Shown: positions 1 to 64,000, counted from the stretch's first letter. The stretch is 64,000 bases of DNA from Bacteroidales bacterium (GCA_034679225.1 JAXDBC010000134.1:974-64973); one strand, 5' to 3'. The notes: a model not told the origin generated them from the sequence alone. A program made the numbers and translations.

Positions 1-1466
1 AGCGGATAATTGCGACGGAGATACTCAAGGAAATAAGGGCCAGGCTTGGATTCCTTGTTGAGGTGGGGCTCGATTACCTTTCGCTTAACAGGGGAGCACG
101 GACTCTTTCGGGAGGAGAAAGCCAGCGCATAAGGCTTGCGACCCAGATAGGCTCAAGACTGGTGAATGTTCTGTATATCCTCGATGAACCCAGCATCGGA
201 CTTCATCAGAGAGATAACAGGAGGCTCATATCCTCCCTTAAGCGCCTGAGGGACGCGGGTAACTCGGTGATAGTGGTGGAACACGACAAGGAGATGATAC
301 AATCGTCGGATCATATCATCGATATGGGTCCTGGTGCCGGACGTCACGGCGGAGAGGTTGTGGCAGTGGGATCGCCGGAGCAGATCAGGGCTTTTGACAC
401 GCTTACGGCAACTTATCTCAACAACAGCAATAAATTAAAGATACCGCGTGAAAGGAGGAAGGGTAACGGCAAATTCCTTATTATGACAGGAGCCTCGGGG
501 CATAATCTGAAGAACGTGGATGCTGTTTTCCCCCTTGGAACCTTTATTTGCATCACCGGCGTATCGGGAAGCGGAAAATCATCGCTGGTGAATCAGACAC
601 TTCATCCGGCCCTGGCGAGGAGGTTTCACAACTCGGGCAAGACGCCGCTTCCATACAAGGATATTCTGGGGATGGAGTATCTCGACAAGGTAATAGAAGT
701 GAACCAGTCGCCAATTGGCAGGACGCCCAGATCCAACCCTGCAACTTACACGGGTGTCTTCACTGACATCAGGAAGTTGTTTGAGCAGACCACGGAGGCC
801 AGGATCAGGGGGTTCAGCGCCGGCAGGTTCTCTTTCAACGTGAAGGGAGGCCGCTGCGAGGGATGCGAGGGGGCAGGAGTCAAAACAATAGAGATGAATT
901 TTCTCCCCGATGTTTATGTGCATTGCACCGAATGCAACGGGAAGAGGTACAACCGCGAGACTCTTGAGGTGAAGTACAAGGACCGGTCGATAAGTGATGT
1001 CCTCGACATGACTGTCAACATGGCCGTGGAATTCTTTGCGAACGTCCCGTCGATATATCACAAGATCAAGACACTGCAGGATGTCGGACTTGGATATATA
1101 AGGCTGGGCCAGCCATCGACTACATTGTCGGGAGGTGAGGCGCAGAGGATCAAGCTGGCTGCCGAGTTGTCGCGAAAGGATACGGGCAGGACGCTTTACA
1201 TTCTTGACGAACCGACTACCGGTCTTCACTTTGAAGATATAAGGGTTCTCCTGGATGTTCTCGATAAACTGGTCGACAGGGGTAACACCGTGATAGTGAT
1301 CGAACATAACATGGATGTGATCAAGATGGCCGATTACATTATTGACCTTGGGAAGGAAGGAGGGAAGAATGGCGGATACCTCGTGTTTGCCGGTACACCC
1401 GAAGAGCTCCTGGACTGCCGTGACAGTCATACTGCCAAATTTCTTGAGCATGAGTTCAGGGATTAG
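1..1466 (+). CDS. uvrA: Excinuclease ABC subunit A, C-terminal part (5'-truncated by window edge)
   Basis: Frame is open from nt 3 ([23 protein letters not shown]). Contains [17 protein letters not shown], Walker [10 protein letters not shown], zinc finger CEGC..CTEC and a second signature [21 protein letters not shown]. Confidence 0.97.
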
Positions 1467-1474
1467 ATTTTATA

Positions 1475-1482
1475 TATATTTG
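1475..1482 (+). promoter_or_regulatory. Bacteroidota sigma70-type -7 element (TATATTTG)
   Basis: Matches TAnnTTTG about 20 nt upstream of the ATG at 1503. Confidence 0.55.
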
Positions 1483-1502
1483 AATTCTACAAAAACAAGC
1501 TT

Positions 1503-2219
1503 ATGAAGGATGAAATGCAGCATGACCCGATCAGTGAAGCATTCGCGGAGAAGTCGTGGCATGAGATTCATGTGACCGATTCGTGGAGAGTGTTCAAGAT
1601 CATTGCAGAACTGGTTGAGGGTTTTGAGAAGCTGGCCAGGATAGGACCCTGTGTTTCAATATTCGGATCGGCCCGGACTCATTATAATGACAGGTACTAC
1701 AAGCTGGCGGAGGAAATAGCCTTCAAACTGGTTCAGAACGGCTATGGAGTGATAACCGGGGGCGGTCCCGGGATAATGGAGGCTGCAAACAAGGGAGCCA
1801 GGAAGGGTAACGGCAAATCGGTTGGGATAAACATTGATCTTCCGTTTGAACAGCGTGCAAATGCCTTTATAGATTCCGACAAGCTGATAACCTTCGATCA
1901 TTTTTTCGTGAGGAAAGTGATGTTCATGAAGTATGCCCAGGGATTCATTGTGCTTCCTGGCGGCTTCGGCACCTTCGATGAGCTGTTTGAAGCCCTTACC
2001 CTGATCCAGACAAAGAAGATCGGCAAATTTCCCATCATACTTGTAGGAGTTAAATACTGGACCGGACTTATTGAATGGATAAAACAGGTTATGCTGACAG
2101 AGGAGCGTAATATTTCGCCTGAGGACCTTGATATCTTTACACTTGTTGATACCGCCGATGAGGCTGTGGAGACTATTTCCAGGTTCTACTCAAGGTATCT
2201 GCTTAGCCCGAACTTCTGA
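1503..2219 (+). CDS. LOG-family (TIGR00730-like) Rossmann-fold nucleotide phosphoribohydrolase
   Basis: Motifs SIFGSAR, TGGGPGIMEAAN, FFVRKVMF and PGGFGTFDELFE. Confidence 0.9.
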   Translation: MKDEMQHDPISEAFAEKSWHEIHVTDSWRVFKIIAELVEGFEKLARIGPCVSIFGSARTHYNDRYYKLAEEIAFKLVQNGYGVITGGGPGIMEAANKGARKGNGKSVGINIDLPFEQRANAFIDSDKLITFDHFFVRKVMFMKYAQGFIVLPGGFGTFDELFEALTLIQTKKIGKFPIILVGVKYWTGLIEWIKQVMLTEERNISPEDLDIFTLVDTADEAVETISRFYSRYLLSPNF

Positions 2220-2678
2220 TCACTTTTTTCTTATCCTGTCGAGTTCCCTGTCGGCATCGCGCCGTTTCAGGGTTTCGCGCTTGTCATATTCCTTCTTGCC
2301 TTTCGCGAGGGCTATCTCCGCTTTGGCCAGGCCTCTTTCGTTTATGAAAACCTTTATTGCAATTATGGTTAGGCCTGTCTCCTTTACCTTTCTTTCCAGC
2401 TTTCTCAACTCCCTTTTGGTCAGAAGGAGCTTCCTTTCCCTCAGCGGATCGTGGTTATTGAGGTTTCCCCACCAGTATTCTGAGATATGCATGCCCTTCA
2501 GATACAGTTCCCCGTTTGTAAACTGGCAGAAGGCATCAGTAAGGACAGCTTTTCCGGCTCTTATCGACTTGATCTCTGTACCGGTAAGCTTTATGCCGGC
2601 AATGAATTTTTCAAGAAACACGTAATCGTGAGATGCCTTTTTGTTTTTTATTACAATATTTGAACCGGCCGATCTCAT
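2220..2678 (-). CDS. smpB: SsrA-binding protein
   Basis: Motifs [28 protein letters not shown] and [10 protein letters not shown]. Confidence 0.97.
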
Positions 2679-2686
2679 ATTATGTT

Positions 2687-3268
2687 TCAGGCAAAGATTG
2701 AGAAATAGAATTTGTCGGTTATCTGGGCTATAATTTTACCGGTTAGAATGAACAGGAGAAAGAAAACAAGCGGAACGGCCAGCATTATTTTGATGCGGTC
2801 TGATTCCGAGGGCGAGATCATTCTTTCAATACCGGTGTACAGAATGTATAAACCGAAAAAAGCGAGGATGTTCACGAAAATGAATGACTCAAAAAGCTGG
2901 CTTAATATCTGGCAGAGAAGCAGTGGAACTACTGAGGCGGAGACAATCTTGAAAGCAGTGCCTGCATCATTCCCATACCCGAAGCTTCTCATTATCTCTC
3001 TCAGGGCCAATGCTGTTCCGTAAACGACTATTGTCATCACGATGAAGTATCTTATTCCGGCAATAAGAGAATAGATATTGGTCAGTTCCGTGTTGGTGAA
3101 GAGGAATGCTCCCAGGAAAGTTGAAACTGAAGCAAGTGTCACCAGGGGAAAGAACAGGCTTCTCGAAAACAAACTCGCGGGCCTGTTCTCCGTGTATATT
3201 GAATCCCATTCCTTTACGGTATTCAGGATAATGTTCCTGACCGTGTCAGCCAGAAATTTAAAATCCAT
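2687..3268 (-). CDS. Yip1-like multi-pass membrane protein
   Basis: About 5 hydrophobic segments with an N-terminal 'KEWDSI' and 'GLYILYTGI' pattern. Sits directly upstream of smpB, as in Bacteroidales. Confidence 0.65.
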
Positions 3269-3289
3269 CTGTAATCGAATTTAGAGAGC

Positions 3290-3297
3290 CAAAATTA
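3290..3297 (-). promoter_or_regulatory. -7 element (TAATTTTG on minus strand) for the Yip1-smpB unit
   Basis: CAAAATTA on the plus strand, about 20 nt from the start at 3268. Confidence 0.5.
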
Positions 3298-3337
3298 AAT
3301 AAATTTATGGTAATTTGCTTCATATTTAGAATTCTCC

Positions 3338-4276
3338 ATGAATGAACCGGCTAAGAGCGCCGCTCGGTACGACATGCTTGTTGTTACGGGGCCTACTGCA
3401 TCGGGCAAGACAAGCCTGGCTGCAAGGCTTGCCCACAGGCTTGGCGGCGATGTGATCAGCGCCGACTCCAGGCAGGTTTACAGGCAGATGGATATCGGCA
3501 CGGGGAAGGATCTCGATGATTACATTGTTGACGGGATAAAGGTTCCCTGCCACCTGATCGACATCAGGGATCCGGGTTACCGCTACAATGTGTTCGAGTA
3601 TCAGCGCGATTTTGTAAAGATTATGACCGCCTTAAGGGAAAAGAACAGATTCCCTGTTGTCTGCGGAGGCTCAGGAATGTATATCGACTCGGTGGTGTCG
3701 GCTTACAGGCTTCCGGAGGTGCCTCCCGACCCTGATCTGAGAAAGAGTCTTGAGGATAAAACGATGGAGGAACTGACAGCCATCCTTTCTACTTACAGGA
3801 AACTCCACAATATTACCGACATTGACAGCAGAAAGAGGGCAATCAGGGCCATTGAGATTGAAAGATACCTTGTCCTGCACGCTGAGTCAATTGCCTCATT
3901 CCCTGTTTCAAATCCCCTGGTGATCGGTGTGCATTACAGTCGTGAGATGCGCAGGGAAAGGATCAGCGCCAGACTTAAGGCAAGGCTCGCCGGGGGGATG
4001 ATACAGGAAGTGGAGAAGCTTCTGGATCGGGGAGTTGATCCGGACACCCTCATTTATTACGGTCTTGAATATAAATACATTACTCTCTACCTGACCGGCA
4101 GGATGGAATATGAAGTCATGAGCAGGTCGCTGGAAACAGCCATACACCAGTTTGCAAAAAGGCAGATGACCTGGTTCCGCGGCATGGAACGGAAAGGTGT
4201 TGTAATTAACTGGATCGACGGCGAACTGCCGCCCGATGCCAAAGTGGATCTTGTAATGAAACTTCTCGGCTCTTAA
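3338..4276 (+). CDS. miaA: tRNA dimethylallyltransferase
   Basis: Motifs GPTASGKT, SADSRQVYRQMDIGTGK, GGSGMY and FAKRQMTWFR. Confidence 0.95.
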   Translation: MNEPAKSAARYDMLVVTGPTASGKTSLAARLAHRLGGDVISADSRQVYRQMDIGTGKDLDDYIVDGIKVPCHLIDIRDPGYRYNVFEYQRDFVKIMTALREKNRFPVVCGGSGMYIDSVVSAYRLPEVPPDPDLRKSLEDKTMEELTAILSTYRKLHNITDIDSRKRAIRAIEIERYLVLHAESIASFPVSNPLVIGVHYSREMRRERISARLKARLAGGMIQEVEKLLDRGVDPDTLIYYGLEYKYITLYLTGRMEYEVMSRSLETAIHQFAKRQMTWFRGMERKGVVINWIDGELPPDAKVDLVMKLLGS

Positions 4277-4310
4277 CCCTGTGAAAGGCCTTCGCTGAAG
4301 CCGGACCTGT

Positions 4311-6377
4311 TTACTTCAGGTATGTATCAAGCCACTCGAAGAACTCCCTTTGCCATATTACCGAGTTGTGCGGTCTGGCAACGAAGTGGGTTTCATCATC
4401 GAAGAACAGCAGCCGGCTCGGGATGCCAAGTAGCTGTGCGGCCTGGAAAGCCTCCAGGCTCTGGGTGTAGGGGATCCTGAAGTCGTTGGCGCCCACTATT
4501 ATCAAAATGGGTGTATCCCATTCCTCGACCCTGAGGTGCGGGGAGAAGCGGTAGCTGTTGGGATTGTTCCAGTATGGTCCTTCGATGTCCTTGTTTGGGA
4601 ACCACAGTTCCTCGGTGGAACCATACCAGCTTGTGAAGTTGAACATCCCGCAGTGGGAAATGAATGCCTTGAATCGTCCGCCGTGGATGCCTGCAAGATA
4701 GTAAACCGAGAATCCTCCGTAGCTGGCTCCCACAGCTCCCATCCTTTCGCGATCCACGTATGGTTCCGCGGCCATGGCGTCAGCGGCATCGAGATAATCC
4801 TGCATGTTGGCCCCGCCGTAGTCGCCTGAGATCTGTTCCTTCCAGGCCTGTCCGAAGCCGGCTACTCCCCGCCTGTTGGGGGCATAGACTATATATCCCT
4901 TTGCAGCCATCATCTGGAGGTTCCATCTGTACGACCAGAACTGGTCGAGCGTCGACTGAGGTCCGCCGTTGCAGAACAGGAGAGAAGGGTATTTCTCTGA
5001 AGGATTGAACGCGGGAGGATACACTACCCACATCTGCAGGTCCTTGTTATCCTTTGTTTTTATGTATTTTTCCTCAACCTTGCCCATGTTCACCGATTCG
5101 TAGATATGCCTGTTGATGGAAGTGATCTGGCTGATCTTCCCTGATGACATGTCAACTGTTGCTATTTCGGGAGCCATCGACATTGAGGCTATTCCGGCAA
5201 CCATCACTTCCCCGCTGAGGCAGATCGGACCCAGGTTATGTACCCCTTCGGTGACCTTTTCAATGATCCCGGTATTCACGTCCGTCCTGAAAATCTGGGC
5301 GGTACCGAGATGAGAGCAGGTGAACCAGAGCTTTTGTTCGCCTTCCCAGGTCAGGTTTTCAACATCGAACTGCCATCCCTTTGATATCCAGTTGCGGGTC
5401 CGGCTGTTGATATCATAAACGAAAAGGCGGTCGAGATCAGCTTCATAGCCGTTCCTTTCCATGCTTTGAAAGGCGATCTTTGATCCGTCGGGCGAGAATA
5501 CCGGATACCTGTCATATCCAGGGTTGCCTTCAGTGATGTTGGTTTCTTTTCCTGATGCCAGTTCATGAAGGTAGATGTCGGAGTTTGTGCTTCTGGCGTC
5601 CTCAATTCCTATGAGCCTCTTGGATGTGTAGGCGATGTACTTTCCGTCGGGGCTCCATGCTATCTCGCTTTCATCGTAATAAGGCGCCAGGGGCGACTCA
5701 AACCTCTGGTCCTTCATGATGTCCTTTTCGCCTGAAACGGTTTTTCCGTTGAATGAAGCGACGAAGATATGGCTGTAGGAATAATCGCTCCAGGCGTCCC
5801 AATGCCTGTACATAAGGTCATTGATAATCCTGACCTTAGCATTGGGCAGCTTATGCTTCTCGATAGCCGTCTGGTCGAGTTTTACTCTTTTTGTGAATAG
5901 TATCTTTTTCCCGTCGGGGGAGATACTGAACATTTCGAATCCGGAAATGCCATCCACCTTTGTTTGTTCAGTCCCGTCGGGATTCATTGTCATGAGATCG
6001 GAACCGCTTATGAATGCTATTTTCTTTCCATTGTCAAACCATTGTGGTGAGTATCCTCCTCCTGTTGAGAGCCTGACCGCTTCTCCTCCCGCCGCGGGGA
6101 TAGCATATATATCGGTTTGCCTTCTTTCGGTGGGCAGGTCGGTAAGGGTCACGGTATAAAGCACGGTTGAACCGTCGGGCGACAGCACGATTGATCCCAG
6201 CCGGCCGAATTTATGCATTATCTCGGGAGTCATCAGGCCTCCTGCCTTTTCTTCGGCAGTAAGGCTGGTGTTTATTTCCTCCGGAGCCTCAGCGGAGCTT
6301 TGTACAGATGAGTTTCGTTTACAGGAAAAATGGATCAGGACGATCGCGATCATCAACAGGTAAGAGGTCCTCTTCAT
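4311..6377 (-). CDS. S9 family peptidase (prolyl oligopeptidase/acylaminoacyl peptidase type), predicted lipoprotein
   Basis: Lipobox-like FSC, SPDG beta-propeller repeats, nucleophile GASYGG, DFRI and ETH triad. Confidence 0.9.
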   Translation of the reverse strand: MKRTSYLLMIAIVLIHFSCKRNSSVQSSAEAPEEINTSLTAEEKAGGLMTPEIMHKFGRLGSIVLSPDGSTVLYTVTLTDLPTERRQTDIYAIPAAGGEAVRLSTGGGYSPQWFDNGKKIAFISGSDLMTMNPDGTEQTKVDGISGFEMFSISPDGKKILFTKRVKLDQTAIEKHKLPNAKVRIINDLMYRHWDAWSDYSYSHIFVASFNGKTVSGEKDIMKDQRFESPLAPYYDESEIAWSPDGKYIAYTSKRLIGIEDARSTNSDIYLHELASGKETNITEGNPGYDRYPVFSPDGSKIAFQSMERNGYEADLDRLFVYDINSRTRNWISKGWQFDVENLTWEGEQKLWFTCSHLGTAQIFRTDVNTGIIEKVTEGVHNLGPICLSGEVMVAGIASMSMAPEIATVDMSSGKISQITSINRHIYESVNMGKVEEKYIKTKDNKDLQMWVVYPPAFNPSEKYPSLLFCNGGPQSTLDQFWSYRWNLQMMAAKGYIVYAPNRRGVAGFGQAWKEQISGDYGGANMQDYLDAADAMAAEPYVDRERMGAVGASYGGFSVYYLAGIHGGRFKAFISHCGMFNFTSWYGSTEELWFPNKDIEGPYWNNPNSYRFSPHLRVEEWDTPILIIVGANDFRIPYTQSLEAFQAAQLLGIPSRLLFFDDETHFVARPHNSVIWQREFFEWLDTYLK

Positions 6378-6387
6378 GGTGGATAGT

Positions 6388-7404
6388 CTATTTATTATTT
6401 TTTATTAGAGCTTCGGTTATTTTTTGTTTCAGTTCGTCATATAATTCAGGGTTGTCTTTTATGATCTGTTTTACGGCATCCCTTCCCTGGCCCAGTTTAG
6501 TATCGCCGTAGCTGAACCACGAGCCGCTTTTTTTGATTACATCAAAATCAACCCCGAGGTCGACTATTTCGCCCAGTTGAGAGATACCTTCCCCGTAGAG
6601 GATGTCGAAATCGGCTTTCCTGAATGGCGGGGCGAGTTTATTCTTTACGATTTTCACTCTTGTCCTGTTGCCTATTATATCTTCTCCATCCTTAATCTGG
6701 TTGGTACGGCGAATATCGACCCTGACGGAGGAGTAAAACTTCAGTGCATTACCTCCTGTTGTCGTTTCGGGATTTCCAAATACCACCCCGATCTTTTCCC
6801 TGAGCTGGTTAATGAAAACGCACGAAGTGTTTGTCTTGCTGATATTGGCTGTGAGTTTTCTGAGGGCCTGCGACATCAGTCTGGCCTGGAGTCCCATCTT
6901 GGAATCGCCCATTTCGCCTTCGATTTCTGCTTTGGGCGTGAGGGCAGCTACAGAGTCGATAACTATAATGTCGAGGGCGCCGGAACGGATCAGGTTATCA
7001 GTTATTTCGAGAGCCTGTTCCCCGCTGTCGGGTTGGGATATAAGCAGATTTTCGATGTCTACGCCAAGCTTTTCAGCATAGTTTCTGTCAAAAGTATGTT
7101 CTGCATCAATTATGGCGGCAATACCGCCGTTTTTCTGTGCTTCAGCTATGGCATGGATTGCCAGTGTGGTTTTTCCGGAGGCTTCGGGTCCGTATATCTC
7201 TATAACCCTGCCTCTTGGGTAACCTCCTATACCCAGTGCAAAATCGAGTCCTATTGATCCTGATGATATTACCTGGATATTTTCAATGGCATGGTCACCC
7301 AGTTTCATTATGGTTCCCTTGCCAAAATCCTTTTCGATTTTCCCGATTGTTACTTCAAGTGCTTTCAGCTTTTCCTTGCTGATCTCTTTTTTTTCCTTGC
7401 TCAT
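6388..7404 (-). CDS. recA: Recombinase A
   Basis: Motifs [29 protein letters not shown] and [12 protein letters not shown]. Confidence 0.99.
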
Positions 7405-7415
7405 AATGCTATTTA

Positions 7416-7889
7416 TTACTGGTATAATTTGAATATCTGTTCCGAGTGGTTTTTTGTATCTACCTTACCGATTATTGATTCTATCTGACCGTTCTCATCA
7501 ATTATGAAAGTTGTCCTGACAATTCCGGGAAAGCTTTTTCCGTACATTTTCTTTTCCCGGAATACACCGTAATCAGTCACTATCTTCTTCGAAGTATCGG
7601 CTATAAGCGGGAAGGGGAGAGAGTGTTTTTCAGCAAAGTTCCTGTGCGATTTTTCACTGTCGGCGCTTACTCCTGCAACTGCAAAACCCCTGTTCAGAAA
7701 ATCATCATAGTTGTCGCGCAGGTTGCAGGCCTCTGCCGTGCATCCCGGTGTATTGTCTTTGGGATAAAAATAGAGAACCAATTTTTTGCCTTTGAAATCG
7801 CTGAGCTTAACTATACGGCCTTCCTGATCAATGCCTTCGAATGGCGGGGCAGCCATGCCTTCCTTTATTGTTACCATAAGTGTGTACAT
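7416..7889 (-). CDS. bcp: Thioredoxin-dependent peroxiredoxin BCP
   Basis: Motifs [16 protein letters not shown] and [10 protein letters not shown]. True start is probably 7889 or 7877 rather than 7937. Confidence 0.92.
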
Positions 7890-8014
7890 TTTGTATTTAG
7901 GGTTAAATTTACGAAGTTTGAGCTGTTTTCTGAACATAAGGCAGAAATTGTTATTAACATGAGATTTTCAGAAAAAGGCTTTGTAATTTGTGCGATGATT
8001 TGAGCGCTTAACTT

Positions 8015-9556
8015 TTGAAACTTTACTTGCAATACAGTTGTTTAGTGGTTAAAAGATTTAAATACAGCCGGTTGACATGGGTAGTTTTGCTCGCGCTTGC
8101 TGCTGTTCAGGGAATATTGTATTCGCAGGGACTGTCGGTCAGGCCATCAAGGGAGACGGCAATGGATGCTTTCGGCAGGGGAGAGTACAACAGGGCCCTT
8201 GACGAATTTGAGTTATTACTGGAAATATATTCCTTTCCTCTTTACAAATACTATTCAGCTGTCTGTCTGGTCAACATGAACAGCGATCCTGAAAAGGCGA
8301 TTGAATATCTGGACGAAGCACTAAGCTATTCCGGCGGAACGGAAATTATTCCTGATGATGCCTGGTTTTATCTCGGCAGGGCCCGTCAGCTTGCAGGCAG
8401 CTTTCCCGAAGCAACAATAGCCTATGAGACATTCAGGGAAAAGGCCGGCAGGAAAAAAGCAAGGGGGATGAATGTCGCGGGGTATTTAAAGGAATGCGGG
8501 GAACTCACCGGAAGTCTTGGACCTGATAAAACAAGTGGCAGGTATGCTGTTGCGGGATCGTCTGATAATGTTGCTGAGAAGCAGTTTCCTGTAAAGGGGG
8601 AAGTACCTGCCGCGTATGACAGCTTACTGTCGGAAGCCATGATGTTCCAGGTGATGGCTGATTCGCTGTATGCCATCGCGACCGGCTACAGGAAGCAGTA
8701 TGACAGGCTTTCTCCCGTGCAGCAGAAGGAAGCTGCTGCCAGTGAAGCGGAAGCTGAGACGCTTGCAGGTGATTATCAGAGAATGGCTGATGAAAAACTT
8801 GGTCTGGCCGGGATACATAGCGCCACTCCTGTTCGTCAGGAGATTGTTCAGGAAAAGCCGCGGCAGGCCCCTGTCGTTGTCTCGGTTTTCAGGGTTGAAA
8901 GCGATCCTGCCAGCTATGGCAGGCAGAGTATTTCCTATGATCCAAAAACACCTGCCGGACTTGTTTACAGGATACAGGTGGGGGTTTTCAGCAAGCCCGT
9001 CGATCCGTCTTTCTTCAAGGGGATCACCCCCGCATACGGTTTCACTGTGCCGGGAAAATCATCCATCAGATATTTTGCAGGAATGTTCCGTATGAGGAAG
9101 GATGCCGAAAAGTCGCTGGCAGTCATGAAGCAGATGGGATTCAGGGATGCTTTTCTGACGGCAGTTCTTGACGACAAGCCGGTTTCGCTCGAAAGAGCGC
9201 TTCTGATGGAAGGGGAGTGGAGCAGCAAGTCGCTTCAGGAAACTGAGCAGCAGGCCGCGAAACCTTCTGAACCTGCAACCCTTTCCTTCAGGGTTGAAGT
9301 TACAAGATCGGCCAGGCCGCTGAATGAGGAGACAACAGGGTTGTTCAGGATCATGGCAGGAAACAGGGGTTTTGATATTATTCAGGCCGACGATGGAAGC
9401 CTGGTATACCTGATAGGAAAATTTATCACTTTTGAAAGCGCTTCCGAATATTCTGACCTGCTCAGGCGGAACGGTTACAGTGAAGCAAAAGTGGTTGCAT
9501 ATGTCGGGAGCAGGGAGATACCATTGGAAACGGCAAAAGAACTATTTGAGGAGTAG
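8015..9556 (+). CDS. Exported TPR protein with C-terminal SPOR-like domains
   Basis: Signal-like N-terminus, TPR helices (AWFYLGRARQLAG) and two beta-alpha repeats (YRIQVGVF..GFRDAF; FRVEV..GYSEAKVV). Start codon uncertain. Confidence 0.6.
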   Translation: MKLYLQYSCLVVKRFKYSRLTWVVLLALAAVQGILYSQGLSVRPSRETAMDAFGRGEYNRALDEFELLLEIYSFPLYKYYSAVCLVNMNSDPEKAIEYLDEALSYSGGTEIIPDDAWFYLGRARQLAGSFPEATIAYETFREKAGRKKARGMNVAGYLKECGELTGSLGPDKTSGRYAVAGSSDNVAEKQFPVKGEVPAAYDSLLSEAMMFQVMADSLYAIATGYRKQYDRLSPVQQKEAAASEAEAETLAGDYQRMADEKLGLAGIHSATPVRQEIVQEKPRQAPVVVSVFRVESDPASYGRQSISYDPKTPAGLVYRIQVGVFSKPVDPSFFKGITPAYGFTVPGKSSIRYFAGMFRMRKDAEKSLAVMKQMGFRDAFLTAVLDDKPVSLERALLMEGEWSSKSLQETEQQAAKPSEPATLSFRVEVTRSARPLNEETTGLFRIMAGNRGFDIIQADDGSLVYLIGKFITFESASEYSDLLRRNGYSEAKVVAYVGSREIPLETAKELFEE

Positions 9557-9616
9557 CGATGAAGGAGAAAATACTACGCAGGAGCGACAGGCGGGGGAGC
9601 AGGAATTTCCCCGAAA

Positions 9617-10891
9617 CTACTTTATGTAGTACACAATCATTTTCCTGAGAGCTTCCCTGCATACTGTACAAAACCCGCGGGGGCCGTTGCTTTTCATGCG
9701 GCAGTCTGTTTCAGCCCTGTAAATCCCTTTGGCGGAATAGCCGGCTCCCTCAAACAATCCGATCGTATTATTGAATCTTTCCTCTGCCGGTGTAGGTAGT
9801 GGTGTATCTTTGGAGATAAGGTTTTTCCATTTTGATTCAAAGCTGACCAGGGTTGTGATATTCGGTTCCCATGGTTCGACATTTAGCGGATAGAATTCAT
9901 CATAAGCAACATCCGATGTATAATATTCATCGCCCAGTCCGGCAAAGCCATGTCCGAACTCATGCATGAAAACCATAGGCGAAAGCTTGTGTCCGGCTGT
10001 CAGGCCGCTGTAATAGTTGTAAACCCCTCCTCCTCCGTACCTGTTGCTGTTGACAAGGACTATTATGTTGTCGTGTGGTACAAGGGAAGCAAAATCGTTT
10101 ACCGCCTTGATGTCGGTGGTGGTCAGGTACCTGTCGGTTCCGAAGGTATAGAAAGTGGAGTTCAGGGCAGTGTTCACATAAATCCTTTCACCAGGAACGT
10201 CGGTTCCCGAATCCTGCGAAACAGCTTCTACCGCCCAGATGTTTATTTTGTCGGGGTATTCGCTGAAAGGGGGCTCTGCCAAAAGTACATCTGTCAGTTT
10301 CTTCACGTCGTCCCTGAATTTTTCCATTTCATCTGCCCTGTATCCCTCGGCTATGAAAGCGAGGTCGACGGAGACTGCAGGATCGTCTTTTCCGTATATT
10401 CTTGAGAAGTTTGTAGCCAAAGGCTTTTCCTTTCTGATGTAGAAATCGTTCGGATTAATGGCGGTTTCATAAATCCGGAAGAAGCTTCCGTTCTTTTTCC
10501 TGATGCTGAGAACGAACCGGATTTTGTCTTTCGGGAAGGGCATTGTGGCAACCTCGTAGAAACTCCTGTTGGTGTTGCGGGCTTCTTCAGTTGTCTGCCA
10601 TTCCTGGAAGAGGGTGCAGAATCCCCTTGAATAAATGAGAACACTTCCCGTCGAGTCGAAAACTTCATACTTGAAATTACCGTAACCGAAGGGATCAACA
10701 AGATTCTGTCTCGATCCTGCAAAATACTGTTCCTCTTTCATCCCAACAGGATATACAAGCGTTTCACTGCTGTTGCCGGCAAGCATGAAGTCGAATCTCA
10801 AAACCTTGTCGGTGAAGTACTTTTCATAAACAATCTGCCCCTGGAGCGGCATGAAGCTTAAGAGCAGCAACAATCCCGGATATATCTTCAT
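9617..10891 (-). CDS. M64 family (IgA peptidase-like) metallopeptidase
   Basis: Motifs HEFGHGFAGLGDEY, YGGGG and CRMK..FCTVC, plus a signal peptide. Confidence 0.88.
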   Translation of the reverse strand: MKIYPGLLLLLSFMPLQGQIVYEKYFTDKVLRFDFMLAGNSSETLVYPVGMKEEQYFAGSRQNLVDPFGYGNFKYEVFDSTGSVLIYSRGFCTLFQEWQTTEEARNTNRSFYEVATMPFPKDKIRFVLSIRKKNGSFFRIYETAINPNDFYIRKEKPLATNFSRIYGKDDPAVSVDLAFIAEGYRADEMEKFRDDVKKLTDVLLAEPPFSEYPDKINIWAVEAVSQDSGTDVPGERIYVNTALNSTFYTFGTDRYLTTTDIKAVNDFASLVPHDNIIVLVNSNRYGGGGVYNYYSGLTAGHKLSPMVFMHEFGHGFAGLGDEYYTSDVAYDEFYPLNVEPWEPNITTLVSFESKWKNLISKDTPLPTPAEERFNNTIGLFEGAGYSAKGIYRAETDCRMKSNGPRGFCTVCREALRKMIVYYIK

Positions 10892-10957
10892 AACACTGAT
10901 TTTTTATTTGTGATATAAAGCTATTAATATTCGGTAAGACCGGCCCGGAATTTTGTA

Positions 10958-10965
10958 TAATTTTG
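10958..10965 (+). promoter_or_regulatory. -7 element (TAATTTTG) upstream of the transaldolase-family gene
   Basis: TAnnTTTG match lying at the centre of an imperfect inverted repeat. Confidence 0.45.
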
Positions 10966-11064
10966 CAGAGTTCCGGAAAAGATCCCGGTCAGCGTGATTG
11001 TTAATATCTGATAATTCATTGTGGGCGACCGGGGATAAAAGTAAAACTTGAAAAAAACTGTAAT

Positions 11065-12282
11065 ATGGCTGATCTGAATACGCGAATAAGCGATTTTATC
11101 TGGGCGAATCTGTATGAGAAGCATGTTAAAGGAATAAATGATCCATTCTGGCAATCATTAAGGGATACCGGTACGGAGCTGTGGCTCGACACTGGCGACA
11201 TCGAGGAGGCTGAGGCCAACTGGTCGGCTGAGATGAGCGCCCTTACAACCAATAACACCCTTCTGAACAATGAGATACAGAAGGGGATTTACGATATTTT
11301 CATTGCTGACGCCAGGCATATTGTACATGAGCTTCCTCTTGAATCGAGGGTAAGGGAAATAGCTTTCATGCTGAATGCAAGGCATGGCTTGCGGCTGGCT
11401 TCTAAATTCGGCGCATATGTAAGTGTCGAGCTTCACACCGATACGGCTCATGATATAAAGGCAATAGAGTATTATGGAAAGAGATATCATGAGATCTGCC
11501 CCGATCATTTCATCATAAAGGTTCCTTTTACTGCTGAAGGTCTGATTGGTGCCCGCAAACTCAGGGAGGCAGGTGTAAGGATTAATTTCACGCTCGGATT
11601 CAGTGCCAGGCAGAATGTTCTGGTTACCAGGGCTGCCCGGCCTGATTATGTAAATGTTTTCCTGGGAAGGATAGGAGCTTTCATGATGGATAACAAGCTT
11701 GGTGACGGATCGGGTGCAGGAGAGAGGGCCGTGATTGCCACCCAGAACTGGGTAACTGCATTCTCGGCGCAGAATGAATGGACTACCTCGCTGATTGCAG
11801 CCAGCCTCAGGCATCATAATCAGCTTGAAATGCTTTCCGGCACGGATGTCTTCACAATGCCGCCCAAGGTGGCATCAGCCGGCAGGAAGACGCTAAGCGG
11901 TAAATTTGAATCGCGCACTCACGAGAACTATGAAGTCAGTATCTATCCTTCGGCAGTAGATTACGGAATTGAAAAATTCTGGGAAGTGGATGACAAGGTG
12001 CTGGGTTTAGCCGAAAGGCTTTATGAGAAACTACCGTCGACGGGCCGGGAGATAGTCAGTATTGCCCACGAGGAGGGATGTGGTGATATGTTCCCGCATC
12101 TCACGAAGGATGAGGCATCTGCCATTGCTGCCGACGGAAAGATACCGGTATTCTCAAGATGGAAGGATAGACTGAAGGAAGGCACGATAGCTCCCGACAC
12201 GCTGCTTGCCCTTGCAGGTCTTGCTTCATTCACCCATGACCAGGCAATGCTGGATCAGAGAATTCTGGGCATCATCGCCTGA
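11065..12282 (+). CDS. Transaldolase-family protein (long form)
   Basis: Motifs LWLDTGD, TTNNTL, SVEL, Schiff-base IIKVP, INFTLGFS, FLGRI and AASLR. Confidence 0.85.
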   Translation: MADLNTRISDFIWANLYEKHVKGINDPFWQSLRDTGTELWLDTGDIEEAEANWSAEMSALTTNNTLLNNEIQKGIYDIFIADARHIVHELPLESRVREIAFMLNARHGLRLASKFGAYVSVELHTDTAHDIKAIEYYGKRYHEICPDHFIIKVPFTAEGLIGARKLREAGVRINFTLGFSARQNVLVTRAARPDYVNVFLGRIGAFMMDNKLGDGSGAGERAVIATQNWVTAFSAQNEWTTSLIAASLRHHNQLEMLSGTDVFTMPPKVASAGRKTLSGKFESRTHENYEVSIYPSAVDYGIEKFWEVDDKVLGLAERLYEKLPSTGREIVSIAHEEGCGDMFPHLTKDEASAIAADGKIPVFSRWKDRLKEGTIAPDTLLALAGLASFTHDQAMLDQRILGIIA

Positions 12283-13018
12283 TCTGCGATCTCTGCCTTG
12301 CAATCTCATACAGTATTATTCCTGCTGCTACTGATACGTTCAGTGAGCTGATACCGCCTTTCATGGGTATTCGTACCTGCCGGTCGGCAAGTGCAGTCAG
12401 TTCAGGGCTGATACCCTTGTCTTCCGAACCCATTATCACGACCAGTGGTCCATTGAGATCGGTTTCTGAAACTATATCTCCTGATTTCTCCACGGCGGTA
12501 ATTACTTTCAGGCCTGATTCCTTCATGAACTGCACAGCCTTTACAATACTTGATTCCCTGCATACGGGAAGGGTGTGGAGAGCTCCGGCCGATGTTTTGA
12601 CAGCATCGGCGGTTATTCGCGCCGATCCCTTGGCAGGTATCACAACTGTATGGGCTCCAAGGCATTCGGCGCTTCTGACAATGGCTCCGAAGTTTCTTAC
12701 ATCCGAAACCCCGTTAATGGCGATGATAAGTGGATCTTCTCCCTTTTCGAATATCATGGGAAGAAGTATCTCCAGAGACTGGAATTCTATCAGTGAGAGC
12801 CACGCCAGTACGCCCTGATGGTTTTTCCGGGTGACAAGTTCAATTCTTTCCAGCGGTACTATCTGGAACGCGACCTTATGTTCGCGAACCTCCGTCATCA
12901 GTTCGTGGTAAAGGGCACCCTGGAGGCCCTGTCTGATCAGCAACCGGTCGATTTGTTTTCCGGCTCTGATAGCTTCGATAACCGGCCTGATGCCGTAAAT
13001 GCAGTCGCTTTCTTTCAT
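12272..13018 (-). CDS. rlmB: 23S rRNA (Gm2251) 2'-O-methyltransferase, SpoU family
   Basis: Motifs NHQGV, DVRNFGAIVRSA, GSEDKGI and SLNVSVAAGI. Confidence 0.92.
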   Translation of the reverse strand: MKESDCIYGIRPVIEAIRAGKQIDRLLIRQGLQGALYHELMTEVREHKVAFQIVPLERIELVTRKNHQGVLAWLSLIEFQSLEILLPMIFEKGEDPLIIAINGVSDVRNFGAIVRSAECLGAHTVVIPAKGSARITADAVKTSAGALHTLPVCRESSIVKAVQFMKESGLKVITAVEKSGDIVSETDLNGPLVVIMGSEDKGISPELTALADRQVRIPMKGGISSLNVSVAAGIILYEIARQRSQIRR

Positions 13019-13027
13019 TCGATTAGT

Positions 13028-14368
13028 TTAAAGGTCCTCCGGATTGTCGAGCCTGAAAACAATTCCTTTTCTCCAGCTTGCAACCGCCCTGTCCCAGTAT
13101 GAGACCAGTGTTTCGCTCCGGCTGAGGTAATAATCATTATCTGAGAACCGGCTGTTTCTCAGTTTGAAGTTAAAGAACAGGTATCGTTCCTGAAGATGTA
13201 GCCTTCCTCCCCATGATGATTTAAGAACGGGTCTTCTGTATCCCCAGCTTTCTTCATCCGATTTTTTATAGACTTTGTCGGGCGGACCGTAGATAGTGTA
13301 AATCATACCCCTTTCGGTTCTCCATCCTTCCTTGAAGGATGTGAAGTAATGATTGGCGTATAGTATCCTTGTATAGAAAATCCTGATCAGTTCCCTTGAT
13401 CTGTCAACATTCCCGCCGCATTTCAGCCAGAAGTCATCGAGCGCGAGTTTTGGTCTGTCGGCTGAACGTATCGTGTTCATTTCTTCCTCTGACGCCAGGT
13501 ATGCAAGGGGACGGATCATAAATTCAGGATCATTCATTACAGGATATCCGGGGCCGAAATTCAGAAAGGTGAATCCCTCCTCCGATTCCCTTTCAGGAGC
13601 GCAGAAATACACTCCTTCATCAGGGAACATGAGAGGCAGTGTATCGGACCATGCTACCGCTATAATGGTATCGGGGTCGTAATCTATTGTTTTTTCGGGA
13701 AGTAGTATTGACGGGGGATAAGGTATTTCGGACAAGGGTTTGAAGACCGATATGAAAAGGCTGTCGACCTGAATATTCGGGTAGAGAAGATTAACATACT
13801 GGTTTGGTCTGACAACCGGACTCAGAAGCTCGTTTTTGCCTGAATGGCTCCTTGCCATGAAATTATACCTGTTGCCGGGGGATATGGTGTTGAAGGGCAC
13901 AAAGGCCTGCACTACCTCTGCCTTCAACTGGTTGAGTATCTTTACTTCGGCGTTGTATTCGTATCCGGGTTCGACTTTGAGCGGAAGCTTGTAAAGGTAA
14001 TCCAGTCGCCCTTCCTCCCTGATGATGTCGAGGTCGATGAAAGCTGTGTCGGTCAGCAACCTTCCTGCTGAGATATTGAATAATTTGACTGTAATCAGGA
14101 TCTGTGCAATAGGAATTCCTTTTGGATTGGCCTCGGAAAAAAAGAGGCTTGAAGCCGGAAACCTTACTGTGAGCACCGAACGGCCGGCAGATTCATTGAA
14201 AACGCTGAAGCCCGGCCTGAAGGCACTCTTTGTAGGGTTATATAGATAGGATAGATCCTTGGTGTCGACAGCGGCGTTTTTTGTAATGCCGCACGAGACC
14301 ATAAGCATTAGAATGAGCCCGGCAAAGATTGGTGCCCTGTAATTCCCATAAGGATTGTTCCGGTTCAT
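13028..14368 (-). CDS. GWxTD-domain lipoprotein
   Basis: Lipobox MVSC and C-terminal RILYANHYF..EGWRTERGMIYTIYGPPD. Confidence 0.8.
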   Translation of the reverse strand: MNRNNPYGNYRAPIFAGLILMLMVSCGITKNAAVDTKDLSYLYNPTKSAFRPGFSVFNESAGRSVLTVRFPASSLFFSEANPKGIPIAQILITVKLFNISAGRLLTDTAFIDLDIIREEGRLDYLYKLPLKVEPGYEYNAEVKILNQLKAEVVQAFVPFNTISPGNRYNFMARSHSGKNELLSPVVRPNQYVNLLYPNIQVDSLFISVFKPLSEIPYPPSILLPEKTIDYDPDTIIAVAWSDTLPLMFPDEGVYFCAPERESEEGFTFLNFGPGYPVMNDPEFMIRPLAYLASEEEMNTIRSADRPKLALDDFWLKCGGNVDRSRELIRIFYTRILYANHYFTSFKEGWRTERGMIYTIYGPPDKVYKKSDEESWGYRRPVLKSSWGGRLHLQERYLFFNFKLRNSRFSDNDYYLSRSETLVSYWDRAVASWRKGIVFRLDNPEDL

Positions 14369-14386
14369 TTTCCTGACATGTTAATT

Positions 14387-15154
14387 TTACGAAAGTATTT
14401 TTTTCCAACGTATGCTTACCCTGCATAGCTCGGTATTGTCGGCCGGCCTGATCGCTGAATGGCTGAAAAGGTCCGGATCGTTTCCGCTGCAGGATGTCAC
14501 TATTACCACGGTGTCGTCGAAGCGCGATTCGGAAAGATAGTTTATTTCGACCGATAAAGGTACATTCCGTAGCATGAAATCAAGATTGTATGTATCGATT
14601 ACCCAAAGGAGGTAGCTGGAATTGTTGGTGTGAAGGTTGACATCTAGGTCGCTTATCCTGACCCTGAATGGCTGACTGCTTGAGCCTCCGGCAGGAGCCG
14701 CTTCAATTTTAGCGGCATTCCTCAGGGTGCAGCTTTTTTCCGTAAGGTTTGAGTTAAGCCTTGTCAGATTGCTGTCGGGTCGTTGGACCCGTTTGCTGTC
14801 CCTGTCGATTATCAGCCACGATGAAGTTGCCCGTGCCAGAATCTGCCCTTCGGCGGATTTCATCTCGAAATCCCTGAGGGCAAAGAGTTTGTCGGTTCCT
14901 CTGGGCCAGGATGCAAGTGATATTTTTTCATCCCACACCGGAAGGGCATCTATCTCTGCATATATTCTTGACAGCACCCAGAAATGGTTTTGCTTCAGCA
15001 GTTCATCCCTTCCGTAACCCAGTCTGATTGCATGGTCGGACGCGATATCCTGGAAATAATTGAACAGGGCATGAAGGCTCAGTCGTCCGTCGGGGCCTGT
15101 ATCATAGACATGCACGGGGTATTCTTTTTCAAATCTCGGATATTCCATCTTCAT
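14387..15154 (-). CDS. Acyl-ACP thioesterase (double hot-dog fold)
   Basis: Motifs FWVLSR, SSWLIID and DLDVNLHTNN. Start chosen at an internal ATG. Confidence 0.85.
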   Translation of the reverse strand: MKMEYPRFEKEYPVHVYDTGPDGRLSLHALFNYFQDIASDHAIRLGYGRDELLKQNHFWVLSRIYAEIDALPVWDEKISLASWPRGTDKLFALRDFEMKSAEGQILARATSSWLIIDRDSKRVQRPDSNLTRLNSNLTEKSCTLRNAAKIEAAPAGGSSSQPFRVRISDLDVNLHTNNSSYLLWVIDTYNLDFMLRNVPLSVEINYLSESRFDDTVVIVTSCSGNDPDLFSHSAIRPADNTELCRVSIRWKKILS

Positions 15155-17090
15155 CTGACGTTTTTTCAAATTCCTCCACTTCGTGCGAATAATCGGTCCA
15201 GTTATTCATCTCTTCATCGAGTTCCTTTTTCAGTTCTTCATGCTTTAAATATAAAGCTTCGCTGTCGGCGGGATCGGGATTGTCCAACAGCTTTTTGTAA
15301 ATCTCCGATAGTTCCGCTTCCATTTCCCCGATTCTCTTCTCCGAGTCCTCGAGTTTTCTCCTGAGCCTTCGCAGCGATCTTTCGTATTCCTTTTTTTCAA
15401 GGTACTTCTGTTTGTTGGAAGAGGCATCCTCTTTTACTGCATCAACTTTTGCCCTGTCCTTTCTTTCGATTTCTCTCAGGCTGGCGATCTTCTTGTTTCT
15501 GAGGAAGTCATAGATCCCGCCAAGATGTTCCCTGATCCTGTTATGCCTGAATTCAAAAACTTTTGTTACCAGTCCGTCGAGAAAATCCCTGTCGTGCGAA
15601 ACTACAATTAATGTGCCATCATAACTCAGCAGGGCCTGTTTAAGAATATCCTTCGATCGCATGTCGAGATGGTTTGTAGGCTCGTCGAGTACCAGAAGGT
15701 TGCATGGTTCCAGGAGGAGTTTTACCAGGGCGAGTCTCGAGCGTTCGCCTCCCGAGAGCACCTTTACTTTTTTGTCGACATCATCTCCTCCGAACAGAAA
15801 GGCGCCGAGCATGTCCCTGATCTTTGTCCTGATATCGCCTTTGGCCACGTTATCGATGGTTTCGAGCACCGTAAGACTTTCGTCCAGCAGTTCATCCTGG
15901 TTTTGTGCGAAATACCCGATTTTCACGTTATGACCGATTTTAAGAGATCCTTCGTAGTCAAGTTCGCCTGTTATCACCCTGGAGAAGGTGGTTTTGCCTT
16001 CCCCGTTCCTTCCTACGAATGCCACTTTTTCACCCCTTGTGATAACTATTGAAACCTTGTTAAGGACATGATGAATCCCGAAGCTTTTTGACAGGTTCCG
16101 GGCTTCAATCACCACGGTTCCCGATCGTGGGGCCGGTGGAAAGCGGAGATTCATGACCGAATTGTCTTCCTCGTCCACTTCTATCCTTTCCAGCTTGTCG
16201 AGCTGTTTTATCTTGGACTGAACCTGAATTGCCTTGGTTGCCTTGTACCTGAAACGTTCGATGAAGCGTTCAGTGTCCTCAATCATTTTCTGCTGGTTCC
16301 TGAACGAAGCAATCTGCTGTGTTCGTCTTTCTTCCCTGAGGATTACATATTCTGACCAGGGGACCTTGTAGTCGTAAATTTTCCCGAGGGAAATCTCCAG
16401 TGTTCTGTTGGTTACATTATCGAGGAATGCCCTGTCGTGCGACACCAGCATCACAGCTCCCGGATAGCCTGAAAGGAAGGTCTCGAGCCACTGTATTGAT
16501 TCAATGTCGAGGTGGTTTGTAGGTTCGTCGAGCAGGATGAGAGAAGGTTTCCTCAGTATCAGCTTGGCTAGTTCTATTCTCATCCGCCATCCTCCGCTGA
16601 GTTCCCTGGTGGGCCTGGTGAAATCCTTTCTTTCAAAACCCAGACCGGCAAGCGTCAGTTCCGTATCGGCCAGGTAATTACCTCCTCCCAGTATCCTGTA
16701 TTTTTCTTCCGTCTCGCTGAGCCTGTCGCAGAGCTCAAGATATTCCCGGGAATGATAGTCCTTCCTTCGGGCAATTTCCGCGGAGCATCTTTCAATTTCT
16801 TCAGATAATGAAATCAGTCCGGAGAAAGCTGAAAGCGTCTCATTCATAACTGTGGTTGAATCGCTCACGCTCATCTGCTGCGGGAGGTATCCTATTGTCA
16901 GTTCCTTCGGCCTGTCGACCCTGCCTTTTGAAGGACTCAGGCTTCCTGCTATTATTTTTAGAAGGGTTGTTTTTCCTGCGCCGTTTTTTCCGGTAAGGCC
17001 GATTCTGTCCTGTTCGTTCACAAGGAACGATATATCGTTCAGCAGGTCAAGGCTTCCGAATGAGACCGTCAGATTCTGTACAGAAAGCAT
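15129..17090 (-). CDS. ABC-F family ATP-binding protein
   Basis: Two NBDs (GKNGAGKTT/LSGGWRMR; GRNGEGKTT/LSGGERSR), LDEPTNHLD twice, no TM segments and a C-terminal coiled coil. Confidence 0.93.
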   Translation of the reverse strand: MLSVQNLTVSFGSLDLLNDISFLVNEQDRIGLTGKNGAGKTTLLKIIAGSLSPSKGRVDRPKELTIGYLPQQMSVSDSTTVMNETLSAFSGLISLSEEIERCSAEIARRKDYHSREYLELCDRLSETEEKYRILGGGNYLADTELTLAGLGFERKDFTRPTRELSGGWRMRIELAKLILRKPSLILLDEPTNHLDIESIQWLETFLSGYPGAVMLVSHDRAFLDNVTNRTLEISLGKIYDYKVPWSEYVILREERRTQQIASFRNQQKMIEDTERFIERFRYKATKAIQVQSKIKQLDKLERIEVDEEDNSVMNLRFPPAPRSGTVVIEARNLSKSFGIHHVLNKVSIVITRGEKVAFVGRNGEGKTTFSRVITGELDYEGSLKIGHNVKIGYFAQNQDELLDESLTVLETIDNVAKGDIRTKIRDMLGAFLFGGDDVDKKVKVLSGGERSRLALVKLLLEPCNLLVLDEPTNHLDMRSKDILKQALLSYDGTLIVVSHDRDFLDGLVTKVFEFRHNRIREHLGGIYDFLRNKKIASLREIERKDRAKVDAVKEDASSNKQKYLEKKEYERSLRRLRRKLEDSEKRIGEMEAELSEIYKKLLDNPDPADSEALYLKHEELKKELDEEMNNWTDYSHEVEEFEKTSDEDGISEI

Positions 17091-17109
17091 CTGATTTTTT
17101 AAAACTGAG

Positions 17110-17117
17110 CAAAGATA
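17110..17117 (-). promoter_or_regulatory. -7 element (TATCTTTG on minus strand) for the ABC-F operon
   Basis: CAAAGATA on the plus strand, 20 nt upstream of the start at 17090. Confidence 0.55.
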
Positions 17118-17174
17118 GAAAAAGTATGGGAGGCATAAAACAAGCGCTTATGCCAATAAATCTTATCTTCGGCA

Positions 17175-18443
17175 ATGAAATTATCATGCATAAGGCTTAT
17201 GGAAAAGTTTATCCCGATACTGAAAAGAAATGCCGTGAAAGAAGCAGGCGCTCTGGCAATTATAGTCTTTATGGCAATTCTTGCCTCCTGCTCCGGCGAA
17301 AGGGATCACGAATACAAATACTTTGTTTCAAAGGAGTCGGTATCCTCTTACAGTCTCACATATATCAACACCCTGCTCGACGGTGCCGAAGGATATTTTC
17401 CTGAGATCAGTGTTGTGAGACCTTATATTGAATATCCGGTGGATATTTTCAAAGTAGTTTACCTTAGCCAGGCGGGAGGAAAGGAGATAAGCGCCTCCGG
17501 TCTGGTCTGCGTACCCCGCGGGGATGGAGAATTCCCGGTTCTGAGTTTCCAGAACGGGACCAACACCCTGAATTCCGCCTGTCCCACGGAATTCCCGTCG
17601 AGTCCCATGTATCAGTTTGTGGAGATAATTGCCTCGATGGGTTTTGTTGTGATAATCCCCGATTATCCCGGATTCGGCGAATCGGCTGATATCGCTCATC
17701 CTTACCTGATAAGGGAGCCCACCGTACGGTCGGGTGTCGACATGCTATATGCCCTTCATGAAATGGATGAAAGGGAGCTGCCGGATATCAGTGTCAGTGA
17801 TGATGTTTACCTGGCAGGTTATTCGCAGGGAGGATGGGCCACCCTGGCACTTCACGAGGCGCTTGAAAATGATTATTCAGGCAGCTTCAACCTGAGGGGA
17901 AGCGTTTGCGGCGCCGGGCCCTATGATCTTACGGTACTCTTCAATGCCATGACCGGTCTGAGTACATACCCTATGCCGGTCTATATAGCTTACATAATAA
18001 ACTCTTATTCAGTGTACAGGCAGTTCACGAATCCGGTCTCCGAGTTGCTGAGGGAACCCTATGCCTCGAGACTTGCCGGCCTTTACAATGGTCAGAAAGA
18101 TTCGGGGGAAATAAATGCGAGCCTGACCACTTCAATTCCCGATCTGTTAACTCCCGGCTTCATGGAAGGGATATGGACTGATCAGAAATATTCATCGGTA
18201 AGGGCTGCTCTTGCAAACAACAGCATCGCCGCGTGGAATACCAAGGTCCCGCTGTATTTTCTGCATGGGGGAGGGGATACTTCTGTGGATCCGATAACCA
18301 CGGAAAGTATTTACGATGCCATGATAGAAGCCGGAACATCACCGCTTGTCTGCAAAAAGGAGATACTTCCGGGACTTGACCACGGTGATGCAGTGGTACC
18401 GGCGATGTTGAAGGGACTTGAGTTTTTGATCGGTCTACAGTAG
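17175..18443 (+). CDS. Alpha/beta-hydrolase (secretory lipase-like) lipoprotein
   Basis: Lipobox LASC and motifs PDYPGFG, GYSQGG, HGGGD..V and DH. Start may be 17199. Confidence 0.8.
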   Translation: MKLSCIRLMEKFIPILKRNAVKEAGALAIIVFMAILASCSGERDHEYKYFVSKESVSSYSLTYINTLLDGAEGYFPEISVVRPYIEYPVDIFKVVYLSQAGGKEISASGLVCVPRGDGEFPVLSFQNGTNTLNSACPTEFPSSPMYQFVEIIASMGFVVIIPDYPGFGESADIAHPYLIREPTVRSGVDMLYALHEMDERELPDISVSDDVYLAGYSQGGWATLALHEALENDYSGSFNLRGSVCGAGPYDLTVLFNAMTGLSTYPMPVYIAYIINSYSVYRQFTNPVSELLREPYASRLAGLYNGQKDSGEINASLTTSIPDLLTPGFMEGIWTDQKYSSVRAALANNSIAAWNTKVPLYFLHGGGDTSVDPITTESIYDAMIEAGTSPLVCKKEILPGLDHGDAVVPAMLKGLEFLIGLQ

Positions 18444-18468
18444 ATTTAACATAAAAAACAATCGGATT

Positions 18469-19884
18469 TTGGGAAGAAATAAGGAAATGCCTCTCCTTGA
18501 AAAGGTAAGGATAACTGACATCGGTACGGAAGGAAATGCAGTTGCAAAGGTTGACGGCCAGGTGGTATTTGTTCCGATGCTTATACCTGGTGATGTAGTG
18601 GATATCCGTGTAAGGAAGAAGAGAAGGAAATACATGGAAGGGGCTGTGGTAAGGTTCCACGAATACTCGTCCGACAGGATAGAACCGCGATGCGCCCATT
18701 TCGGAGTGTGCGGGGGATGCAAATGGCAGCATCTGCGATACGAAAAGCAGCTTGAATTCAAGGAGAAACAGGTTATTGACAACCTGACGAGGATAGGAAA
18801 GCTGGAACTTTCAGGTGTCAGGCCCATAATAGGATCATCTGAGATATTCGGCTACCGCAACAAACTTGAGTTCACGTTTTCCGACAAGCGGTGGCTCACC
18901 AGGGAGGAGATGGTCGCTGACAATGACAGGATAGTTGAGGATGCGCTGGGGTTTCATATCCCGGGGTATTTTGACAAGGTGCTTGATATCAGGAAATGTC
19001 ATTTTCAGCCCGAGCCTTCGAATGCCATAAGGGATTCAGTGCGAAGGTATGCTCACGGGAAATCGCTGGCATTTTTCAATATCCGGCAGCAGAGCGGATT
19101 CCTCAGGAACCTGATCATCAGGACCACAAGGTCGGGAAACGTGATGGTGATCATGGTTTTCTTCATGGATGAGAGGGAGAGGATAAACGGCCTGATGGAA
19201 CATCTCAGGACGGAGTTTCCGCAGATCACCTCTTTATATTATATAATTAATACAAAGAAGAATGATTCTCTTTCTGATCAGGTACCGGTTCTTTACAGCG
19301 GGGATGACCACCTGCTGGAAGATATTGATGGCTTGAAATTCAGGATCGGGCCGCTTTCTTTTTACCAGACCAACACCCTGCAGGCCGGGAAGCTGTATGC
19401 TGTTGCAAAAGAATTTGCAGGGCTGACAGGAAGTGAGACGGTTTATGACCTATACACAGGCGCCGGGACTATTGCCTGTTACGTGGCCGGGGAAGCATGG
19501 AAAGTTATCGGCATGGAATATGTTGAAGCGGCGGTGGAGGATGCCGTGATCAATTCGGGGATTAACAATTTAGGAAACACTGAGTTTTATGCAGGGGACA
19601 TAAGGATCTTGCTGAATGAGAAATTCATGCAGGAAAAAGGAAGGCCTGATGTTATTATAACCGATCCCCCGCGTGCCGGTATGCACCCCGATGTTGTTGC
19701 TCAGATCCTTTCTGCCGGTCCCTCCAGGATAGTTTATATAAGCTGTAATCCGTCGACGCAGGCCCGGGATGCGGGTTTGATGTCGGAGAAGTACAGGGTG
19801 GCGGCGGTACAACCGGTTGATATGTTCCCCCACACGCATCATGTGGAGAATGTTATTTTACTGGAGAGAAGGACGGATAAATAA
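18469..19884 (+). CDS. rlmD: 23S rRNA (uracil-5)-methyltransferase with TRAM domain
   Basis: Motifs CAHFGVCGGC, YRNKLEF, SFYQTN, DLYTGAG, DPPRAG, YISCNP and DMFPHTHHVE. Confidence 0.93.
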   Translation: MGRNKEMPLLEKVRITDIGTEGNAVAKVDGQVVFVPMLIPGDVVDIRVRKKRRKYMEGAVVRFHEYSSDRIEPRCAHFGVCGGCKWQHLRYEKQLEFKEKQVIDNLTRIGKLELSGVRPIIGSSEIFGYRNKLEFTFSDKRWLTREEMVADNDRIVEDALGFHIPGYFDKVLDIRKCHFQPEPSNAIRDSVRRYAHGKSLAFFNIRQQSGFLRNLIIRTTRSGNVMVIMVFFMDERERINGLMEHLRTEFPQITSLYYIINTKKNDSLSDQVPVLYSGDDHLLEDIDGLKFRIGPLSFYQTNTLQAGKLYAVAKEFAGLTGSETVYDLYTGAGTIACYVAGEAWKVIGMEYVEAAVEDAVINSGINNLGNTEFYAGDIRILLNEKFMQEKGRPDVIITDPPRAGMHPDVVAQILSAGPSRIVYISCNPSTQARDAGLMSEKYRVAAVQPVDMFPHTHHVENVILLERRTDK

Positions 19885-19918
19885 TCGTGGCATATTTTGA
19901 AGTTAATACTTGTTTTCC

Positions 19919-19926
19919 TATTTTTG
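19919..19926 (+). promoter_or_regulatory. tRNA promoter -7 element (TATTTTTG) with TTTG at 19896-19899
   Basis: TAnnTTTG plus an upstream TTTG at typical Bacteroidota spacing. Confidence 0.6.
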
Positions 19927-19944
19927 TAGCCGTTTTATTTCTTT

Positions 19945-20032
<88 letters not shown>

Positions 20033-20033
20033 G

Positions 20034-20110
20034 AAGCCGGATTACTCCCGTTCCGCCCCCAGGCGGAACAAAAATCAGACTCGCACAGCAAGTCGGGAGT
20101 AATCCGGCTT
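20034..20110. repeat. 17-bp perfect inverted repeat enclosing two small hairpins
   Basis: AAGCCGGATTACTCCCG (20034-20050) and CGGGAGTAATCCGGCTT (20094-20110). Inner hairpins TTCCGCC-CCCA-GGCGGAA and GACTCGC-ACA-GCAAGTC. Confidence 0.85.
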
Positions 20111-20238
20111 TGCAGGAACCTCCTTAAGGGATCATCATGGGCGTCAGCCCATAATCCCTTTCCCACGGGAACATTACCCTGTCCTTAGAGATAACAAAAT
20201 CGTGCTCCGGAGGATGGGATCCATTCTATATAACCTTC

Positions 20239-20294
20239 TCTCAGCCCCTTCGTCTCTTCGTCCCTTTGTCTCTCAGTCTCTTCATCCCTTCGTC
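20239..20294. repeat. Degenerate octamer tandem repeat, 7 units, consensus about YCTTCGTC
   Basis: TCTCAGCC|CCTTCGTC|TCTTCGTC|CCTTTGTC|TCTCAGTC|TCTTCATC|CCTTCGTC. Confidence 0.8.
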
Positions 20295-20595
20295 AAATCT
20301 CCTTATCCTATAATTCCCGGTACATCTCAAAAACAACAGAATTTTTATCGTTATTCGATATCCCGCTTATTGTTTTACAACAAATTTTTTACCCGAAACG
20401 ATAAGAATTTTAGCTGTGTATCAGAGATTTGATTCGAAATTTTATTTCCGGGGGAAATGTTAAAAAAATAAAAATTGCAATATTGTACAACGGTTTTCGA
20501 AAATACGTATATTCGCCCCGATTTTTTACAAGGGAACGATTAGAAACAAATAATCGCTAATTAACAAAAAGCAAGGATTTTAAAAAAAGGAGAAA

Positions 20596-21192
20596 ATGAA
20601 AAAGAGAGTACTAATGGGATTAGCAGTCATTTCAATGATTGCCGTCCTTACAAGTTGCGCTAAGAAACCCCAGGCTGAAATTGATGCTGCCAATGCAGCA
20701 ATTGAAGCAGCCAGGACTGCTGAAGCTGCCGCTTATTTGCCTGTTGAGTTTGCAGCTCTTCAGGATTCACTGAATGCTGTCATGACTGCCATTACTGCCA
20801 AGGATTCGAAGTTATTCAAGAATTTCAATGCTGAAACTGCCAGGCTTGCAGAACTAACGACTCTTGCAAACACTGTTGCTGCAAATGTTGCTGCCAGGAA
20901 GGAAGAGGTTAAAGCAGAAGTTTCCGGCTTGCTGACATCTATCAAGACAGTCATTGCCGAGAATGCCGTTCTTATCCCGAAACTTCCAAGAGGCAAGGAA
21001 GGTGCTGCAGTTATCGAACAGATCAAGGCTGATGTCGCCACTGTTGATGCAGCTGTTGTTGAAGCTCAGAGCCTCTTCGACAAAGGTTCTTTCATGGATG
21101 CTTTGAACAAGATCACGGCAGCCAAAGAAAAAGCTGATGGTCTTAATGCTGAAGTAAAGGAAGTTCTGACAAAAGCAAGGATAAGATTCTAA
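20596..21192 (+). CDS. Ala-rich all-helical lipoprotein (DUF4398-like)
   Basis: Signal MKKRVLMGLAVISMIAVLTS-C, then PQAEIDAANAAIEAARTAEAAAY and amphipathic heptads to the C-terminus. Confidence 0.85.
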   Translation: MKKRVLMGLAVISMIAVLTSCAKKPQAEIDAANAAIEAARTAEAAAYLPVEFAALQDSLNAVMTAITAKDSKLFKNFNAETARLAELTTLANTVAANVAARKEEVKAEVSGLLTSIKTVIAENAVLIPKLPRGKEGAAVIEQIKADVATVDAAVVEAQSLFDKGSFMDALNKITAAKEKADGLNAEVKEVLTKARIRF

Positions 21193-21210
21193 TTCCAGGC
21201 TTAAAAAATC

Positions 21211-21245
21211 AGGAGATCCCCGGGCCCATACCCGGGGATTTCTTT
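21211..21245 (+). terminator. Intrinsic terminator-like hairpin inside the operon, after the lipoprotein gene
   Basis: AGGAGATCCCCGGG-CCCATA-CCCGGGGATTTCTT forms a 14-bp stem including G-U pairs, with a short U tract. Confidence 0.7.
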
Positions 21246-21259
21246 GGGTAAACCCCTGA

Positions 21260-22375
21260 ATGAGGCTTAAAAAGAAGTACATAAGGATCATTATGTGCGC
21301 TGCAATCGTAACTTTGGTCACGGTTGCAGGCTTTATTCTTGCAAGTCTTATTCCCGAACCCCCGGTAGAACAGGTCAACGGCGCCAGGATAGCCCTTTCT
21401 GAAGCGGTATCGAACGATGCTCATACTTATTCGAAGAATTTGTACGATGAAGCAAGGTCTTTGTACGATTCTGCAATGACCAGCTGGCAGAAGGAGAACA
21501 TGAGGTTCATCTGGTTCAGGGATTACAGCAGGGTGGCTGAATTTGCCGGGATGTCGGAACAGAAGGCAAGGCAGGCTAAAAGGATATCCCGGAATAATAT
21601 GACTGACCTCAATATATTACTGGGACAGAAGCTGGAGAAGCTTAATCATATTGCAGGACAAATTGATCTCAGGTTTGACGGATATCCTTTATCCTCCGAA
21701 GTCTGGAGCCGTATCTCGAAAGGCAGGATGCTTCTCAGGGAGTCGGAGCTTGCCTACAGGAGAGGCGATTTTGCCCTGGCAAAGGAAAAGGTGGACGGTT
21801 CTGAACTTCTTCTCGTGGATTCATATGAAGAGGCCATCGATCACCTCGAGGGCTATTTCGCTTCCTTCCCGAAATGGAAGCAATGGGTCGACCGCACAAT
21901 CAGGGAATCGAGACAGCACCAGAGTTATGCCGTCATTATCGACAAGTATTCCAGGAAATGTATTGTATATCTTGGAGGTATTAAAAAATATGAATATAAT
22001 GTAGAGCTTGGCAAGAATTGGGTTGGCGATAAAAGGGAGAGGGGCGACAAGGCAACACCTGAGGGTATGTACAGGGTGGTCAGGAAGTTCGGAATCGGCA
22101 GGACAAAATACCACAAGGCTCTTCTGATCGACTACCCTAACGAGACCGATAAGGCGGAATTCAGGAATGCCGTTGCTGACGGAACTCTTCCCAGGACAGC
22201 CAGGATAGGCAGTCTTATCGAAATTCATGGGGACGGGGGTAAAGGATACGACTGGACAGAAGGATGCATAGCTCTTACAAATGAAGAAATGGATGTTGTT
22301 TACAGGATAGCCCGGGAAGGTATGCCTGTTACAATAGTGGGATCGACCGTCAGCCTTGATAAACTGGATGAATGA
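21260..22375 (+). CDS. YkuD-domain (L,D-transpeptidase superfamily, YafK/DpaA-like) protein with N-terminal TM and helical stalk
   Basis: Motifs GDK..RGDKATPEGMY, YHKALLIDYPN and IEIHG...WTEGCIAL, with catalytic His and Cys present. Confidence 0.85.
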   Translation: MRLKKKYIRIIMCAAIVTLVTVAGFILASLIPEPPVEQVNGARIALSEAVSNDAHTYSKNLYDEARSLYDSAMTSWQKENMRFIWFRDYSRVAEFAGMSEQKARQAKRISRNNMTDLNILLGQKLEKLNHIAGQIDLRFDGYPLSSEVWSRISKGRMLLRESELAYRRGDFALAKEKVDGSELLLVDSYEEAIDHLEGYFASFPKWKQWVDRTIRESRQHQSYAVIIDKYSRKCIVYLGGIKKYEYNVELGKNWVGDKRERGDKATPEGMYRVVRKFGIGRTKYHKALLIDYPNETDKAEFRNAVADGTLPRTARIGSLIEIHGDGGKGYDWTEGCIALTNEEMDVVYRIAREGMPVTIVGSTVSLDKLDE

Positions 22376-23168
22376 CAACATTATGGATGACAACAGTAGC
22401 TTTATGGAAGAAGTACTTCCGGGAGACAACAGGGGAGGGGCTGCCCCGGAGGGTTTAAGATTGCTTTTTGACAAGTTGTTTGCCAGTCCCAAAGTAAGGA
22501 AAGTGATAATCAGGGCTTCCGTTATCACGGGAGGCTTGCTTGCATTCCTTTTGCTTGCTGCATTTGTTCTTTATGTTGTACCGGGGATGCAGGAGGCTGT
22601 TTCTGCACACCGGCCAAAACTGCTCAGCGATCCGGAACTTAAGGAAGACCAGAATTACAAAAAGCAGATATCCGCTCTTTCCGGGGATGTGCAAAGGCTT
22701 TCCAAAAAATACGCCTCCTATACTTCCGGACAGTCATACATTGTTATTAATACAACCGACAACAAGTTTCTTCTATACAGGAACAAGAAGCTTATACGGA
22801 CAGGATTATGCAGTTCGGGAAGTTATACCATGCTCAAGACAGAGGGTGAAAGGAAATGGATATTCAAAACTCCCAAGGGGAAATACAGGATCCAGGGGAA
22901 AATAACATCCCCGGTTTGGAGGAAGCCAGACTGGGCATTCGTGGAGGAAGGCCTTCCGATTCCGTCTGCCACTCATCCCTCGAGGTATGAATACGGCGTT
23001 CTGGGCGACTATGCGCTCAGCATTGGCGACGGCTACCTTATCCATGGAACCCTTTACAAGCGCTTCCTTGGGATGCCTGTTACCCACGGCTGCATAAGGC
23101 TTAACGACGAGGATCTGGAAGCCATCTACAACACACTGACAATAGGTTCTAAGGTTTACATCTTCTGA
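22368..23168 (+). CDS. Membrane-anchored L,D-transpeptidase
   Basis: TM segment and motifs TPKG, PVWRKPDW, YLIHGT and THGCIRL. The ATG at 22368 overlaps the upstream stop. Confidence 0.88.
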   Translation: MNDNIMDDNSSFMEEVLPGDNRGGAAPEGLRLLFDKLFASPKVRKVIIRASVITGGLLAFLLLAAFVLYVVPGMQEAVSAHRPKLLSDPELKEDQNYKKQISALSGDVQRLSKKYASYTSGQSYIVINTTDNKFLLYRNKKLIRTGLCSSGSYTMLKTEGERKWIFKTPKGKYRIQGKITSPVWRKPDWAFVEEGLPIPSATHPSRYEYGVLGDYALSIGDGYLIHGTLYKRFLGMPVTHGCIRLNDEDLEAIYNTLTIGSKVYIF

Positions 23169-23187
23169 TTTCAGACAAGACAGGAAT

Positions 23188-23991
23188 ATGGAAAACAATA
23201 TTGAAGAGGCCCAGGGGAAAAACAGGCAGACCGGTCTGATAATTACGACAGTTATAATCACAGTAATCCTGATTTTCTTTACAATCATGTCGCTGATGGC
23301 TCCCGGGAAAAAGCTGAAAGAAATAAGGCTTAAATTCAGTCCTGTGGAAACTTCGGAAAATCAGCCTGATGATAGGCTGTATTCTGACTCGGCATATATG
23401 GCCTTACTGAAGGAAAGGTCATACCTTCAGGCCAGGACAAGCATGGCAGCTACCGATTCGGTTTACATGACGCTGAATCTTTCCGACAGCACCGCGAACC
23501 TTGAGATAAGCGGTGTGACAGTTCATTCCGTAAAGATCAGCAGTTTCAGGCTTAGCGGGATATTGAAGAGAACTGATGATTATGCAATCTCATCAATGCT
23601 GGCTCAGCCGATGAATATTACCGGCGACCTGGCCACCATAAAAAAGGAACCTCTGATGGTAAAAATGGCTCCGAAGGACACGAGTGAGTTCAAGCCTGAC
23701 ATTATTCCGGATACATCGAATTATGAACCCGTTAATTATATCCTGGAGATGGATAACGGGATCAGGATATATGTTTATCAGACCACTGACACTTTGAAGA
23801 GCAACAACCGGCAACTCTTTTATTTTGATCTCAGGGACAGGCTGAATACGGCATGGCAATATGCAGGAAGAGCAGCCGTGTTCAAGGTGCCGGATTATCA
23901 TCCCTTTATAAAGATCAGGCTTCCAAAGGCTGATGCGAAAATTATATACAGGGCTCTGCCCCGCAAAGGACAGGTTGCAGTTTACATGTAA
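23188..23991 (+). CDS. Membrane-anchored protein, probable catalytically inactive YkuD-fold paralog
   Basis: N-terminal TM. Segments align by eye with the upstream LDT (IRLPKADAKIIYRAL vs IRLNDEDLEAIYNTL), but the catalytic His/Cys are absent. Confidence 0.65.
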   Translation: MENNIEEAQGKNRQTGLIITTVIITVILIFFTIMSLMAPGKKLKEIRLKFSPVETSENQPDDRLYSDSAYMALLKERSYLQARTSMAATDSVYMTLNLSDSTANLEISGVTVHSVKISSFRLSGILKRTDDYAISSMLAQPMNITGDLATIKKEPLMVKMAPKDTSEFKPDIIPDTSNYEPVNYILEMDNGIRIYVYQTTDTLKSNNRQLFYFDLRDRLNTAWQYAGRAAVFKVPDYHPFIKIRLPKADAKIIYRALPRKGQVAVYM

Positions 23992-24034
23992 TATCTTTTT
24001 CCTTCCGGAGTTATCATGAATCAAAAAAAAACTG

Positions 24035-24042
24035 TAGGTTTG
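24035..24042 (+). promoter_or_regulatory. -7 element (TAGGTTTG) for the nucleoside transporter gene
   Basis: TAnnTTTG 30 nt upstream of ATG 24072. Confidence 0.5.
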
Positions 24043-24071
24043 AGTCAGACTCTAAACTAATTCATTCCTGC

Positions 24072-25349
24072 ATGTCACGATTTACCGGTATCATTGGCAT
24101 TATCATACTTCTCGGACTGGCATTTCTATGGTCGAACAACCGGAAAGCCATTAATATCCGTCTTGTCATTTCAGGCCTTCTGCTTCAGCTGGCACTTGCA
24201 ATTTTCATACTTAAAGTGCCCCTGGGCCAGGATATTTTTGCCTGGCTGGGCAAGGTAATAAACAAGCTACTTGACTTTTCCCAGGAAGGAGCTCTTTTCG
24301 TGTTTGGCGATCTTATGAAGGTAACGGAGATACTTCCTCCGACTATCGCGAGTGCAGGAGTATTTCTTTTCACCCTGATACCCACGATAATATTCGTTTG
24401 TGTTCTTGTGGCGATGGCATATCACGTCGGTATCATGCAAAGGGTAGTTGCCGTGCTTGCCCGTTTCATGCACTGGGTGATGAGGGTGAGCGGGAGTGAG
24501 GCTTTGTCGAATGTAGCCAGTGCATTTGTTGGCCAGGTGGAAGCGCAGATCATGATCAGGCCGTATCTGGTGGGCATGACCATGTCGGAGCTTCTGGCAT
24601 CGATGACCGGCAGCATGGCCTGTATAGCCGGTGGTGTTATGGCGGTTTATATTTCTATGGGCGTTCCTGCCTCATATCTGCTTGCAGCCAGTCTCATGGC
24701 AGCACCGGGTGCACTGGTGATCTCGAAGATTGTTTTTCCCGAGACACAGGAATCTGAAACAAAAGGAGTTGTAAAGCTCGAGGTCAAAAAGGAGCAAACC
24801 AATATTATGGATGCTATCTCTCACGGTGCAAGCGATGGAATGGCAATATCCATCAACGTGATAGCCATGCTTATCGGAGTAATTGCCCTTGTTGCGCTGG
24901 TGGATGCCCTTCTGGGTTACTTCGGACTTTTCCTGGGATGGACCGGTCTGTCGCTTGATTTCGTCGGTCTTGATGTGAACAACCTGAGGCTTAAAGACGT
25001 ATTTGGCGCTTTCTTTTCACTTTTTGCAATCGTGATGGGTGTTCCGGTTGCTGAATCCTTCGATGTGGGTTCGCTGATGGGGACAAAAATGGTTATCAAT
25101 GAGTTTGTTGCATATTCCGACCTGGCCCCGATGATCCACGCGGGAGCGCTAAGTCCGAAATCCATTGTAATAGCAAGCTTTGCCCTGTGCGGATTTGCCA
25201 ATTTCAGTTCCATTGCAATTCAGCTCGGCGGGATAGGAGCAATGATCCCATCCCGGAAAGCTGATCTGGCCAGGCTGGGCTTCAAGGCAATGATCTGCGG
25301 AACCATGGCATCATATATATCCGCAAGTCTGGCCGGGATATTGATGTGA
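24072..25349 (+). CDS. CNT/NupC family nucleoside:cation symporter
   Basis: Motifs SGSEAL..FVGQVEA, GTKMVINEFVAY and LCGFANFSSIAIQLGG, with many TM helices. Confidence 0.92.
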   Translation: MSRFTGIIGIIILLGLAFLWSNNRKAINIRLVISGLLLQLALAIFILKVPLGQDIFAWLGKVINKLLDFSQEGALFVFGDLMKVTEILPPTIASAGVFLFTLIPTIIFVCVLVAMAYHVGIMQRVVAVLARFMHWVMRVSGSEALSNVASAFVGQVEAQIMIRPYLVGMTMSELLASMTGSMACIAGGVMAVYISMGVPASYLLAASLMAAPGALVISKIVFPETQESETKGVVKLEVKKEQTNIMDAISHGASDGMAISINVIAMLIGVIALVALVDALLGYFGLFLGWTGLSLDFVGLDVNNLRLKDVFGAFFSLFAIVMGVPVAESFDVGSLMGTKMVINEFVAYSDLAPMIHAGALSPKSIVIASFALCGFANFSSIAIQLGGIGAMIPSRKADLARLGFKAMICGTMASYISASLAGILM

Positions 25350-25484
25350 ATAGCATTCTTTCGGTTTAGCATGGTAAATAGCGCCCGGTAAGTGGATATT
25401 TCGCGCAAATATTTCAGTAAAGATCCGTAAACCGACATTTAAAGACCTTTACCGGATACCCGGGAGTAATCCGGTATTGTATTG

Positions 25485-25573
25485 CGGAGAGAGGGGGATT
25501 CGAACCCCCGGTCCCGCGATTGCAGAACAACGGTTTTCGAGACCGCCGCATTCGACCACTCTGCCATCTCTCC
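25485..25573 (-). tRNA. tRNA-Ser(CGA)
   Basis: Minus strand reads GGAGAGATGGCAGAGTGGTCGAATGCG-GCGGT-CTCGAAA-ACCGT, then a long variable arm and GGTTCGAATCCCCCTCTCTCCG. Confidence 0.96.
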
Positions 25574-25647
25574 TGAATTCAGCCTGTGAACAGCATCATA
25601 ATTGCCGCAGCCTGCCTGGCTCCATATAGTCGATGGAAACGGGATGA

Positions 25648-25655
25648 CAAAAATA
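25648..25655 (-). promoter_or_regulatory. -7 element (TATTTTTG on minus strand) for tRNA-Ser(CGA)
   Basis: CAAAAATA on the plus strand. Confidence 0.45.
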
Positions 25656-25742
25656 ATCCAAATTCTTTTGATAACAGTTTTTAATAGACTTATTTTGCAT
25701 CTTTATCTAAAACCGGATATAACAATCTAAATACCAGTAACT

Positions 25743-27848
25743 GTGAAAATAATATCTAAATTCCTTTTGATCATGGGAGTACCTTGTCTGATAATGGCTT
25801 CATGCAATAGCCGGACCGATGAAAAATCCAATCCTTTTTTCTCGGAATACAACACTCCCTTTGATGTACCGCCTTTTGAAAAGATTCATGCAAAGCATTA
25901 CATGCCAGCATTTGAAAAAGGTATGGAAGAGGGCAGGAAGGACATTCAGAACCTTCTGAGCAACAGCGAAGAGCCGAATTTTGAAAACACTATCGGCGCA
26001 TTCGACAGGGCAGGCAAACTGCTGACTAAAGTATCTTCGGTATTTTTTGCCCAGGCATCGGCAAACACCAGCGATTCACTCCAGGCGATAGAAATGGAGA
26101 TATCTCCCAGGCTTTCGGCTTATCAGGATGAGATTATTCTTAACCCGGAGCTTTTCAGCAGGGTAAAGCATGTTTATGATAATCAGGCTTCAGAATCGCT
26201 TAACGATGAGCAGAAGTTTATCCTTGAGAATCTCTACAAGGAGTTCGTGAGGAATGGAGCTAATCTGAGCGCGGTGGATCAGGATACACTCAGGAACATC
26301 AACCAGAAGCTGTCGGTTCTCGCGGTAAAGTTTAACCAGAATGTTCTGGCCGAGACAAATAACTACAAGCTATTTGTTGACAGGGAAGGTCTCGCGGGAT
26401 TGCCTCAGTCAATAATCGATGCGGCTGCTGAAACTGCCAGGGCTGCCGGCAAGGATGGACAATGGGCTTTTACGACTCAGAGACCGAGCATCTTCCCCTT
26501 CCTTCAGTATTCGGAAAACAGGGACCTGCGCCGGGAGTTGTTCAGCGCTTACACTAACCGCGGCAATAACGGCAATGAATTTGACAACAACAAGATACTG
26601 GCCGATATTGTCAGGCTGAGGGCACAGCGTGCCAGGCTGCTTGGCTACAAGACGCACTCGCATCTTGTTCTTGAGCCCAGGATGGCCAAAAATCCCGAAA
26701 ATGTTCTTGAACTGCTGAACAACCTGTGGTCAAAGGCAGTACCTGTTGCCCGGAATGAAGTTAAGGAAATGCAGAAGTTAATTGACAGCGAGGGAGGGAA
26801 TTTCAGGCTTGAACCTTCCGACTGGTGGTACTATTCAGAGAAAGTTCGCAAGGCCAGGTACGATCTTGATGACAATGCTCTCAGACCTTATTTCCTGCTT
26901 GACAATGTAAGGGAAGGCGTCTTCACCTGTGCCAACAGGCTTTACGGGATATCTTTCTCACCTTTGACAAACATTCCTCTTCCTCATCCTGATGCAGAAG
27001 CATATGAAGTGAAGGAGGCAGACGGATCGCATATCGGAGTTCTCTACATGGATTTCCACCCGCGCGACAGCAAGCAGCAGGGAGCATGGTGCGGAGGATA
27101 CAGGAGTCATCATATAGCTGACGGGAAAGCCGTTACTCCGGTCGTTACAGTGGTATGCAACTTTACGCGTCCTACTGCTGAGCTTCCTTCCCTGCTCAGC
27201 CTCGAAGAGGTAGAAACCCTGTTTCATGAATTCGGACACGCTCTCGAAGGCTTGTTCTGCAAAAATACCTACAACACTTCCTATATAGCATGGGACTTCG
27301 TGGAACTTCCGTCTCAGATCATGGAGCACTGGGTTACAGAACCCGAACTGCTTAATATTTATGCCCGCCATTATGAAACAGGTGAGCCTATCCCGGCAGA
27401 ACTGGTGGAGAAGCTCGAAAAGAGCAAGTATTTCAACCAGGGCTTTATCAACACTGAGCTTCTTGCAGCTTCGCTTCTCGACATGGCATACTATACACTT
27501 GAAGCTCCGGCAGTGATCGATGTGCAGCGCTTTGAAAAAGAATACCTTGATAAGATCGGACTTATACCTGAAATTGTTTCCAGGTACAGGAGCACTTATT
27601 TCCTTCATATAATCGACGGGTACGATTCGGGCTACTACAGCTATACATGGGCTGCGGTTCTGGATAATGATGCCTTCGAGGCTTTTAAGGAAAATGGAGT
27701 CTATGACAGGGCTACCGCCGAATCGTTCAGGAGGAATATCCTTGAGAAAGACGGTACCATGGCTGCCATGCAGATGTATGTTAATTTCCGTGGTCGTGAG
27801 CCGCAGATTGAACCACTTCTGAGAAACAGGGGACTTATTTCCCAATAA
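25743..27848 (+). CDS. M3 family peptidyl-dipeptidase Dcp-like lipoprotein
   Basis: Lipobox MASC and motifs HEFGHAL, DFVELPSQIMEHW and GYYSYTWA. Confidence 0.92.
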   Translation: MKIISKFLLIMGVPCLIMASCNSRTDEKSNPFFSEYNTPFDVPPFEKIHAKHYMPAFEKGMEEGRKDIQNLLSNSEEPNFENTIGAFDRAGKLLTKVSSVFFAQASANTSDSLQAIEMEISPRLSAYQDEIILNPELFSRVKHVYDNQASESLNDEQKFILENLYKEFVRNGANLSAVDQDTLRNINQKLSVLAVKFNQNVLAETNNYKLFVDREGLAGLPQSIIDAAAETARAAGKDGQWAFTTQRPSIFPFLQYSENRDLRRELFSAYTNRGNNGNEFDNNKILADIVRLRAQRARLLGYKTHSHLVLEPRMAKNPENVLELLNNLWSKAVPVARNEVKEMQKLIDSEGGNFRLEPSDWWYYSEKVRKARYDLDDNALRPYFLLDNVREGVFTCANRLYGISFSPLTNIPLPHPDAEAYEVKEADGSHIGVLYMDFHPRDSKQQGAWCGGYRSHHIADGKAVTPVVTVVCNFTRPTAELPSLLSLEEVETLFHEFGHALEGLFCKNTYNTSYIAWDFVELPSQIMEHWVTEPELLNIYARHYETGEPIPAELVEKLEKSKYFNQGFINTELLAASLLDMAYYTLEAPAVIDVQRFEKEYLDKIGLIPEIVSRYRSTYFLHIIDGYDSGYYSYTWAAVLDNDAFEAFKENGVYDRATAESFRRNILEKDGTMAAMQMYVNFRGREPQIEPLLRNRGLISQ

Positions 27849-27860
27849 TGATCTTTTTCG

Positions 27861-27890
27861 GGAGGCCGGGAAATTCCGGCCTTCTTTTTT
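27861..27890 (+). terminator. Intrinsic terminator
   Basis: GGAGGCCGGG-AAAT-TCCGGCCTTC followed by T6. Confidence 0.8.
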
Positions 27891-27915
27891 GTCAGGCTAT
27901 GTTAAGGAGGATATT

Positions 27916-28917
27916 ATGAAAAGCCTTTGCGGACTTACAGCTTCAGAGATAGCTGAACTGGGGGAATGCACGGAGAGGCACTCCCTGGCTATAGCCAACT
28001 GGCTTTACAAGGGCAAGCCGGGAGGGATGGAGCTTATTCCGGATGTGCCCCGGAAGCTAAAGGAGAAACTGAAGGACATATCCTTTCCCGGTGTCTTCGC
28101 CCCGGTTTCATCTCTTGAATCTGCCGACGGGACCGTGAAATTCCTTTTCAGGAATGAAAGCGGACAGGAATTTGAGACCGTTCTGTTGCGCGATGCGAAG
28201 CGGACCACCGTATGCGTGTCGTCTCAATCGGGCTGCAGGATGGGATGCCCTTTCTGTGCCACAGGGAAGTACGGTTTCAGGGGCGATCTGTTGGTCAGGG
28301 ATATCCTGACACAGGTCCTTGCCCCGGGAATTGTAGGGAAAGTGACTCATGTGGTTTTCATGGGGATGGGAGAGCCGATGGACAATCTTGACATTGTACT
28401 CAGGGCTTGTGAAATCATGACAGCATCGTGGGGTATGGCAATAAGTCCAGGGAATATTACTGTTTCAACTGTCGGTATAACACCGGGTGTCAGAAAATAC
28501 CTGGAATCATGTGCCTGCAATCTGGCGCTCAGCCTTTTTTCGCCATTCCCGGAGGAAAGGATGAGATCGGTTCCGGCTGAGAAGAGCTATCCCGCACGGG
28601 AAATAATCGAGATGATGAAATTAGCCACTTCATTGAAAAAGAGGAGGATGAGTGTTGCCTATATTATGATCAGGGGTGTGAATGATACAACTGCTCATCT
28701 TGAAGCGTTGAAAGGACTTCTTCACGGGAGCGGTATCAGAGTGAACCTGCTGCCTTATCACCAGCTTGAAGGCGACCTTAACATCTCCTCCCCGACGGAG
28801 ACCATTAATAAATTCAGGCATGAGCTGGTAATTTCAGGCATTTCGGCATCTATCAGGAAGTCGAAAGGAGCAGACATAAGTGCTGCCTGCGGTCTTCTTG
28901 CCGCAGGACTCGGATAA
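27916..28917 (+). CDS. rlmN: RlmN-family radical SAM RNA methyltransferase (divergent)
   Basis: Motifs CVSSQSGCRMGCPFC, MGMGEP and DISAACGLL. ATG 27916 is preceded by TAAGGAGG. Confidence 0.8.
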   Translation: MKSLCGLTASEIAELGECTERHSLAIANWLYKGKPGGMELIPDVPRKLKEKLKDISFPGVFAPVSSLESADGTVKFLFRNESGQEFETVLLRDAKRTTVCVSSQSGCRMGCPFCATGKYGFRGDLLVRDILTQVLAPGIVGKVTHVVFMGMGEPMDNLDIVLRACEIMTASWGMAISPGNITVSTVGITPGVRKYLESCACNLALSLFSPFPEERMRSVPAEKSYPAREIIEMMKLATSLKKRRMSVAYIMIRGVNDTTAHLEALKGLLHGSGIRVNLLPYHQLEGDLNISSPTETINKFRHELVISGISASIRKSKGADISAACGLLAAGLG

Positions 28918-28919
28918 TC

Positions 28920-29444
28920 TCAGGCGTCCGGATTGATCAGCTGGAAAAGATGCTCATCCAGGTATCCTTCTTTCAGCCTGATCCAGTCATATCTTATCCC
29001 GGTTTGTTTGAAACCGGTTTTTATGAAAAGAGCCATACTTTCCTGATTATTCGACAGTATACTGCAGTGTAACTGATGAAGCCTAAGCTTCGTGAAGCTG
29101 TATTTAATCAGGCATTTCAGTGCCATTGTGGCAAATCCCCTTCTCCTGTATTCTTCGGCTGCAATCAGTATTCCCAGACCTGCCCTTCTGTGAAAAGGAT
29201 CATAATCAAACAGGTCGATAGTGCCTATTGTTCTGTTATCGGTAACATGGTCGATCATAAGGCGCAGTTGCCCGGTCTCTTGGATATCTTTATGCGAATT
29301 CTCTATGTAGCGTTTGAGAGTAAACCTGGAGAAAGGCGCCAGAGTGTTGCTAATAAGCCAGTTTGCCATGTCGTTCTCCCATTCATACAGCAACTCCAGG
29401 TCTTCCGGTTCAAGGGCTCTCAAGATTATTTCCCCGTACTTCAT
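28920..29444 (-). CDS. GNAT family N-acetyltransferase (RimJ/SpeG-like)
   Basis: Motifs LRALEPEDL, IGTIDL, YRRRGFA and NQESMALF..GF. Confidence 0.85.
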   Translation of the reverse strand: MKYGEIILRALEPEDLELLYEWENDMANWLISNTLAPFSRFTLKRYIENSHKDIQETGQLRLMIDHVTDNRTIGTIDLFDYDPFHRRAGLGILIAAEEYRRRGFATMALKCLIKYSFTKLRLHQLHCSILSNNQESMALFIKTGFKQTGIRYDWIRLKEGYLDEHLFQLINPDA

Positions 29445-29474
29445 CGAAATATATCAAGTATTAAGATAGCCGGT

Positions 29475-31985
29475 TTATCTGATGGAATTTACCTGCCTGA
29501 TAAAGGCGTCATCAAAATCTTTCTTTACTTCGATCAGAGCAGCTTTAGCGTCGGCAATGGATCTGAATTCTCCCCAGAGATATTTATAGAATCCGTCGTC
29601 GTCGGCAACTATTTCCCTTACGCCTTTATATCCCGGGAATATCCGGTCAATATCGATCGGGCTCCTGGTTGCTTTCAGCTGGATGGAGTAAACAAGCAAT
29701 GACTGCGTTGCTGTCGGTATTTTGACCGATTCACCATTGCTGGCAAGATTATTGAGTTCATACTGGTTGATAACATATGCGTTATCTAGTCCGAGTCCCT
29801 TCAGATAGCCAAGGTAAGTAACGGCATCCGACCTGTTGAAGAACACTCCGAGGGCATAGATATTTGCCGTATCTGTTTTTATGGTCCGGATAAACAGAAT
29901 TTCATCCTTAATAAGGTTGCTGAAATAGGATGAAGGCAGAACATCTTTGGTTTGCTGTAGCACAATGCTGTATTTGATTGAGCTTGGCTGCCTCAGGTGT
30001 CTTGGAGTATAGACTTCATGCCTGAGCACCACCCCTGTTCTCGGGTTGACAATCCCGAAGGTAACCCTTCTGTTGTATTTTCTTCCCTCAGGGTTGTCTG
30101 TTCCGTCAGGATTGGTATTGACGGCAACGAAATTAGATTCGCCGAAAGATTTCTTAATGAATTTGTTGCCATCGATGCCCGATTGTGTGAAGTAATCAAT
30201 CACAGCCTGTGCACGTTTATCTGCAAGTCTGGAGTTGTATTCGGTGCTCCCCTTTGAGTCGGTATATCCTGCAACCTCGATTGTAAGATCGGGGTATGTA
30301 ATAAAGATATTTTTAATCTCTTCTAGCGTTTGTTTTGCTTCGTTGTTAAGATTATATTCGTCAAAGCCAAAGAGCACATTCTGTATTGAAAGAAATTCGC
30401 CGGTATATACTTTTTCGGGTGCAAGTGACGGGTTCACTGCAAAGTATGCTCCGGTATAGTAGAGTGGCAGGTTAAGTGAGATTGTGTCGGTATTATATCC
30501 ATCGTGACTGATATATACCTCGTAGTCGCCGGGTTTTATATCGAATTTGAATGTGCCGTCGGGATTAACGGGGATATTCTGGATTACCTGATCGGTTTTG
30601 AGGTTTTTAAGTGTGATAAGAGAAAGCATCGGATTTACTTCCATCCCGTCCTCAAGGAGGATTGTTCCGGAGGCAGTTGTTATTTCATCAGCCGGATCGA
30701 TACCAACTATTGAGTAGATGTTTCTTCGGTTTGATTTGTTGTCAAAATGGCTGGCAACGAATCCGGGAGCATTATTGTTCAGGATGAAATGGCTGTTTTC
30801 CTGCACTGTATTGAATGAGTAGGGCATCCCTACCGGTTGGGTCCAAAAGCCTCCCCTGTCCTGTGATCTGAATACGTCGTGGCCGCCCATGGTAATATGA
30901 CCTACTGAGCTGAAAAGCAACGCGTTATTCTCAACATCAAAATATGGTGTGTCTTCGTCATAGGGAGTGTTGATGGTATTGCCAAGGTTAACAGGGGGTG
31001 CCCATGTTCCGTCAGCCTGCCTGGAAGATGACCAGATATCAAGATCACCCTCGCCGCCGGGCCTGTTGCTTGAGAAGTACATCGTCCGGCCGTCGGGTGT
31101 AATAAACCCGTGAGATTCCCAGTAGATGGAGTTAATCGGTTTGCCAACCGATTTTATTCTTGACCATGTGGTGTCGGTCCTTGTGCTGTAGTACAGGTTA
31201 CCGTCGCCTCCGTCATCCAGGTAAATGATAAGTGTTTTTCCGTCGCCGGTAATTGAATTCGAGTAGAATCTGTCAAAACCGCCAAGCTGCCTGGTAATGT
31301 TTGAAGGTCTTCCCCAGGTCTTGTTTTTGTAAGAGCAATAGATTTGAGTTTCTCCTTCGTTTTTAACGGTAAAGATGAACACCGAGTCGTTTTTTGCAAG
31401 CACCGGGTTGCAGGCTCCTGGGTAGTCAGCCAGCCAGGGAGCAAAGTATTCTGAAATCACCCTTACCGGTCTTTTCTTCATTTCCATCGCGTAGCGGCAG
31501 TTACGGATCTGAAGATCCACAAAGTCCATCTGGTATGTATCGGAAGGTGACAGTCTTTTCTTTAGATCGTTCAGGTAGCTGAGTGCCTGTTCGAGGCTGT
31601 CGCTCCTCTGGAATGCTATTGCCAGATACAGGTAGGTGTCGAGGCCTGCCTTGTCACCAGTCTGCCTGTATTCCTTTTCATTTGATACAACACCTCCGGC
31701 AGCCTTTTTCAGGAGCACCAGGGCTTCATCATTCTTACCCTCAAGGTTAAGGTAGCATATCCCGAGTTTGGCTGCAAGATTGTAGTTGTCGGGATACTGT
31801 TTGAGCAAGGGCTCATACATCGAAGCAGCCTTATAGTAGTTTTCATCATAGAGATAATACATATCTGCATTTTTGAAAGCCCTCTGAAATTCCTTTAAAG
31901 GCATTTGCTGCGCGCTCAGGGCTGCAAAACCACTTAGCAGAACCGCGATGATGATATATTTCTTGAAGGGGAGAAAGTGTTTCAT
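29475..31985 (-). CDS. TPR + PD40 beta-propeller + OmpA-like domain protein with C-terminal SPOR-like repeats (PorE-like)
   Basis: SPI signal ending in AQQ, PD40 motifs (YFSSNRPGG, INTPYDEDTP) and OmpA motif GYTDSKG..YN..LA..RA..GRKYNRRV. Start taken at ATG 31985. Confidence 0.8.
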   Translation of the reverse strand: MKHFLPFKKYIIIAVLLSGFAALSAQQMPLKEFQRAFKNADMYYLYDENYYKAASMYEPLLKQYPDNYNLAAKLGICYLNLEGKNDEALVLLKKAAGGVVSNEKEYRQTGDKAGLDTYLYLAIAFQRSDSLEQALSYLNDLKKRLSPSDTYQMDFVDLQIRNCRYAMEMKKRPVRVISEYFAPWLADYPGACNPVLAKNDSVFIFTVKNEGETQIYCSYKNKTWGRPSNITRQLGGFDRFYSNSITGDGKTLIIYLDDGGDGNLYYSTRTDTTWSRIKSVGKPINSIYWESHGFITPDGRTMYFSSNRPGGEGDLDIWSSSRQADGTWAPPVNLGNTINTPYDEDTPYFDVENNALLFSSVGHITMGGHDVFRSQDRGGFWTQPVGMPYSFNTVQENSHFILNNNAPGFVASHFDNKSNRRNIYSIVGIDPADEITTASGTILLEDGMEVNPMLSLITLKNLKTDQVIQNIPVNPDGTFKFDIKPGDYEVYISHDGYNTDTISLNLPLYYTGAYFAVNPSLAPEKVYTGEFLSIQNVLFGFDEYNLNNEAKQTLEEIKNIFITYPDLTIEVAGYTDSKGSTEYNSRLADKRAQAVIDYFTQSGIDGNKFIKKSFGESNFVAVNTNPDGTDNPEGRKYNRRVTFGIVNPRTGVVLRHEVYTPRHLRQPSSIKYSIVLQQTKDVLPSSYFSNLIKDEILFIRTIKTDTANIYALGVFFNRSDAVTYLGYLKGLGLDNAYVINQYELNNLASNGESVKIPTATQSLLVYSIQLKATRSPIDIDRIFPGYKGVREIVADDDGFYKYLWGEFRSIADAKAALIEVKKDFDDAFIRQVNSIR

Positions 31986-32075
31986 CTTATTGCAAATTAT
32001 AAATGACAATAAATATATTACAAAACTGTAGAAAAATTCCGCGCTTTTAGCAAAAACTATAAAGAGTAAATTTAG

Positions 32076-34262
32076 TTATTTATTCAGAAGAATACTAATC
32101 TCTCTTACGAAGGCATCGCTGAAATCCAGGAATTCATTTCTCTTCATAGCTGTTTTTGCCTCCTCTGCAGTAGAATAGGTGCCATAAAGGTAATGATACA
32201 TCCCGTCAATTTCTTGGGTCTCCCTCACACCCTTCAGCCCGCGGAATGTCGTATTGATATCCAGTGGCACGCTTGTAGCTTTCAATTGGATGGAATAGTA
32301 TATTTTGCTGAATACATTATTTTCACTGGAGCCACGGGTAACTTTCTTGACAAATAGGTCAGCGGGATATCCAAGACTGATCAGCATGTCGCGGTGGGCA
32401 TAGGCGTCATTTTTATTCTTGAAGACGCCTGTTGTGTATCTGTAGAAGAAGTCGTTCTCGTTGAAAAACACCCTTATATCGTCGACATGCTTGAAGTAAC
32501 TGATATCAACCGGATTATAAAGCGCCATGACCTGCACTGTGTAGTAAAGGATACTTGTATCCTGCAGATCGCTGTCTGTCACATCATATACCCGCAGGTC
32601 CTTTATGAGAATACCTGGATCGATATGATCCACGACCGGGATATCCGACAAGTCAATCCTTTCACCAAGTGGCGGATTTTTGTCGAGGATTATATCATCA
32701 AGCCTTATCAGGCCCGGAGGCGTGGCAATTGCAATTGATGTATCCTGATGCTGAGAATAGTACTCGGGAGCAGTATAGATCAGGCGGTAGCTGCCGGGTG
32801 CAGTCATGAAGCTGTAATCTCCTGTAGAGCTCTCGGGGTATCCTGTATCGATGGTGTCGCCTGAAACCTTGTCGATAAGATAAATGGCATTGTTTTCATT
32901 GAATTCGGCAATGGTATCCTTCAGACTGTATTTTCCCGACAGCTCGTACACCCTGTTCAGTCTCTGGTTGGTAAGGGTAATATAGAAGATTTCCTTTTTC
33001 TTGTAATCGGTGTTTATTGAATAGAATCCATTCTCATCGTTATTGAAGGGCTGGAAGAACCTGTCATCATCAGTTGTGTTTACGGGGAAGCCAAGGTTCT
33101 CGGGAATGCTCCACGTTTTATCTTTTCCGCGGCTCCGGTAAATGTCGAATCCTCCCATGCCGCTGTGTCCTTCAGAAGAGAAGTACAGTATGGAATCATT
33201 AAAGGTTATAAAAGGAGTGTCCTCGTTATAGATGGTGTTGACAGAGGAGCCAAGGTTTACAGCGGGCCCCCAGTCGTCGGAAGCATCCTTTTCGGAAAGG
33301 TAGATATCGAGTCCTCCATATCCTCCGTCACGGTTACTTGTGAAATAAAGCCTTTTCCCATCCTGAGATACTGAGGCATGCGATTCGTAGTATTTTGTAT
33401 TTATGTTCTTGTTAAGCTTTGTTATCGGAGTCCAGGAACCATTTACATACTGTGATGAATAGATATTCCCATCGAAATTGTCGGTTTTATACAGGAATAG
33501 GATGGTGCCGTCGCTGTTAAGGGAGCAGGACGAACAATCGTCTCCTGAATTGAGCTGGGAGTTTATTTCCACCGGAGCCTGCCATTTGCCGTTTATCTTT
33601 CTGGAGAACATGATAGCATTGATAATTCCCCTTCGTTCAGTGTAAACGATGGTGTTCCCGTCAAAACTGACTGCCGGGTTTTCATTCAGGGATCCCCTGC
33701 TGAACTGCTGTCCCAGCCTTTGCTTGCTTATCCTGTCAGGATCCTCCTGGTTGTTAATGGCATTGTTGCATGCCTCGATCTGCTGGTCAATGTAAGTGAT
33801 GTTCTTCATTCTTGCCCTGACTTCGTTTTCCCCGGTCAGGCTTTTGAACTTGTTAAAGGTGCTGCGCGCTTTCTCAAGATCATTATTGATCATATATGCC
33901 TTTGCAAGAAAGAACCAGGAGTCGAGGGGAGCTCTTTTTTCCTTGAAGGAATTGATTTTAGCGTTGAAAGAAGAATTCTTCACAGCTGCCTCAAGATAGG
34001 GGATTGATCTTTCTTTTTCTCCCGGTATATTAAGGTAGCATGTGCCTATTTTATACTTTATGTTGTAGTTGTCATCTGTTTCAAGGAGAATGTAGAGTGG
34101 ATTGGCAAGTTCCCATTCATCGTAGAGGTAACGCGACTCAGCCTCAGTAAAAATCTTTCTTTGTTCGGTTTTCGATTGCGCGGATGCAACAAACGAAAAA
34201 ACTACCAGAAATATGAGCTGCAGTAGAACTTTAAATATGCTTTTCCTATCTCTAATCATCAA
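32076..34262 (-). CDS. TPR + PD40 protein with C-terminal SPOR-like repeats; tandem paralog lacking the OmpA domain
   Basis: Signal ending in SAQ, motifs YFTSNRDGGYGG and VNTIYNEDTP, and C-terminal YYTVQVMAL and YSIQLKAT repeats. Confidence 0.75.
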   Translation of the reverse strand: MMIRDRKSIFKVLLQLIFLVVFSFVASAQSKTEQRKIFTEAESRYLYDEWELANPLYILLETDDNYNIKYKIGTCYLNIPGEKERSIPYLEAAVKNSSFNAKINSFKEKRAPLDSWFFLAKAYMINNDLEKARSTFNKFKSLTGENEVRARMKNITYIDQQIEACNNAINNQEDPDRISKQRLGQQFSRGSLNENPAVSFDGNTIVYTERRGIINAIMFSRKINGKWQAPVEINSQLNSGDDCSSCSLNSDGTILFLYKTDNFDGNIYSSQYVNGSWTPITKLNKNINTKYYESHASVSQDGKRLYFTSNRDGGYGGLDIYLSEKDASDDWGPAVNLGSSVNTIYNEDTPFITFNDSILYFSSEGHSGMGGFDIYRSRGKDKTWSIPENLGFPVNTTDDDRFFQPFNNDENGFYSINTDYKKKEIFYITLTNQRLNRVYELSGKYSLKDTIAEFNENNAIYLIDKVSGDTIDTGYPESSTGDYSFMTAPGSYRLIYTAPEYYSQHQDTSIAIATPPGLIRLDDIILDKNPPLGERIDLSDIPVVDHIDPGILIKDLRVYDVTDSDLQDTSILYYTVQVMALYNPVDISYFKHVDDIRVFFNENDFFYRYTTGVFKNKNDAYAHRDMLISLGYPADLFVKKVTRGSSENNVFSKIYYSIQLKATSVPLDINTTFRGLKGVRETQEIDGMYHYLYGTYSTAEEAKTAMKRNEFLDFSDAFVREISILLNK

Positions 34263-34264
34263 AA

Positions 34265-34272
34265 CAAATATA
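34265..34272 (-). promoter_or_regulatory. Possible -7 element (TATATTTG on minus strand)
   Basis: CAAATATA on the plus strand, very close to the annotated start, so the assignment is uncertain. Confidence 0.3.
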
Positions 34273-34460
34273 ACAAATTTGCAAAATATACTTCATCATG
34301 TCTTTTATTTTTATACGGCATAAAGGAATTGTGGTTTAATGTCGTTTGAAAGAACTTCAGACCTGTCCGGAACTGTAATTTCCGGGTGCTATGATGTTTA
34401 ATCCGGTCTTTTTCATATTTGTCGAATCAATAATTATCAGGAAATTATGCATGAATGATT

Positions 34461-35075
34461 CTACTGTTGATAGGGATTTCTGTTGTTTATAGCTCTTCCA
34501 AGGGTTATCTCGTCAGTGTATTCAAGCTCATCGCCTACTGCCACTCCTCTGGCCAGAGTAGTCAGCAGGATGTCGTACTTGTTCAACCTGCGGTAAAGAT
34601 AAAAATTGGTGGTATCTCCTTCCATGGTTGTACTCAGTGCCATGATCACCTCTTTGATACCTCCTTCCTTTACCTTTTCCTCGAGAGAATCAATCCACAG
34701 ATCGGCAGGTCCTATTCCGTCGACTGGTGAGATCACACCTCCGAGAACATGGTAGATTCCCCTGAACTGCCGGGTGTTTTCAACAGCCATAACATCCTGG
34801 ATGTTTTCAACGACACAGACTATTGAACTGTCTCTCCCGGAATCGCTGCAAATGGAACAGGTTTCCGAGTCGGATATGCTGTGACACGATTTGCAGTAGT
34901 GGATTTCACTACGAAGCTTAATAATACTTTCTCCGAATTTCTTCACTTCCCCCGGGTCCCTTTTGAGAAGGTTCAGGACAAGTCTGAAAGCTGTCTTTCG
35001 TCCGATTCCGGGAAGTGAAGCAAATTCATTGACAGCATTTTCAAGAAGCTTTGAAGGATATTCGGAGAAACTCAT
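34461..35075 (-). CDS. recR: Recombination mediator RecR
   Basis: Hh[13 protein letters not shown]4 zinc finger, Toprim YHVLGG and EGDTT. Confidence 0.96.
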
Positions 35076-35089
35076 GGATGATTTTTCTG

Positions 35090-35097
35090 CAAAAGTA
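35090..35097 (-). promoter_or_regulatory. -7 element (TACTTTTG on minus strand) for recR
   Basis: CAAAAGTA on the plus strand, 15 nt upstream of the start. Confidence 0.5.
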
Positions 35098-35183
35098 GCC
35101 CAATTATAGCCTTAAATTAAACCTTTTCCTGATTTTTTGTCTTCCTTTCTTTTTGTTATCCTTGCATCTTTATTCGTGAAAGC

Positions 35184-36650
35184 ATGAACCCTACTCTGAT
35201 CCTGCTGATTTTTCTGGCTTACACCGCCTTGTTGTTTGTGGTTACGTGGCTAACAGCCCGTAAGGCAAACAATCAGTCGTTTTATATAGGCAACAGGGTA
35301 TCGCCCTGGTTCGTTGTGGCTTACGGAATGATAGGCGCTTCCCTTTCGGGGGTGACCTTCATGTCGGTACCCGGATGGGTTAAGGACACCCAGTTCAGTT
35401 ATATGCTGGTGGTGTTCGGTTATCTCTTCGGTTACCTGGTGATCGCGACAGTGTTGCTGCCCTTGTATTACAGGTTGCGGCTGACATCGATTTACACTTA
35501 TCTGGAGCAGCGCTTCGGTCATTTTTCATATAAAACCGGGGCTGCATTCTTCATTCTTTCCAGGGTTTTAGGTGCATCGCTCCGGATGTTTCTTGTGATC
35601 AATGTACTGCAATTATTTGTTTTCGATGCATGGAATATTCCCTTCTGGGTTAACGTATTGATTTTCATTCTGCTGATCATTATTTATACCCTTAAGGGCG
35701 GTATCAGGACCATAGTGTGGACCGATACCCTGCAGACCACATTCATGCTGCTGGCAGTTGTGCTGTCAGTGATTTACATAAGCAGGGCACTTGGAGAGCC
35801 GGTTTTGAAACTTGCCGGATCGGTATGGCAGAGCCCGATGTCGACCATGTTTATAACTGACTGGCATAGTGAAAGATTTTTTCTGAAACAGTTTCTGAGC
35901 GGTATGTTTATAACCATTTCCATGACAGGACTTGACCAGGAGATGATGCAGAAGAATCTGAGCTGCAGGAATCTCAGGGAAGCGCAGAAGAATATGTTCA
36001 CATTCAGTGGAATAACCGTCCTGGTTAATTTCCTTTTCCTAATCCTGGGTGCATTCCTCCTGTTATATGCTCAGAGCAGGAATATAAGCGTTGCAATGAG
36101 TGATGACCTGTTTCCGACTATAGCTTTCAATTATCTGGGTCCGGTAGCTGGAATAGTATTTCTCATAGGACTTATTTCAGCTGCATTTCCGAGTGCCGAT
36201 GGCGCCCTGACATCTCTTACCACATCGGTGAGCATTGATCTTCTGGGCCTGGAGAAAAAGGAGCACCTGACAGAGAAGGCAAAGACGAGGACCAGATATG
36301 CGGTTCACATCACTATCGCGGCGATATTCTTTATTTGTGTGCTTATATTCAGGGTGCTTAATGACAGGGCTATCATCGACAAGCTTTTCACGATAGCCGG
36401 TTATACCTATGGCCCGCTGCTGGGGATGTATACTTTCGGGCTCTTCACCAGGAGAAGTGTAAGGGACAGGGTGACTCCTCTGATTGCAATACTTTCACCG
36501 GTAATTTGTTACCTGTTGAGTACTTATTCGGAGGTCTTGTTCAATGGTTACAAATTCGGATTCGAATTACTGTTGGTGAACGGCTTCATCACCTTTATGG
36601 GCTTATGGTTTTTCAGCAGGAAGCCCCTTGCTGAAGCGGCCGGCAGATGA
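35184..36650 (+). CDS. Sodium:solute symporter (SSS family)
   Basis: Motifs SGVTFMSVPG, SIYTYLEQRFG, GGIRTIVWTDTLQ and GLDQEMMQK. Confidence 0.9.
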   Translation: MNPTLILLIFLAYTALLFVVTWLTARKANNQSFYIGNRVSPWFVVAYGMIGASLSGVTFMSVPGWVKDTQFSYMLVVFGYLFGYLVIATVLLPLYYRLRLTSIYTYLEQRFGHFSYKTGAAFFILSRVLGASLRMFLVINVLQLFVFDAWNIPFWVNVLIFILLIIIYTLKGGIRTIVWTDTLQTTFMLLAVVLSVIYISRALGEPVLKLAGSVWQSPMSTMFITDWHSERFFLKQFLSGMFITISMTGLDQEMMQKNLSCRNLREAQKNMFTFSGITVLVNFLFLILGAFLLLYAQSRNISVAMSDDLFPTIAFNYLGPVAGIVFLIGLISAAFPSADGALTSLTTSVSIDLLGLEKKEHLTEKAKTRTRYAVHITIAAIFFICVLIFRVLNDRAIIDKLFTIAGYTYGPLLGMYTFGLFTRRSVRDRVTPLIAILSPVICYLLSTYSEVLFNGYKFGFELLLVNGFITFMGLWFFSRKPLAEAAGR

Positions 36651-36680
36651 ATTCCGGAAAGTAAAAAAGCAGGTTGATTG

Positions 36681-37427
36681 TCAGAAGCCGATTCTCTGCT
36701 GTCCGGTTGAGACATCGGTTTCTTCATCTTCCTCATCCTCTTCAGAGGGCTCCGGCTTAATAATAACAGTTTTGGTCCGGTAGGGTATGTTCCATGTTAT
36801 GAAGTAGCTAATCCCGGCATTTGTCATTCTGCCTCCGTTCCCGTATCCCGGAACGGAAATGGGTTTAAGATGTTTTCCTCCTCCGCCTGAAAGAAGCAGT
36901 TTCAACCTTATTGTCCAGCCCATGCTGAAGTTTTTAAAGACCTCAGTTTTGACTCCCGGGGCAACTTCAATATAATGAGCGAACACTTTTTTAGCAGGTA
37001 TTGATGAAAGCGTTTCGCCCCAGTAATTTTCATGCCTGAAGGCAGTGGTTCGCGAATCGAAAATACTCATGCCATATCTGAATCCAAGCCCTGCCCAGTA
37101 TTTTCCCCCGGCCTTATCGGGTTTGAGGAGGTTAAGGTCAATGCCAAGCCGGGCAAAGGCTCCGCGGCTGTTATAGTCGTAATTGTATTGAGAGTACTTA
37201 TAATCAGAGTAACCGCTTTCCAGGACATAAGTCATTTTTTCGTTCCTGTCATATGAAATAAAGCCCTCCATACTCATATTGTTCTTGTCGTTAAGATAGA
37301 AACCGGGTCCGATCAGGTCAAATCCGGCCCTGATCTTCAGCGGAAAGAGAACCGTATCCTGAGCCCTCAGACCCTGCATATCAATGATAAGGAGCAGGCT
37401 AATAAAATATACGAATATTTTCCTCAT
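36681..37427 (-). CDS. Exported protein, probable outer-membrane beta-barrel (DUF6048-like)
   Basis: Signal peptide, alternating beta-strands, VPGYG motif and an acidic tail. The family call is from recall. Confidence 0.55.
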   Translation of the reverse strand: MRKIFVYFISLLLIIDMQGLRAQDTVLFPLKIRAGFDLIGPGFYLNDKNNMSMEGFISYDRNEKMTYVLESGYSDYKYSQYNYDYNSRGAFARLGIDLNLLKPDKAGGKYWAGLGFRYGMSIFDSRTTAFRHENYWGETLSSIPAKKVFAHYIEVAPGVKTEVFKNFSMGWTIRLKLLLSGGGGKHLKPISVPGYGNGGRMTNAGISYFITWNIPYRTKTVIIKPEPSEEDEEDEETDVSTGQQRIGF

Positions 37428-37863
37428 TCGCTGTTGTTACGTTATCGGAACTTTTATAGATATAAAATGAATCATTTTTGCAGAAGAACGTGTCGAGCCT
37501 GTGGTAAAAAGAATATCCGCACTCTTTTGAGATCAGATGGGGGTAGCTTGTATAGGTGAAACTGATCGTGTCGCTTACATCGTTTATTTTTATTACAAAC
37601 GAACATGTTCCGGCAGAAGCATCAAGCGGCAGCAGGCAGGGCTGCACACCTGACTGTTTGTTATACAGCTTGTCCTGGATGCCTATACCGGTCACGGTAA
37701 GGCTGTCGGGAGTCATTTTTTCCTTGGTTTCGTTGCTGTAGAAAGTTGCCTTGAGAAAAGCGTTCGTCTCTTCGAAGCATGCTTCAGGGTTGCAAGAGAT
37801 GAACACTGCCGGCAAGGCTGCCAGGAACAGGAATAATATGAATAGCCTATGTTTTATCCGCAT
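37399..37863 (-). CDS. Small lipoprotein (DUF6452-like)
   Basis: Lipobox FISC-x4-C and motifs LPLD, DTISFTY and SKECG. The family call is from recall. Confidence 0.55.
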   Translation of the reverse strand: MRIKHRLFILFLFLAALPAVFISCNPEACFEETNAFLKATFYSNETKEKMTPDSLTVTGIGIQDKLYNKQSGVQPCLLPLDASAGTCSFVIKINDVSDTISFTYTSYPHLISKECGYSFYHRLDTFFCKNDSFYIYKSSDNVTTANEENIRIFY

Positions 37864-37876
37864 ATTATTTTGTATT

Positions 37877-40537
37877 TCAAACCTGCATGCCGGCTGTTTT
37901 CCTTTTCAGGAATGCTTCCGCTCCAGAGAGAGCAGCGTTTAATCCCATTGGATTCTTGCCTCCGGCGGAGGCAAGGAAAGGCTGGCCTCCGCCTCCTCCC
38001 TTAATTTCTCCGGATATTTCTTTTATTATTTCAACAGCGCTTAATTTCAGGCTGTCAACCAGTTTATCGCTTACCATTACAAATAAGCTGGCCTTATTGC
38101 CGATTGAGGCGCCGATTACCAGTACGGTGTTATCGGACGATTCGCGGACCTTGTAGGCTATGGTTTTAAGCATGTCTGCAGAGTCTGTATCAATGATACC
38201 TGAGATAAACCTGATGCCGTTTATAGTCTCAGCTTTGGCTTCCATCTGACTGATCATGGACATTGCTGCACCGGTTTCGAGTTTTTCAATCAATTTCTTA
38301 AGCTGAGTGTTCTCGGTTAACAGTCTTTCAACGCTTTCCCTGAAGTTGCCGGAACTTTTCAGTAATGCCGCAACTTCGTCGGCAGCATCGATTTTCTCAT
38401 TCATATATTCCAAGGCTTTTTCAGCTGTCAGGGCTTCGATCCGGCGGATGCCTGCTGCAATGCCGCCTTCGGAAATGATCTTTATGATTCCTATTCTTCC
38501 TGTATTTTCGACGTGGGTTCCTCCGCACAGTTCGACCGAATCTCCGAATTTCACCACTCTCACGCTGTCTCCGTACTTTTCACCGAACAGCGCTATTGCT
38601 CCCATCCGGCGGGCTTCCTCCATGGGTACTCCTTCGGAGGCTTCACGGCTCACATTTTCCCTGACCATGCGGTTGGCTTCTTTTTCCACTTTTCTCAGCT
38701 CCTCCTTTGTGAGGCGGGCAAAGTGGCTGAAGTCGAATCTGAGGCGTTCGGGTGTTACCAGCGATCCTTTCTGTTCCACATGATTCCCAAGAACTTTCCT
38801 GAGGGCATGATGGAGAATGTGGGTGGCAGTATGGTTACAGGCTGTCATCAGCCGTTTGTTGAGATCCACAACAGCATGGAACATCTCATGGGGCGTGGAT
38901 ATTTTTCCATGACTGATGTGTATTATCGCGTTGTTTTCCTTTATGGTATCCGTGATTTCTATTTTTTGTGATCCTGAGACCAGGTATCCCGTGTCGCCCA
39001 CCTGTCCGCCCGATTCGGCATAGAAAGGAGTCTTGTCAAGAATAATCTGGAGGCTTTCCTTTCCCTTGAATCTTATTGTCCTGTATTTGGTTATCAGAAC
39101 ATTATCCTCGGTTTGGTTGTACCCTGTGAATACTGTCTCCCCGGCCTCCCTTACTATAATCCAGTCGCCTGCTTCGACAGCAGCATCTTCCCTCGACCTG
39201 TTCTTCTGACCTTTCATTTCTTCCCCGAAGCCATCGATATCGGTTTTTATCCCCTTTTCCTTAAGTATGAGCCGGGTCAGATCGATGGGGAATCCGAATG
39301 TATCATAAAGCTCGAACGCGGATTTTCCCGGAAGGGTGTCGCTCCCTTCTTTTCTCAGCTCCTCGACTTTCTTCTCTATCAGTTTGAGACCTTTCCCGAG
39401 TGTTTTAAGGAAGGATGTTTCTTCCTCGAGTATCACTTTGGAAATATTGTCCATTCCAGTTCTGAGTTCAGGGTAGCTTTCCCCCATAGTATCGGCAAGG
39501 GCAGGGACAAGCTTGTAGAGGAAGGGCTCTTCCATCCCGAGGTTGTTGTAACCGTATCTTACGGCTCTCCGGAGGATTCTTCTTATCACATAGCCGGCCT
39601 TGTTGTTTGAAGGCATCTGGCCTTCGGCAATTGAAAAGGCAATTGCCCTGAGATGATCGGCGACAACCCGCAGGGCAATATCCCAGTTGTCCTTCACCCC
39701 GTATTTCTTCCCCGTGATTTCAGATATTCGCGAAATAACCGACTGGAATATATCCGTATCATAATTTGATTTCCTGCCCTGAACGACCATACAGAGCCTC
39801 TCAAATCCCATTCCGGTATCGACATGGCGAGCCGGAAGAAGTTCAAGTTTCCCGTTTGAGAGCCGGTTATACTGGATGAAAACAAGGTTCCATATCTCTA
39901 TAACCTGGTGGTGTCCTTTGTTCACCAGTTCGTGCCCGGGAATCTTCTTTCTTTCAGCATCATCCCTGATATCCACATGGATCTCGGAGCAGGGTCCGCA
40001 GGGTCCGGTTTCTCCCATTTCCCAGAAATTATCCTTTTTGGAGCCGTTGAGAATCCTGCCTTCAGCTGAAGCGAAGCATTTATTCCAGCATTCAAATGCT
40101 TCATCATCCCTGGGAACATTTTCTTCGGGGCTTCCCTCGAACACTGTTGCATACAGCCTGTCTTCCTCCAGCCCCAGTTCTTTCACTAGGAATTCCCATG
40201 CCCAGTCTATTGCTTCCTTTTTAAAATAATCGCCGAATGACCAGTTACCAAGCATTTCGAACATGGTATGATGGTAAGTGTCATGTCCAACCTCTTCAAG
40301 ATCATTGTGTTTTCCCGATACCCGAAGGCATTTCTGGGAATTTGCCACTCGGGGGCTTGCAGCTGACTGGTTGCCCAAAAAAATATCCTTGAACTGGTTC
40401 ATGCCTGCGTTTGTAAACATGAGAGTCGGGTCATTCTTTATGACCATGGGTGCTGAAGGAACAATAAGGTGTTGTTTTGACTTGAAAAAATCAAAGAATA
40501 ATTGTCTCAGTTCGTTGGATTTTAATGGGATCGGCAT
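37877..40537 (-). CDS. alaS: Alanine--tRNA ligase
   Basis: Motifs DPTLMFTNAGMNQFK, HHTMFEMLGNWSFGDYFK, NHTATH, ELCGGTH and GGGGG. Start approximate. Confidence 0.98.
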   Translation of the reverse strand: MPIPLKSNELRQLFFDFFKSKQHLIVPSAPMVIKNDPTLMFTNAGMNQFKDIFLGNQSAASPRVANSQKCLRVSGKHNDLEEVGHDTYHHTMFEMLGNWSFGDYFKKEAIDWAWEFLVKELGLEEDRLYATVFEGSPEENVPRDDEAFECWNKCFASAEGRILNGSKKDNFWEMGETGPCGPCSEIHVDIRDDAERKKIPGHELVNKGHHQVIEIWNLVFIQYNRLSNGKLELLPARHVDTGMGFERLCMVVQGRKSNYDTDIFQSVISRISEITGKKYGVKDNWDIALRVVADHLRAIAFSIAEGQMPSNNKAGYVIRRILRRAVRYGYNNLGMEEPFLYKLVPALADTMGESYPELRTGMDNISKVILEEETSFLKTLGKGLKLIEKKVEELRKEGSDTLPGKSAFELYDTFGFPIDLTRLILKEKGIKTDIDGFGEEMKGQKNRSREDAAVEAGDWIIVREAGETVFTGYNQTEDNVLITKYRTIRFKGKESLQIILDKTPFYAESGGQVGDTGYLVSGSQKIEITDTIKENNAIIHISHGKISTPHEMFHAVVDLNKRLMTACNHTATHILHHALRKVLGNHVEQKGSLVTPERLRFDFSHFARLTKEELRKVEKEANRMVRENVSREASEGVPMEEARRMGAIALFGEKYGDSVRVVKFGDSVELCGGTHVENTGRIGIIKIISEGGIAAGIRRIEALTAEKALEYMNEKIDAADEVAALLKSSGNFRESVERLLTENTQLKKLIEKLETGAAMSMISQMEAKAETINGIRFISGIIDTDSADMLKTIAYKVRESSDNTVLVIGASIGNKASLFVMVSDKLVDSLKLSAVEIIKEISGEIKGGGGGQPFLASAGGKNPMGLNAALSGAEAFLKRKTAGMQV

Positions 40538-40590
40538 GGAATTATACAATAATTAACAAAAATTTGAGTTGTAAAATTAATTTATTTGTA

Positions 40591-40598
40591 TAGATTTG
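40591..40598 (+). promoter_or_regulatory. -7 element (TAGATTTG) for the first M23 gene
   Basis: TAnnTTTG about 30 nt upstream of ATG 40630. Confidence 0.45.
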
Positions 40599-40629
40599 TC
40601 AATTCCAGCAAAAAAAACCGGGGTAGTTA

Positions 40630-41592
40630 ATGTTCAGACGAAAATACTTTCTTGATCCCATAGATTTGCAATACAAGCGGGTGAGGCTGGCATGGAAGGG
40701 TAAACTTATAAGATTTATTCTTTTCATGACCGCTGCAATTGCCGTAACTATTCTCTATACATCTGTTTTCAACAGCATGTTTGGTGCTCCTAAGGAAAAG
40801 GCCCTCAAGCAGGAGATCGAAAATCTCAGGTTGAAATATTCAATTCTGGAAATGAGCATCGAAAATGCCCTTCTTACATTGGGTGATCTGGAGTTGTCGG
40901 ACGGCAATCGCTACAGGCCTGTTCTCGAGATGGATTCCGTACCCGCTTCAATCCGGAAAATGGGAACCGGGGGTGTCAGCAGGTATGATGAGCTGGAAGG
41001 TTACGATAATACACCGCTTCTTATGAGTACCCGCGGAAAGGTTGATGAAATAAAGAACCGCGCGGCGGTCCAGCTTGAGTCTTTCAGAGCTATTGAAGCA
41101 CAAAAGGATGAATGGAAGCGCCAGATGGAGTATCTTCCTATGATAAGTCCGGTTAACGTGATTTACCGCCTCGGTGACGGTGTCAAGTTCAGGGAAAAGC
41201 ATCCTGTACTGGGGACGCCTCAATGGCATCACGGGCAGGATTTCAGTACTCCTCACGGTACAGAGGTGTATGTAACCGGATCTGGAACTGTGATCGATGC
41301 AGGATGGAACGGCGGTTTCGGCAACTGTGTGGTTATAGATCACGGGTATGGTTTCCGTACAACCTATGGTCATCTCAGTTCCATTAAGGTAAGCAAAGGA
41401 CTGAACGTCAAACGCGGTGACCTGATCGGGCTGAGCGGAAGCACAGGCACCTCATCGGGTCCTCACCTTCATTACCAGATTGACCTCTTTGGTCAGCACA
41501 AAAACCCTCTCTATTATTTCAATGACGATCTGACCGAAGACGAGTACTTCGACATGATCCAGACACTTACATCTCATTCCAGTCTGAGGTAA
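40630..41592 (+). CDS. M23 family metallopeptidase (paralog 1)
   Basis: TM plus coiled coil, with motifs HHGQD, YGHL and GPHLHY. Confidence 0.9.
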   Translation: MFRRKYFLDPIDLQYKRVRLAWKGKLIRFILFMTAAIAVTILYTSVFNSMFGAPKEKALKQEIENLRLKYSILEMSIENALLTLGDLELSDGNRYRPVLEMDSVPASIRKMGTGGVSRYDELEGYDNTPLLMSTRGKVDEIKNRAAVQLESFRAIEAQKDEWKRQMEYLPMISPVNVIYRLGDGVKFREKHPVLGTPQWHHGQDFSTPHGTEVYVTGSGTVIDAGWNGGFGNCVVIDHGYGFRTTYGHLSSIKVSKGLNVKRGDLIGLSGSTGTSSGPHLHYQIDLFGQHKNPLYYFNDDLTEDEYFDMIQTLTSHSSLR

Positions 41593-41665
41593 CAATCAGG
41601 GGAATTTTGTCCTGCCGATGCCGGTTCTTTTCACCGGCCGGGTTTTAATTATATAATGAAATAAT

Positions 41666-41673
41666 TATCTTTG
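41666..41673 (+). promoter_or_regulatory. -7 element (TATCTTTG) for the second M23 gene
   Basis: TAnnTTTG just upstream of ATG 41681, which would give a near-leaderless transcript. Confidence 0.45.
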
Positions 41674-41680
41674 CCTTGTC

Positions 41681-42652
41681 ATGAGGAAGCCGAAATACAA
41701 ATTCAATCCGGAATCGCTGAGTTTTGACAAGATAAGCCTTGGAGTCAGGGATATTCTTCTCAGGACACTTGCAATCCTGATTGGCTCTGTAATTGTCGCC
41801 GTCGTTTTCAATTTTCTTTATGGCATTTTTTTCGATACTCCCAAGGAGAAAGCTCTCAAGAGGGAGATTGAGCAGTTATCGCTGCAGTATGACATTGTTC
41901 ACAGGGAAATGGCCAATCTTGAGAAAGTTATCGAGCATCTCCAGGAAACTGACGATAACCTGTACAGGACAATATTCGGGGCAGAACCTATCCAGTCTAC
42001 CCAAAGGCAGGCAGGGATTGGAGGTGTCAACAGGTACGATGAACTTGAGGGTTACAACAATTCAAAGCTGGTTATCGAGACTGCCAGGCGTCTCGACGGC
42101 ATCAGAAAGACGGTATATGTCCAGTCAAAGTCGTTCGATGAGCTGATACTCATGTCGAGGGAAAAGGAGGATATGCTCCGGTCGATCCCGGCAATAATCC
42201 CGATCTCGACCAAGGACCTGACCAGAATAGCTTCGGGTTTCGGCTTAAGGATTCATCCTATTTACAAGATCAGTAAATTTCATGCAGGAATGGATTTCAC
42301 GGCGCCTCTCGGCTCTGAAATATATGCTTCGGGTGACGGGACAATAGAATCGGTGAATTCCGGAAAGAGGGGGATGGGCAACTATATTGTCATCAACCAT
42401 GGCTTCGGTTACAGCTCCGTTTATGCTCACCTCGACAGCTTCGCCGTAAGGGCCGGCCAGAAGGTTCACAGGGGCGATGTGATAGGTTATGTTGGTGATA
42501 CCGGCCTTTCAATTGCACCCCATCTGCATTATGAGATACTGCTGAACGGGCAGCATGTCGATCCTGTCAATTACTTCTTTAATGATCTTTCAGCAGCCGA
42601 ATACGAAGAAATGATCGAGATTGCCTCAAGAACGGGACAGTCGTTCGATTGA
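41681..42652 (+). CDS. M23 family metallopeptidase (paralog 2)
   Basis: Motifs HAGMDF, YAHL and APHLHYE, with the same architecture as the upstream gene. Confidence 0.92.
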   Translation: MRKPKYKFNPESLSFDKISLGVRDILLRTLAILIGSVIVAVVFNFLYGIFFDTPKEKALKREIEQLSLQYDIVHREMANLEKVIEHLQETDDNLYRTIFGAEPIQSTQRQAGIGGVNRYDELEGYNNSKLVIETARRLDGIRKTVYVQSKSFDELILMSREKEDMLRSIPAIIPISTKDLTRIASGFGLRIHPIYKISKFHAGMDFTAPLGSEIYASGDGTIESVNSGKRGMGNYIVINHGFGYSSVYAHLDSFAVRAGQKVHRGDVIGYVGDTGLSIAPHLHYEILLNGQHVDPVNYFFNDLSAAEYEEMIEIASRTGQSFD

Positions 42653-42667
42653 TGATATCACAATACC

Positions 42668-43003
42668 ATGCCGTACAGGGAGAAGAAAATTGAGAAACTC
42701 TATTATTCCATAGGGGAGGTTTCCAGAATGCTTGGAGTTCCGGTTTCCACAGTAAGATTCTGGGAAAATGAATTCAGGATACTGAAGCCCATGAAAAACA
42801 AAAAGGGCAACAGGATGTTTACCTCAAGAGATTTGAAGAATCTTAAAATCATTCATCGCCTTCTGAAGCACGAGGGCATGACAATTGCCGGGGTAAATAA
42901 GAAGCTGTCGGGAAAATGGGAAGAAACCGACCGTGTCTATGAGATCGGGGAATCGCTGAAACGGATAAGGAGTCTTCTTGTTGAATTACGAGATAGCATC
43001 TGA
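42668..43003 (+). CDS. MerR family transcriptional regulator
   Basis: Motifs YSIGEVS..STVRFWE and GNRMF. Confidence 0.9.
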   Translation: MPYREKKIEKLYYSIGEVSRMLGVPVSTVRFWENEFRILKPMKNKKGNRMFTSRDLKNLKIIHRLLKHEGMTIAGVNKKLSGKWEETDRVYEIGESLKRIRSLLVELRDSI

Positions 43004-43004
43004 G

Positions 43005-44099
43005 ATGAAAACCGGGGAATTATGTTCATATCTCGATGCTGTTGTTCCGCTTTCACTCCAGGAAAGCTATGATAATTCGGGACTTCAGGTTGGCCGGCAG
43101 GAAAAGGAGATAGAAGCAGCCCTGATTACGCTTGATGTCACGGAGGAAGTACTGGAAGAAGCGGTCAGCAAGGGCTGCGGACTGATCATTTCGCATCACC
43201 CTGTTATTTTTAAAGGACTTAGAAAGCTTGCCTGGAGCAGCCCTGTGGAAAGGATCATAGCCCGGGCGATCAGGAACGACATTGCAATCTACTCAGCACA
43301 TACCAACCTCGATATGCTTGGCTCCGGAGTCAGCAGAAAACTTGCTGAAAAACTGGGATTGTCAGATATCAGTGTACTTCAGCCACTTGAGGGAAGGCTG
43401 TTGAAACTGGTAACATTTGTTCCGTCTGAACATCTCGGGAAGGTCAGGAATGCAGTTTTTCAGGCTGGTGCAGGATATATAGGGAACTATGATTGTTGCG
43501 GCTTTGTAGTTTCGGGAAAAGGCAGTTTCAGGGCAGGCGAGGGGACAAATCCTTTTGTGGGAGAGCAGGGAGAGATGCATTTTGAGAACGAAGAAAGGTT
43601 TGAAACCGTTTTGTTTTCACATTTGAAGGGAAGGGTAATTAAAGCTTTGCTTGAGGCGCATCCATATGAGGAAGTGGCTTATGACCTGTACCGGTTGGAG
43701 AATGATAATACTGATCTGGGCCTGGGTTGTTACGGGTATCTTCCTGAGGCTATAAGTGACAGGGATTTTCTTGCACTTGTTGCTGAAAAACTTCAGTCGG
43801 GCGGCTTGCGCCATTCAGCTTTAAATGGTACCAGCATCAGGAAAGTGGCCGTCTGTGGCGGATCGGGATCGTCACTTCTCCGCGACGCGATAGCATGCAG
43901 GGCTGACGCTTTTGTAACGGGAGACATTAAATATCATACATGGTTTGAAACTGACAACAAGATACTTCTGGCTGATTGCGGACATTTTGAAAGCGAAAAA
44001 TTCGCCGTTGAAGTTTTGCACGATCTAATTATTAAAAAATTCCCTAAATTTGCACTCCGGTTTTCTGAGACAAATACGAATCCGATAAATTATCTGTAA
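43005..44099 (+). CDS. Nif3-like dinuclear metal centre protein (with PII-like insert)
   Basis: Motifs YDNSGLQVG, SHHP, HTNLD, HPYEEVAYD and GHFESE. Confidence 0.92.
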   Translation: MKTGELCSYLDAVVPLSLQESYDNSGLQVGRQEKEIEAALITLDVTEEVLEEAVSKGCGLIISHHPVIFKGLRKLAWSSPVERIIARAIRNDIAIYSAHTNLDMLGSGVSRKLAEKLGLSDISVLQPLEGRLLKLVTFVPSEHLGKVRNAVFQAGAGYIGNYDCCGFVVSGKGSFRAGEGTNPFVGEQGEMHFENEERFETVLFSHLKGRVIKALLEAHPYEEVAYDLYRLENDNTDLGLGCYGYLPEAISDRDFLALVAEKLQSGGLRHSALNGTSIRKVAVCGGSGSSLLRDAIACRADAFVTGDIKYHTWFETDNKILLADCGHFESEKFAVEVLHDLIIKKFPKFALRFSETNTNPINYL

Positions 44100-44100
44100 A

Positions 44101-44880
44101 ATGGAAAAACCAAAAACATATGAAGCTGAGATTTCTGTAGAGGAGAGGCTTAGGGCACTTATCAGCCTGCAGCTGGTGGATTCAGAAATAGACAAGATAA
44201 AAACACTTAGAGGGGAGCTTCCGTTGGAGGTTCAGGATCTTGAGGACGAAATTGCAGGACTTGAGACGAGGCTCGGAAACCTTAGGGAAGATGTGGTCAA
44301 TCTCGAGAAATCCATTTCAAAGAAGAATCAGGAGATCGCTGAAGCTGAATCGCTGATAAAGAAATATGAGGAGCAGCAGAAGAATGTAAGGAATAACCGC
44401 GAATATGATTCCCTGTCGAAAGAGATTGAGTTCCAGAATCTTGAAATAGAGCTCTTCAACAAGAAGATCAAGGAATTCAGTCTTCAGATGGAAGAAAAGA
44501 AACTGGTGATAGCTGATTCTGAAGCTACACTCGGCGACCGTCAGTCGGATCTGACCATTAAGAAGGCTGAGCTTGAAGAAATTATTTCCGACACCCAGAA
44601 AGAGGAAGAGGGATTATACACAAAGTCGGATGAAATCCAGAAGAAGATTGAAGACCGCCTGCTCACCGCTTACAAAAGGATACGTTTCAATGCAAGAAAT
44701 GGCCTCGCGGTCGTTCCTGTCCAGAGGGATGCCTGCGGAGGATGTTTCAACCAGATACCGCCTCAAAGGCAGCTTGATATCCGTTCGCGCAAGAAAATCA
44801 TAGTCTGCGAGTACTGCGGCCGTATTCTCGTTGATGATGAGATCGTCAGGGAAAATTCGGAAGAAAAAAAGCAGGCCTGA
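44101..44880 (+). CDS. Coiled-coil protein with C4-type zinc ribbon (CT398/DUF164-like)
   Basis: Long coiled coil followed by ACGGC..CEYCGRIL. Confidence 0.88.
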   Translation: MEKPKTYEAEISVEERLRALISLQLVDSEIDKIKTLRGELPLEVQDLEDEIAGLETRLGNLREDVVNLEKSISKKNQEIAEAESLIKKYEEQQKNVRNNREYDSLSKEIEFQNLEIELFNKKIKEFSLQMEEKKLVIADSEATLGDRQSDLTIKKAELEEIISDTQKEEEGLYTKSDEIQKKIEDRLLTAYKRIRFNARNGLAVVPVQRDACGGCFNQIPPQRQLDIRSRKKIIVCEYCGRILVDDEIVRENSEEKKQA

Positions 44881-44979
44881 TTATCCTATACCAGTATTCC
44901 CTTCCTGATCCCCTTTTTCCTGTCACGGCAGGCATGGCATAGCCTTTCAGTTCATGCACGCGGCTTTTTGTGCATCACG

Positions 44980-44987
44980 TAAATTTG
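44980..44987 (+). promoter_or_regulatory. -7 element (TAAATTTG) for hutU
   Basis: TAnnTTTG about 37 nt upstream of ATG 45025. Confidence 0.5.
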
Positions 44988-45024
44988 CTAATTTTACGTC
45001 AGTAACTATCTTATTCAGCCAGCA

Positions 45025-47040
45025 ATGACAACAGAGGAATTTCGCAAGTCGGTAGCAGAAGGTATTCCTGAATCGCTTCCCGAGCCTAAACCTTATGACG
45101 ACAATGTAAATCATGCGCCCAGGCGTAAGGACATACTCAGTCCCGAAGAAAAGAAGCTTGCTGTAAGAAATGCCCTGAGGTATTTCTCTCCGGAGTTTCA
45201 CAGGATACTGGCCCGGGAGTTTGCTTCTGAGCTAGCTGCCAGGGGAAGGATTTATATGTACAGGTTCAGGCCGGATTATGAAATAAAAGCCAGGCATATC
45301 AGTGAGTTTCCCTGCAAATCTGTTCATGCCGCGGCAATAATGCTGATGATATCCAACAACCTTGATGAAAGGGTTGCCCAGCATCCCCATGAACTGATTA
45401 CCTATGGAGGCAATGGTGCGGTATTTCAGAACTGGGCTCAGTACCGTCTGACCATGAAATACCTTTCTGAAATGACCGATGAGCAAACCCTTGTAATGTA
45501 TTCCGGTCATCCCATGGGGCTTTTCCCTTCGCACAGGGATGCTCCGAGGGTTGTTATTACTAATGGTATGGTTATTCCCAATTATTCATCGCGGGATCAC
45601 TGGGAGAAATTCAATGCCCTTGGTGTTTCGCAATACGGTCAGATGACAGCCGGATCGTATATGTACATAGGTCCGCAGGGTATTGTTCACGGAACAACGA
45701 TAACCATTCTTAATGCCTGTCGCCGGATTGGGAAAAATGAACACAGGGATGGCCCCATCTTATTTGTATCATCGGGCCTGGGAGGAATGTCAGGAGCCCA
45801 GCCCAAAGCGGGTAAAATTGCAGGTGTCATATCAGTGATTGCCGAAATCAACCCATTGGCGGTCAGGAAGCGTTTTTCCCAGGGTTGGGTAGATGAAGTG
45901 ATAAGCGATCTGGACCGGCTTATACTTAGGGTCAGGGAAGCAAGGAAAGAAAATGCAAATGTTTCCATTGCATATGGCGGGAACATTGTCGATCTGTGGG
46001 AACGTCTGGCAGATGAAAATATCCGGGTTGATATCGGTTCCGATCAGACCAGTCTCCATAATCCATGGGCAGGCGGCTATTATCCCGCGGGTGTATCATT
46101 TGAGGAATCGAACAGGATGATCTCAGAGGATCCCGTCAGATTCAGGGAACTTGTAAAGAAATCGCTGAGGCGCCAGGTTGAAGCCATAAACAGACATTGT
46201 GAACGAGGAACCTATTTTTTCGACTATGGAAATGCCTTTTTGCTTGAAGCCTCCAGGGCGGGAGCTGATATATTGAAGCCTGACGGAAGCTTTAGATATC
46301 CGTCGTATGTTGAAGATATTATGGGACCTATGTGCTTCGATTACGGGTTTGGGCCCTTCAGGTGGGTTTGCTGCTCTAATGATGAAGCAGACCTTGAGAA
46401 GACTGACAGGATAGCATATGAAACCCTCGAACGGATAATGCTTAAAGCTCCTGATGAGATAGGGCTTCAGATGGCTGACAATATCAGGTGGATAAGGGAG
46501 GCAGGCAGGAACAGTCTGGTGGTGGGTTCCCAGGCCAGGATTCTGTATGCTGATTCGGAAGGAAGAATTGAGATTGCAAGGGCCTTTAACAAAGCAATAG
46601 CCCGTGGCGAGATTTCTGCACCTGTGGTAATTGGCAGGGATCATCACGACGTATCCGGTACTGACTCACCTTACCGCGAGACTTCCAATATCCGTGACGG
46701 TTCGATGTTTACGGCCGACATGGCTGTTCACAATGTTATTGGCGATTCATTTCGCGGAGCAACATGGGTCTCGATTCATAATGGGGGAGGAGTCGGATGG
46801 GGCGAGGTTATCAACGGCGGTTTCGGGATGGTACTCGACGGATCGCCGGAAACGGAACGCAAGTTGTCAATGATGCTTCACTGGGATGTGAACAACGGAA
46901 TTGCCCGAAGAAGCTGGGCCGGAAACGATGGAGCCTTATTCGCTCTTGAAAGGGAGATGAAACGGACGCCCGGACTTGAGATAACAGTCCCGTATCATGC
47001 AGATGACAATGTTATTGATGAAGCTTTGAATGCAGTTTAA
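45025..47040 (+). CDS. hutU: Urocanate hydratase (long form)
   Basis: Motifs YGQMTAGS..YIGPQGIVHGT, GLGGMSGAQPKA, DQTSLH, GRDHHD and HNGGGVGWG. Confidence 0.96.
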   Translation: MTTEEFRKSVAEGIPESLPEPKPYDDNVNHAPRRKDILSPEEKKLAVRNALRYFSPEFHRILAREFASELAARGRIYMYRFRPDYEIKARHISEFPCKSVHAAAIMLMISNNLDERVAQHPHELITYGGNGAVFQNWAQYRLTMKYLSEMTDEQTLVMYSGHPMGLFPSHRDAPRVVITNGMVIPNYSSRDHWEKFNALGVSQYGQMTAGSYMYIGPQGIVHGTTITILNACRRIGKNEHRDGPILFVSSGLGGMSGAQPKAGKIAGVISVIAEINPLAVRKRFSQGWVDEVISDLDRLILRVREARKENANVSIAYGGNIVDLWERLADENIRVDIGSDQTSLHNPWAGGYYPAGVSFEESNRMISEDPVRFRELVKKSLRRQVEAINRHCERGTYFFDYGNAFLLEASRAGADILKPDGSFRYPSYVEDIMGPMCFDYGFGPFRWVCCSNDEADLEKTDRIAYETLERIMLKAPDEIGLQMADNIRWIREAGRNSLVVGSQARILYADSEGRIEIARAFNKAIARGEISAPVVIGRDHHDVSGTDSPYRETSNIRDGSMFTADMAVHNVIGDSFRGATWVSIHNGGGVGWGEVINGGFGMVLDGSPETERKLSMMLHWDVNNGIARRSWAGNDGALFALEREMKRTPGLEITVPYHADDNVIDEALNAV

Positions 47041-47041
47041 A

Positions 47042-47527
47042 TCAGGCGGATGTTTTACCAAGCAGGACGACAGCCATGGCAACCACGCCTTCCTCTCTTC
47101 CTGTAAAACCCAGTTTTTCAGTTGTAGTGGCCTTGACAGAGACTCTCTCCGGATCAATCATCAGGATAGCTGATATTATTTCCTTCATTTTATCTGAATG
47201 GGGAGCTATCTTCGGCTTTTCGAGACATACGGTGGAGTCGATGTTTATAACATGGAATCCGTCTTTCTGAATAAGCTTCAGTGTATTCCCGAGCAGGATG
47301 GTGCTTCTGATATCCTTGTATCTCTGATCGGTATCGGGGAAATGATAACCGATATCCCTGAGTCCTGCTGCTCCCAGCATGGCATCGCAAATGGCATGAA
47401 GCAGGACATCCCCGTCTGAATGGGCAGGACATCCGCGTTCAGAGGGTATTCTGACTCCTCCGAGCCATAGGTCAAGACCCGGTTCGAGGCGGTGAAAGTC
47501 GATACCCTGGCCTATCCTTATATTCAT
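47042..47527 (-). CDS. ispF: 2-C-methyl-D-erythritol 2,4-cyclodiphosphate synthase
   Basis: Motifs RIGQGIDFH, HSDGDVLLHA and KATTTEKLGFTGREEG. Confidence 0.96.
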   Translation of the reverse strand: MNIRIGQGIDFHRLEPGLDLWLGGVRIPSERGCPAHSDGDVLLHAICDAMLGAAGLRDIGYHFPDTDQRYKDIRSTILLGNTLKLIQKDGFHVINIDSTVCLEKPKIAPHSDKMKEIISAILMIDPERVSVKATTTEKLGFTGREEGVVAMAVVLLGKTSA

Positions 47528-47533
47528 TATTCC

Positions 47534-48694
47534 TTAGATACCGTTTCTTTGAAGAGCCTGGATGTCGAATGCAAGCGAGAACCTGAGTGTTCTGGCAAGC
47601 GGATGGTTCGTCACTGTCGGCATCAGGTAGGAAAAGTCGATGGTAAATCCCTTGAGTTTGAATCCTGCTCCGGCAGTGAAATATTTTCGGTTTCCCTTGC
47701 TCTCGTTCTCATGGAAGTATCCTGCTCTCAGGGCAAACTGGTCACTGTACCAATATTCCAGTCCGATTGATACCATCCACTCACGTAATTCCTCTTTGAA
47801 ACCACCGGGGGCATCATAAAACGACTGGAAAATTGCAACAGGAACGGAAACATTCGGATCTTTTCCAGCGATTATGCTGTCGGGGTTGTGGGAACTGTAT
47901 TTAGGTGGTGTCGGTACAAGAAGCTTGTTAAAATCCAACGCAAGGCTAAGCTTGTTGAATTCATCAAGTTCGATGGTGCCTGATCCGCCAAGCCGGAGGT
48001 TCATAGGGATGAAGTCTGCAGCCATATCCTCGTCGGAGTAACTCATTTTAGAGCCTATGTTTGAAAAATTGATACCCAGGCCAATCTCACCGTCCTTCCC
48101 GAACATGCTGACACTGTTGTTGTAGTATCCGGAAACATCGGCTGCAAAAGATGTACCTGCCTTTGTGGGAACGCCATGAGCATAGGATCCGCCTGTCATG
48201 TTGGAATAGATATACCTGAAAACAACTCCTCCTGAAAAGTTTTCACTAAAAAGTCTTGAATAGCCAAGATCCAGCCCGAATTCATTTGGACTGAAGGTCA
48301 TCTCATGGTTGCCGAAATCGTCGGTAAAAAATACATCGCCAAGTGATGAATACAAAAGGCTTGCACTTATAACCTGTTTGCTGTCAATTCTATAGTAACC
48401 GGCCAGATATCCGATGTTCATATCCGGTACAAGATTCCTCAACCATGGTGAATATGAAATGCCGACACCTGCATTCCCGTCAATAAAAGCATACTTTGCA
48501 GGATTCCAATGCTGACTGTAAACATCCGGAGATGTGGCAACTCCTGCGTCACCCATTGCACCGGCTCTTGAATCCGGTGAAATTGTCAATACCGGTACCA
48601 TTGTACCGATGTTATTCAGTTCCTGAGAATGCAAGAGGGAATTTAGTGGGAAAAGTATTAGAGAAATTATTGACAGGGTAATAGTTTTCTTCAT
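47534..48694 (-). CDS. porV: T9SS outer-membrane shuttle protein PorV
   Basis: Motifs PDSRAGAMGDAGVAT, WNPAKYAF, YSPWL and KGNRKYFTAGAGF. Lies between porU and ispF. Confidence 0.92.
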   Translation of the reverse strand: MKKTITLSIISLILFPLNSLLHSQELNNIGTMVPVLTISPDSRAGAMGDAGVATSPDVYSQHWNPAKYAFIDGNAGVGISYSPWLRNLVPDMNIGYLAGYYRIDSKQVISASLLYSSLGDVFFTDDFGNHEMTFSPNEFGLDLGYSRLFSENFSGGVVFRYIYSNMTGGSYAHGVPTKAGTSFAADVSGYYNNSVSMFGKDGEIGLGINFSNIGSKMSYSDEDMAADFIPMNLRLGGSGTIELDEFNKLSLALDFNKLLVPTPPKYSSHNPDSIIAGKDPNVSVPVAIFQSFYDAPGGFKEELREWMVSIGLEYWYSDQFALRAGYFHENESKGNRKYFTAGAGFKLKGFTIDFSYLMPTVTNHPLARTLRFSLAFDIQALQRNGI

Positions 48695-48715
48695 ATTTTA
48701 TATGTATTGAAAATG

Positions 48716-48723
48716 CAAATATA
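48716..48723 (-). promoter_or_regulatory. -7 element (TATATTTG on minus strand) for porV
   Basis: CAAATATA on the plus strand, 22 nt upstream of the start. Confidence 0.5.
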
Positions 48724-48756
48724 AAACAATTATTTTGCCGACTTATTGTGCAGTTG

Positions 48757-51700
48757 TTAATAAATGATCATTCTTCCTGAAATAGTGGCAGTTTCACCGT
48801 TTTTAGAGACGATTCTCACGGTATAGGGGTATATTCCGCCGGGCAATTTCTGCCCGCCTGAAGAACGGCCGTCCCAGATAATTGGATCAAGCTGGTAACC
48901 TGTTGATTCAATTGATGTTGGCAGTATTTTAACAAGCTGGCCCTTAACATTGAAAATCGACACGCTAACCTCAAGTATGCCATCGGGTCTGTTGTGCTGA
49001 AGGCTGATCCTTGTGTCTTCTCTGAATGGATTTGGATAATTGATCAGGTTTCTGAGAACAAGCTTTTGTTCATCAGCGACGATGAAATGAATAGTTTTTT
49101 CAGATGAATTGTTGAAATTATCCCATGCCTTCAGGGTGAGGCTGTGGTATCCCGGGCTTAATCCCGGGATAGGATACATAACAGTCCCGGAACTGTAACT
49201 ACCGATGTCATTCCGGAAATAACCGTTCAGTACAACCGGGGATGACTTGTTTCCATCAAGCCAGAAAATAAGGTCGTGCCCAATACCTGTCCCGGCAATG
49301 TTTATCCCTCCTGTATCTTCGATCCTTGCAAGGAGTACCGGATTGCTTCCTGCCATCCCGCCGTTTCGGAAAAGGGTGTCGTTCAGGAACAGCCTGATGT
49401 TGGGGCCGGTCTCATCGCTGATGCCGGACTTGCTGAAACCTCCGGTAACGATGTCTGTGAAACTGCCATTCATCTCAGTTAATCCGTCTGACGCGTAGTA
49501 AACTATTTTTCCCTGACCGGGGGCATAGTCAATATCCCGTGGGACAATGAAGCTAAACCGGAATCTGCCTTTTCCCGTTTTGGTTTTACCGGAAAAAAGG
49601 ATGGCAGTTCTTTCTGTAAAGTCCATTTTTTGGCCTCCGTCATTTGCAAGGGTTTCATTCAGCACTGGTTTTCCGAAAACGGTCATTGAAACGATACCGT
49701 TGAAGCTTTCTGCCTGATTCCCTGAGATATTTTCCAGATGTCCCGAAATTGTTACCAATGAAAGAGCTTTAAGCGTATCGGCATATTCTGCAACAGGGAC
49801 ATTATTGATTGAATCTGTCACCACCCTGCCTCCCCATGGCCATGCAAGCCTTAAGGCCGGATCGCCGAGCAGCATGAAATTTCTTTTGTTGGTATTTGAT
49901 CCTGACATGTATTTTGCTGTTCTTATTATGTCGCCCAGCCTCATGGATCTGCCCTCTTCATCCCTGTTGAAAGCGCTTTCAAAGATATTCCTGTTCAGGA
50001 TATAATTGGGTGCGGAATATACAAGCCTGGTGGTTGACATCAATGCAATTGCCCCGCCTCCGGGATGAAACAGGATTTGTTCTCCCGACGACTGTTTCTC
50101 TACCACTGTAGCTGTCAATGGGTTTGATGAAATATCATCGAAGCGGCTAAATTCGCAGGTGGCGGTTATAAAGAGAGGCAGCTTCTCATTGTTTCGCCAG
50201 CTCGTAATATCTTCGGGTGTTAGGATTCTTTCATGGGCAAGGCTGGTTTCGTTTCCATGCCCGATATAGTTGACAATAAGTGCTCCTGAATTTATCCGGT
50301 CGTTTATTGCCCTTGTGGCGTCAGGATAGAACTGGCCGGTTGATGTCGTTACCTGCCTGAAAGCATCAATATAGATCTTGTCAGCAACAGCCCAGGGGGC
50401 CCGTTCTTCTGCTGTTGCAGCAAGTTTCTCGGTATCAGACATATGAATATTCGCATCCTCGTCGTCCGCGATAAAGCAGAGCACATTTTTCCAGTCAGCC
50501 TTATCCATTTCCTTCATGTAGTTTGCTATTTTCTTAACCACTATCCGGGCTTCGGCAGTATCCGAAACGGGTAACCTTCCAATTCCAATATCTTCGCTTC
50601 CTGTTTCCTCTCCTTCACCGTAGTCGAGCAATCCGAAAAAATCATCAGATGTGAAAGAAGAGACAGTGACATTGGAATTTTGTGTCTGGTAAGTAGGGAT
50701 GAAGCTTGTATTCCCGGGTGGAGGAGTCATGTTGTCATACGACCCGTCGCCGAACAAAAGCAGGTATCTCAATTCGCGTTCGCTGTAATTTTGTTGCAGA
50801 TACTTCATTCTCAAGAAATTTCTGATGGCAACGATGTCGGGAATACCGCCTGAGAACTCGTTGTATATCTGCTGTGGTGTTGTTACCAGAGTCTCCAGGC
50901 CACTGTCCTCCCTGTGAAGTTCCGCCAGGATCAGGGCATAATTATAGAACAGGGGGTGAACGACTATTATCATATCTGCCTCTGACGAGCTGTGAAGGTT
51001 CTGGTTGGGAAGCTGAGCGGTATTGATGTCAGGGATTATAGCCTTATCAGGACTGAAGGCAATGAATGTTTTCAGGGAATCGGTTTTGCTTGTGAACCTT
51101 ATTTCATTAGCACTGAATGTGTGTCTCATTTCCACCGGTGCTGCAGGGTCGCTTACATCCCAGATGACTGCATCGCCGGATGGGGCAGATAATACGAATT
51201 CCGTGACTGAGTCTTCGCCAACCGACCGGGAATCGGTAAAAGAAGAAAACTTCCCGTTGAAATTATTCTTTTTTCGCCCCTGAATAAGGATATAATCGAT
51301 CCATCCCCTTGCCGATATTTCCCCGTTATTTGAATATGAAATTCCGAAAACCGGCTCTGACGTACGGGGATATGTTTCTCCGGTCATTTCAGCTGTTCTG
51401 GCATAAATACCCGTGGTTGATGAAATATTGACACCATCGACATCAAGGCTTGAAAGCCCGGATACTGCATCACTGAAGATAAAACTTGTTGTTTTTGAGG
51501 CTCTGGCAAGTACTCTGATTTTATATCTGATCTTTTCGCTTGTCAGGATATCGCTAAACCCCGGATTTATTTCAATTTTTCTTCCGGCTCCGGTTGGCTG
51601 ATACCATTCCCTGCCGGAGTGAAGTATGTTTTCTGATTCAATATCATGAACGAACAGGGCGTCCGATGATTCGGAAAGAATGTCCGGCTGCCGGGAAGGC

Positions 51701-52173
51701 AATTCCGACATTTGTATTCTTTTACCCGGAGTCAGTCCCGAGCTTAAGAAATAAAAAGACGTATCAGAATAATAATGCCTTTGGTGAGAGAACTCATCCG
51801 AAGAATGATCGTACAGCCATCTGCCGGTGCCTTTACCATAGAACAGAAGATAGTCTCCCTCATTGAAAATCCCGTCGCTGCCCGTGTTTGTAAAAATTGC
51901 TATTTCTTCAAGGTCGTCGGGATGAGAGCCGTCGTTGTAGAAGGACAATTGGCCGTGGTTGTTGCCGAATATCCTTGGATTTGAAGGAAACTCGAGTCCG
52001 ATGTTCTTAAGTGTGGAATAATCAATTCTGTATATATTGTCTTCAGTAACGGGGATTTTGAACCATATTCCTGATGCAAGTACGGATGAATGAGCATATT
52101 CCTGTGAAATTCCGGGTACGCTCAGGATAGTAAAGAAGATGGTCAGGCACTCTATTTTGAGAAGATTTCTCAT
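48757..52173 (-). CDS. porU: T9SS sortase PorU (C25 peptidase)
   Basis: Motifs SVLASGIWFKI, YNEFSGG, YLLLFGDGS, SDDFFG, catalytic GHG and ATCEF, LLGDP, AWDNFNN and CTD NYPNPF. Confidence 0.93.
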   Translation of the reverse strand: MRNLLKIECLTIFFTILSVPGISQEYAHSSVLASGIWFKIPVTEDNIYRIDYSTLKNIGLEFPSNPRIFGNNHGQLSFYNDGSHPDDLEEIAIFTNTGSDGIFNEGDYLLFYGKGTGRWLYDHSSDEFSHQRHYYSDTSFYFLSSGLTPGKRIQMSELPSRQPDILSESSDALFVHDIESENILHSGREWYQPTGAGRKIEINPGFSDILTSEKIRYKIRVLARASKTTSFIFSDAVSGLSSLDVDGVNISSTTGIYARTAEMTGETYPRTSEPVFGISYSNNGEISARGWIDYILIQGRKKNNFNGKFSSFTDSRSVGEDSVTEFVLSAPSGDAVIWDVSDPAAPVEMRHTFSANEIRFTSKTDSLKTFIAFSPDKAIIPDINTAQLPNQNLHSSSEADMIIVVHPLFYNYALILAELHREDSGLETLVTTPQQIYNEFSGGIPDIVAIRNFLRMKYLQQNYSERELRYLLLFGDGSYDNMTPPPGNTSFIPTYQTQNSNVTVSSFTSDDFFGLLDYGEGEETGSEDIGIGRLPVSDTAEARIVVKKIANYMKEMDKADWKNVLCFIADDEDANIHMSDTEKLAATAEERAPWAVADKIYIDAFRQVTTSTGQFYPDATRAINDRINSGALIVNYIGHGNETSLAHERILTPEDITSWRNNEKLPLFITATCEFSRFDDISSNPLTATVVEKQSSGEQILFHPGGGAIALMSTTRLVYSAPNYILNRNIFESAFNRDEEGRSMRLGDIIRTAKYMSGSNTNKRNFMLLGDPALRLAWPWGGRVVTDSINNVPVAEYADTLKALSLVTISGHLENISGNQAESFNGIVSMTVFGKPVLNETLANDGGQKMDFTERTAILFSGKTKTGKGRFRFSFIVPRDIDYAPGQGKIVYYASDGLTEMNGSFTDIVTGGFSKSGISDETGPNIRLFLNDTLFRNGGMAGSNPVLLARIEDTGGINIAGTGIGHDLIFWLDGNKSSPVVLNGYFRNDIGSYSSGTVMYPIPGLSPGYHSLTLKAWDNFNNSSEKTIHFIVADEQKLVLRNLINYPNPFREDTRISLQHNRPDGILEVSVSIFNVKGQLVKILPTSIESTGYQLDPIIWDGRSSGGQKLPGGIYPYTVRIVSKNGETATISGRMIIY

Positions 52174-52182
52174 TATGACAGA

Positions 52183-52190
52183 CAAAGATA
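52183..52190 (-). promoter_or_regulatory. -7 element (TATCTTTG on minus strand) for porU
   Basis: CAAAGATA on the plus strand. Its position supports ATG 52173 as the start. Confidence 0.5.
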
Positions 52191-52284
52191 GAAATGTAGT
52201 TAAGGTTTTTGGTTTATTTTGCAGATTGAAATATGTTGTGAAGGAAATTACAAAGGTGCATAAACTTTTGCGACCTGATTCCAG

Positions 52285-53253
52285 ATGAAAAGAGCCACCC
52301 GGGTCATATTATTGCTTTTAATTGTGTTTGGTGAAACGGCACAAAGCCAGGAAACCTGGTACGGACCGGGTTATCAGACCATGGTGATGAATAATCCTGC
52401 CTTTGCCGGGAGTGAGTACGACGGGACCATGAGGCTGTCGTATATGAATTTCTATCCGGGGCACAATTATAATTTTCATTCTTTTTATATTTCCTATGAC
52501 TCCTATGTGGAATCTCTTCACGGTGGTGCGGGAATATTCCTGGCCAATGATCACATAGGGAATATCATGAACGATCTGAGAGGCGGACTGACTTATTCCT
52601 ATTTTCTTCAGGCAGGAAGGGATCTTTACCTGAACGGAGGTCTGTCGGCATCTTTTTTCAGGCGGGGATTCAGTTTCAGTGATGCAGTGTTCCCTGATCA
52701 GATTGATGCAATGGGGCGAATTACCCTTCCCGGAAACGACCTTACCGACAGTCAGAACCGGACAGTATTCGACGTGGGAACGGGAATGATGTTCATTTTT
52801 AAAAACATTGCAGGCGGACTGGCTGTTACGCATCTGTCGCGGCCCGATCTTAACGGAAAGGGATCTTCTGAACAAAGACTTGAGAGAAAACTTTTTATTC
52901 ATCTTACAGCGGATTTTGGACTAAAGGGATGGAGCCAGTTAAGGCTGGTCCCGGCAGGGAGTTTTGAAATGCAGGGAGATTATCATTCATTGACGGCAGG
53001 GATGGTGGTTGAGAGCAATTATCTGTCGGTCAGCGCTATGTTTATCAAGGGAAACTCATTCGGGCTTGATTGTCAGGCCGGATTTGCAGTAAAACTTGAA
53101 AGGATGTCGCTTTTTTACAGTTACAGGTTCAATATTGCTTCAGAAAACCGGGCTATGCCATTTTCACTGATGCATCAGACCGGTCTGAATTTCAGTTTCA
53201 ACAATGTTGAAAAAAGAATTAAAGGGAGAACAATAAATGCACCTGATACGTAG
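52285..53253 (+). CDS. PorP/SprF family T9SS beta-barrel protein
   Basis: Motifs NPAFAG, G.GIFLAND, FDVGTG, HLSRP and YSYRF. Divergent from porU. Confidence 0.8.
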   Translation: MKRATRVILLLLIVFGETAQSQETWYGPGYQTMVMNNPAFAGSEYDGTMRLSYMNFYPGHNYNFHSFYISYDSYVESLHGGAGIFLANDHIGNIMNDLRGGLTYSYFLQAGRDLYLNGGLSASFFRRGFSFSDAVFPDQIDAMGRITLPGNDLTDSQNRTVFDVGTGMMFIFKNIAGGLAVTHLSRPDLNGKGSSEQRLERKLFIHLTADFGLKGWSQLRLVPAGSFEMQGDYHSLTAGMVVESNYLSVSAMFIKGNSFGLDCQAGFAVKLERMSLFYSYRFNIASENRAMPFSLMHQTGLNFSFNNVEKRIKGRTINAPDT

Positions 53254-53329
53254 TTATATTGGTGTCCAAAAAAATATTAACGGAGAACGTGTTGAGGAAA
53301 ATTCTTGAATGCATTTAAATTAATGAGTT

Positions 53330-54817
53330 ATGTATAGATTTAGGATGTTGTCGATCATGTTGATTTCGGCTCTGGTTCTCTTTTCATGCAAGGGGGGCAA
53401 GAGGGGCGATTCAAATGTATCACCTACTACAGGGTGGAATTACAATGATCCTGACAATGGAGGCTTTGAAGTTGCCATCGGCGCCGAGCAGAAAACCGGA
53501 CCTGGCCTTGTACTTATAGAAGGCGGCCGCTTTACAATGGGACGTGTTGAGCAGGATGTGATGTTCGACTGGAACAATATTCCCAGGACAGTCACAGTAT
53601 CTTCATTTTACATGGATGAGACTGAAGTAAGGAACGTCGATTACCGTGAATACCTGTTCTGGCTTAAGAGAGTTTACAAGGATTATCCTGAGGTATTCAG
53701 GAGGGCACTGCCTGACACACTGGTTTGGCGAAGCCCGATGGGATTCAACGATCCTTACGTCCAGTATTATTTCCGGCACCCTGCCTATAACAACTATCCT
53801 GTTGTAGGCGTAAGCTGGGTTAAGGCAAATGATTACTGTCTATGGAGAACCGACAGGGTAAATGAGCAGCTTCTTATTGACGAGGGCGAACTCAACCCCG
53901 ATCCCAACCAGCTTAATGAAAAGAACTTCAATACCGAAGCCTATCTTGCAGGCCAGTATGAAGGAGTTGTAAACAGGTTAAGGGAGAGTCTGAACCCCAA
54001 TCAGACAGAAAGGCGCACAACCTTTGAGGATGGCTTGCTTCTTCCTGCCTACAGGCTTCCGACCGAAGCCGAGTGGGAGTTTGCTGCATACGCTCTCAGG
54101 GGCAACACTTATCAGGAACGCATTTATGAAAGAAGGATCTATCCGTGGGATGGTCATAATGTAAGGAACGCAGCCAAGAAATACCGCGGTGAGATGATGG
54201 CCAATTTTGTTCGAGGAAGGGGTGACATGATGGGAGTAGCCGGAAGTCTTAACGACAACGGAAGCATAACTACCGACGTAAAAGCTTACTGGCCGAACGA
54301 TTATGGTCTTTATTGCATGGCAGGCAACGTTAACGAATGGGTTCAGGATGTTTACAGGCCTATGACATCCCAGGATGTTGATGGTTTCAATCCATACAGG
54401 GGCAACGTGTTTACTGACCTCAGACGGGATGCCAACGGGCAAGTGGTTGCCAAAGACCGGCTCGGACGGCTTTATATCGATACCGTCAAGGATGCGGACG
54501 TTGCAAACAGGTATAATTATCAGAGAGGCGACTACAGGAATTACAGGGATGGGGATCTTGCATCATCCATTGTGAGCGGTTCCGACTGGACCGTTGATGA
54601 CAACAGGCAGGGATCGTCAAGGATGTATATCCAGGAAGAAAAGGAATATTATACACTCATAAATGATAACGCCAGGGTTTACAAGGGTGGTTCATGGAAA
54701 GACAGGGCATACTGGTTGAATCCGTCCACGCGCAGATTCCTCGATCAGGAGAGCAGTCGTGACGACATTGGTTTCAGATGTGCAATGATTAGAGTAGGTA
54801 GCCCGTCGGGACTATAG
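53330..54817 (+). CDS. gldJ: Gliding-motility lipoprotein GldJ (FGE/SUMF1-like fold)
   Basis: Lipobox LFSC and motifs SPTTGWNYN, PVVGVSW, RLPTEAEWE, MAGNVNEWV and GFRCAM. Position between porU and murF matches gldJ synteny. Confidence 0.8.
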   Translation: MYRFRMLSIMLISALVLFSCKGGKRGDSNVSPTTGWNYNDPDNGGFEVAIGAEQKTGPGLVLIEGGRFTMGRVEQDVMFDWNNIPRTVTVSSFYMDETEVRNVDYREYLFWLKRVYKDYPEVFRRALPDTLVWRSPMGFNDPYVQYYFRHPAYNNYPVVGVSWVKANDYCLWRTDRVNEQLLIDEGELNPDPNQLNEKNFNTEAYLAGQYEGVVNRLRESLNPNQTERRTTFEDGLLLPAYRLPTEAEWEFAAYALRGNTYQERIYERRIYPWDGHNVRNAAKKYRGEMMANFVRGRGDMMGVAGSLNDNGSITTDVKAYWPNDYGLYCMAGNVNEWVQDVYRPMTSQDVDGFNPYRGNVFTDLRRDANGQVVAKDRLGRLYIDTVKDADVANRYNYQRGDYRNYRDGDLASSIVSGSDWTVDDNRQGSSRMYIQEEKEYYTLINDNARVYKGGSWKDRAYWLNPSTRRFLDQESSRDDIGFRCAMIRVGSPSGL

Positions 54818-54838
54818 GCTAATAAAATATTTTTATAT

Positions 54839-54878
54839 AAATTGCCTCATTATGTATTCCTAATGAGGCAATTTTTTT
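54839..54878 (+). terminator. Intrinsic terminator after gldJ
   Basis: AAATTGCCTCATTA-TGTATTCC-TAATGAGGCAATTT followed by a T run. Confidence 0.8.
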
Positions 54879-54881
54879 ATC

Positions 54882-56177
54882 ATGTATACTGATCAGCTTT
54901 ACAGGATATTCCGGGAGGAGTCTTCAGGAGTGTCAACAGATACCCGCACGCTTAAGAAAGGGCAGTTGTTTTTTGCTCTCTGGGGTCAGAATTTCAACGG
55001 GAATGAATATGCAGCAGAAGCTCTTGACAAGGGAGCCTCGTATGCCGTCATAGATGATCCGGCCTACGAGACTGACAGGACAATTCTTGTGGATGATTGC
55101 CTGATGGAACTTCAGGGCCTTGCCCAGCATTACAGGAAAATGCTGGGAGTCCCTGTGCTGGCAATAACGGGAACCAACGGAAAAACAACGACCAAGGAGC
55201 TTATAGCGGAGATAATGTCGAAAAAGCTCAGGGTTCATTACACGAAAGGAAACCTGAACAATGAGATAGGATTACCCCTTACCATCCTGTCTGCACCTGA
55301 TAATGTTCAAATGATGATTCTCGAAATGGGTGCGAGTCATTCGGGTGAGATCCGGACATTGTGCAATGTTGCCCGCCCCGATTATGGAATAATAACAAAC
55401 ATCGGGATCGCCCATTTTGAAGGTTTCGGTTCTCTGGAAGGAGTGCTCAAAGCGAAGACGGAGTTATATGAGCATCTCAGAAAAATAAACGGCATTGCCA
55501 TTTATGATGATAGAAATCCTCACCTGACGAGGAAGATTTACAGGCTTGTAAGCAGGGGAGTTCCCTATTCTCATCCCACTGGTGTCGAACTGTCGGTTGA
55601 AGCATTGAAGTCGGAGATGAATCTCGCGGTAAGGATCAGGTATCTTCACAAGGTATATGATATTCAGACGGCTCTTTTCGGGGAATACAACCTGGATAAT
55701 GTCAGGGCAGCTGTTGCAACCGGGCTTTTCCTGGAAGTAGGCATTGAAGATATCGTGGAAGCTATCGGAAAATACCAGCCCGGCAACAACAGGTCACAGG
55801 TTAAGACAACTGATAAGAATACTCTTATATGCGATTCCTACAATGCAAATCCAACCAGTATGAGAGCTGCCCTGAAATCATTTTCGGAGCTTAAGGCCGG
55901 CAGAAGGGTTCTTATACTGGGTGATATGCTGGAACTTGGTGACAGGAGTGAGGAGGAACACCTCAAGCTGCTGAATGAGATGAAGCAGGTGAAATATGAA
56001 AAAATATTTCTTGTCGGTACTGAATTCGGAAGAGTCGCGGGTGATCAGGGATTTGAGTTATTCAGTGATGTAGCTCAGCTCAGGGAGCATCTAAGGAATA
56101 ATCCGGTGACGGGAAGCCTGATCCTGATCAAGGGATCGAGGGGGATGACCCTGGAAAAGGTTTATGAGTTGCTATAG
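54882..56177 (+). CDS. murF: UDP-MurNAc-tripeptide--D-Ala-D-Ala ligase
   Basis: Motifs STDTR, ITGTNGKTTTKE, GNLNNEIG, EMGA, DSYNANP, GDMLELG and KGSRG. Confidence 0.96.
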   Translation: MYTDQLYRIFREESSGVSTDTRTLKKGQLFFALWGQNFNGNEYAAEALDKGASYAVIDDPAYETDRTILVDDCLMELQGLAQHYRKMLGVPVLAITGTNGKTTTKELIAEIMSKKLRVHYTKGNLNNEIGLPLTILSAPDNVQMMILEMGASHSGEIRTLCNVARPDYGIITNIGIAHFEGFGSLEGVLKAKTELYEHLRKINGIAIYDDRNPHLTRKIYRLVSRGVPYSHPTGVELSVEALKSEMNLAVRIRYLHKVYDIQTALFGEYNLDNVRAAVATGLFLEVGIEDIVEAIGKYQPGNNRSQVKTTDKNTLICDSYNANPTSMRAALKSFSELKAGRRVLILGDMLELGDRSEEEHLKLLNEMKQVKYEKIFLVGTEFGRVAGDQGFELFSDVAQLREHLRNNPVTGSLILIKGSRGMTLEKVYELL

Positions 56178-57352
56178 CTGTCTGCCGTATTGCCGGAGCC
56201 GGTATTGGAGAAGCTGATATTTATAACAACAATCTCCGGTCTGCTGCCTATTCTTACACGGGGGCCCCAAAGCCCGAAACCGGAGGATACAATAAAATGG
56301 GTATTCCCTTTTTTCATGTAGCCGTGGCTAAGTTCGTAATGCCTTGAGGTGATCAGGTTAAGGGGCCACATCTGGCCATTGTGGGTGTGACCTGAAAGCT
56401 GAAGATCCACCCCGTTATTGACGGCATCGTCGAGATGATAGGGCTGATGGTCAAGTAGAATAACCGGTTTTGATCTGTCAGCACCGGCCAAAAGCTGAGC
56501 CAGGGGAAGGCGTTCCTTCCCGAAAAACCGTCTTGAATCCCTGTCAAGGCGGCCTGCTATCTGAATCCCGCCTTCAATGCTTATCACTTCATCCTTTAAT
56601 ACTCTGATCCCTTTGCTCTCTATGTAGGGAATAGTTCTGGAGCCACCGCCAATAAATTCGTGATTCCCGGTAATAGCAAACGTGCCTCCCTTACACTGAG
56701 GACAGCTAAAGTATTGAAGCAAATCTCCCCTCAGAACAGGTCCGATCTCTCCGTCCACAATGTCGCCAAGAAGTAACACGAGGTCCGGCTCAGTCTTTTT
56801 CAGTAATAAAGAAAGTTTCTTCATACTTCTCTTCCTGATAATGCTCCCGAGATGGATGTCGGATACGGCGGCAATCCTCATTTCCTTAAGATCTCCCGCC
56901 GCTTTGTTTATCTGAATAGAGTATTCTGTTGCCCTGGGCGAAAGAGCATTTATAAAACCACCTGCAATGAGGAGAAAGCCGGCAGCGAGGGTTGCCAGGT
57001 ATGACCATTTCTTAAAAGCTGTGATATTAGTGCTGTTGATGATACCCGTCAGGCGCAGGGGAATGGAAATTATGTCTGAAAGGAAAAGGAACAGGAAACC
57101 GTAAAGCAGAAAGGCCAGCCAGAAACCGCCAATGATATTAAGCACATCGGAAAAAACTGTGGAATGCCTCGACTCCAGAATTTTGCCTGCAATAAAGGAT
57201 AATGCAAAAATCAGGAAGATAGCGAAATACAGGATCCTGTTCTTCTGGAATGCCTGAATGGCTCCATATCCCTTTATGAATATATAGATATTTGCAAAAG
57301 AGTAAATAGCGATGACAATGGTAAAGAATATCATAATCTGGTGAGATTTCAT
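56162..57352 (-). CDS. Membrane-bound metallophosphoesterase (YkuE/YaeI-like)
   Basis: Four TMs and motifs SDIHLG, GDIVD, GNHE, HQP and GHTHNGQ. Start taken at ATG 57352. Confidence 0.9.
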   Translation of the reverse strand: MKSHQIMIFFTIVIAIYSFANIYIFIKGYGAIQAFQKNRILYFAIFLIFALSFIAGKILESRHSTVFSDVLNIIGGFWLAFLLYGFLFLFLSDIISIPLRLTGIINSTNITAFKKWSYLATLAAGFLLIAGGFINALSPRATEYSIQINKAAGDLKEMRIAAVSDIHLGSIIRKRSMKKLSLLLKKTEPDLVLLLGDIVDGEIGPVLRGDLLQYFSCPQCKGGTFAITGNHEFIGGGSRTIPYIESKGIRVLKDEVISIEGGIQIAGRLDRDSRRFFGKERLPLAQLLAGADRSKPVILLDHQPYHLDDAVNNGVDLQLSGHTHNGQMWPLNLITSRHYELSHGYMKKGNTHFIVSSGFGLWGPRVRIGSRPEIVVINISFSNTGSGNTADSYSNS

Positions 57353-57362
57353 ACCTTTATTA

Positions 57363-58385
57363 TTATAGCCCAAGTTTTGAGAATAGCTTTTGGCCTCCCA
57401 GATAAAACCGGTAAACAATGCTTATGTTCAAAAGGCAATCGTCACAATTCCCTATGCGGAGTGTTTTGACTGTTTCTCTTTTTACCCGGAGCGAATCAAT
57501 ACTTTTATTAAAATCCCCGTGGGCATTTCTGACAGATTTCAGGATTCCCGGCACGCCCTTGAACAATAATATCACCGCGGCAAGGCCGTCAAGGATTTTT
57601 CTTATGAATATGGTCTTTCTGAGTCTGTATTCAGGCAGATTTTTATATAGCAGAAAGAGGTTATTTCTGAAATTCAGGTAGGTTTTTCTTTCTGAATTAT
57701 ATGGAAGTGTTCCTCCCCCAACATGATATATTACCGATTCCGGAACACAGGCAACACTGTACCCGGCCAAATGGAACCTCCAGCACAGGTCAATCTCCTC
57801 CATATGAGCGAAGAAATCCTCGTCAAATCCTCCGCATCTTTTCCAGGCATCGGAACGGACCATCATGCATGCACCTGAAGCCCAGAATATGTCGGCAGTT
57901 GTGTCATACTGACCTTCATCCTTTTCAATATGGTCAAAGATCCGTCCCCTGCAGAATGTATATCCATATCTGTCAATATACCCTCCTGCTGCTCCCGCGT
58001 ATTCAAAATGGTCCCTTTTATAGTACGATTTTATTTTCGGCTGGCAGGCAGCTGTTGCCGGATTGTTATCCATGTATTCAACCAGCGGTCCGAGCCATCC
58101 TTCAGTGACCTCTACATCAGAATTCAACAGAACAAAATATCTGGCGTCTATCCGCGATAAGGCGAGATTATAGCCGCCGGCAAATCCATAGTTTTTTCCT
58201 AATTGGATTATCTCTGTGATTCCCTGATTTCCGGCTGCCCATTCCCATGAACCGTCAGTTGATCCGTTGTCGGCAATATATAATCTGGTATCGTTGCTGA
58301 TGGAATGCTTTATAGTAGTCTCCAGGAATTTCTGAAGCCATTCCATTCCATTCCAGTTGAGTATTACTATAGCAGTTTTAAGCAT
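57363..58385 (-). CDS. Glycosyltransferase family 2
   Basis: Motifs ILNWNG, DNGSTD, NYGFAGGYN, LLNSD and EEIDLCWR. Start taken at ATG 58385. Confidence 0.9.
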   Translation of the reverse strand: MLKTAIVILNWNGMEWLQKFLETTIKHSISNDTRLYIADNGSTDGSWEWAAGNQGITEIIQLGKNYGFAGGYNLALSRIDARYFVLLNSDVEVTEGWLGPLVEYMDNNPATAACQPKIKSYYKRDHFEYAGAAGGYIDRYGYTFCRGRIFDHIEKDEGQYDTTADIFWASGACMMVRSDAWKRCGGFDEDFFAHMEEIDLCWRFHLAGYSVACVPESVIYHVGGGTLPYNSERKTYLNFRNNLFLLYKNLPEYRLRKTIFIRKILDGLAAVILLFKGVPGILKSVRNAHGDFNKSIDSLRVKRETVKTLRIGNCDDCLLNISIVYRFYLGGQKLFSKLGL

Positions 58386-59265
58386 TTTCCGCCTCTTTCT
58401 TATATTTCCACCTTCTGTGGGTCCATATCCAGTATTCAGGTTTTTCCATGATCGTCTTCTCAAGTCTTTTAACGTGAGTATCGGTAATCAGGTATTTTGG
58501 GAGCCCCTTTGTATTCTCGAACAGAACATCCAGGGTGATTTCGTAGAATCCCCGCTTTATCTTCCTGATATCCATAAACAACACTGCCATGTCGTATTTC
58601 GTGGCGATTTTTTCAAGGCCAAGAAAAACAGGAGTTTCCTGGTTAAGGAAATCGGTGTAGTATTCAATCAGTGTCCGGGCAGGAGTCTGATCTGAAATGA
58701 ATCCATACATTGCCCTGATCCCCTTTTTCCTGTTTTCAATGATTCTCCTGAGCACCATCTGCATCGGGGCCGGGTCAGCCTTGTATCTTGTTCTCTGGTC
58801 GTTGAGGAACTTGTTGACGATCTTGTTTCTTACCGGCTTGTATGCCCCGACACATTTGTATCCGGTGAAAAGTGGAAAAACAGTTGTCAACCACTCCCAG
58901 TTGTTGTAATGGCTGTAAACCAGTGCAATGTCTTTTCCTGATTCGTAAAAATGTTTGATCAGTTCCGGATTAGTCAGTTTAACTCTCCTCAATAGTTCCT
59001 TTTTACTCATGCCCGGCAATTTCAGGACCTCTATAAAGAGATCTGAAAGATGCCTGTAAAATGCTTTTTCAATCTGTCTGATCTCTTCCGGTGATTTTTC
59101 AGGAAATGACCTTGTGAGATTTTCCGCAACTATTTGTCTTCTGTAGGAAGGAAAATAATAAAGAAGCAGGAACAGAAGATCAGAGAAGACGTACAGAATG
59201 CCAAGTGGGAGAAGAGTGATTATCCGGTTGATTCCATAAAAGATATAATAACCTGCTCTCCACAT
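58378..59265 (-). CDS. Lipid A biosynthesis acyltransferase family (LpxL/HtrB-like)
   Basis: Motifs HYNNWE, SDQ and PEYWIWTHRRWK. Confidence 0.88.
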   Translation of the reverse strand: MWRAGYYIFYGINRIITLLPLGILYVFSDLLFLLLYYFPSYRRQIVAENLTRSFPEKSPEEIRQIEKAFYRHLSDLFIEVLKLPGMSKKELLRRVKLTNPELIKHFYESGKDIALVYSHYNNWEWLTTVFPLFTGYKCVGAYKPVRNKIVNKFLNDQRTRYKADPAPMQMVLRRIIENRKKGIRAMYGFISDQTPARTLIEYYTDFLNQETPVFLGLEKIATKYDMAVLFMDIRKIKRGFYEITLDVLFENTKGLPKYLITDTHVKRLEKTIMEKPEYWIWTHRRWKYKKEAENA

Positions 59266-59271
59266 GGCTCA

Positions 59272-60075
59272 TTATTTATTTTGCTTCATGAATGACTGTA
59301 CGACCTCCAGTACTTCATTATAGATAAGCATATTTGATGCGAGGCTCTCGTTTCCGTCAAGACCGGTCATATTTCCCGAGAAGTCGCTGAATTTACCCCC
59401 GGCCTCTCTGACGAGGAGCATTCCGGCTGCCACGTCCCATATTTTCAGGTCATATTCATAGAAGAAATCATATCTTCCGCAGGCCACATAGGCGAGGTCG
59501 ATAGCGGCCGACCCCAGGCGTCTTACTCCATGAGTATTTTTAACAAGGTATTTAAGCAGTTCCATATACGAATCGAGCCTGTCGAAGAGATTGTAAGGAA
59601 ATCCTGTGGCTGCCAGTGCCCCTGACAATATTGGAACCTTTGAAACATGTATCCTTTTTCCGTTGAGCCATGCACCACCGCCCTTCCAGGCGGAGAAGGT
59701 TTCCTGCCCGCCTGCTTCGTGGACTACTCCCGCGATAACCTCGTCATCTTCCATAAGACCGATGCTGACAGCAAAGGGATGAACATTATGAAGGAAGTTC
59801 GTGGTTCCGTCGAGCGGATCGATTATCCAATTGTACTTCTTGCCCTTTTTTACCGAAGTTCCTTCTTCCGCTATAAAACCGGCCTCAGGGATAAGCTTCG
59901 CTAGTCTCTCGATCAGCATTCTTTCGGATCCTTTGTCCACGTATGTCACAAAATTGTTCCGGCCTTTTGTTTCAGTATCGTGGATATCGAAGGTGGCCGA
60001 TTCCTGCATGATGAATGTACCTGCTTCACGTGCTGCACTTTCTATGTCAGCACAAAGGGCTTTCATGTCTTTCAT
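59272..60075 (-). CDS. Inositol monophosphatase family (SuhB-like)
   Basis: Motifs WIIDPLDGTTNF, RRLGSAA and WDVAAG. Confidence 0.92.
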   Translation of the reverse strand: MKDMKALCADIESAAREAGTFIMQESATFDIHDTETKGRNNFVTYVDKGSERMLIERLAKLIPEAGFIAEEGTSVKKGKKYNWIIDPLDGTTNFLHNVHPFAVSIGLMEDDEVIAGVVHEAGGQETFSAWKGGGAWLNGKRIHVSKVPILSGALAATGFPYNLFDRLDSYMELLKYLVKNTHGVRRLGSAAIDLAYVACGRYDFFYEYDLKIWDVAAGMLLVREAGGKFSDFSGNMTGLDGNESLASNMLIYNEVLEVVQSFMKQNK

Positions 60076-60078
60076 ATA

Positions 60079-61398
60079 TCATTTAATTAATTCGCATGTC
60101 ATTCTTCCTGAACCTGAAACCCCGGTCAGTATTACTCTCCTGATAGTTCCGGCAAGTCCCGGGTCCCAGGGCAACTCCGTCCTCAGGTAATTTTCGGTGA
60201 ATCCGGATATCATACCCTTGCTGGGTGTATGTTCAAAAAGGACTTGGGCTCTTGTTCCGATATTAACACTGCAGAATTCAGAATGTTTTAAGTTTGATAG
60301 GTTTATCAGGCTCCGGCTTCTTTCCTCCCTGATTCTGAAGGGTACTTTATCAGGCATTTTTTGAGCCGGAGTACCCGGGCGTTCCGAGAATTTGAACACA
60401 TGGAGGTAGGAGAGGGGCATGTTTTTAAGAAAGCTGTAAGTTTCCACAAAAGACTCATCACTTTCCCCGGGAAATCCTACGATGACATCAGCTCCTATGC
60501 CCGCCAGTGGCATAAGTTTTCTGATCATCGTCACTCTTTTTTCAAAATCTTTTCTCCTGTATCTTCTTCTCATTAGTCCCAGAACCTTGTCTGAACCGCT
60601 CTGGAGGGGAATATGGAAATGAGGAAGGATTTTTGATGACCCTGCCGTCAGTTCTATGATCTCATCAGTAAGTAGATTCGGCTCAATTGAGGAAATCCTG
60701 TATCTTTCTATTCCTTCCACGGCTGTCAGTTGAGTCAGAAGATCATAAAAGCTTTCACCGGAGGTCTTCCCGAAATCCCCGATATTCACACCTGTCAGTA
60801 CAATTTCTTTTATCCCGTCCCCTGCAATATGTTCTGCTTCCCTTACTATTGAAGCTATGTTCTGGTTTCTGCTCTTACCCCTGGCCAGTGGAATTGTGCA
60901 ATAGGAGCATTTATAGTCACATCCGTCCTGGACTTTCAGGAAGGATCTGGTTCTGTCGCCTGCAGAAAAGGAAGGAAAGAAACTGTCCTTATCTGAAAGG
61001 TCACAGGAGTGAACTTCCGGGAGTTCATTTTTTTCTGCATTTATCAGAAAAGCGGCAAGATCGAATTTCTCGTTGTTGCCCAACACCAAATCCACACCCG
61101 GTATGGATGAGATTTTTTCCGGATTTAGCTGTGCATAGCATCCCGTCACTGCTATGAAGGCATCGGGTGACTGATGGCTGAGCTTTTTAATTGTCTGCCT
61201 GCATTTTCTGTCTGCAACATCGGTTACGGAGCAGGTGTTTATTACATATATGTCGGCTTTTGTACCTGCCCTGACAATTTCAAACTGATCCTCCGGGAAC
61301 GATCGGGCTATGGTCGATGTTTCTGCAAAATTCAGTTTGCATCCGAGGGTATGGAATGAAACCTTTTTCCGGATTTTTTCCATCTGAAGGGGGATCAT
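60079..61398 (-). CDS. mtaB: tRNA t6A37 methylthiotransferase
   Basis: Motifs TLGCKLN, INTCSVT, VTGCYAQ and KVQDGCDYKCSYC. Confidence 0.92.
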   Translation of the reverse strand: MIPLQMEKIRKKVSFHTLGCKLNFAETSTIARSFPEDQFEIVRAGTKADIYVINTCSVTDVADRKCRQTIKKLSHQSPDAFIAVTGCYAQLNPEKISSIPGVDLVLGNNEKFDLAAFLINAEKNELPEVHSCDLSDKDSFFPSFSAGDRTRSFLKVQDGCDYKCSYCTIPLARGKSRNQNIASIVREAEHIAGDGIKEIVLTGVNIGDFGKTSGESFYDLLTQLTAVEGIERYRISSIEPNLLTDEIIELTAGSSKILPHFHIPLQSGSDKVLGLMRRRYRRKDFEKRVTMIRKLMPLAGIGADVIVGFPGESDESFVETYSFLKNMPLSYLHVFKFSERPGTPAQKMPDKVPFRIREERSRSLINLSNLKHSEFCSVNIGTRAQVLFEHTPSKGMISGFTENYLRTELPWDPGLAGTIRRVILTGVSGSGRMTCELIK

Positions 61399-61409
61399 GT
61401 TTGAAAGAG

Positions 61410-61436
61410 GCAGGCCGGAAAGTTATACCGGCCTGC
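61410..61436 (-). terminator. Hairpin between the DUF1080 gene and mtaB (probable terminator)
   Basis: GCAGGCCGG-AAAGTTATA-CCGGCCTGC forms a perfect 9-bp stem. Confidence 0.6.
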
Positions 61437-61450
61437 TTGCTTTATAGTAT

Positions 61451-62149
61451 TTATTTTTTGCTCTCGCGTTTTTCCTGAGGTAGTGGAGTGAGGTAGACAT
61501 TCCTGAATTGAATATCCTTTCCCTCGCTCTGGAGGCAGATATGACCTTTTGAATCGGATATTCCTGTTGCCTTATTCTGAAGCAATCCGTTTACGTTTAC
61601 CTCTATGGTGTTTGATTTGCAGATCACTTCCATTGTGTTCCATTCCCCTGCCGGCTTTTCATTTGAAGGATTCATTTTTTTAATTACCCTTGATCCTTCT
61701 TTCTGTTCGTTCATCGAAGATCCGTTCATGCAGATAAAATCGCCCGCATTACCGGCCTGAAGCTGGCATTCAAAGCACTTCAGCCAGATGGTGTCGGGAG
61801 TCTGTGAGTGGACAAACACACCACTGTTTGATAATTCGCCCGGGTAACGCCATTCGACATGAAGCTTGTAGTCTGAATAAACATCCCTGGTTCTCATGTA
61901 ACCGAAAGGATCGCCGGTTATGTGGATGACTCCGTCGCGTACTGTAAAAACCCTGGCAGGATCAACTGAAGGATCCCGCAGGTAGAATACCCAGTTAGAA
62001 AGGTCTTTTCCGTTAAAGAGTCTGATCTCAGTGTTTTTCTTGCCTTTGGCAGATTTGGCTGACTTGTCTTTTTGTCCCATGGCATCGGTGGAAGCACCGG
62101 TAAAGATTATCAGAATAAGCAGCAGGAGCGTTGAGAGTTTGTTTTTCAT
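61451..62149 (-). CDS. DUF1080 (3-keto-disaccharide hydrolase-like) exported protein
   Basis: Motifs LFNGKDLSNW, NSGV, ECQL, GEWN and GHICLQSEG..FRNV. Start taken at ATG 62149. Confidence 0.88.
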   Translation of the reverse strand: MKNKLSTLLLLILIIFTGASTDAMGQKDKSAKSAKGKKNTEIRLFNGKDLSNWVFYLRDPSVDPARVFTVRDGVIHITGDPFGYMRTRDVYSDYKLHVEWRYPGELSNSGVFVHSQTPDTIWLKCFECQLQAGNAGDFICMNGSSMNEQKEGSRVIKKMNPSNEKPAGEWNTMEVICKSNTIEVNVNGLLQNKATGISDSKGHICLQSEGKDIQFRNVYLTPLPQEKRESKK

Positions 62150-62200
62150 GGTTTCTCGATTTATTAGTATTTCTGATCCGTGATTTACTTCTGTCATGGC

Positions 62201-63535
62201 TTATAGCAGCTTACTGGCAAGCTCAGCCAGGGCACTGCGTTCTCCCTTAACAAGGTTCACATGAGCGAAAACATCCTGATCCTTCATCTTGTCGGAGAGG
62301 TAGCTCAGTCCGTTTGAACCTGTGTCGAGATAGGGTGAGTCGATTTGCTCAATATCACCGGTAAAGACCATTTTTGTGCCTTCTCCGGCCCTGGTTATTA
62401 TTGTTTTTATTTCGTGGGGAGTCAGGTTCTGGGCTTCATCCACTATAAAGAAGATGCTCGACAGGCTTCTGCCCCTGATATAGGCAAGAGGGGTGATAAC
62501 CAGCTTTTCTTCCTTCATCATATCATTGATCCTGAGAAACTCAGGGCTCTGGTGGCTGAATTTGTGCTTGATGACAGTCAAATTGTCATATAGTGGCGTC
62601 ATATAGGGATCCATTTTTTCCTTCACATCGCCAGGAAGGAATCCAAGGTCCCTGTTAGCCAGGGGGACTATGGGACGGGCAAGGAAGATCTGCTTGTATC
62701 TCTTGTGTTGCTGAAGGGCTGCTGCAAGGGCCAGAAGTGTTTTTCCCGTTCCCGCTTTGCCGGTAAGTGAAACAAGCTGAATATCCGGATTTGAAAGTGC
62801 TTCAAGGGCAAAAGTCTGTTCCGCGTTTCGCGGATCTATGCCATATGTGGTCTGTTTTATCACCCTGTTCAGCATTTTTGTTACCGGGTTGTAGTGTGCC
62901 AGAGCACTGGCTCCGCTGTTTTTCATTATAAAGAACTGGTGGCCCTTCATCTCCGGATCCAGATTAAAATCACTGATGCTTATGCCTTCAGGAACTTCAT
63001 AAAGCTTGCTGATCAGTTTGTGATCAACACCTTCAAGTACCTGGATACCCTTGTACAGATCATCAATATTTGCAACTTTGTCGTTCTGGTAGTCCTGCGC
63101 CATTATACCAAGCGATTTGGCTTTCATCCTGAGGTTAATATCCTTTGAGATAAGAACCACGGTCTTGTCCTTGTTTGTGTTACAGACATAATCAGCTATT
63201 GCCAGTATCCGGTGATCGGGCGTTCTTTCCGCAAATGACTGGCTGACTTTTTCGGAAAAATCGCGACCTGTTTCTATATGCAGATTTCCAAGGTTTTCAC
63301 CCAGCGGTATATTGGCTGTAAGAAGCATGTCTCCCGAGAGTTTATCAAGTTCACGGGTGAATTCCCTGGCATGGAAATTAATGATGTCGTTGCCTTTTTT
63401 GAATTTGTCCAGTTCCTCAAGTACGACGATGGGAATGATTACATCGTTCTCTTCAAAGTTGTAAATACATCTGTAATCGTGCAAAAGTACGTTAGTGTCA
63501 ATGATAAAAAGTTTTTTGTTGTGTTTCTTCTTCAT
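62201..63535 (-). CDS. PIN-domain + PhoH-family ATPase (PhoH2-like)
   Basis: PIN motifs IDTNVLLHD, VLEELD and SKDINLR. PhoH motifs PRNAEQ, GKAGTGKT, GFLPG, IRGRS and DEAQN. Confidence 0.92.
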   Translation of the reverse strand: MKKKHNKKLFIIDTNVLLHDYRCIYNFEENDVIIPIVVLEELDKFKKGNDIINFHAREFTRELDKLSGDMLLTANIPLGENLGNLHIETGRDFSEKVSQSFAERTPDHRILAIADYVCNTNKDKTVVLISKDINLRMKAKSLGIMAQDYQNDKVANIDDLYKGIQVLEGVDHKLISKLYEVPEGISISDFNLDPEMKGHQFFIMKNSGASALAHYNPVTKMLNRVIKQTTYGIDPRNAEQTFALEALSNPDIQLVSLTGKAGTGKTLLALAAALQQHKRYKQIFLARPIVPLANRDLGFLPGDVKEKMDPYMTPLYDNLTVIKHKFSHQSPEFLRINDMMKEEKLVITPLAYIRGRSLSSIFFIVDEAQNLTPHEIKTIITRAGEGTKMVFTGDIEQIDSPYLDTGSNGLSYLSDKMKDQDVFAHVNLVKGERSALAELASKLL

Positions 63536-63602
63536 GATAAATAATTTGCAATCAACATACTGAAGGAGTCCAGTCCAAATCCTGAGTGATCACAAAAATA
63601 AC

Positions 63603-63610
63603 CAAAATTA
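63603..63610 (-). promoter_or_regulatory. -7 element (TAATTTTG on minus strand) for the PhoH operon
   Basis: CAAAATTA on the plus strand. Confidence 0.4.
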
Positions 63611-63692
63611 AGTTTAGATTGTTGCTTGTGTTGAAAGTATGTTAATTTGTAGCATCCCGACAGTGCCGGTTTGCCGGCCAGATACAAAACCA

Positions 63693-64000
63693 ATGATTAT
63701 GGATTACAATCAGACTATTGAATTCATGTACAGCCGGCTTCCGGCATACCACAGGATAGGAAAGGCAGCTTACAAGAATGATCTTGAAAACTCATTAGCC
63801 CTTGATAGCTACTTCGGGCATCCTCACCTGAAATTCAGGTCAGTTCATGTAGCCGGAACCAACGGAAAGGGATCCGTATCCCATATGATTGCTTCTGTTC
63901 TTCAGGAAGCCGGTTACAGGACCGGTCTTTACACCTCTCCTCACCTGAAGGATTTCAGGGAGCGGATAAGAGTCGATGGAAGGATGATCCCGAAGAATGA
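63693..64000 (+). CDS. folC: Folylpolyglutamate synthase/dihydrofolate synthase, N-terminal part (3'-truncated; absent from the ORF track)
   Basis: Manual translation gives (MI)MDYNQTIEFMYSRLP...HVAGTNGKGSVSHMIASVLQEAGYRTGLYTSPHLKDFRERI. Confidence 0.93.
   Translation, partial: MIMDYNQTIEFMYSRLPAYHRIGKAAYKNDLENSLALDSYFGHPHLKFRSVHVAGTNGKGSVSHMIASVLQEAGYRTGLYTSPHLKDFRERIRVDGRMIPKN

Follow-up and report, generated by a model that had tools for sequence, protein, structure and literature searches.

A conserved four-gene cassette of Bacteroidota encoding a helical lipoprotein, two YkuD proteins and an orphan membrane protein: a candidate module for lipoprotein attachment to peptidoglycan

In Escherichia coli, LdtA, LdtB and LdtC attach the lipoprotein Lpp to peptidoglycan, and DpaA/LdtF detaches it (Winkle 2021). 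Four neighbouring cell-envelope genes in a genome of an uncultured Bacteroidales bacterium raise the question of whether a comparable tether is encoded there. The genes lie in a window of 64,000 nucleotides, the whole stretch of DNA that was analysed. An initial annotation had proposed that they may encode a lipoprotein, its attaching and detaching enzymes and an adaptor, or else a trans-periplasmic LD-crosslinking complex, and had known of no Lpp equivalent described in Bacteroidota. Our literature searches, too, yielded no description of such a system for Bacteroidota and no publication on the cassette, and a whole-genome scan with the Pfam LPP family (PF04728) gave no match, although the E. 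coli control did match.

Gene order and distribution

The cassette occupies positions 20596-23991 on the plus strand. All four open reading frames, here called g1 to g4, are present, co-oriented and closely spaced as initially annotated, with median gaps of 97 nt (g1-g2), 8 nt (g2-g3) and 12 nt (g3-g4). Conservation of the gene neighbourhood had been set beforehand as a refutation test of the tether proposal. The order g1-g2-g3-g4 was kept in 18 of 20 loci of the genus, in 32 of 34 loci of further families within the order and in 6/6 loci from other classes, and in all four exceptions the locus was cut by a contig end. The fixed order spans at least three classes of Bacteroidota and persists outside the genus, where the flanking genes change.

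It is very improbable that the four genes are unrelated neighbours in a chance or lineage-specific arrangement. Within the genus, a NupC-like gene downstream of the cassette is syntenic too, which shows that synteny over a short distance may by itself say little; nothing else beyond the prior speaks for this explanation. However, the same arrangement recurs within the order and, beyond it, in other classes, also where both flanks change, which places the adjacency of g1 to g4 far beyond chance. Presence and absence of g1 and g4 match as well: among 301 genomes of the order, strong matches were obtained in 37 for g4, in 39 for g1 and in 36 for both, and the four genomes outside the overlap are contig-edge or divergent cases. 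In addition, g1, which was single-copy in this sample, shares a domain with g2 (see below). Chance adjacency is refuted by the order-wide and cross-class synteny and by the co-occurrence of g1 and g4.

The cassette is carried by about 13% of the sampled genomes of the order (40/301) and by 11 of 401 genomes in a sample of the phylum, and therefore does not serve the phylum at large as a tether. Among 32 loci that belong to other families of the order, 18 have a divergently oriented gene for an ECF-type sigma factor upstream of g1, which suggests stress control.

The lipoprotein and its lysine residues

The first gene (g1, 20596-21192, plus strand) encodes a helical lipoprotein whose family lacks an annotation and is related to DUF4398. 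Its signal peptide ends in the lipobox L-T-S-C21 (20596-20658, plus strand; hydrophobic span at residues 3-23), and the lipobox Cys is present in all 56 sequences that cover it and in 120/120 listed homologues. No enzyme family in Pfam was matched, in line with the initial description of a lipoprotein lacking a catalytic motif; the best Pfam matches, all below cut-off, included BBH37 (19.6 bits) and DUF4398 (PF14346, 16.3 bits versus a cut-off of 27.9). The nearest ESM Atlas clusters were also named DUF4398 (scores 0.95 and 0.94), which we take as a lead only. Database searches returned 2372 homologues at E<=1e-5. Among the 120 of them that were listed, none had a Pfam domain, and those named by their source were mostly called "hypothetical protein". 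DUF4398 comprises helical lipoproteins; a table in PMC5406399 assigns Leptospira LipL71 both this domain and a LysM domain that binds peptidoglycan.

The likeness to Lpp claimed initially holds for the lipobox and fails in other respects. Neither g1 nor the host genome has a match to the Pfam LPP family, and g1 has 198 residues, versus 58 for mature Lpp with its C-terminal Lys58 (available text of PMC12274547). We counted residues in a set of 58 g1 relatives (6 from other classes) and in the 120 listed homologues. Of the relatives, 23 ended in Lys, 19 in Arg and 16 in some other residue, and none of the six sequences from other classes ended in Lys; among the listed homologues, 45 did and 75 did not. 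The Lpp-type C-terminal lysine is thus not conserved in the g1 family.

The protein in the window ends in Phe, with K193 followed by the rest of a short basic tail (K-A-R-I-R-F, 21172-21189, plus strand). K193 was found in 55 of the 58 relatives and in all 120 listed homologues, while three of the six other-class sequences lacked it; the net charge of the tail was always at least +1. Such tails bring to mind Dickeya OutB, a non-Lpp protein that L,D-transpeptidases fasten to peptidoglycan via a short basic tail with Lys as its last residue (available text of PMC12274547). According to the same text, the "Lpp box" tolerates many substitutions, while OutB needs its C-terminal lysine. Many g1 relatives do end in similar tails, for example K-V-K-G-K-K, but the mode of OutB cannot be general for the family, because the last residue of g1 is often Arg or Phe.

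The sole strictly lysine-specific position of g1 is K134, in the loop P131-R-G-K134-E-G (20986-21003, plus strand). It was Lys in 57/57 relatives and in 120/120 listed homologues, and never Arg, whereas position 132 toggles between the two residues (28 Lys and 29 Arg; 16 and 104 among the listed homologues). An invariant lysine next to a position that accepts either residue would be expected if it is the amine that counts rather than the charge. The loop, with consensus P-[K/R]-G-K-E-G, coincides with a 7-residue gap of the homologous N-terminal domain of g2. A strictly conserved lysine may also take part in a salt bridge or belong to a binding site.

Between g1 and g2, a G+C-rich hairpin with a U-rich run after it resembles a terminator or attenuator (21212-21246, plus strand; -24.0 kcal/mol). 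A strict terminator pattern was present in 32 of 52 g1-g2 gaps, versus 4 sites in a control of 140,695 nt, the coding sequence of g2-g4, and a hairpin at least as strong as -10.7 kcal/mol in 51 of the 52 gaps. The terminator-like hairpin sets g1 apart from g2, g3 and g4, which follow one another at intervals of about 10 nt, and its conservation suggests a higher output of g1 than of the enzymes.

Two types of YkuD protein and an orphan neighbour

The membrane-anchored products of g2, g3 and g4 each have one N-terminal hydrophobic stretch (Kyte-Doolittle, 19 residues, maximum 2.5-2.7). In agreement with the initial annotation, g2 and g3 are YkuD proteins (PF03734, cut-off 23.4 bits) with intact catalytic His and Cys, and they belong to different subtypes.

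The 270-residue protein encoded by g3 (22356-23168, plus strand) appears to be a canonical L,D-transpeptidase. Candidate starts are a TTG at 22356 and ATG codons at 22368 and 22383, so that the coordinates of its 5' end are uncertain, and the N-terminus is variable in the alignment. The YkuD domain (residues 127-269, 22734-23162, plus strand; 82.2 bits, E 7.1e-23) contains H230 and the motif T-H-G-C246-I-R248-L, which conforms to [S/T]-H-G-C-x-R; residues H230, T243, H244, G245, C246 and R248 are invariant in 37/37 relatives and in 6/6 sequences from other classes. The nearest solved chains are the L,D-transpeptidase 4lzh and Bacillus subtilis YkuD. Judged by its sequence, g3 has all the features typical of an active L,D-transpeptidase, Arg at the second position after the catalytic Cys (Cys+2) among them.

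The g2 protein (21260-22375, plus strand; 371 residues) combines two domains. Its N-terminal periplasmic helical domain (residues 27-200, 21338-21859, plus strand) is homologous to the whole mature g1: the g1 and g2 profiles align over 172 columns (hhalign, probability 98.4%, E 5.5e-15), and reciprocal HMM cross-matches were seen in most loci. Like g1, it matches DUF4398 weakly (17.1 bits, below the 27.9 cut-off). The YkuD domain follows (residues 223-359, 21926-22336, plus strand; 53.5 bits, E 5e-14). H323 and C336 are invariant in 37/37 aligned relatives, and Cys+2 is Ala (A338 in the window) in 36 of them and in 6/6 sequences from other classes, and Gly in one. In DpaA-like proteins this position is Ala or Asn, and in transpeptidases Arg (Winkle 2021, section 11). 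By this signature, the active site of g2 is of the hydrolase type.

Profile searches gave 8ikr (E 2e-9), 7o21 (4e-9), Campylobacter Pgp2 (6xj6 and 6xj7, 3e-8) and 4xzz (7e-6) as the nearest solved relatives of g2. We take 7o21 to be Bdellovibrio Bd1075 and 4xzz to be Helicobacter Csd6. Only the YkuD part aligns with Pgp2, Csd6 and 7o21, and the membrane anchor and g1-like domain of g2 are unmatched; to our knowledge, none of these enzymes has been reported to have genes for a lipoprotein, a transpeptidase and a catalytically dead paralogue as neighbours. An assignment of g2 as DpaA equivalog was rejected, as its score of 31.2 bits is far below the cut-off of 365 for DpaA/LdtF/YafK (NF040599). 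The initial label "DpaA-like" is justified for the Ala at Cys+2 and not for equivalogy. Since the named solved relative is an L,D-carboxypeptidase, trimming of stems by g2 is as likely as detachment of a protein, and hydrolysis of a lysine-mDAP bond is inseparable by sequence from L,D-carboxypeptidase activity.

The relatedness to Pgp2 (E 3e-8) also raises the idea of a cell-shape module, in which g2 would, like Csd6 and Pgp2, trim stems locally and thereby determine cell shape or curvature, and would be positioned or balanced by g1, g3 and g4. DpaA-like proteins are grouped with Csd6 and Pgp2 in MEROPS C82.A01 (Winkle 2021), and shape is the sort of trait that a patchy distribution would fit. 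We nevertheless consider this role improbable, as nothing in the present data ties the cassette to shape, and a dedicated lipoprotein, an invariant lysine and a transpeptidase with a putative dead copy would be left unexplained.

The fourth gene (g4, 23188-23991, plus strand) encodes a 267-residue protein with a membrane anchor; its orphan family is small, with 603 representatives in a set of 1.84 billion proteins. Outside the membrane anchor, no PDB sequence was matched, and the protein has no match in Pfam or NCBIfam; none of 38 g4 relatives matched Pfam YkuD. Residues D90, G109, P141, A161 and P162 are invariant, and no His or Cys is invariant or nearly so in the 38 sequences. The best-conserved motif, E-P-L-M-V-K-M-A-P-K-D-T-S-E (residues 154-167, 23647-23688, plus strand), was aligned by hhalign opposite S-P-V-W-R-K-P-D-W-A-F-V-E-E of g3. 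The alignment of g4 with g3 is collinear but weak (46.8% for full proteins, 21% for periplasmic parts); one of 100 block shuffles reached its score, and reversed controls scored 14.4 and 14.7 versus 28.5. The initial view of g4 as an anchored protein devoid of catalytic residues was borne out, and its YkuD-like segments appear real but are weak; g4 is possibly a catalytically dead paralogue of g3, a weakly supported assignment.

Covalent attachment and a non-covalent alternative

We tentatively prefer, at somewhat less than even odds, the interpretation that the cassette is a self-contained periplasmic module which reversibly fastens g1 to peptidoglycan. In the proposed mechanism, g1 would be produced in excess over the enzymes. 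g3 would form an acyl-enzyme with a tetrapeptide stem and pass the tripeptide on to the epsilon-amine of a lysine in g1, most likely K134, with K193 as second candidate. g2 may dock on g1 by its g1-like domain and either hydrolyse the link or remove tetrapeptide donors, and g4, as a degenerate copy of g3, may be its non-catalytic partner.

The link would then run through an internal lysine, as reported for Coxiella LimB, and not through a C-terminal lysine as in Lpp. According to the available text of PMC12729407, LimB27 of Coxiella burnetii is linked to peptidoglycan via the internal Lys21, and Lpg1810 via Lys-Thr. LimB27 thus exemplifies for a non-Lpp lipoprotein the mode that we propose, hypothetically, for K134 of g1. 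The likeness drawn here is one of mode; unlike for g1-g4, no cassette is described in the same text, and no enzyme that attaches LimB is known. With the E. coli Lpp system, the cassette has in common a small helical lipoprotein, a YkuD protein of transpeptidase type and another of hydrolase type without Arg after the Cys. It differs in having membrane-anchored enzymes whose genes adjoin that of the lipoprotein, in the extra g1-like domain of g2, and in the fourth, non-catalytic gene.

Several observations speak for covalent attachment: the synteny, the co-occurrence of g1 and g4, the opposite enzyme types, the homology of g1 with the N-domain of g2, the K134 pattern, the terminator-like hairpin, and a genome with no Lpp gene and a third YkuD gene. 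Links via internal or near-terminal lysines are documented (available text of PMC12729407). Against it stand the missing Lpp-type C-terminal lysine, the loss of K193 in half of the other-class sequences, the possibility that g2, as a relative of Pgp2 with a low DpaA score, only trims stems, the inner-membrane anchoring of g2, g3 and g4 alike, the patchy distribution, the other roles open to a conserved lysine, and six OmpA-family domains in the genome, which could serve non-covalent binding. Of the points that bear on the tether proposal, the synteny and the opposite enzyme types were supported, a DpaA equivalog and an Lpp-style C-terminal lysine were not, and the evidence on g4 is weak.

A close rival, almost as likely as covalent attachment, is a non-covalent complex that adjusts cross-linking under envelope stress. 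Here g3 would make 3-3 cross-links, g2 would act as L,D-carboxypeptidase and trim tetra- to tripeptides, g1 would be a regulator or scaffold pairing with the N-domain of g2, and g4 a pseudo-enzyme regulating g3. By analogy with LpoA and LpoB, which bridge from the outer to the inner membrane for penicillin-binding proteins, g1 possibly bridges the two membranes. Pgp2, 7o21 and 4xzz among the solved relatives of g2, the stress control suggested by the sigma factor gene and the lack of a conserved Lpp-type C-terminal lysine in g1 are consistent with this alternative, and pairing of paralogous helical domains would fit the homology of g1 and g2. Cross-linking is also the commonest role of YkuD enzymes (available text of PMC12729407). 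On the other hand, an excess of g1, as suggested by the hairpin, would be unusual for a one-to-one regulator, and K134 is never Arg despite the toggling at the adjacent basic position. Moreover, the third YkuD gene, which is larger and lies elsewhere in the genome, could do the general cross-linking, and strict one-to-one co-inheritance is, as a general argument, typical of dedicated enzyme-substrate pairs.

If covalent attachment is correct, g1 would represent a new family of helical lipoproteins, linked via the invariant internal K134 by its own membrane-anchored L,D-transpeptidase. The releasing hydrolase would recognise g1 via a built-in copy of g1's own fold, the pseudo-transpeptidase g4 would tune the system, and the neighbouring ECF sigma factor would control it in many lineages. 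Taken jointly with the K134 link, release by g2, tuning by g4 and ECF control, the cassette may be, with roughly one chance in three by our estimate, the first dedicated substrate-writer-eraser-adaptor cassette outside Proteobacteria that links a lipoprotein covalently to peptidoglycan.

The g1-g4 cassette and its distribution

Four co-oriented open reading frames were found in the window (genome G000, contig C134, bases 974-64973) exactly where the initial annotation had placed them, at 20596-23991 on the + strand. They comprise a lipoprotein ORF (g1, 20596-21192, +), a membrane-anchored hydrolase-type YkuD protein (g2, 21260-22375, +), a membrane-anchored transpeptidase-type YkuD protein (g3, 22356-23168, +) and a membrane-anchored orphan (g4, 23188-23991, +). 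Each of the last three contains only one hydrophobic stretch, near the N-terminus (residues 6-34 in g2, 49-83 in g3 and 12-41 in g4) and preceded by basic residues, so that the simplest predicted topology is an inner-membrane anchor with the bulk of the protein in the periplasm.

Two tRNA-Ser genes enclose the cassette together with a downstream gene for a NupC-like transporter: tRNA-Ser(GCT) upstream of g1 (19945-20032, +) and tRNA-Ser(CGA) beyond the transporter gene (25484-25573, -). A RumA-like gene is also found upstream. An Rfam scan of the window detected nothing but the two tRNA genes. About 6 kb downstream of the cassette, an 866-aa open frame contains an OmpA-family peptidoglycan-binding domain (30102-30374, -, 70.1 bits).

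Conservation of the cassette was analyzed at three taxonomic levels. The genus consists of uncultured Bacteroidales MAGs, and a g4 query matched 23 of its 24 other genomes and none of 16 genomes from other families in the order. The only one of the 24 that lacked a match is a genome of 86% completeness. One match (G022:C26:178557-179324) is broken by two TGA and four TAA codons and is an apparent pseudogene. Among 20 of the 23 matching loci that were examined, 18 contained g1-g2-g3-g4 in unchanged order, with protein identities down to 44-58%, and the remaining two were cut by contig ends. In one of the 18 complete loci (L021), the g1 match begins only from residue 30.

Among 301 genomes of the order, a g4 profile detected the family in 40 (30 of 208 genera). 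All 34 strong matches outside the genus were inspected; 32 showed the four genes with order and strand unchanged, and the other two were contig fragments bearing g4 alone. No NupC-like or RumA-like flank was detected at any of the 34 loci, so it is the cassette that is kept and not its neighbourhood. In the phylum sample, 11 of 401 genomes had a g4 match. Nine of these were outside the order and all were labelled as other classes; among the genomes listed, none from another order of the same class had a match. Six of the nine loci were examined, and each had the four genes in identical order. A contig labelled as belonging to a Chloroflexota MAG (L143) bears a g4 homologue with 52% identity, the level of members of the Bacteroidales genus, and is probably mis-binned. 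Some of the matching genomes consist of one contig (G053, G177, G300, G327 and G359), a hint that isolates with the cassette exist.

Presence of g1 is closely matched to presence of g4. A g1 profile gave 39 strong matches over the same 301 genomes, all full-length and single-copy, and 36 of these 39 genomes were among the 37 with a strong g4 match. The four mismatches comprised a g1 at a contig edge (G033), a g4 whose contig is 1.9 kb long (G227) and, from a single family, two genomes with a weak g4 match (G145 and G265). The comparison of gene neighbourhoods called for in the initial annotation bears out the synteny at all three levels. The cassette is a genuine, ancient module whose genes are tightly coupled.

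Two YkuD enzymes and an orphan protein

Both enzymes match the Pfam YkuD model above its cut-off (g2 53.5 bits, g3 82.2 bits). H323 and C336 of g2, as well as H230, H244 and C246 of g3, are kept without exception in 37 aligned sequences. According to section 11 of Winkle et al. (2021), most DpaA-like proteins carry Ala or Asn at the second position after the catalytic Cys, where Arg is found in transpeptidases; the available portion of a 2025 review (PMC12729407) gives the same signature for DpaA. This residue is Ala in 36 of 37 g2 sequences and Arg in 37 of 37 g3 sequences, and in 6/6 sequences from other classes in either case. In profile searches of solved structures, the YkuD part of g2 was nearest to 8ikr, 7o21, Pgp2 and 4xzz (E 2e-9 to 7e-6), and that of g3 to the L,D-transpeptidase 4lzh and B. 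subtilis YkuD. From the Cys+2 residues and the nearest structures, we therefore assign g3 to the transpeptidase type and g2 to the hydrolase type, in agreement with the earlier description of two YkuD enzymes of different subtypes with intact His and Cys.

The more specific label of g2 as DpaA-like agrees with the Ala at Cys+2, but not with the DpaA equivalog model, against which g2 scores 31.2 bits, far under the 365-bit cut-off. Either detachment of a protein from the wall, as by DpaA, or trimming of D-Ala, as by Pgp2, would be compatible with the g2 sequence. Besides g2 and g3, the genome has one further YkuD gene, within a 571-aa ORF on contig C3. This third domain (G000:C3:1150-1659, -), outside the window, is the best-scoring of the genome (94.5 bits) and belongs to a candidate L,D-transpeptidase for general cross-linking.

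The orphan g4 had no Pfam or NCBIfam match. Few proteins belong to its family: 603 representatives were found at E<=1e-3 in a set of 1.84 billion proteins, and the best 150 of the 603 are 187-324 aa long, with no fused forms. The initial annotation had considered g4 a dead YkuD paralogue. Loss of the catalytic residues is borne out, since the invariant residues (D90, G109, P141, A161 and P162) include neither His nor Cys; the likeness to YkuD is weak. In hhalign, g4 and g3 are collinear along the whole periplasmic part (probability 46.8%, E 2e-4). The matched segments are the helix that follows the anchor, the first strands (D-S-I-x-L-x-I-N-L with Y-L-V-I-N-T), the motif E-P-x-x-V-K-x-A-P-K-D-T with S-P-V-W-x-K-P-D-W, and the last strand D-A-K-x-I-Y-R-A-L-P with D-E-D-L-E-x-V-Y-x-T-L. 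Without the membrane anchors, the two proteins align at a score of 28.5 (probability 21%), compared to 14.4 and 14.7 for reversed controls and a mean of 14.2 (sd 3.4) for 100 block shuffles, one of which reaches 28.5. A g3 HMM also gave weak matches to many g4 sequences at both ends, in register. It is thus plausible, though unproven, that g4 is a dead paralogue of g3. There was no real alignment of g4 with the g2 profile, and a PDB profile search matched only the membrane-anchor region, in unrelated proteins. The ESM Atlas holds no model of g4; its only named neighbour there (rank 30, score 0.81, YkuD on 33% of members) is a lead only.

Expression of the cassette

The enzyme genes are tightly packed, with median gaps of 8 nt for g2-g3 and 12 nt for g3-g4 (32 loci), and the g1-g2 gap is wider, at a median of 97 nt. 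The window's copy of this gap contains a G+C-rich hairpin (-24 kcal/mol) with a U-rich run after it (21212-21246). A hairpin of -10.7 kcal/mol or stronger was found in 51 of 52 g1-g2 gaps, and a strict terminator pattern in 32 of the 52, versus 4 occurrences in 140,695 nt of coding sequence from g2-g4. Gaps and hairpin together suggest that g1 could be expressed alone and in excess, and that the enzymes would be served by read-through or a separate start.

The RNA data comprised contigs from four metatranscriptome runs, each of a different study (X15-X18). Contigs from X15 cover g1 without differences (20605-21207). Contigs of 90-99% likeness bridge g1 into g2 (X18 record 23, 20544-21357), g2 into g3 (X17 record 20 and X16 record 15) and g3 into g4 (X16 record 15 and X17 record 21). 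Cassette sequence of relatives is thus present in RNA libraries; DNA admixture is possible, so that neither transcription nor a single transcript is proven. No X15 contig covered g2-g4, and in X17 and X18 the word depth was higher on g1 than on g2-g4 contigs; read from RNA runs alone, these values give no basis for ranking the genes. Two g1 contigs stop short of the hairpin, at 21199 (X17) and 21207 (X15), which is not proof of an RNA end. Upstream of g1, X16 record 10, from a related strain, has 39 other letters in place of the 119 nt at 20165-20285, so the intergenic region differs between strains. Habitat labels of the DNA runs were anaerobic digester, sludge and bioreactor.

Bacteroidota promoters differ from the sigma-70 type, and a sigma-70 promoter scan of the window is not meaningful. 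In 18 of the 32 loci from other families, g1 is preceded, at about 200 nt, by a divergent gene for an ECF-type sigma factor (L054:1871-2440, -; L062:7158-7553, +; and 16 more among L052-L085). The one representative scanned has Sigma70_r2 and r4_2 domains, and in 15 of the 18 loci the sigma gene is followed by a conserved 107-155-aa ORF without Pfam match. Neither the window nor any of 100 genus loci contains this pair. We rejected the sigma factor as part of the window's system, as no homologue was found at E<=1e-10 in the window and these loci; its best match in the window's own genome is 28% identical.

The lipoprotein and its possible link to peptidoglycan

The signal peptide of g1 ends in L-T-S-C21. 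All Pfam matches were below threshold (DUF4398, 16.3 bits versus 27.9), a profile search of solved structures with g1 gave nothing significant, the ESM Atlas holds no model, and no internal duplication was detected. None of 120 listed homologues (of 2372 in the database) has a Pfam domain, and the named ones are mostly 'hypothetical'. Mature g1 (residues 17-195) aligns over its whole length to residues 27-200 of g2 (hhalign probability 98.4%, E 5.5e-15, 172 columns). We therefore conclude from this profile alignment that the hydrolase carries a copy of the lipoprotein fold, placed after the membrane anchor and before the catalytic domain. In g1, the loop P131-[K/R]-G-K134-E-G sits opposite a 7-residue gap of g2.

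Lysines of g1 were compared in 58 sequences (the window, 19 genus, 32 order and 6 other classes) and in the 120 database homologues. K134 is lysine in 57/57 and 120/120. At the nearby position 132, the first set is split between K (28) and R (29), and the homologues have K in 16 cases against R in 104. At K72, lysine is found in 52 sequences and arginine in 5. K193 is kept in 55/58 and 120/120, and the tail past it has a median of 5 residues and is net positive in every case. Three genus members (L021, L026 and L027) have tails lengthened by 4 to 6 A-K-P-A copies ending in K-K, which look like a flexible Pro/Ala/Lys spacer; a fourth (L030) has one short copy (K-V-K-G-G-K-A-K-P-A-A-K-K).

In Proteobacteria, several envelope proteins are known to be covalently fastened to the cell wall, among them Lpp, LimB, beta-barrel proteins and OutB. 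The initial annotation had envisaged attachment in the manner of Braun lipoprotein. According to the sections available of PMC12274547, a C-terminal lysine is necessary for attachment in Lpp and OutB. The g1 family ends in lysine in only 23/58 and 45/120 sequences and in none of the 6 from other classes; the last residue is Arg in 19 and 75, and Phe in the window and 8 others. We therefore rejected the C-terminal lysine as a general g1 anchor. The portion available of PMC12729407 describes an internal lysine in LimB27 (Lys21) and a near-terminal one in Lpg1810, and by analogy g1 may be linked through either kind, K134 being the candidate internal counterpart. The genome has no Lpp family gene and six OmpA-family domains.

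We tentatively read the cassette as a system for covalent, reversible tethering of g1. The alternative, in which g1 would act non-covalently to regulate cross-linking and trimming, is a serious one that we hold with somewhat less conviction. The covalent reading is slightly favoured because K134 is invariant and never Arg, the architecture points to excess expression of g1, and the genes are inherited one-to-one. A role in cell shape ranks behind both and appears improbable.

In a literature that included few subscription journals and no supplements, searches on transpeptidase/YkuD proteins with Bacteroidota lipoprotein tethers retrieved no paper on the cassette, and DUF4398 is mentioned in three papers, none of which addresses its function. 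No word starting with 'Bacteroid' occurs in the 2025 review of L,D-transpeptidases (PMC12729407). The accessible part of the preprint by Witwinowski et al. limits Lpp to four orders, a subclade of Gammaproteobacteria. Winkle et al. (2021), in the part available, report DpaA-like proteins in groups without Lpp, Bacteroidetes among them, and leave their substrates open. Most genomes lack the cassette, which about 13% of the order sample carry, and the window's host is uncultured. The cassette provides a concrete candidate substrate encoded beside a DpaA-like enzyme, and with a named residue to mutate and predicted adduct peptides, the tethering question can be put to a direct test. In the window's protein, the predicted peptides are G-K-E-G-A-A-V-I-E-Q-I-K for a link at K134 and V-L-T-K-A-R for one at K193. 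Should the link prove non-covalent, the strict co-inheritance of a lipoprotein, a hydrolase with a copy of its fold, a transpeptidase and an orphan is new as far as the literature was searched, as are the unannotated lipoprotein family and the orphan family themselves.
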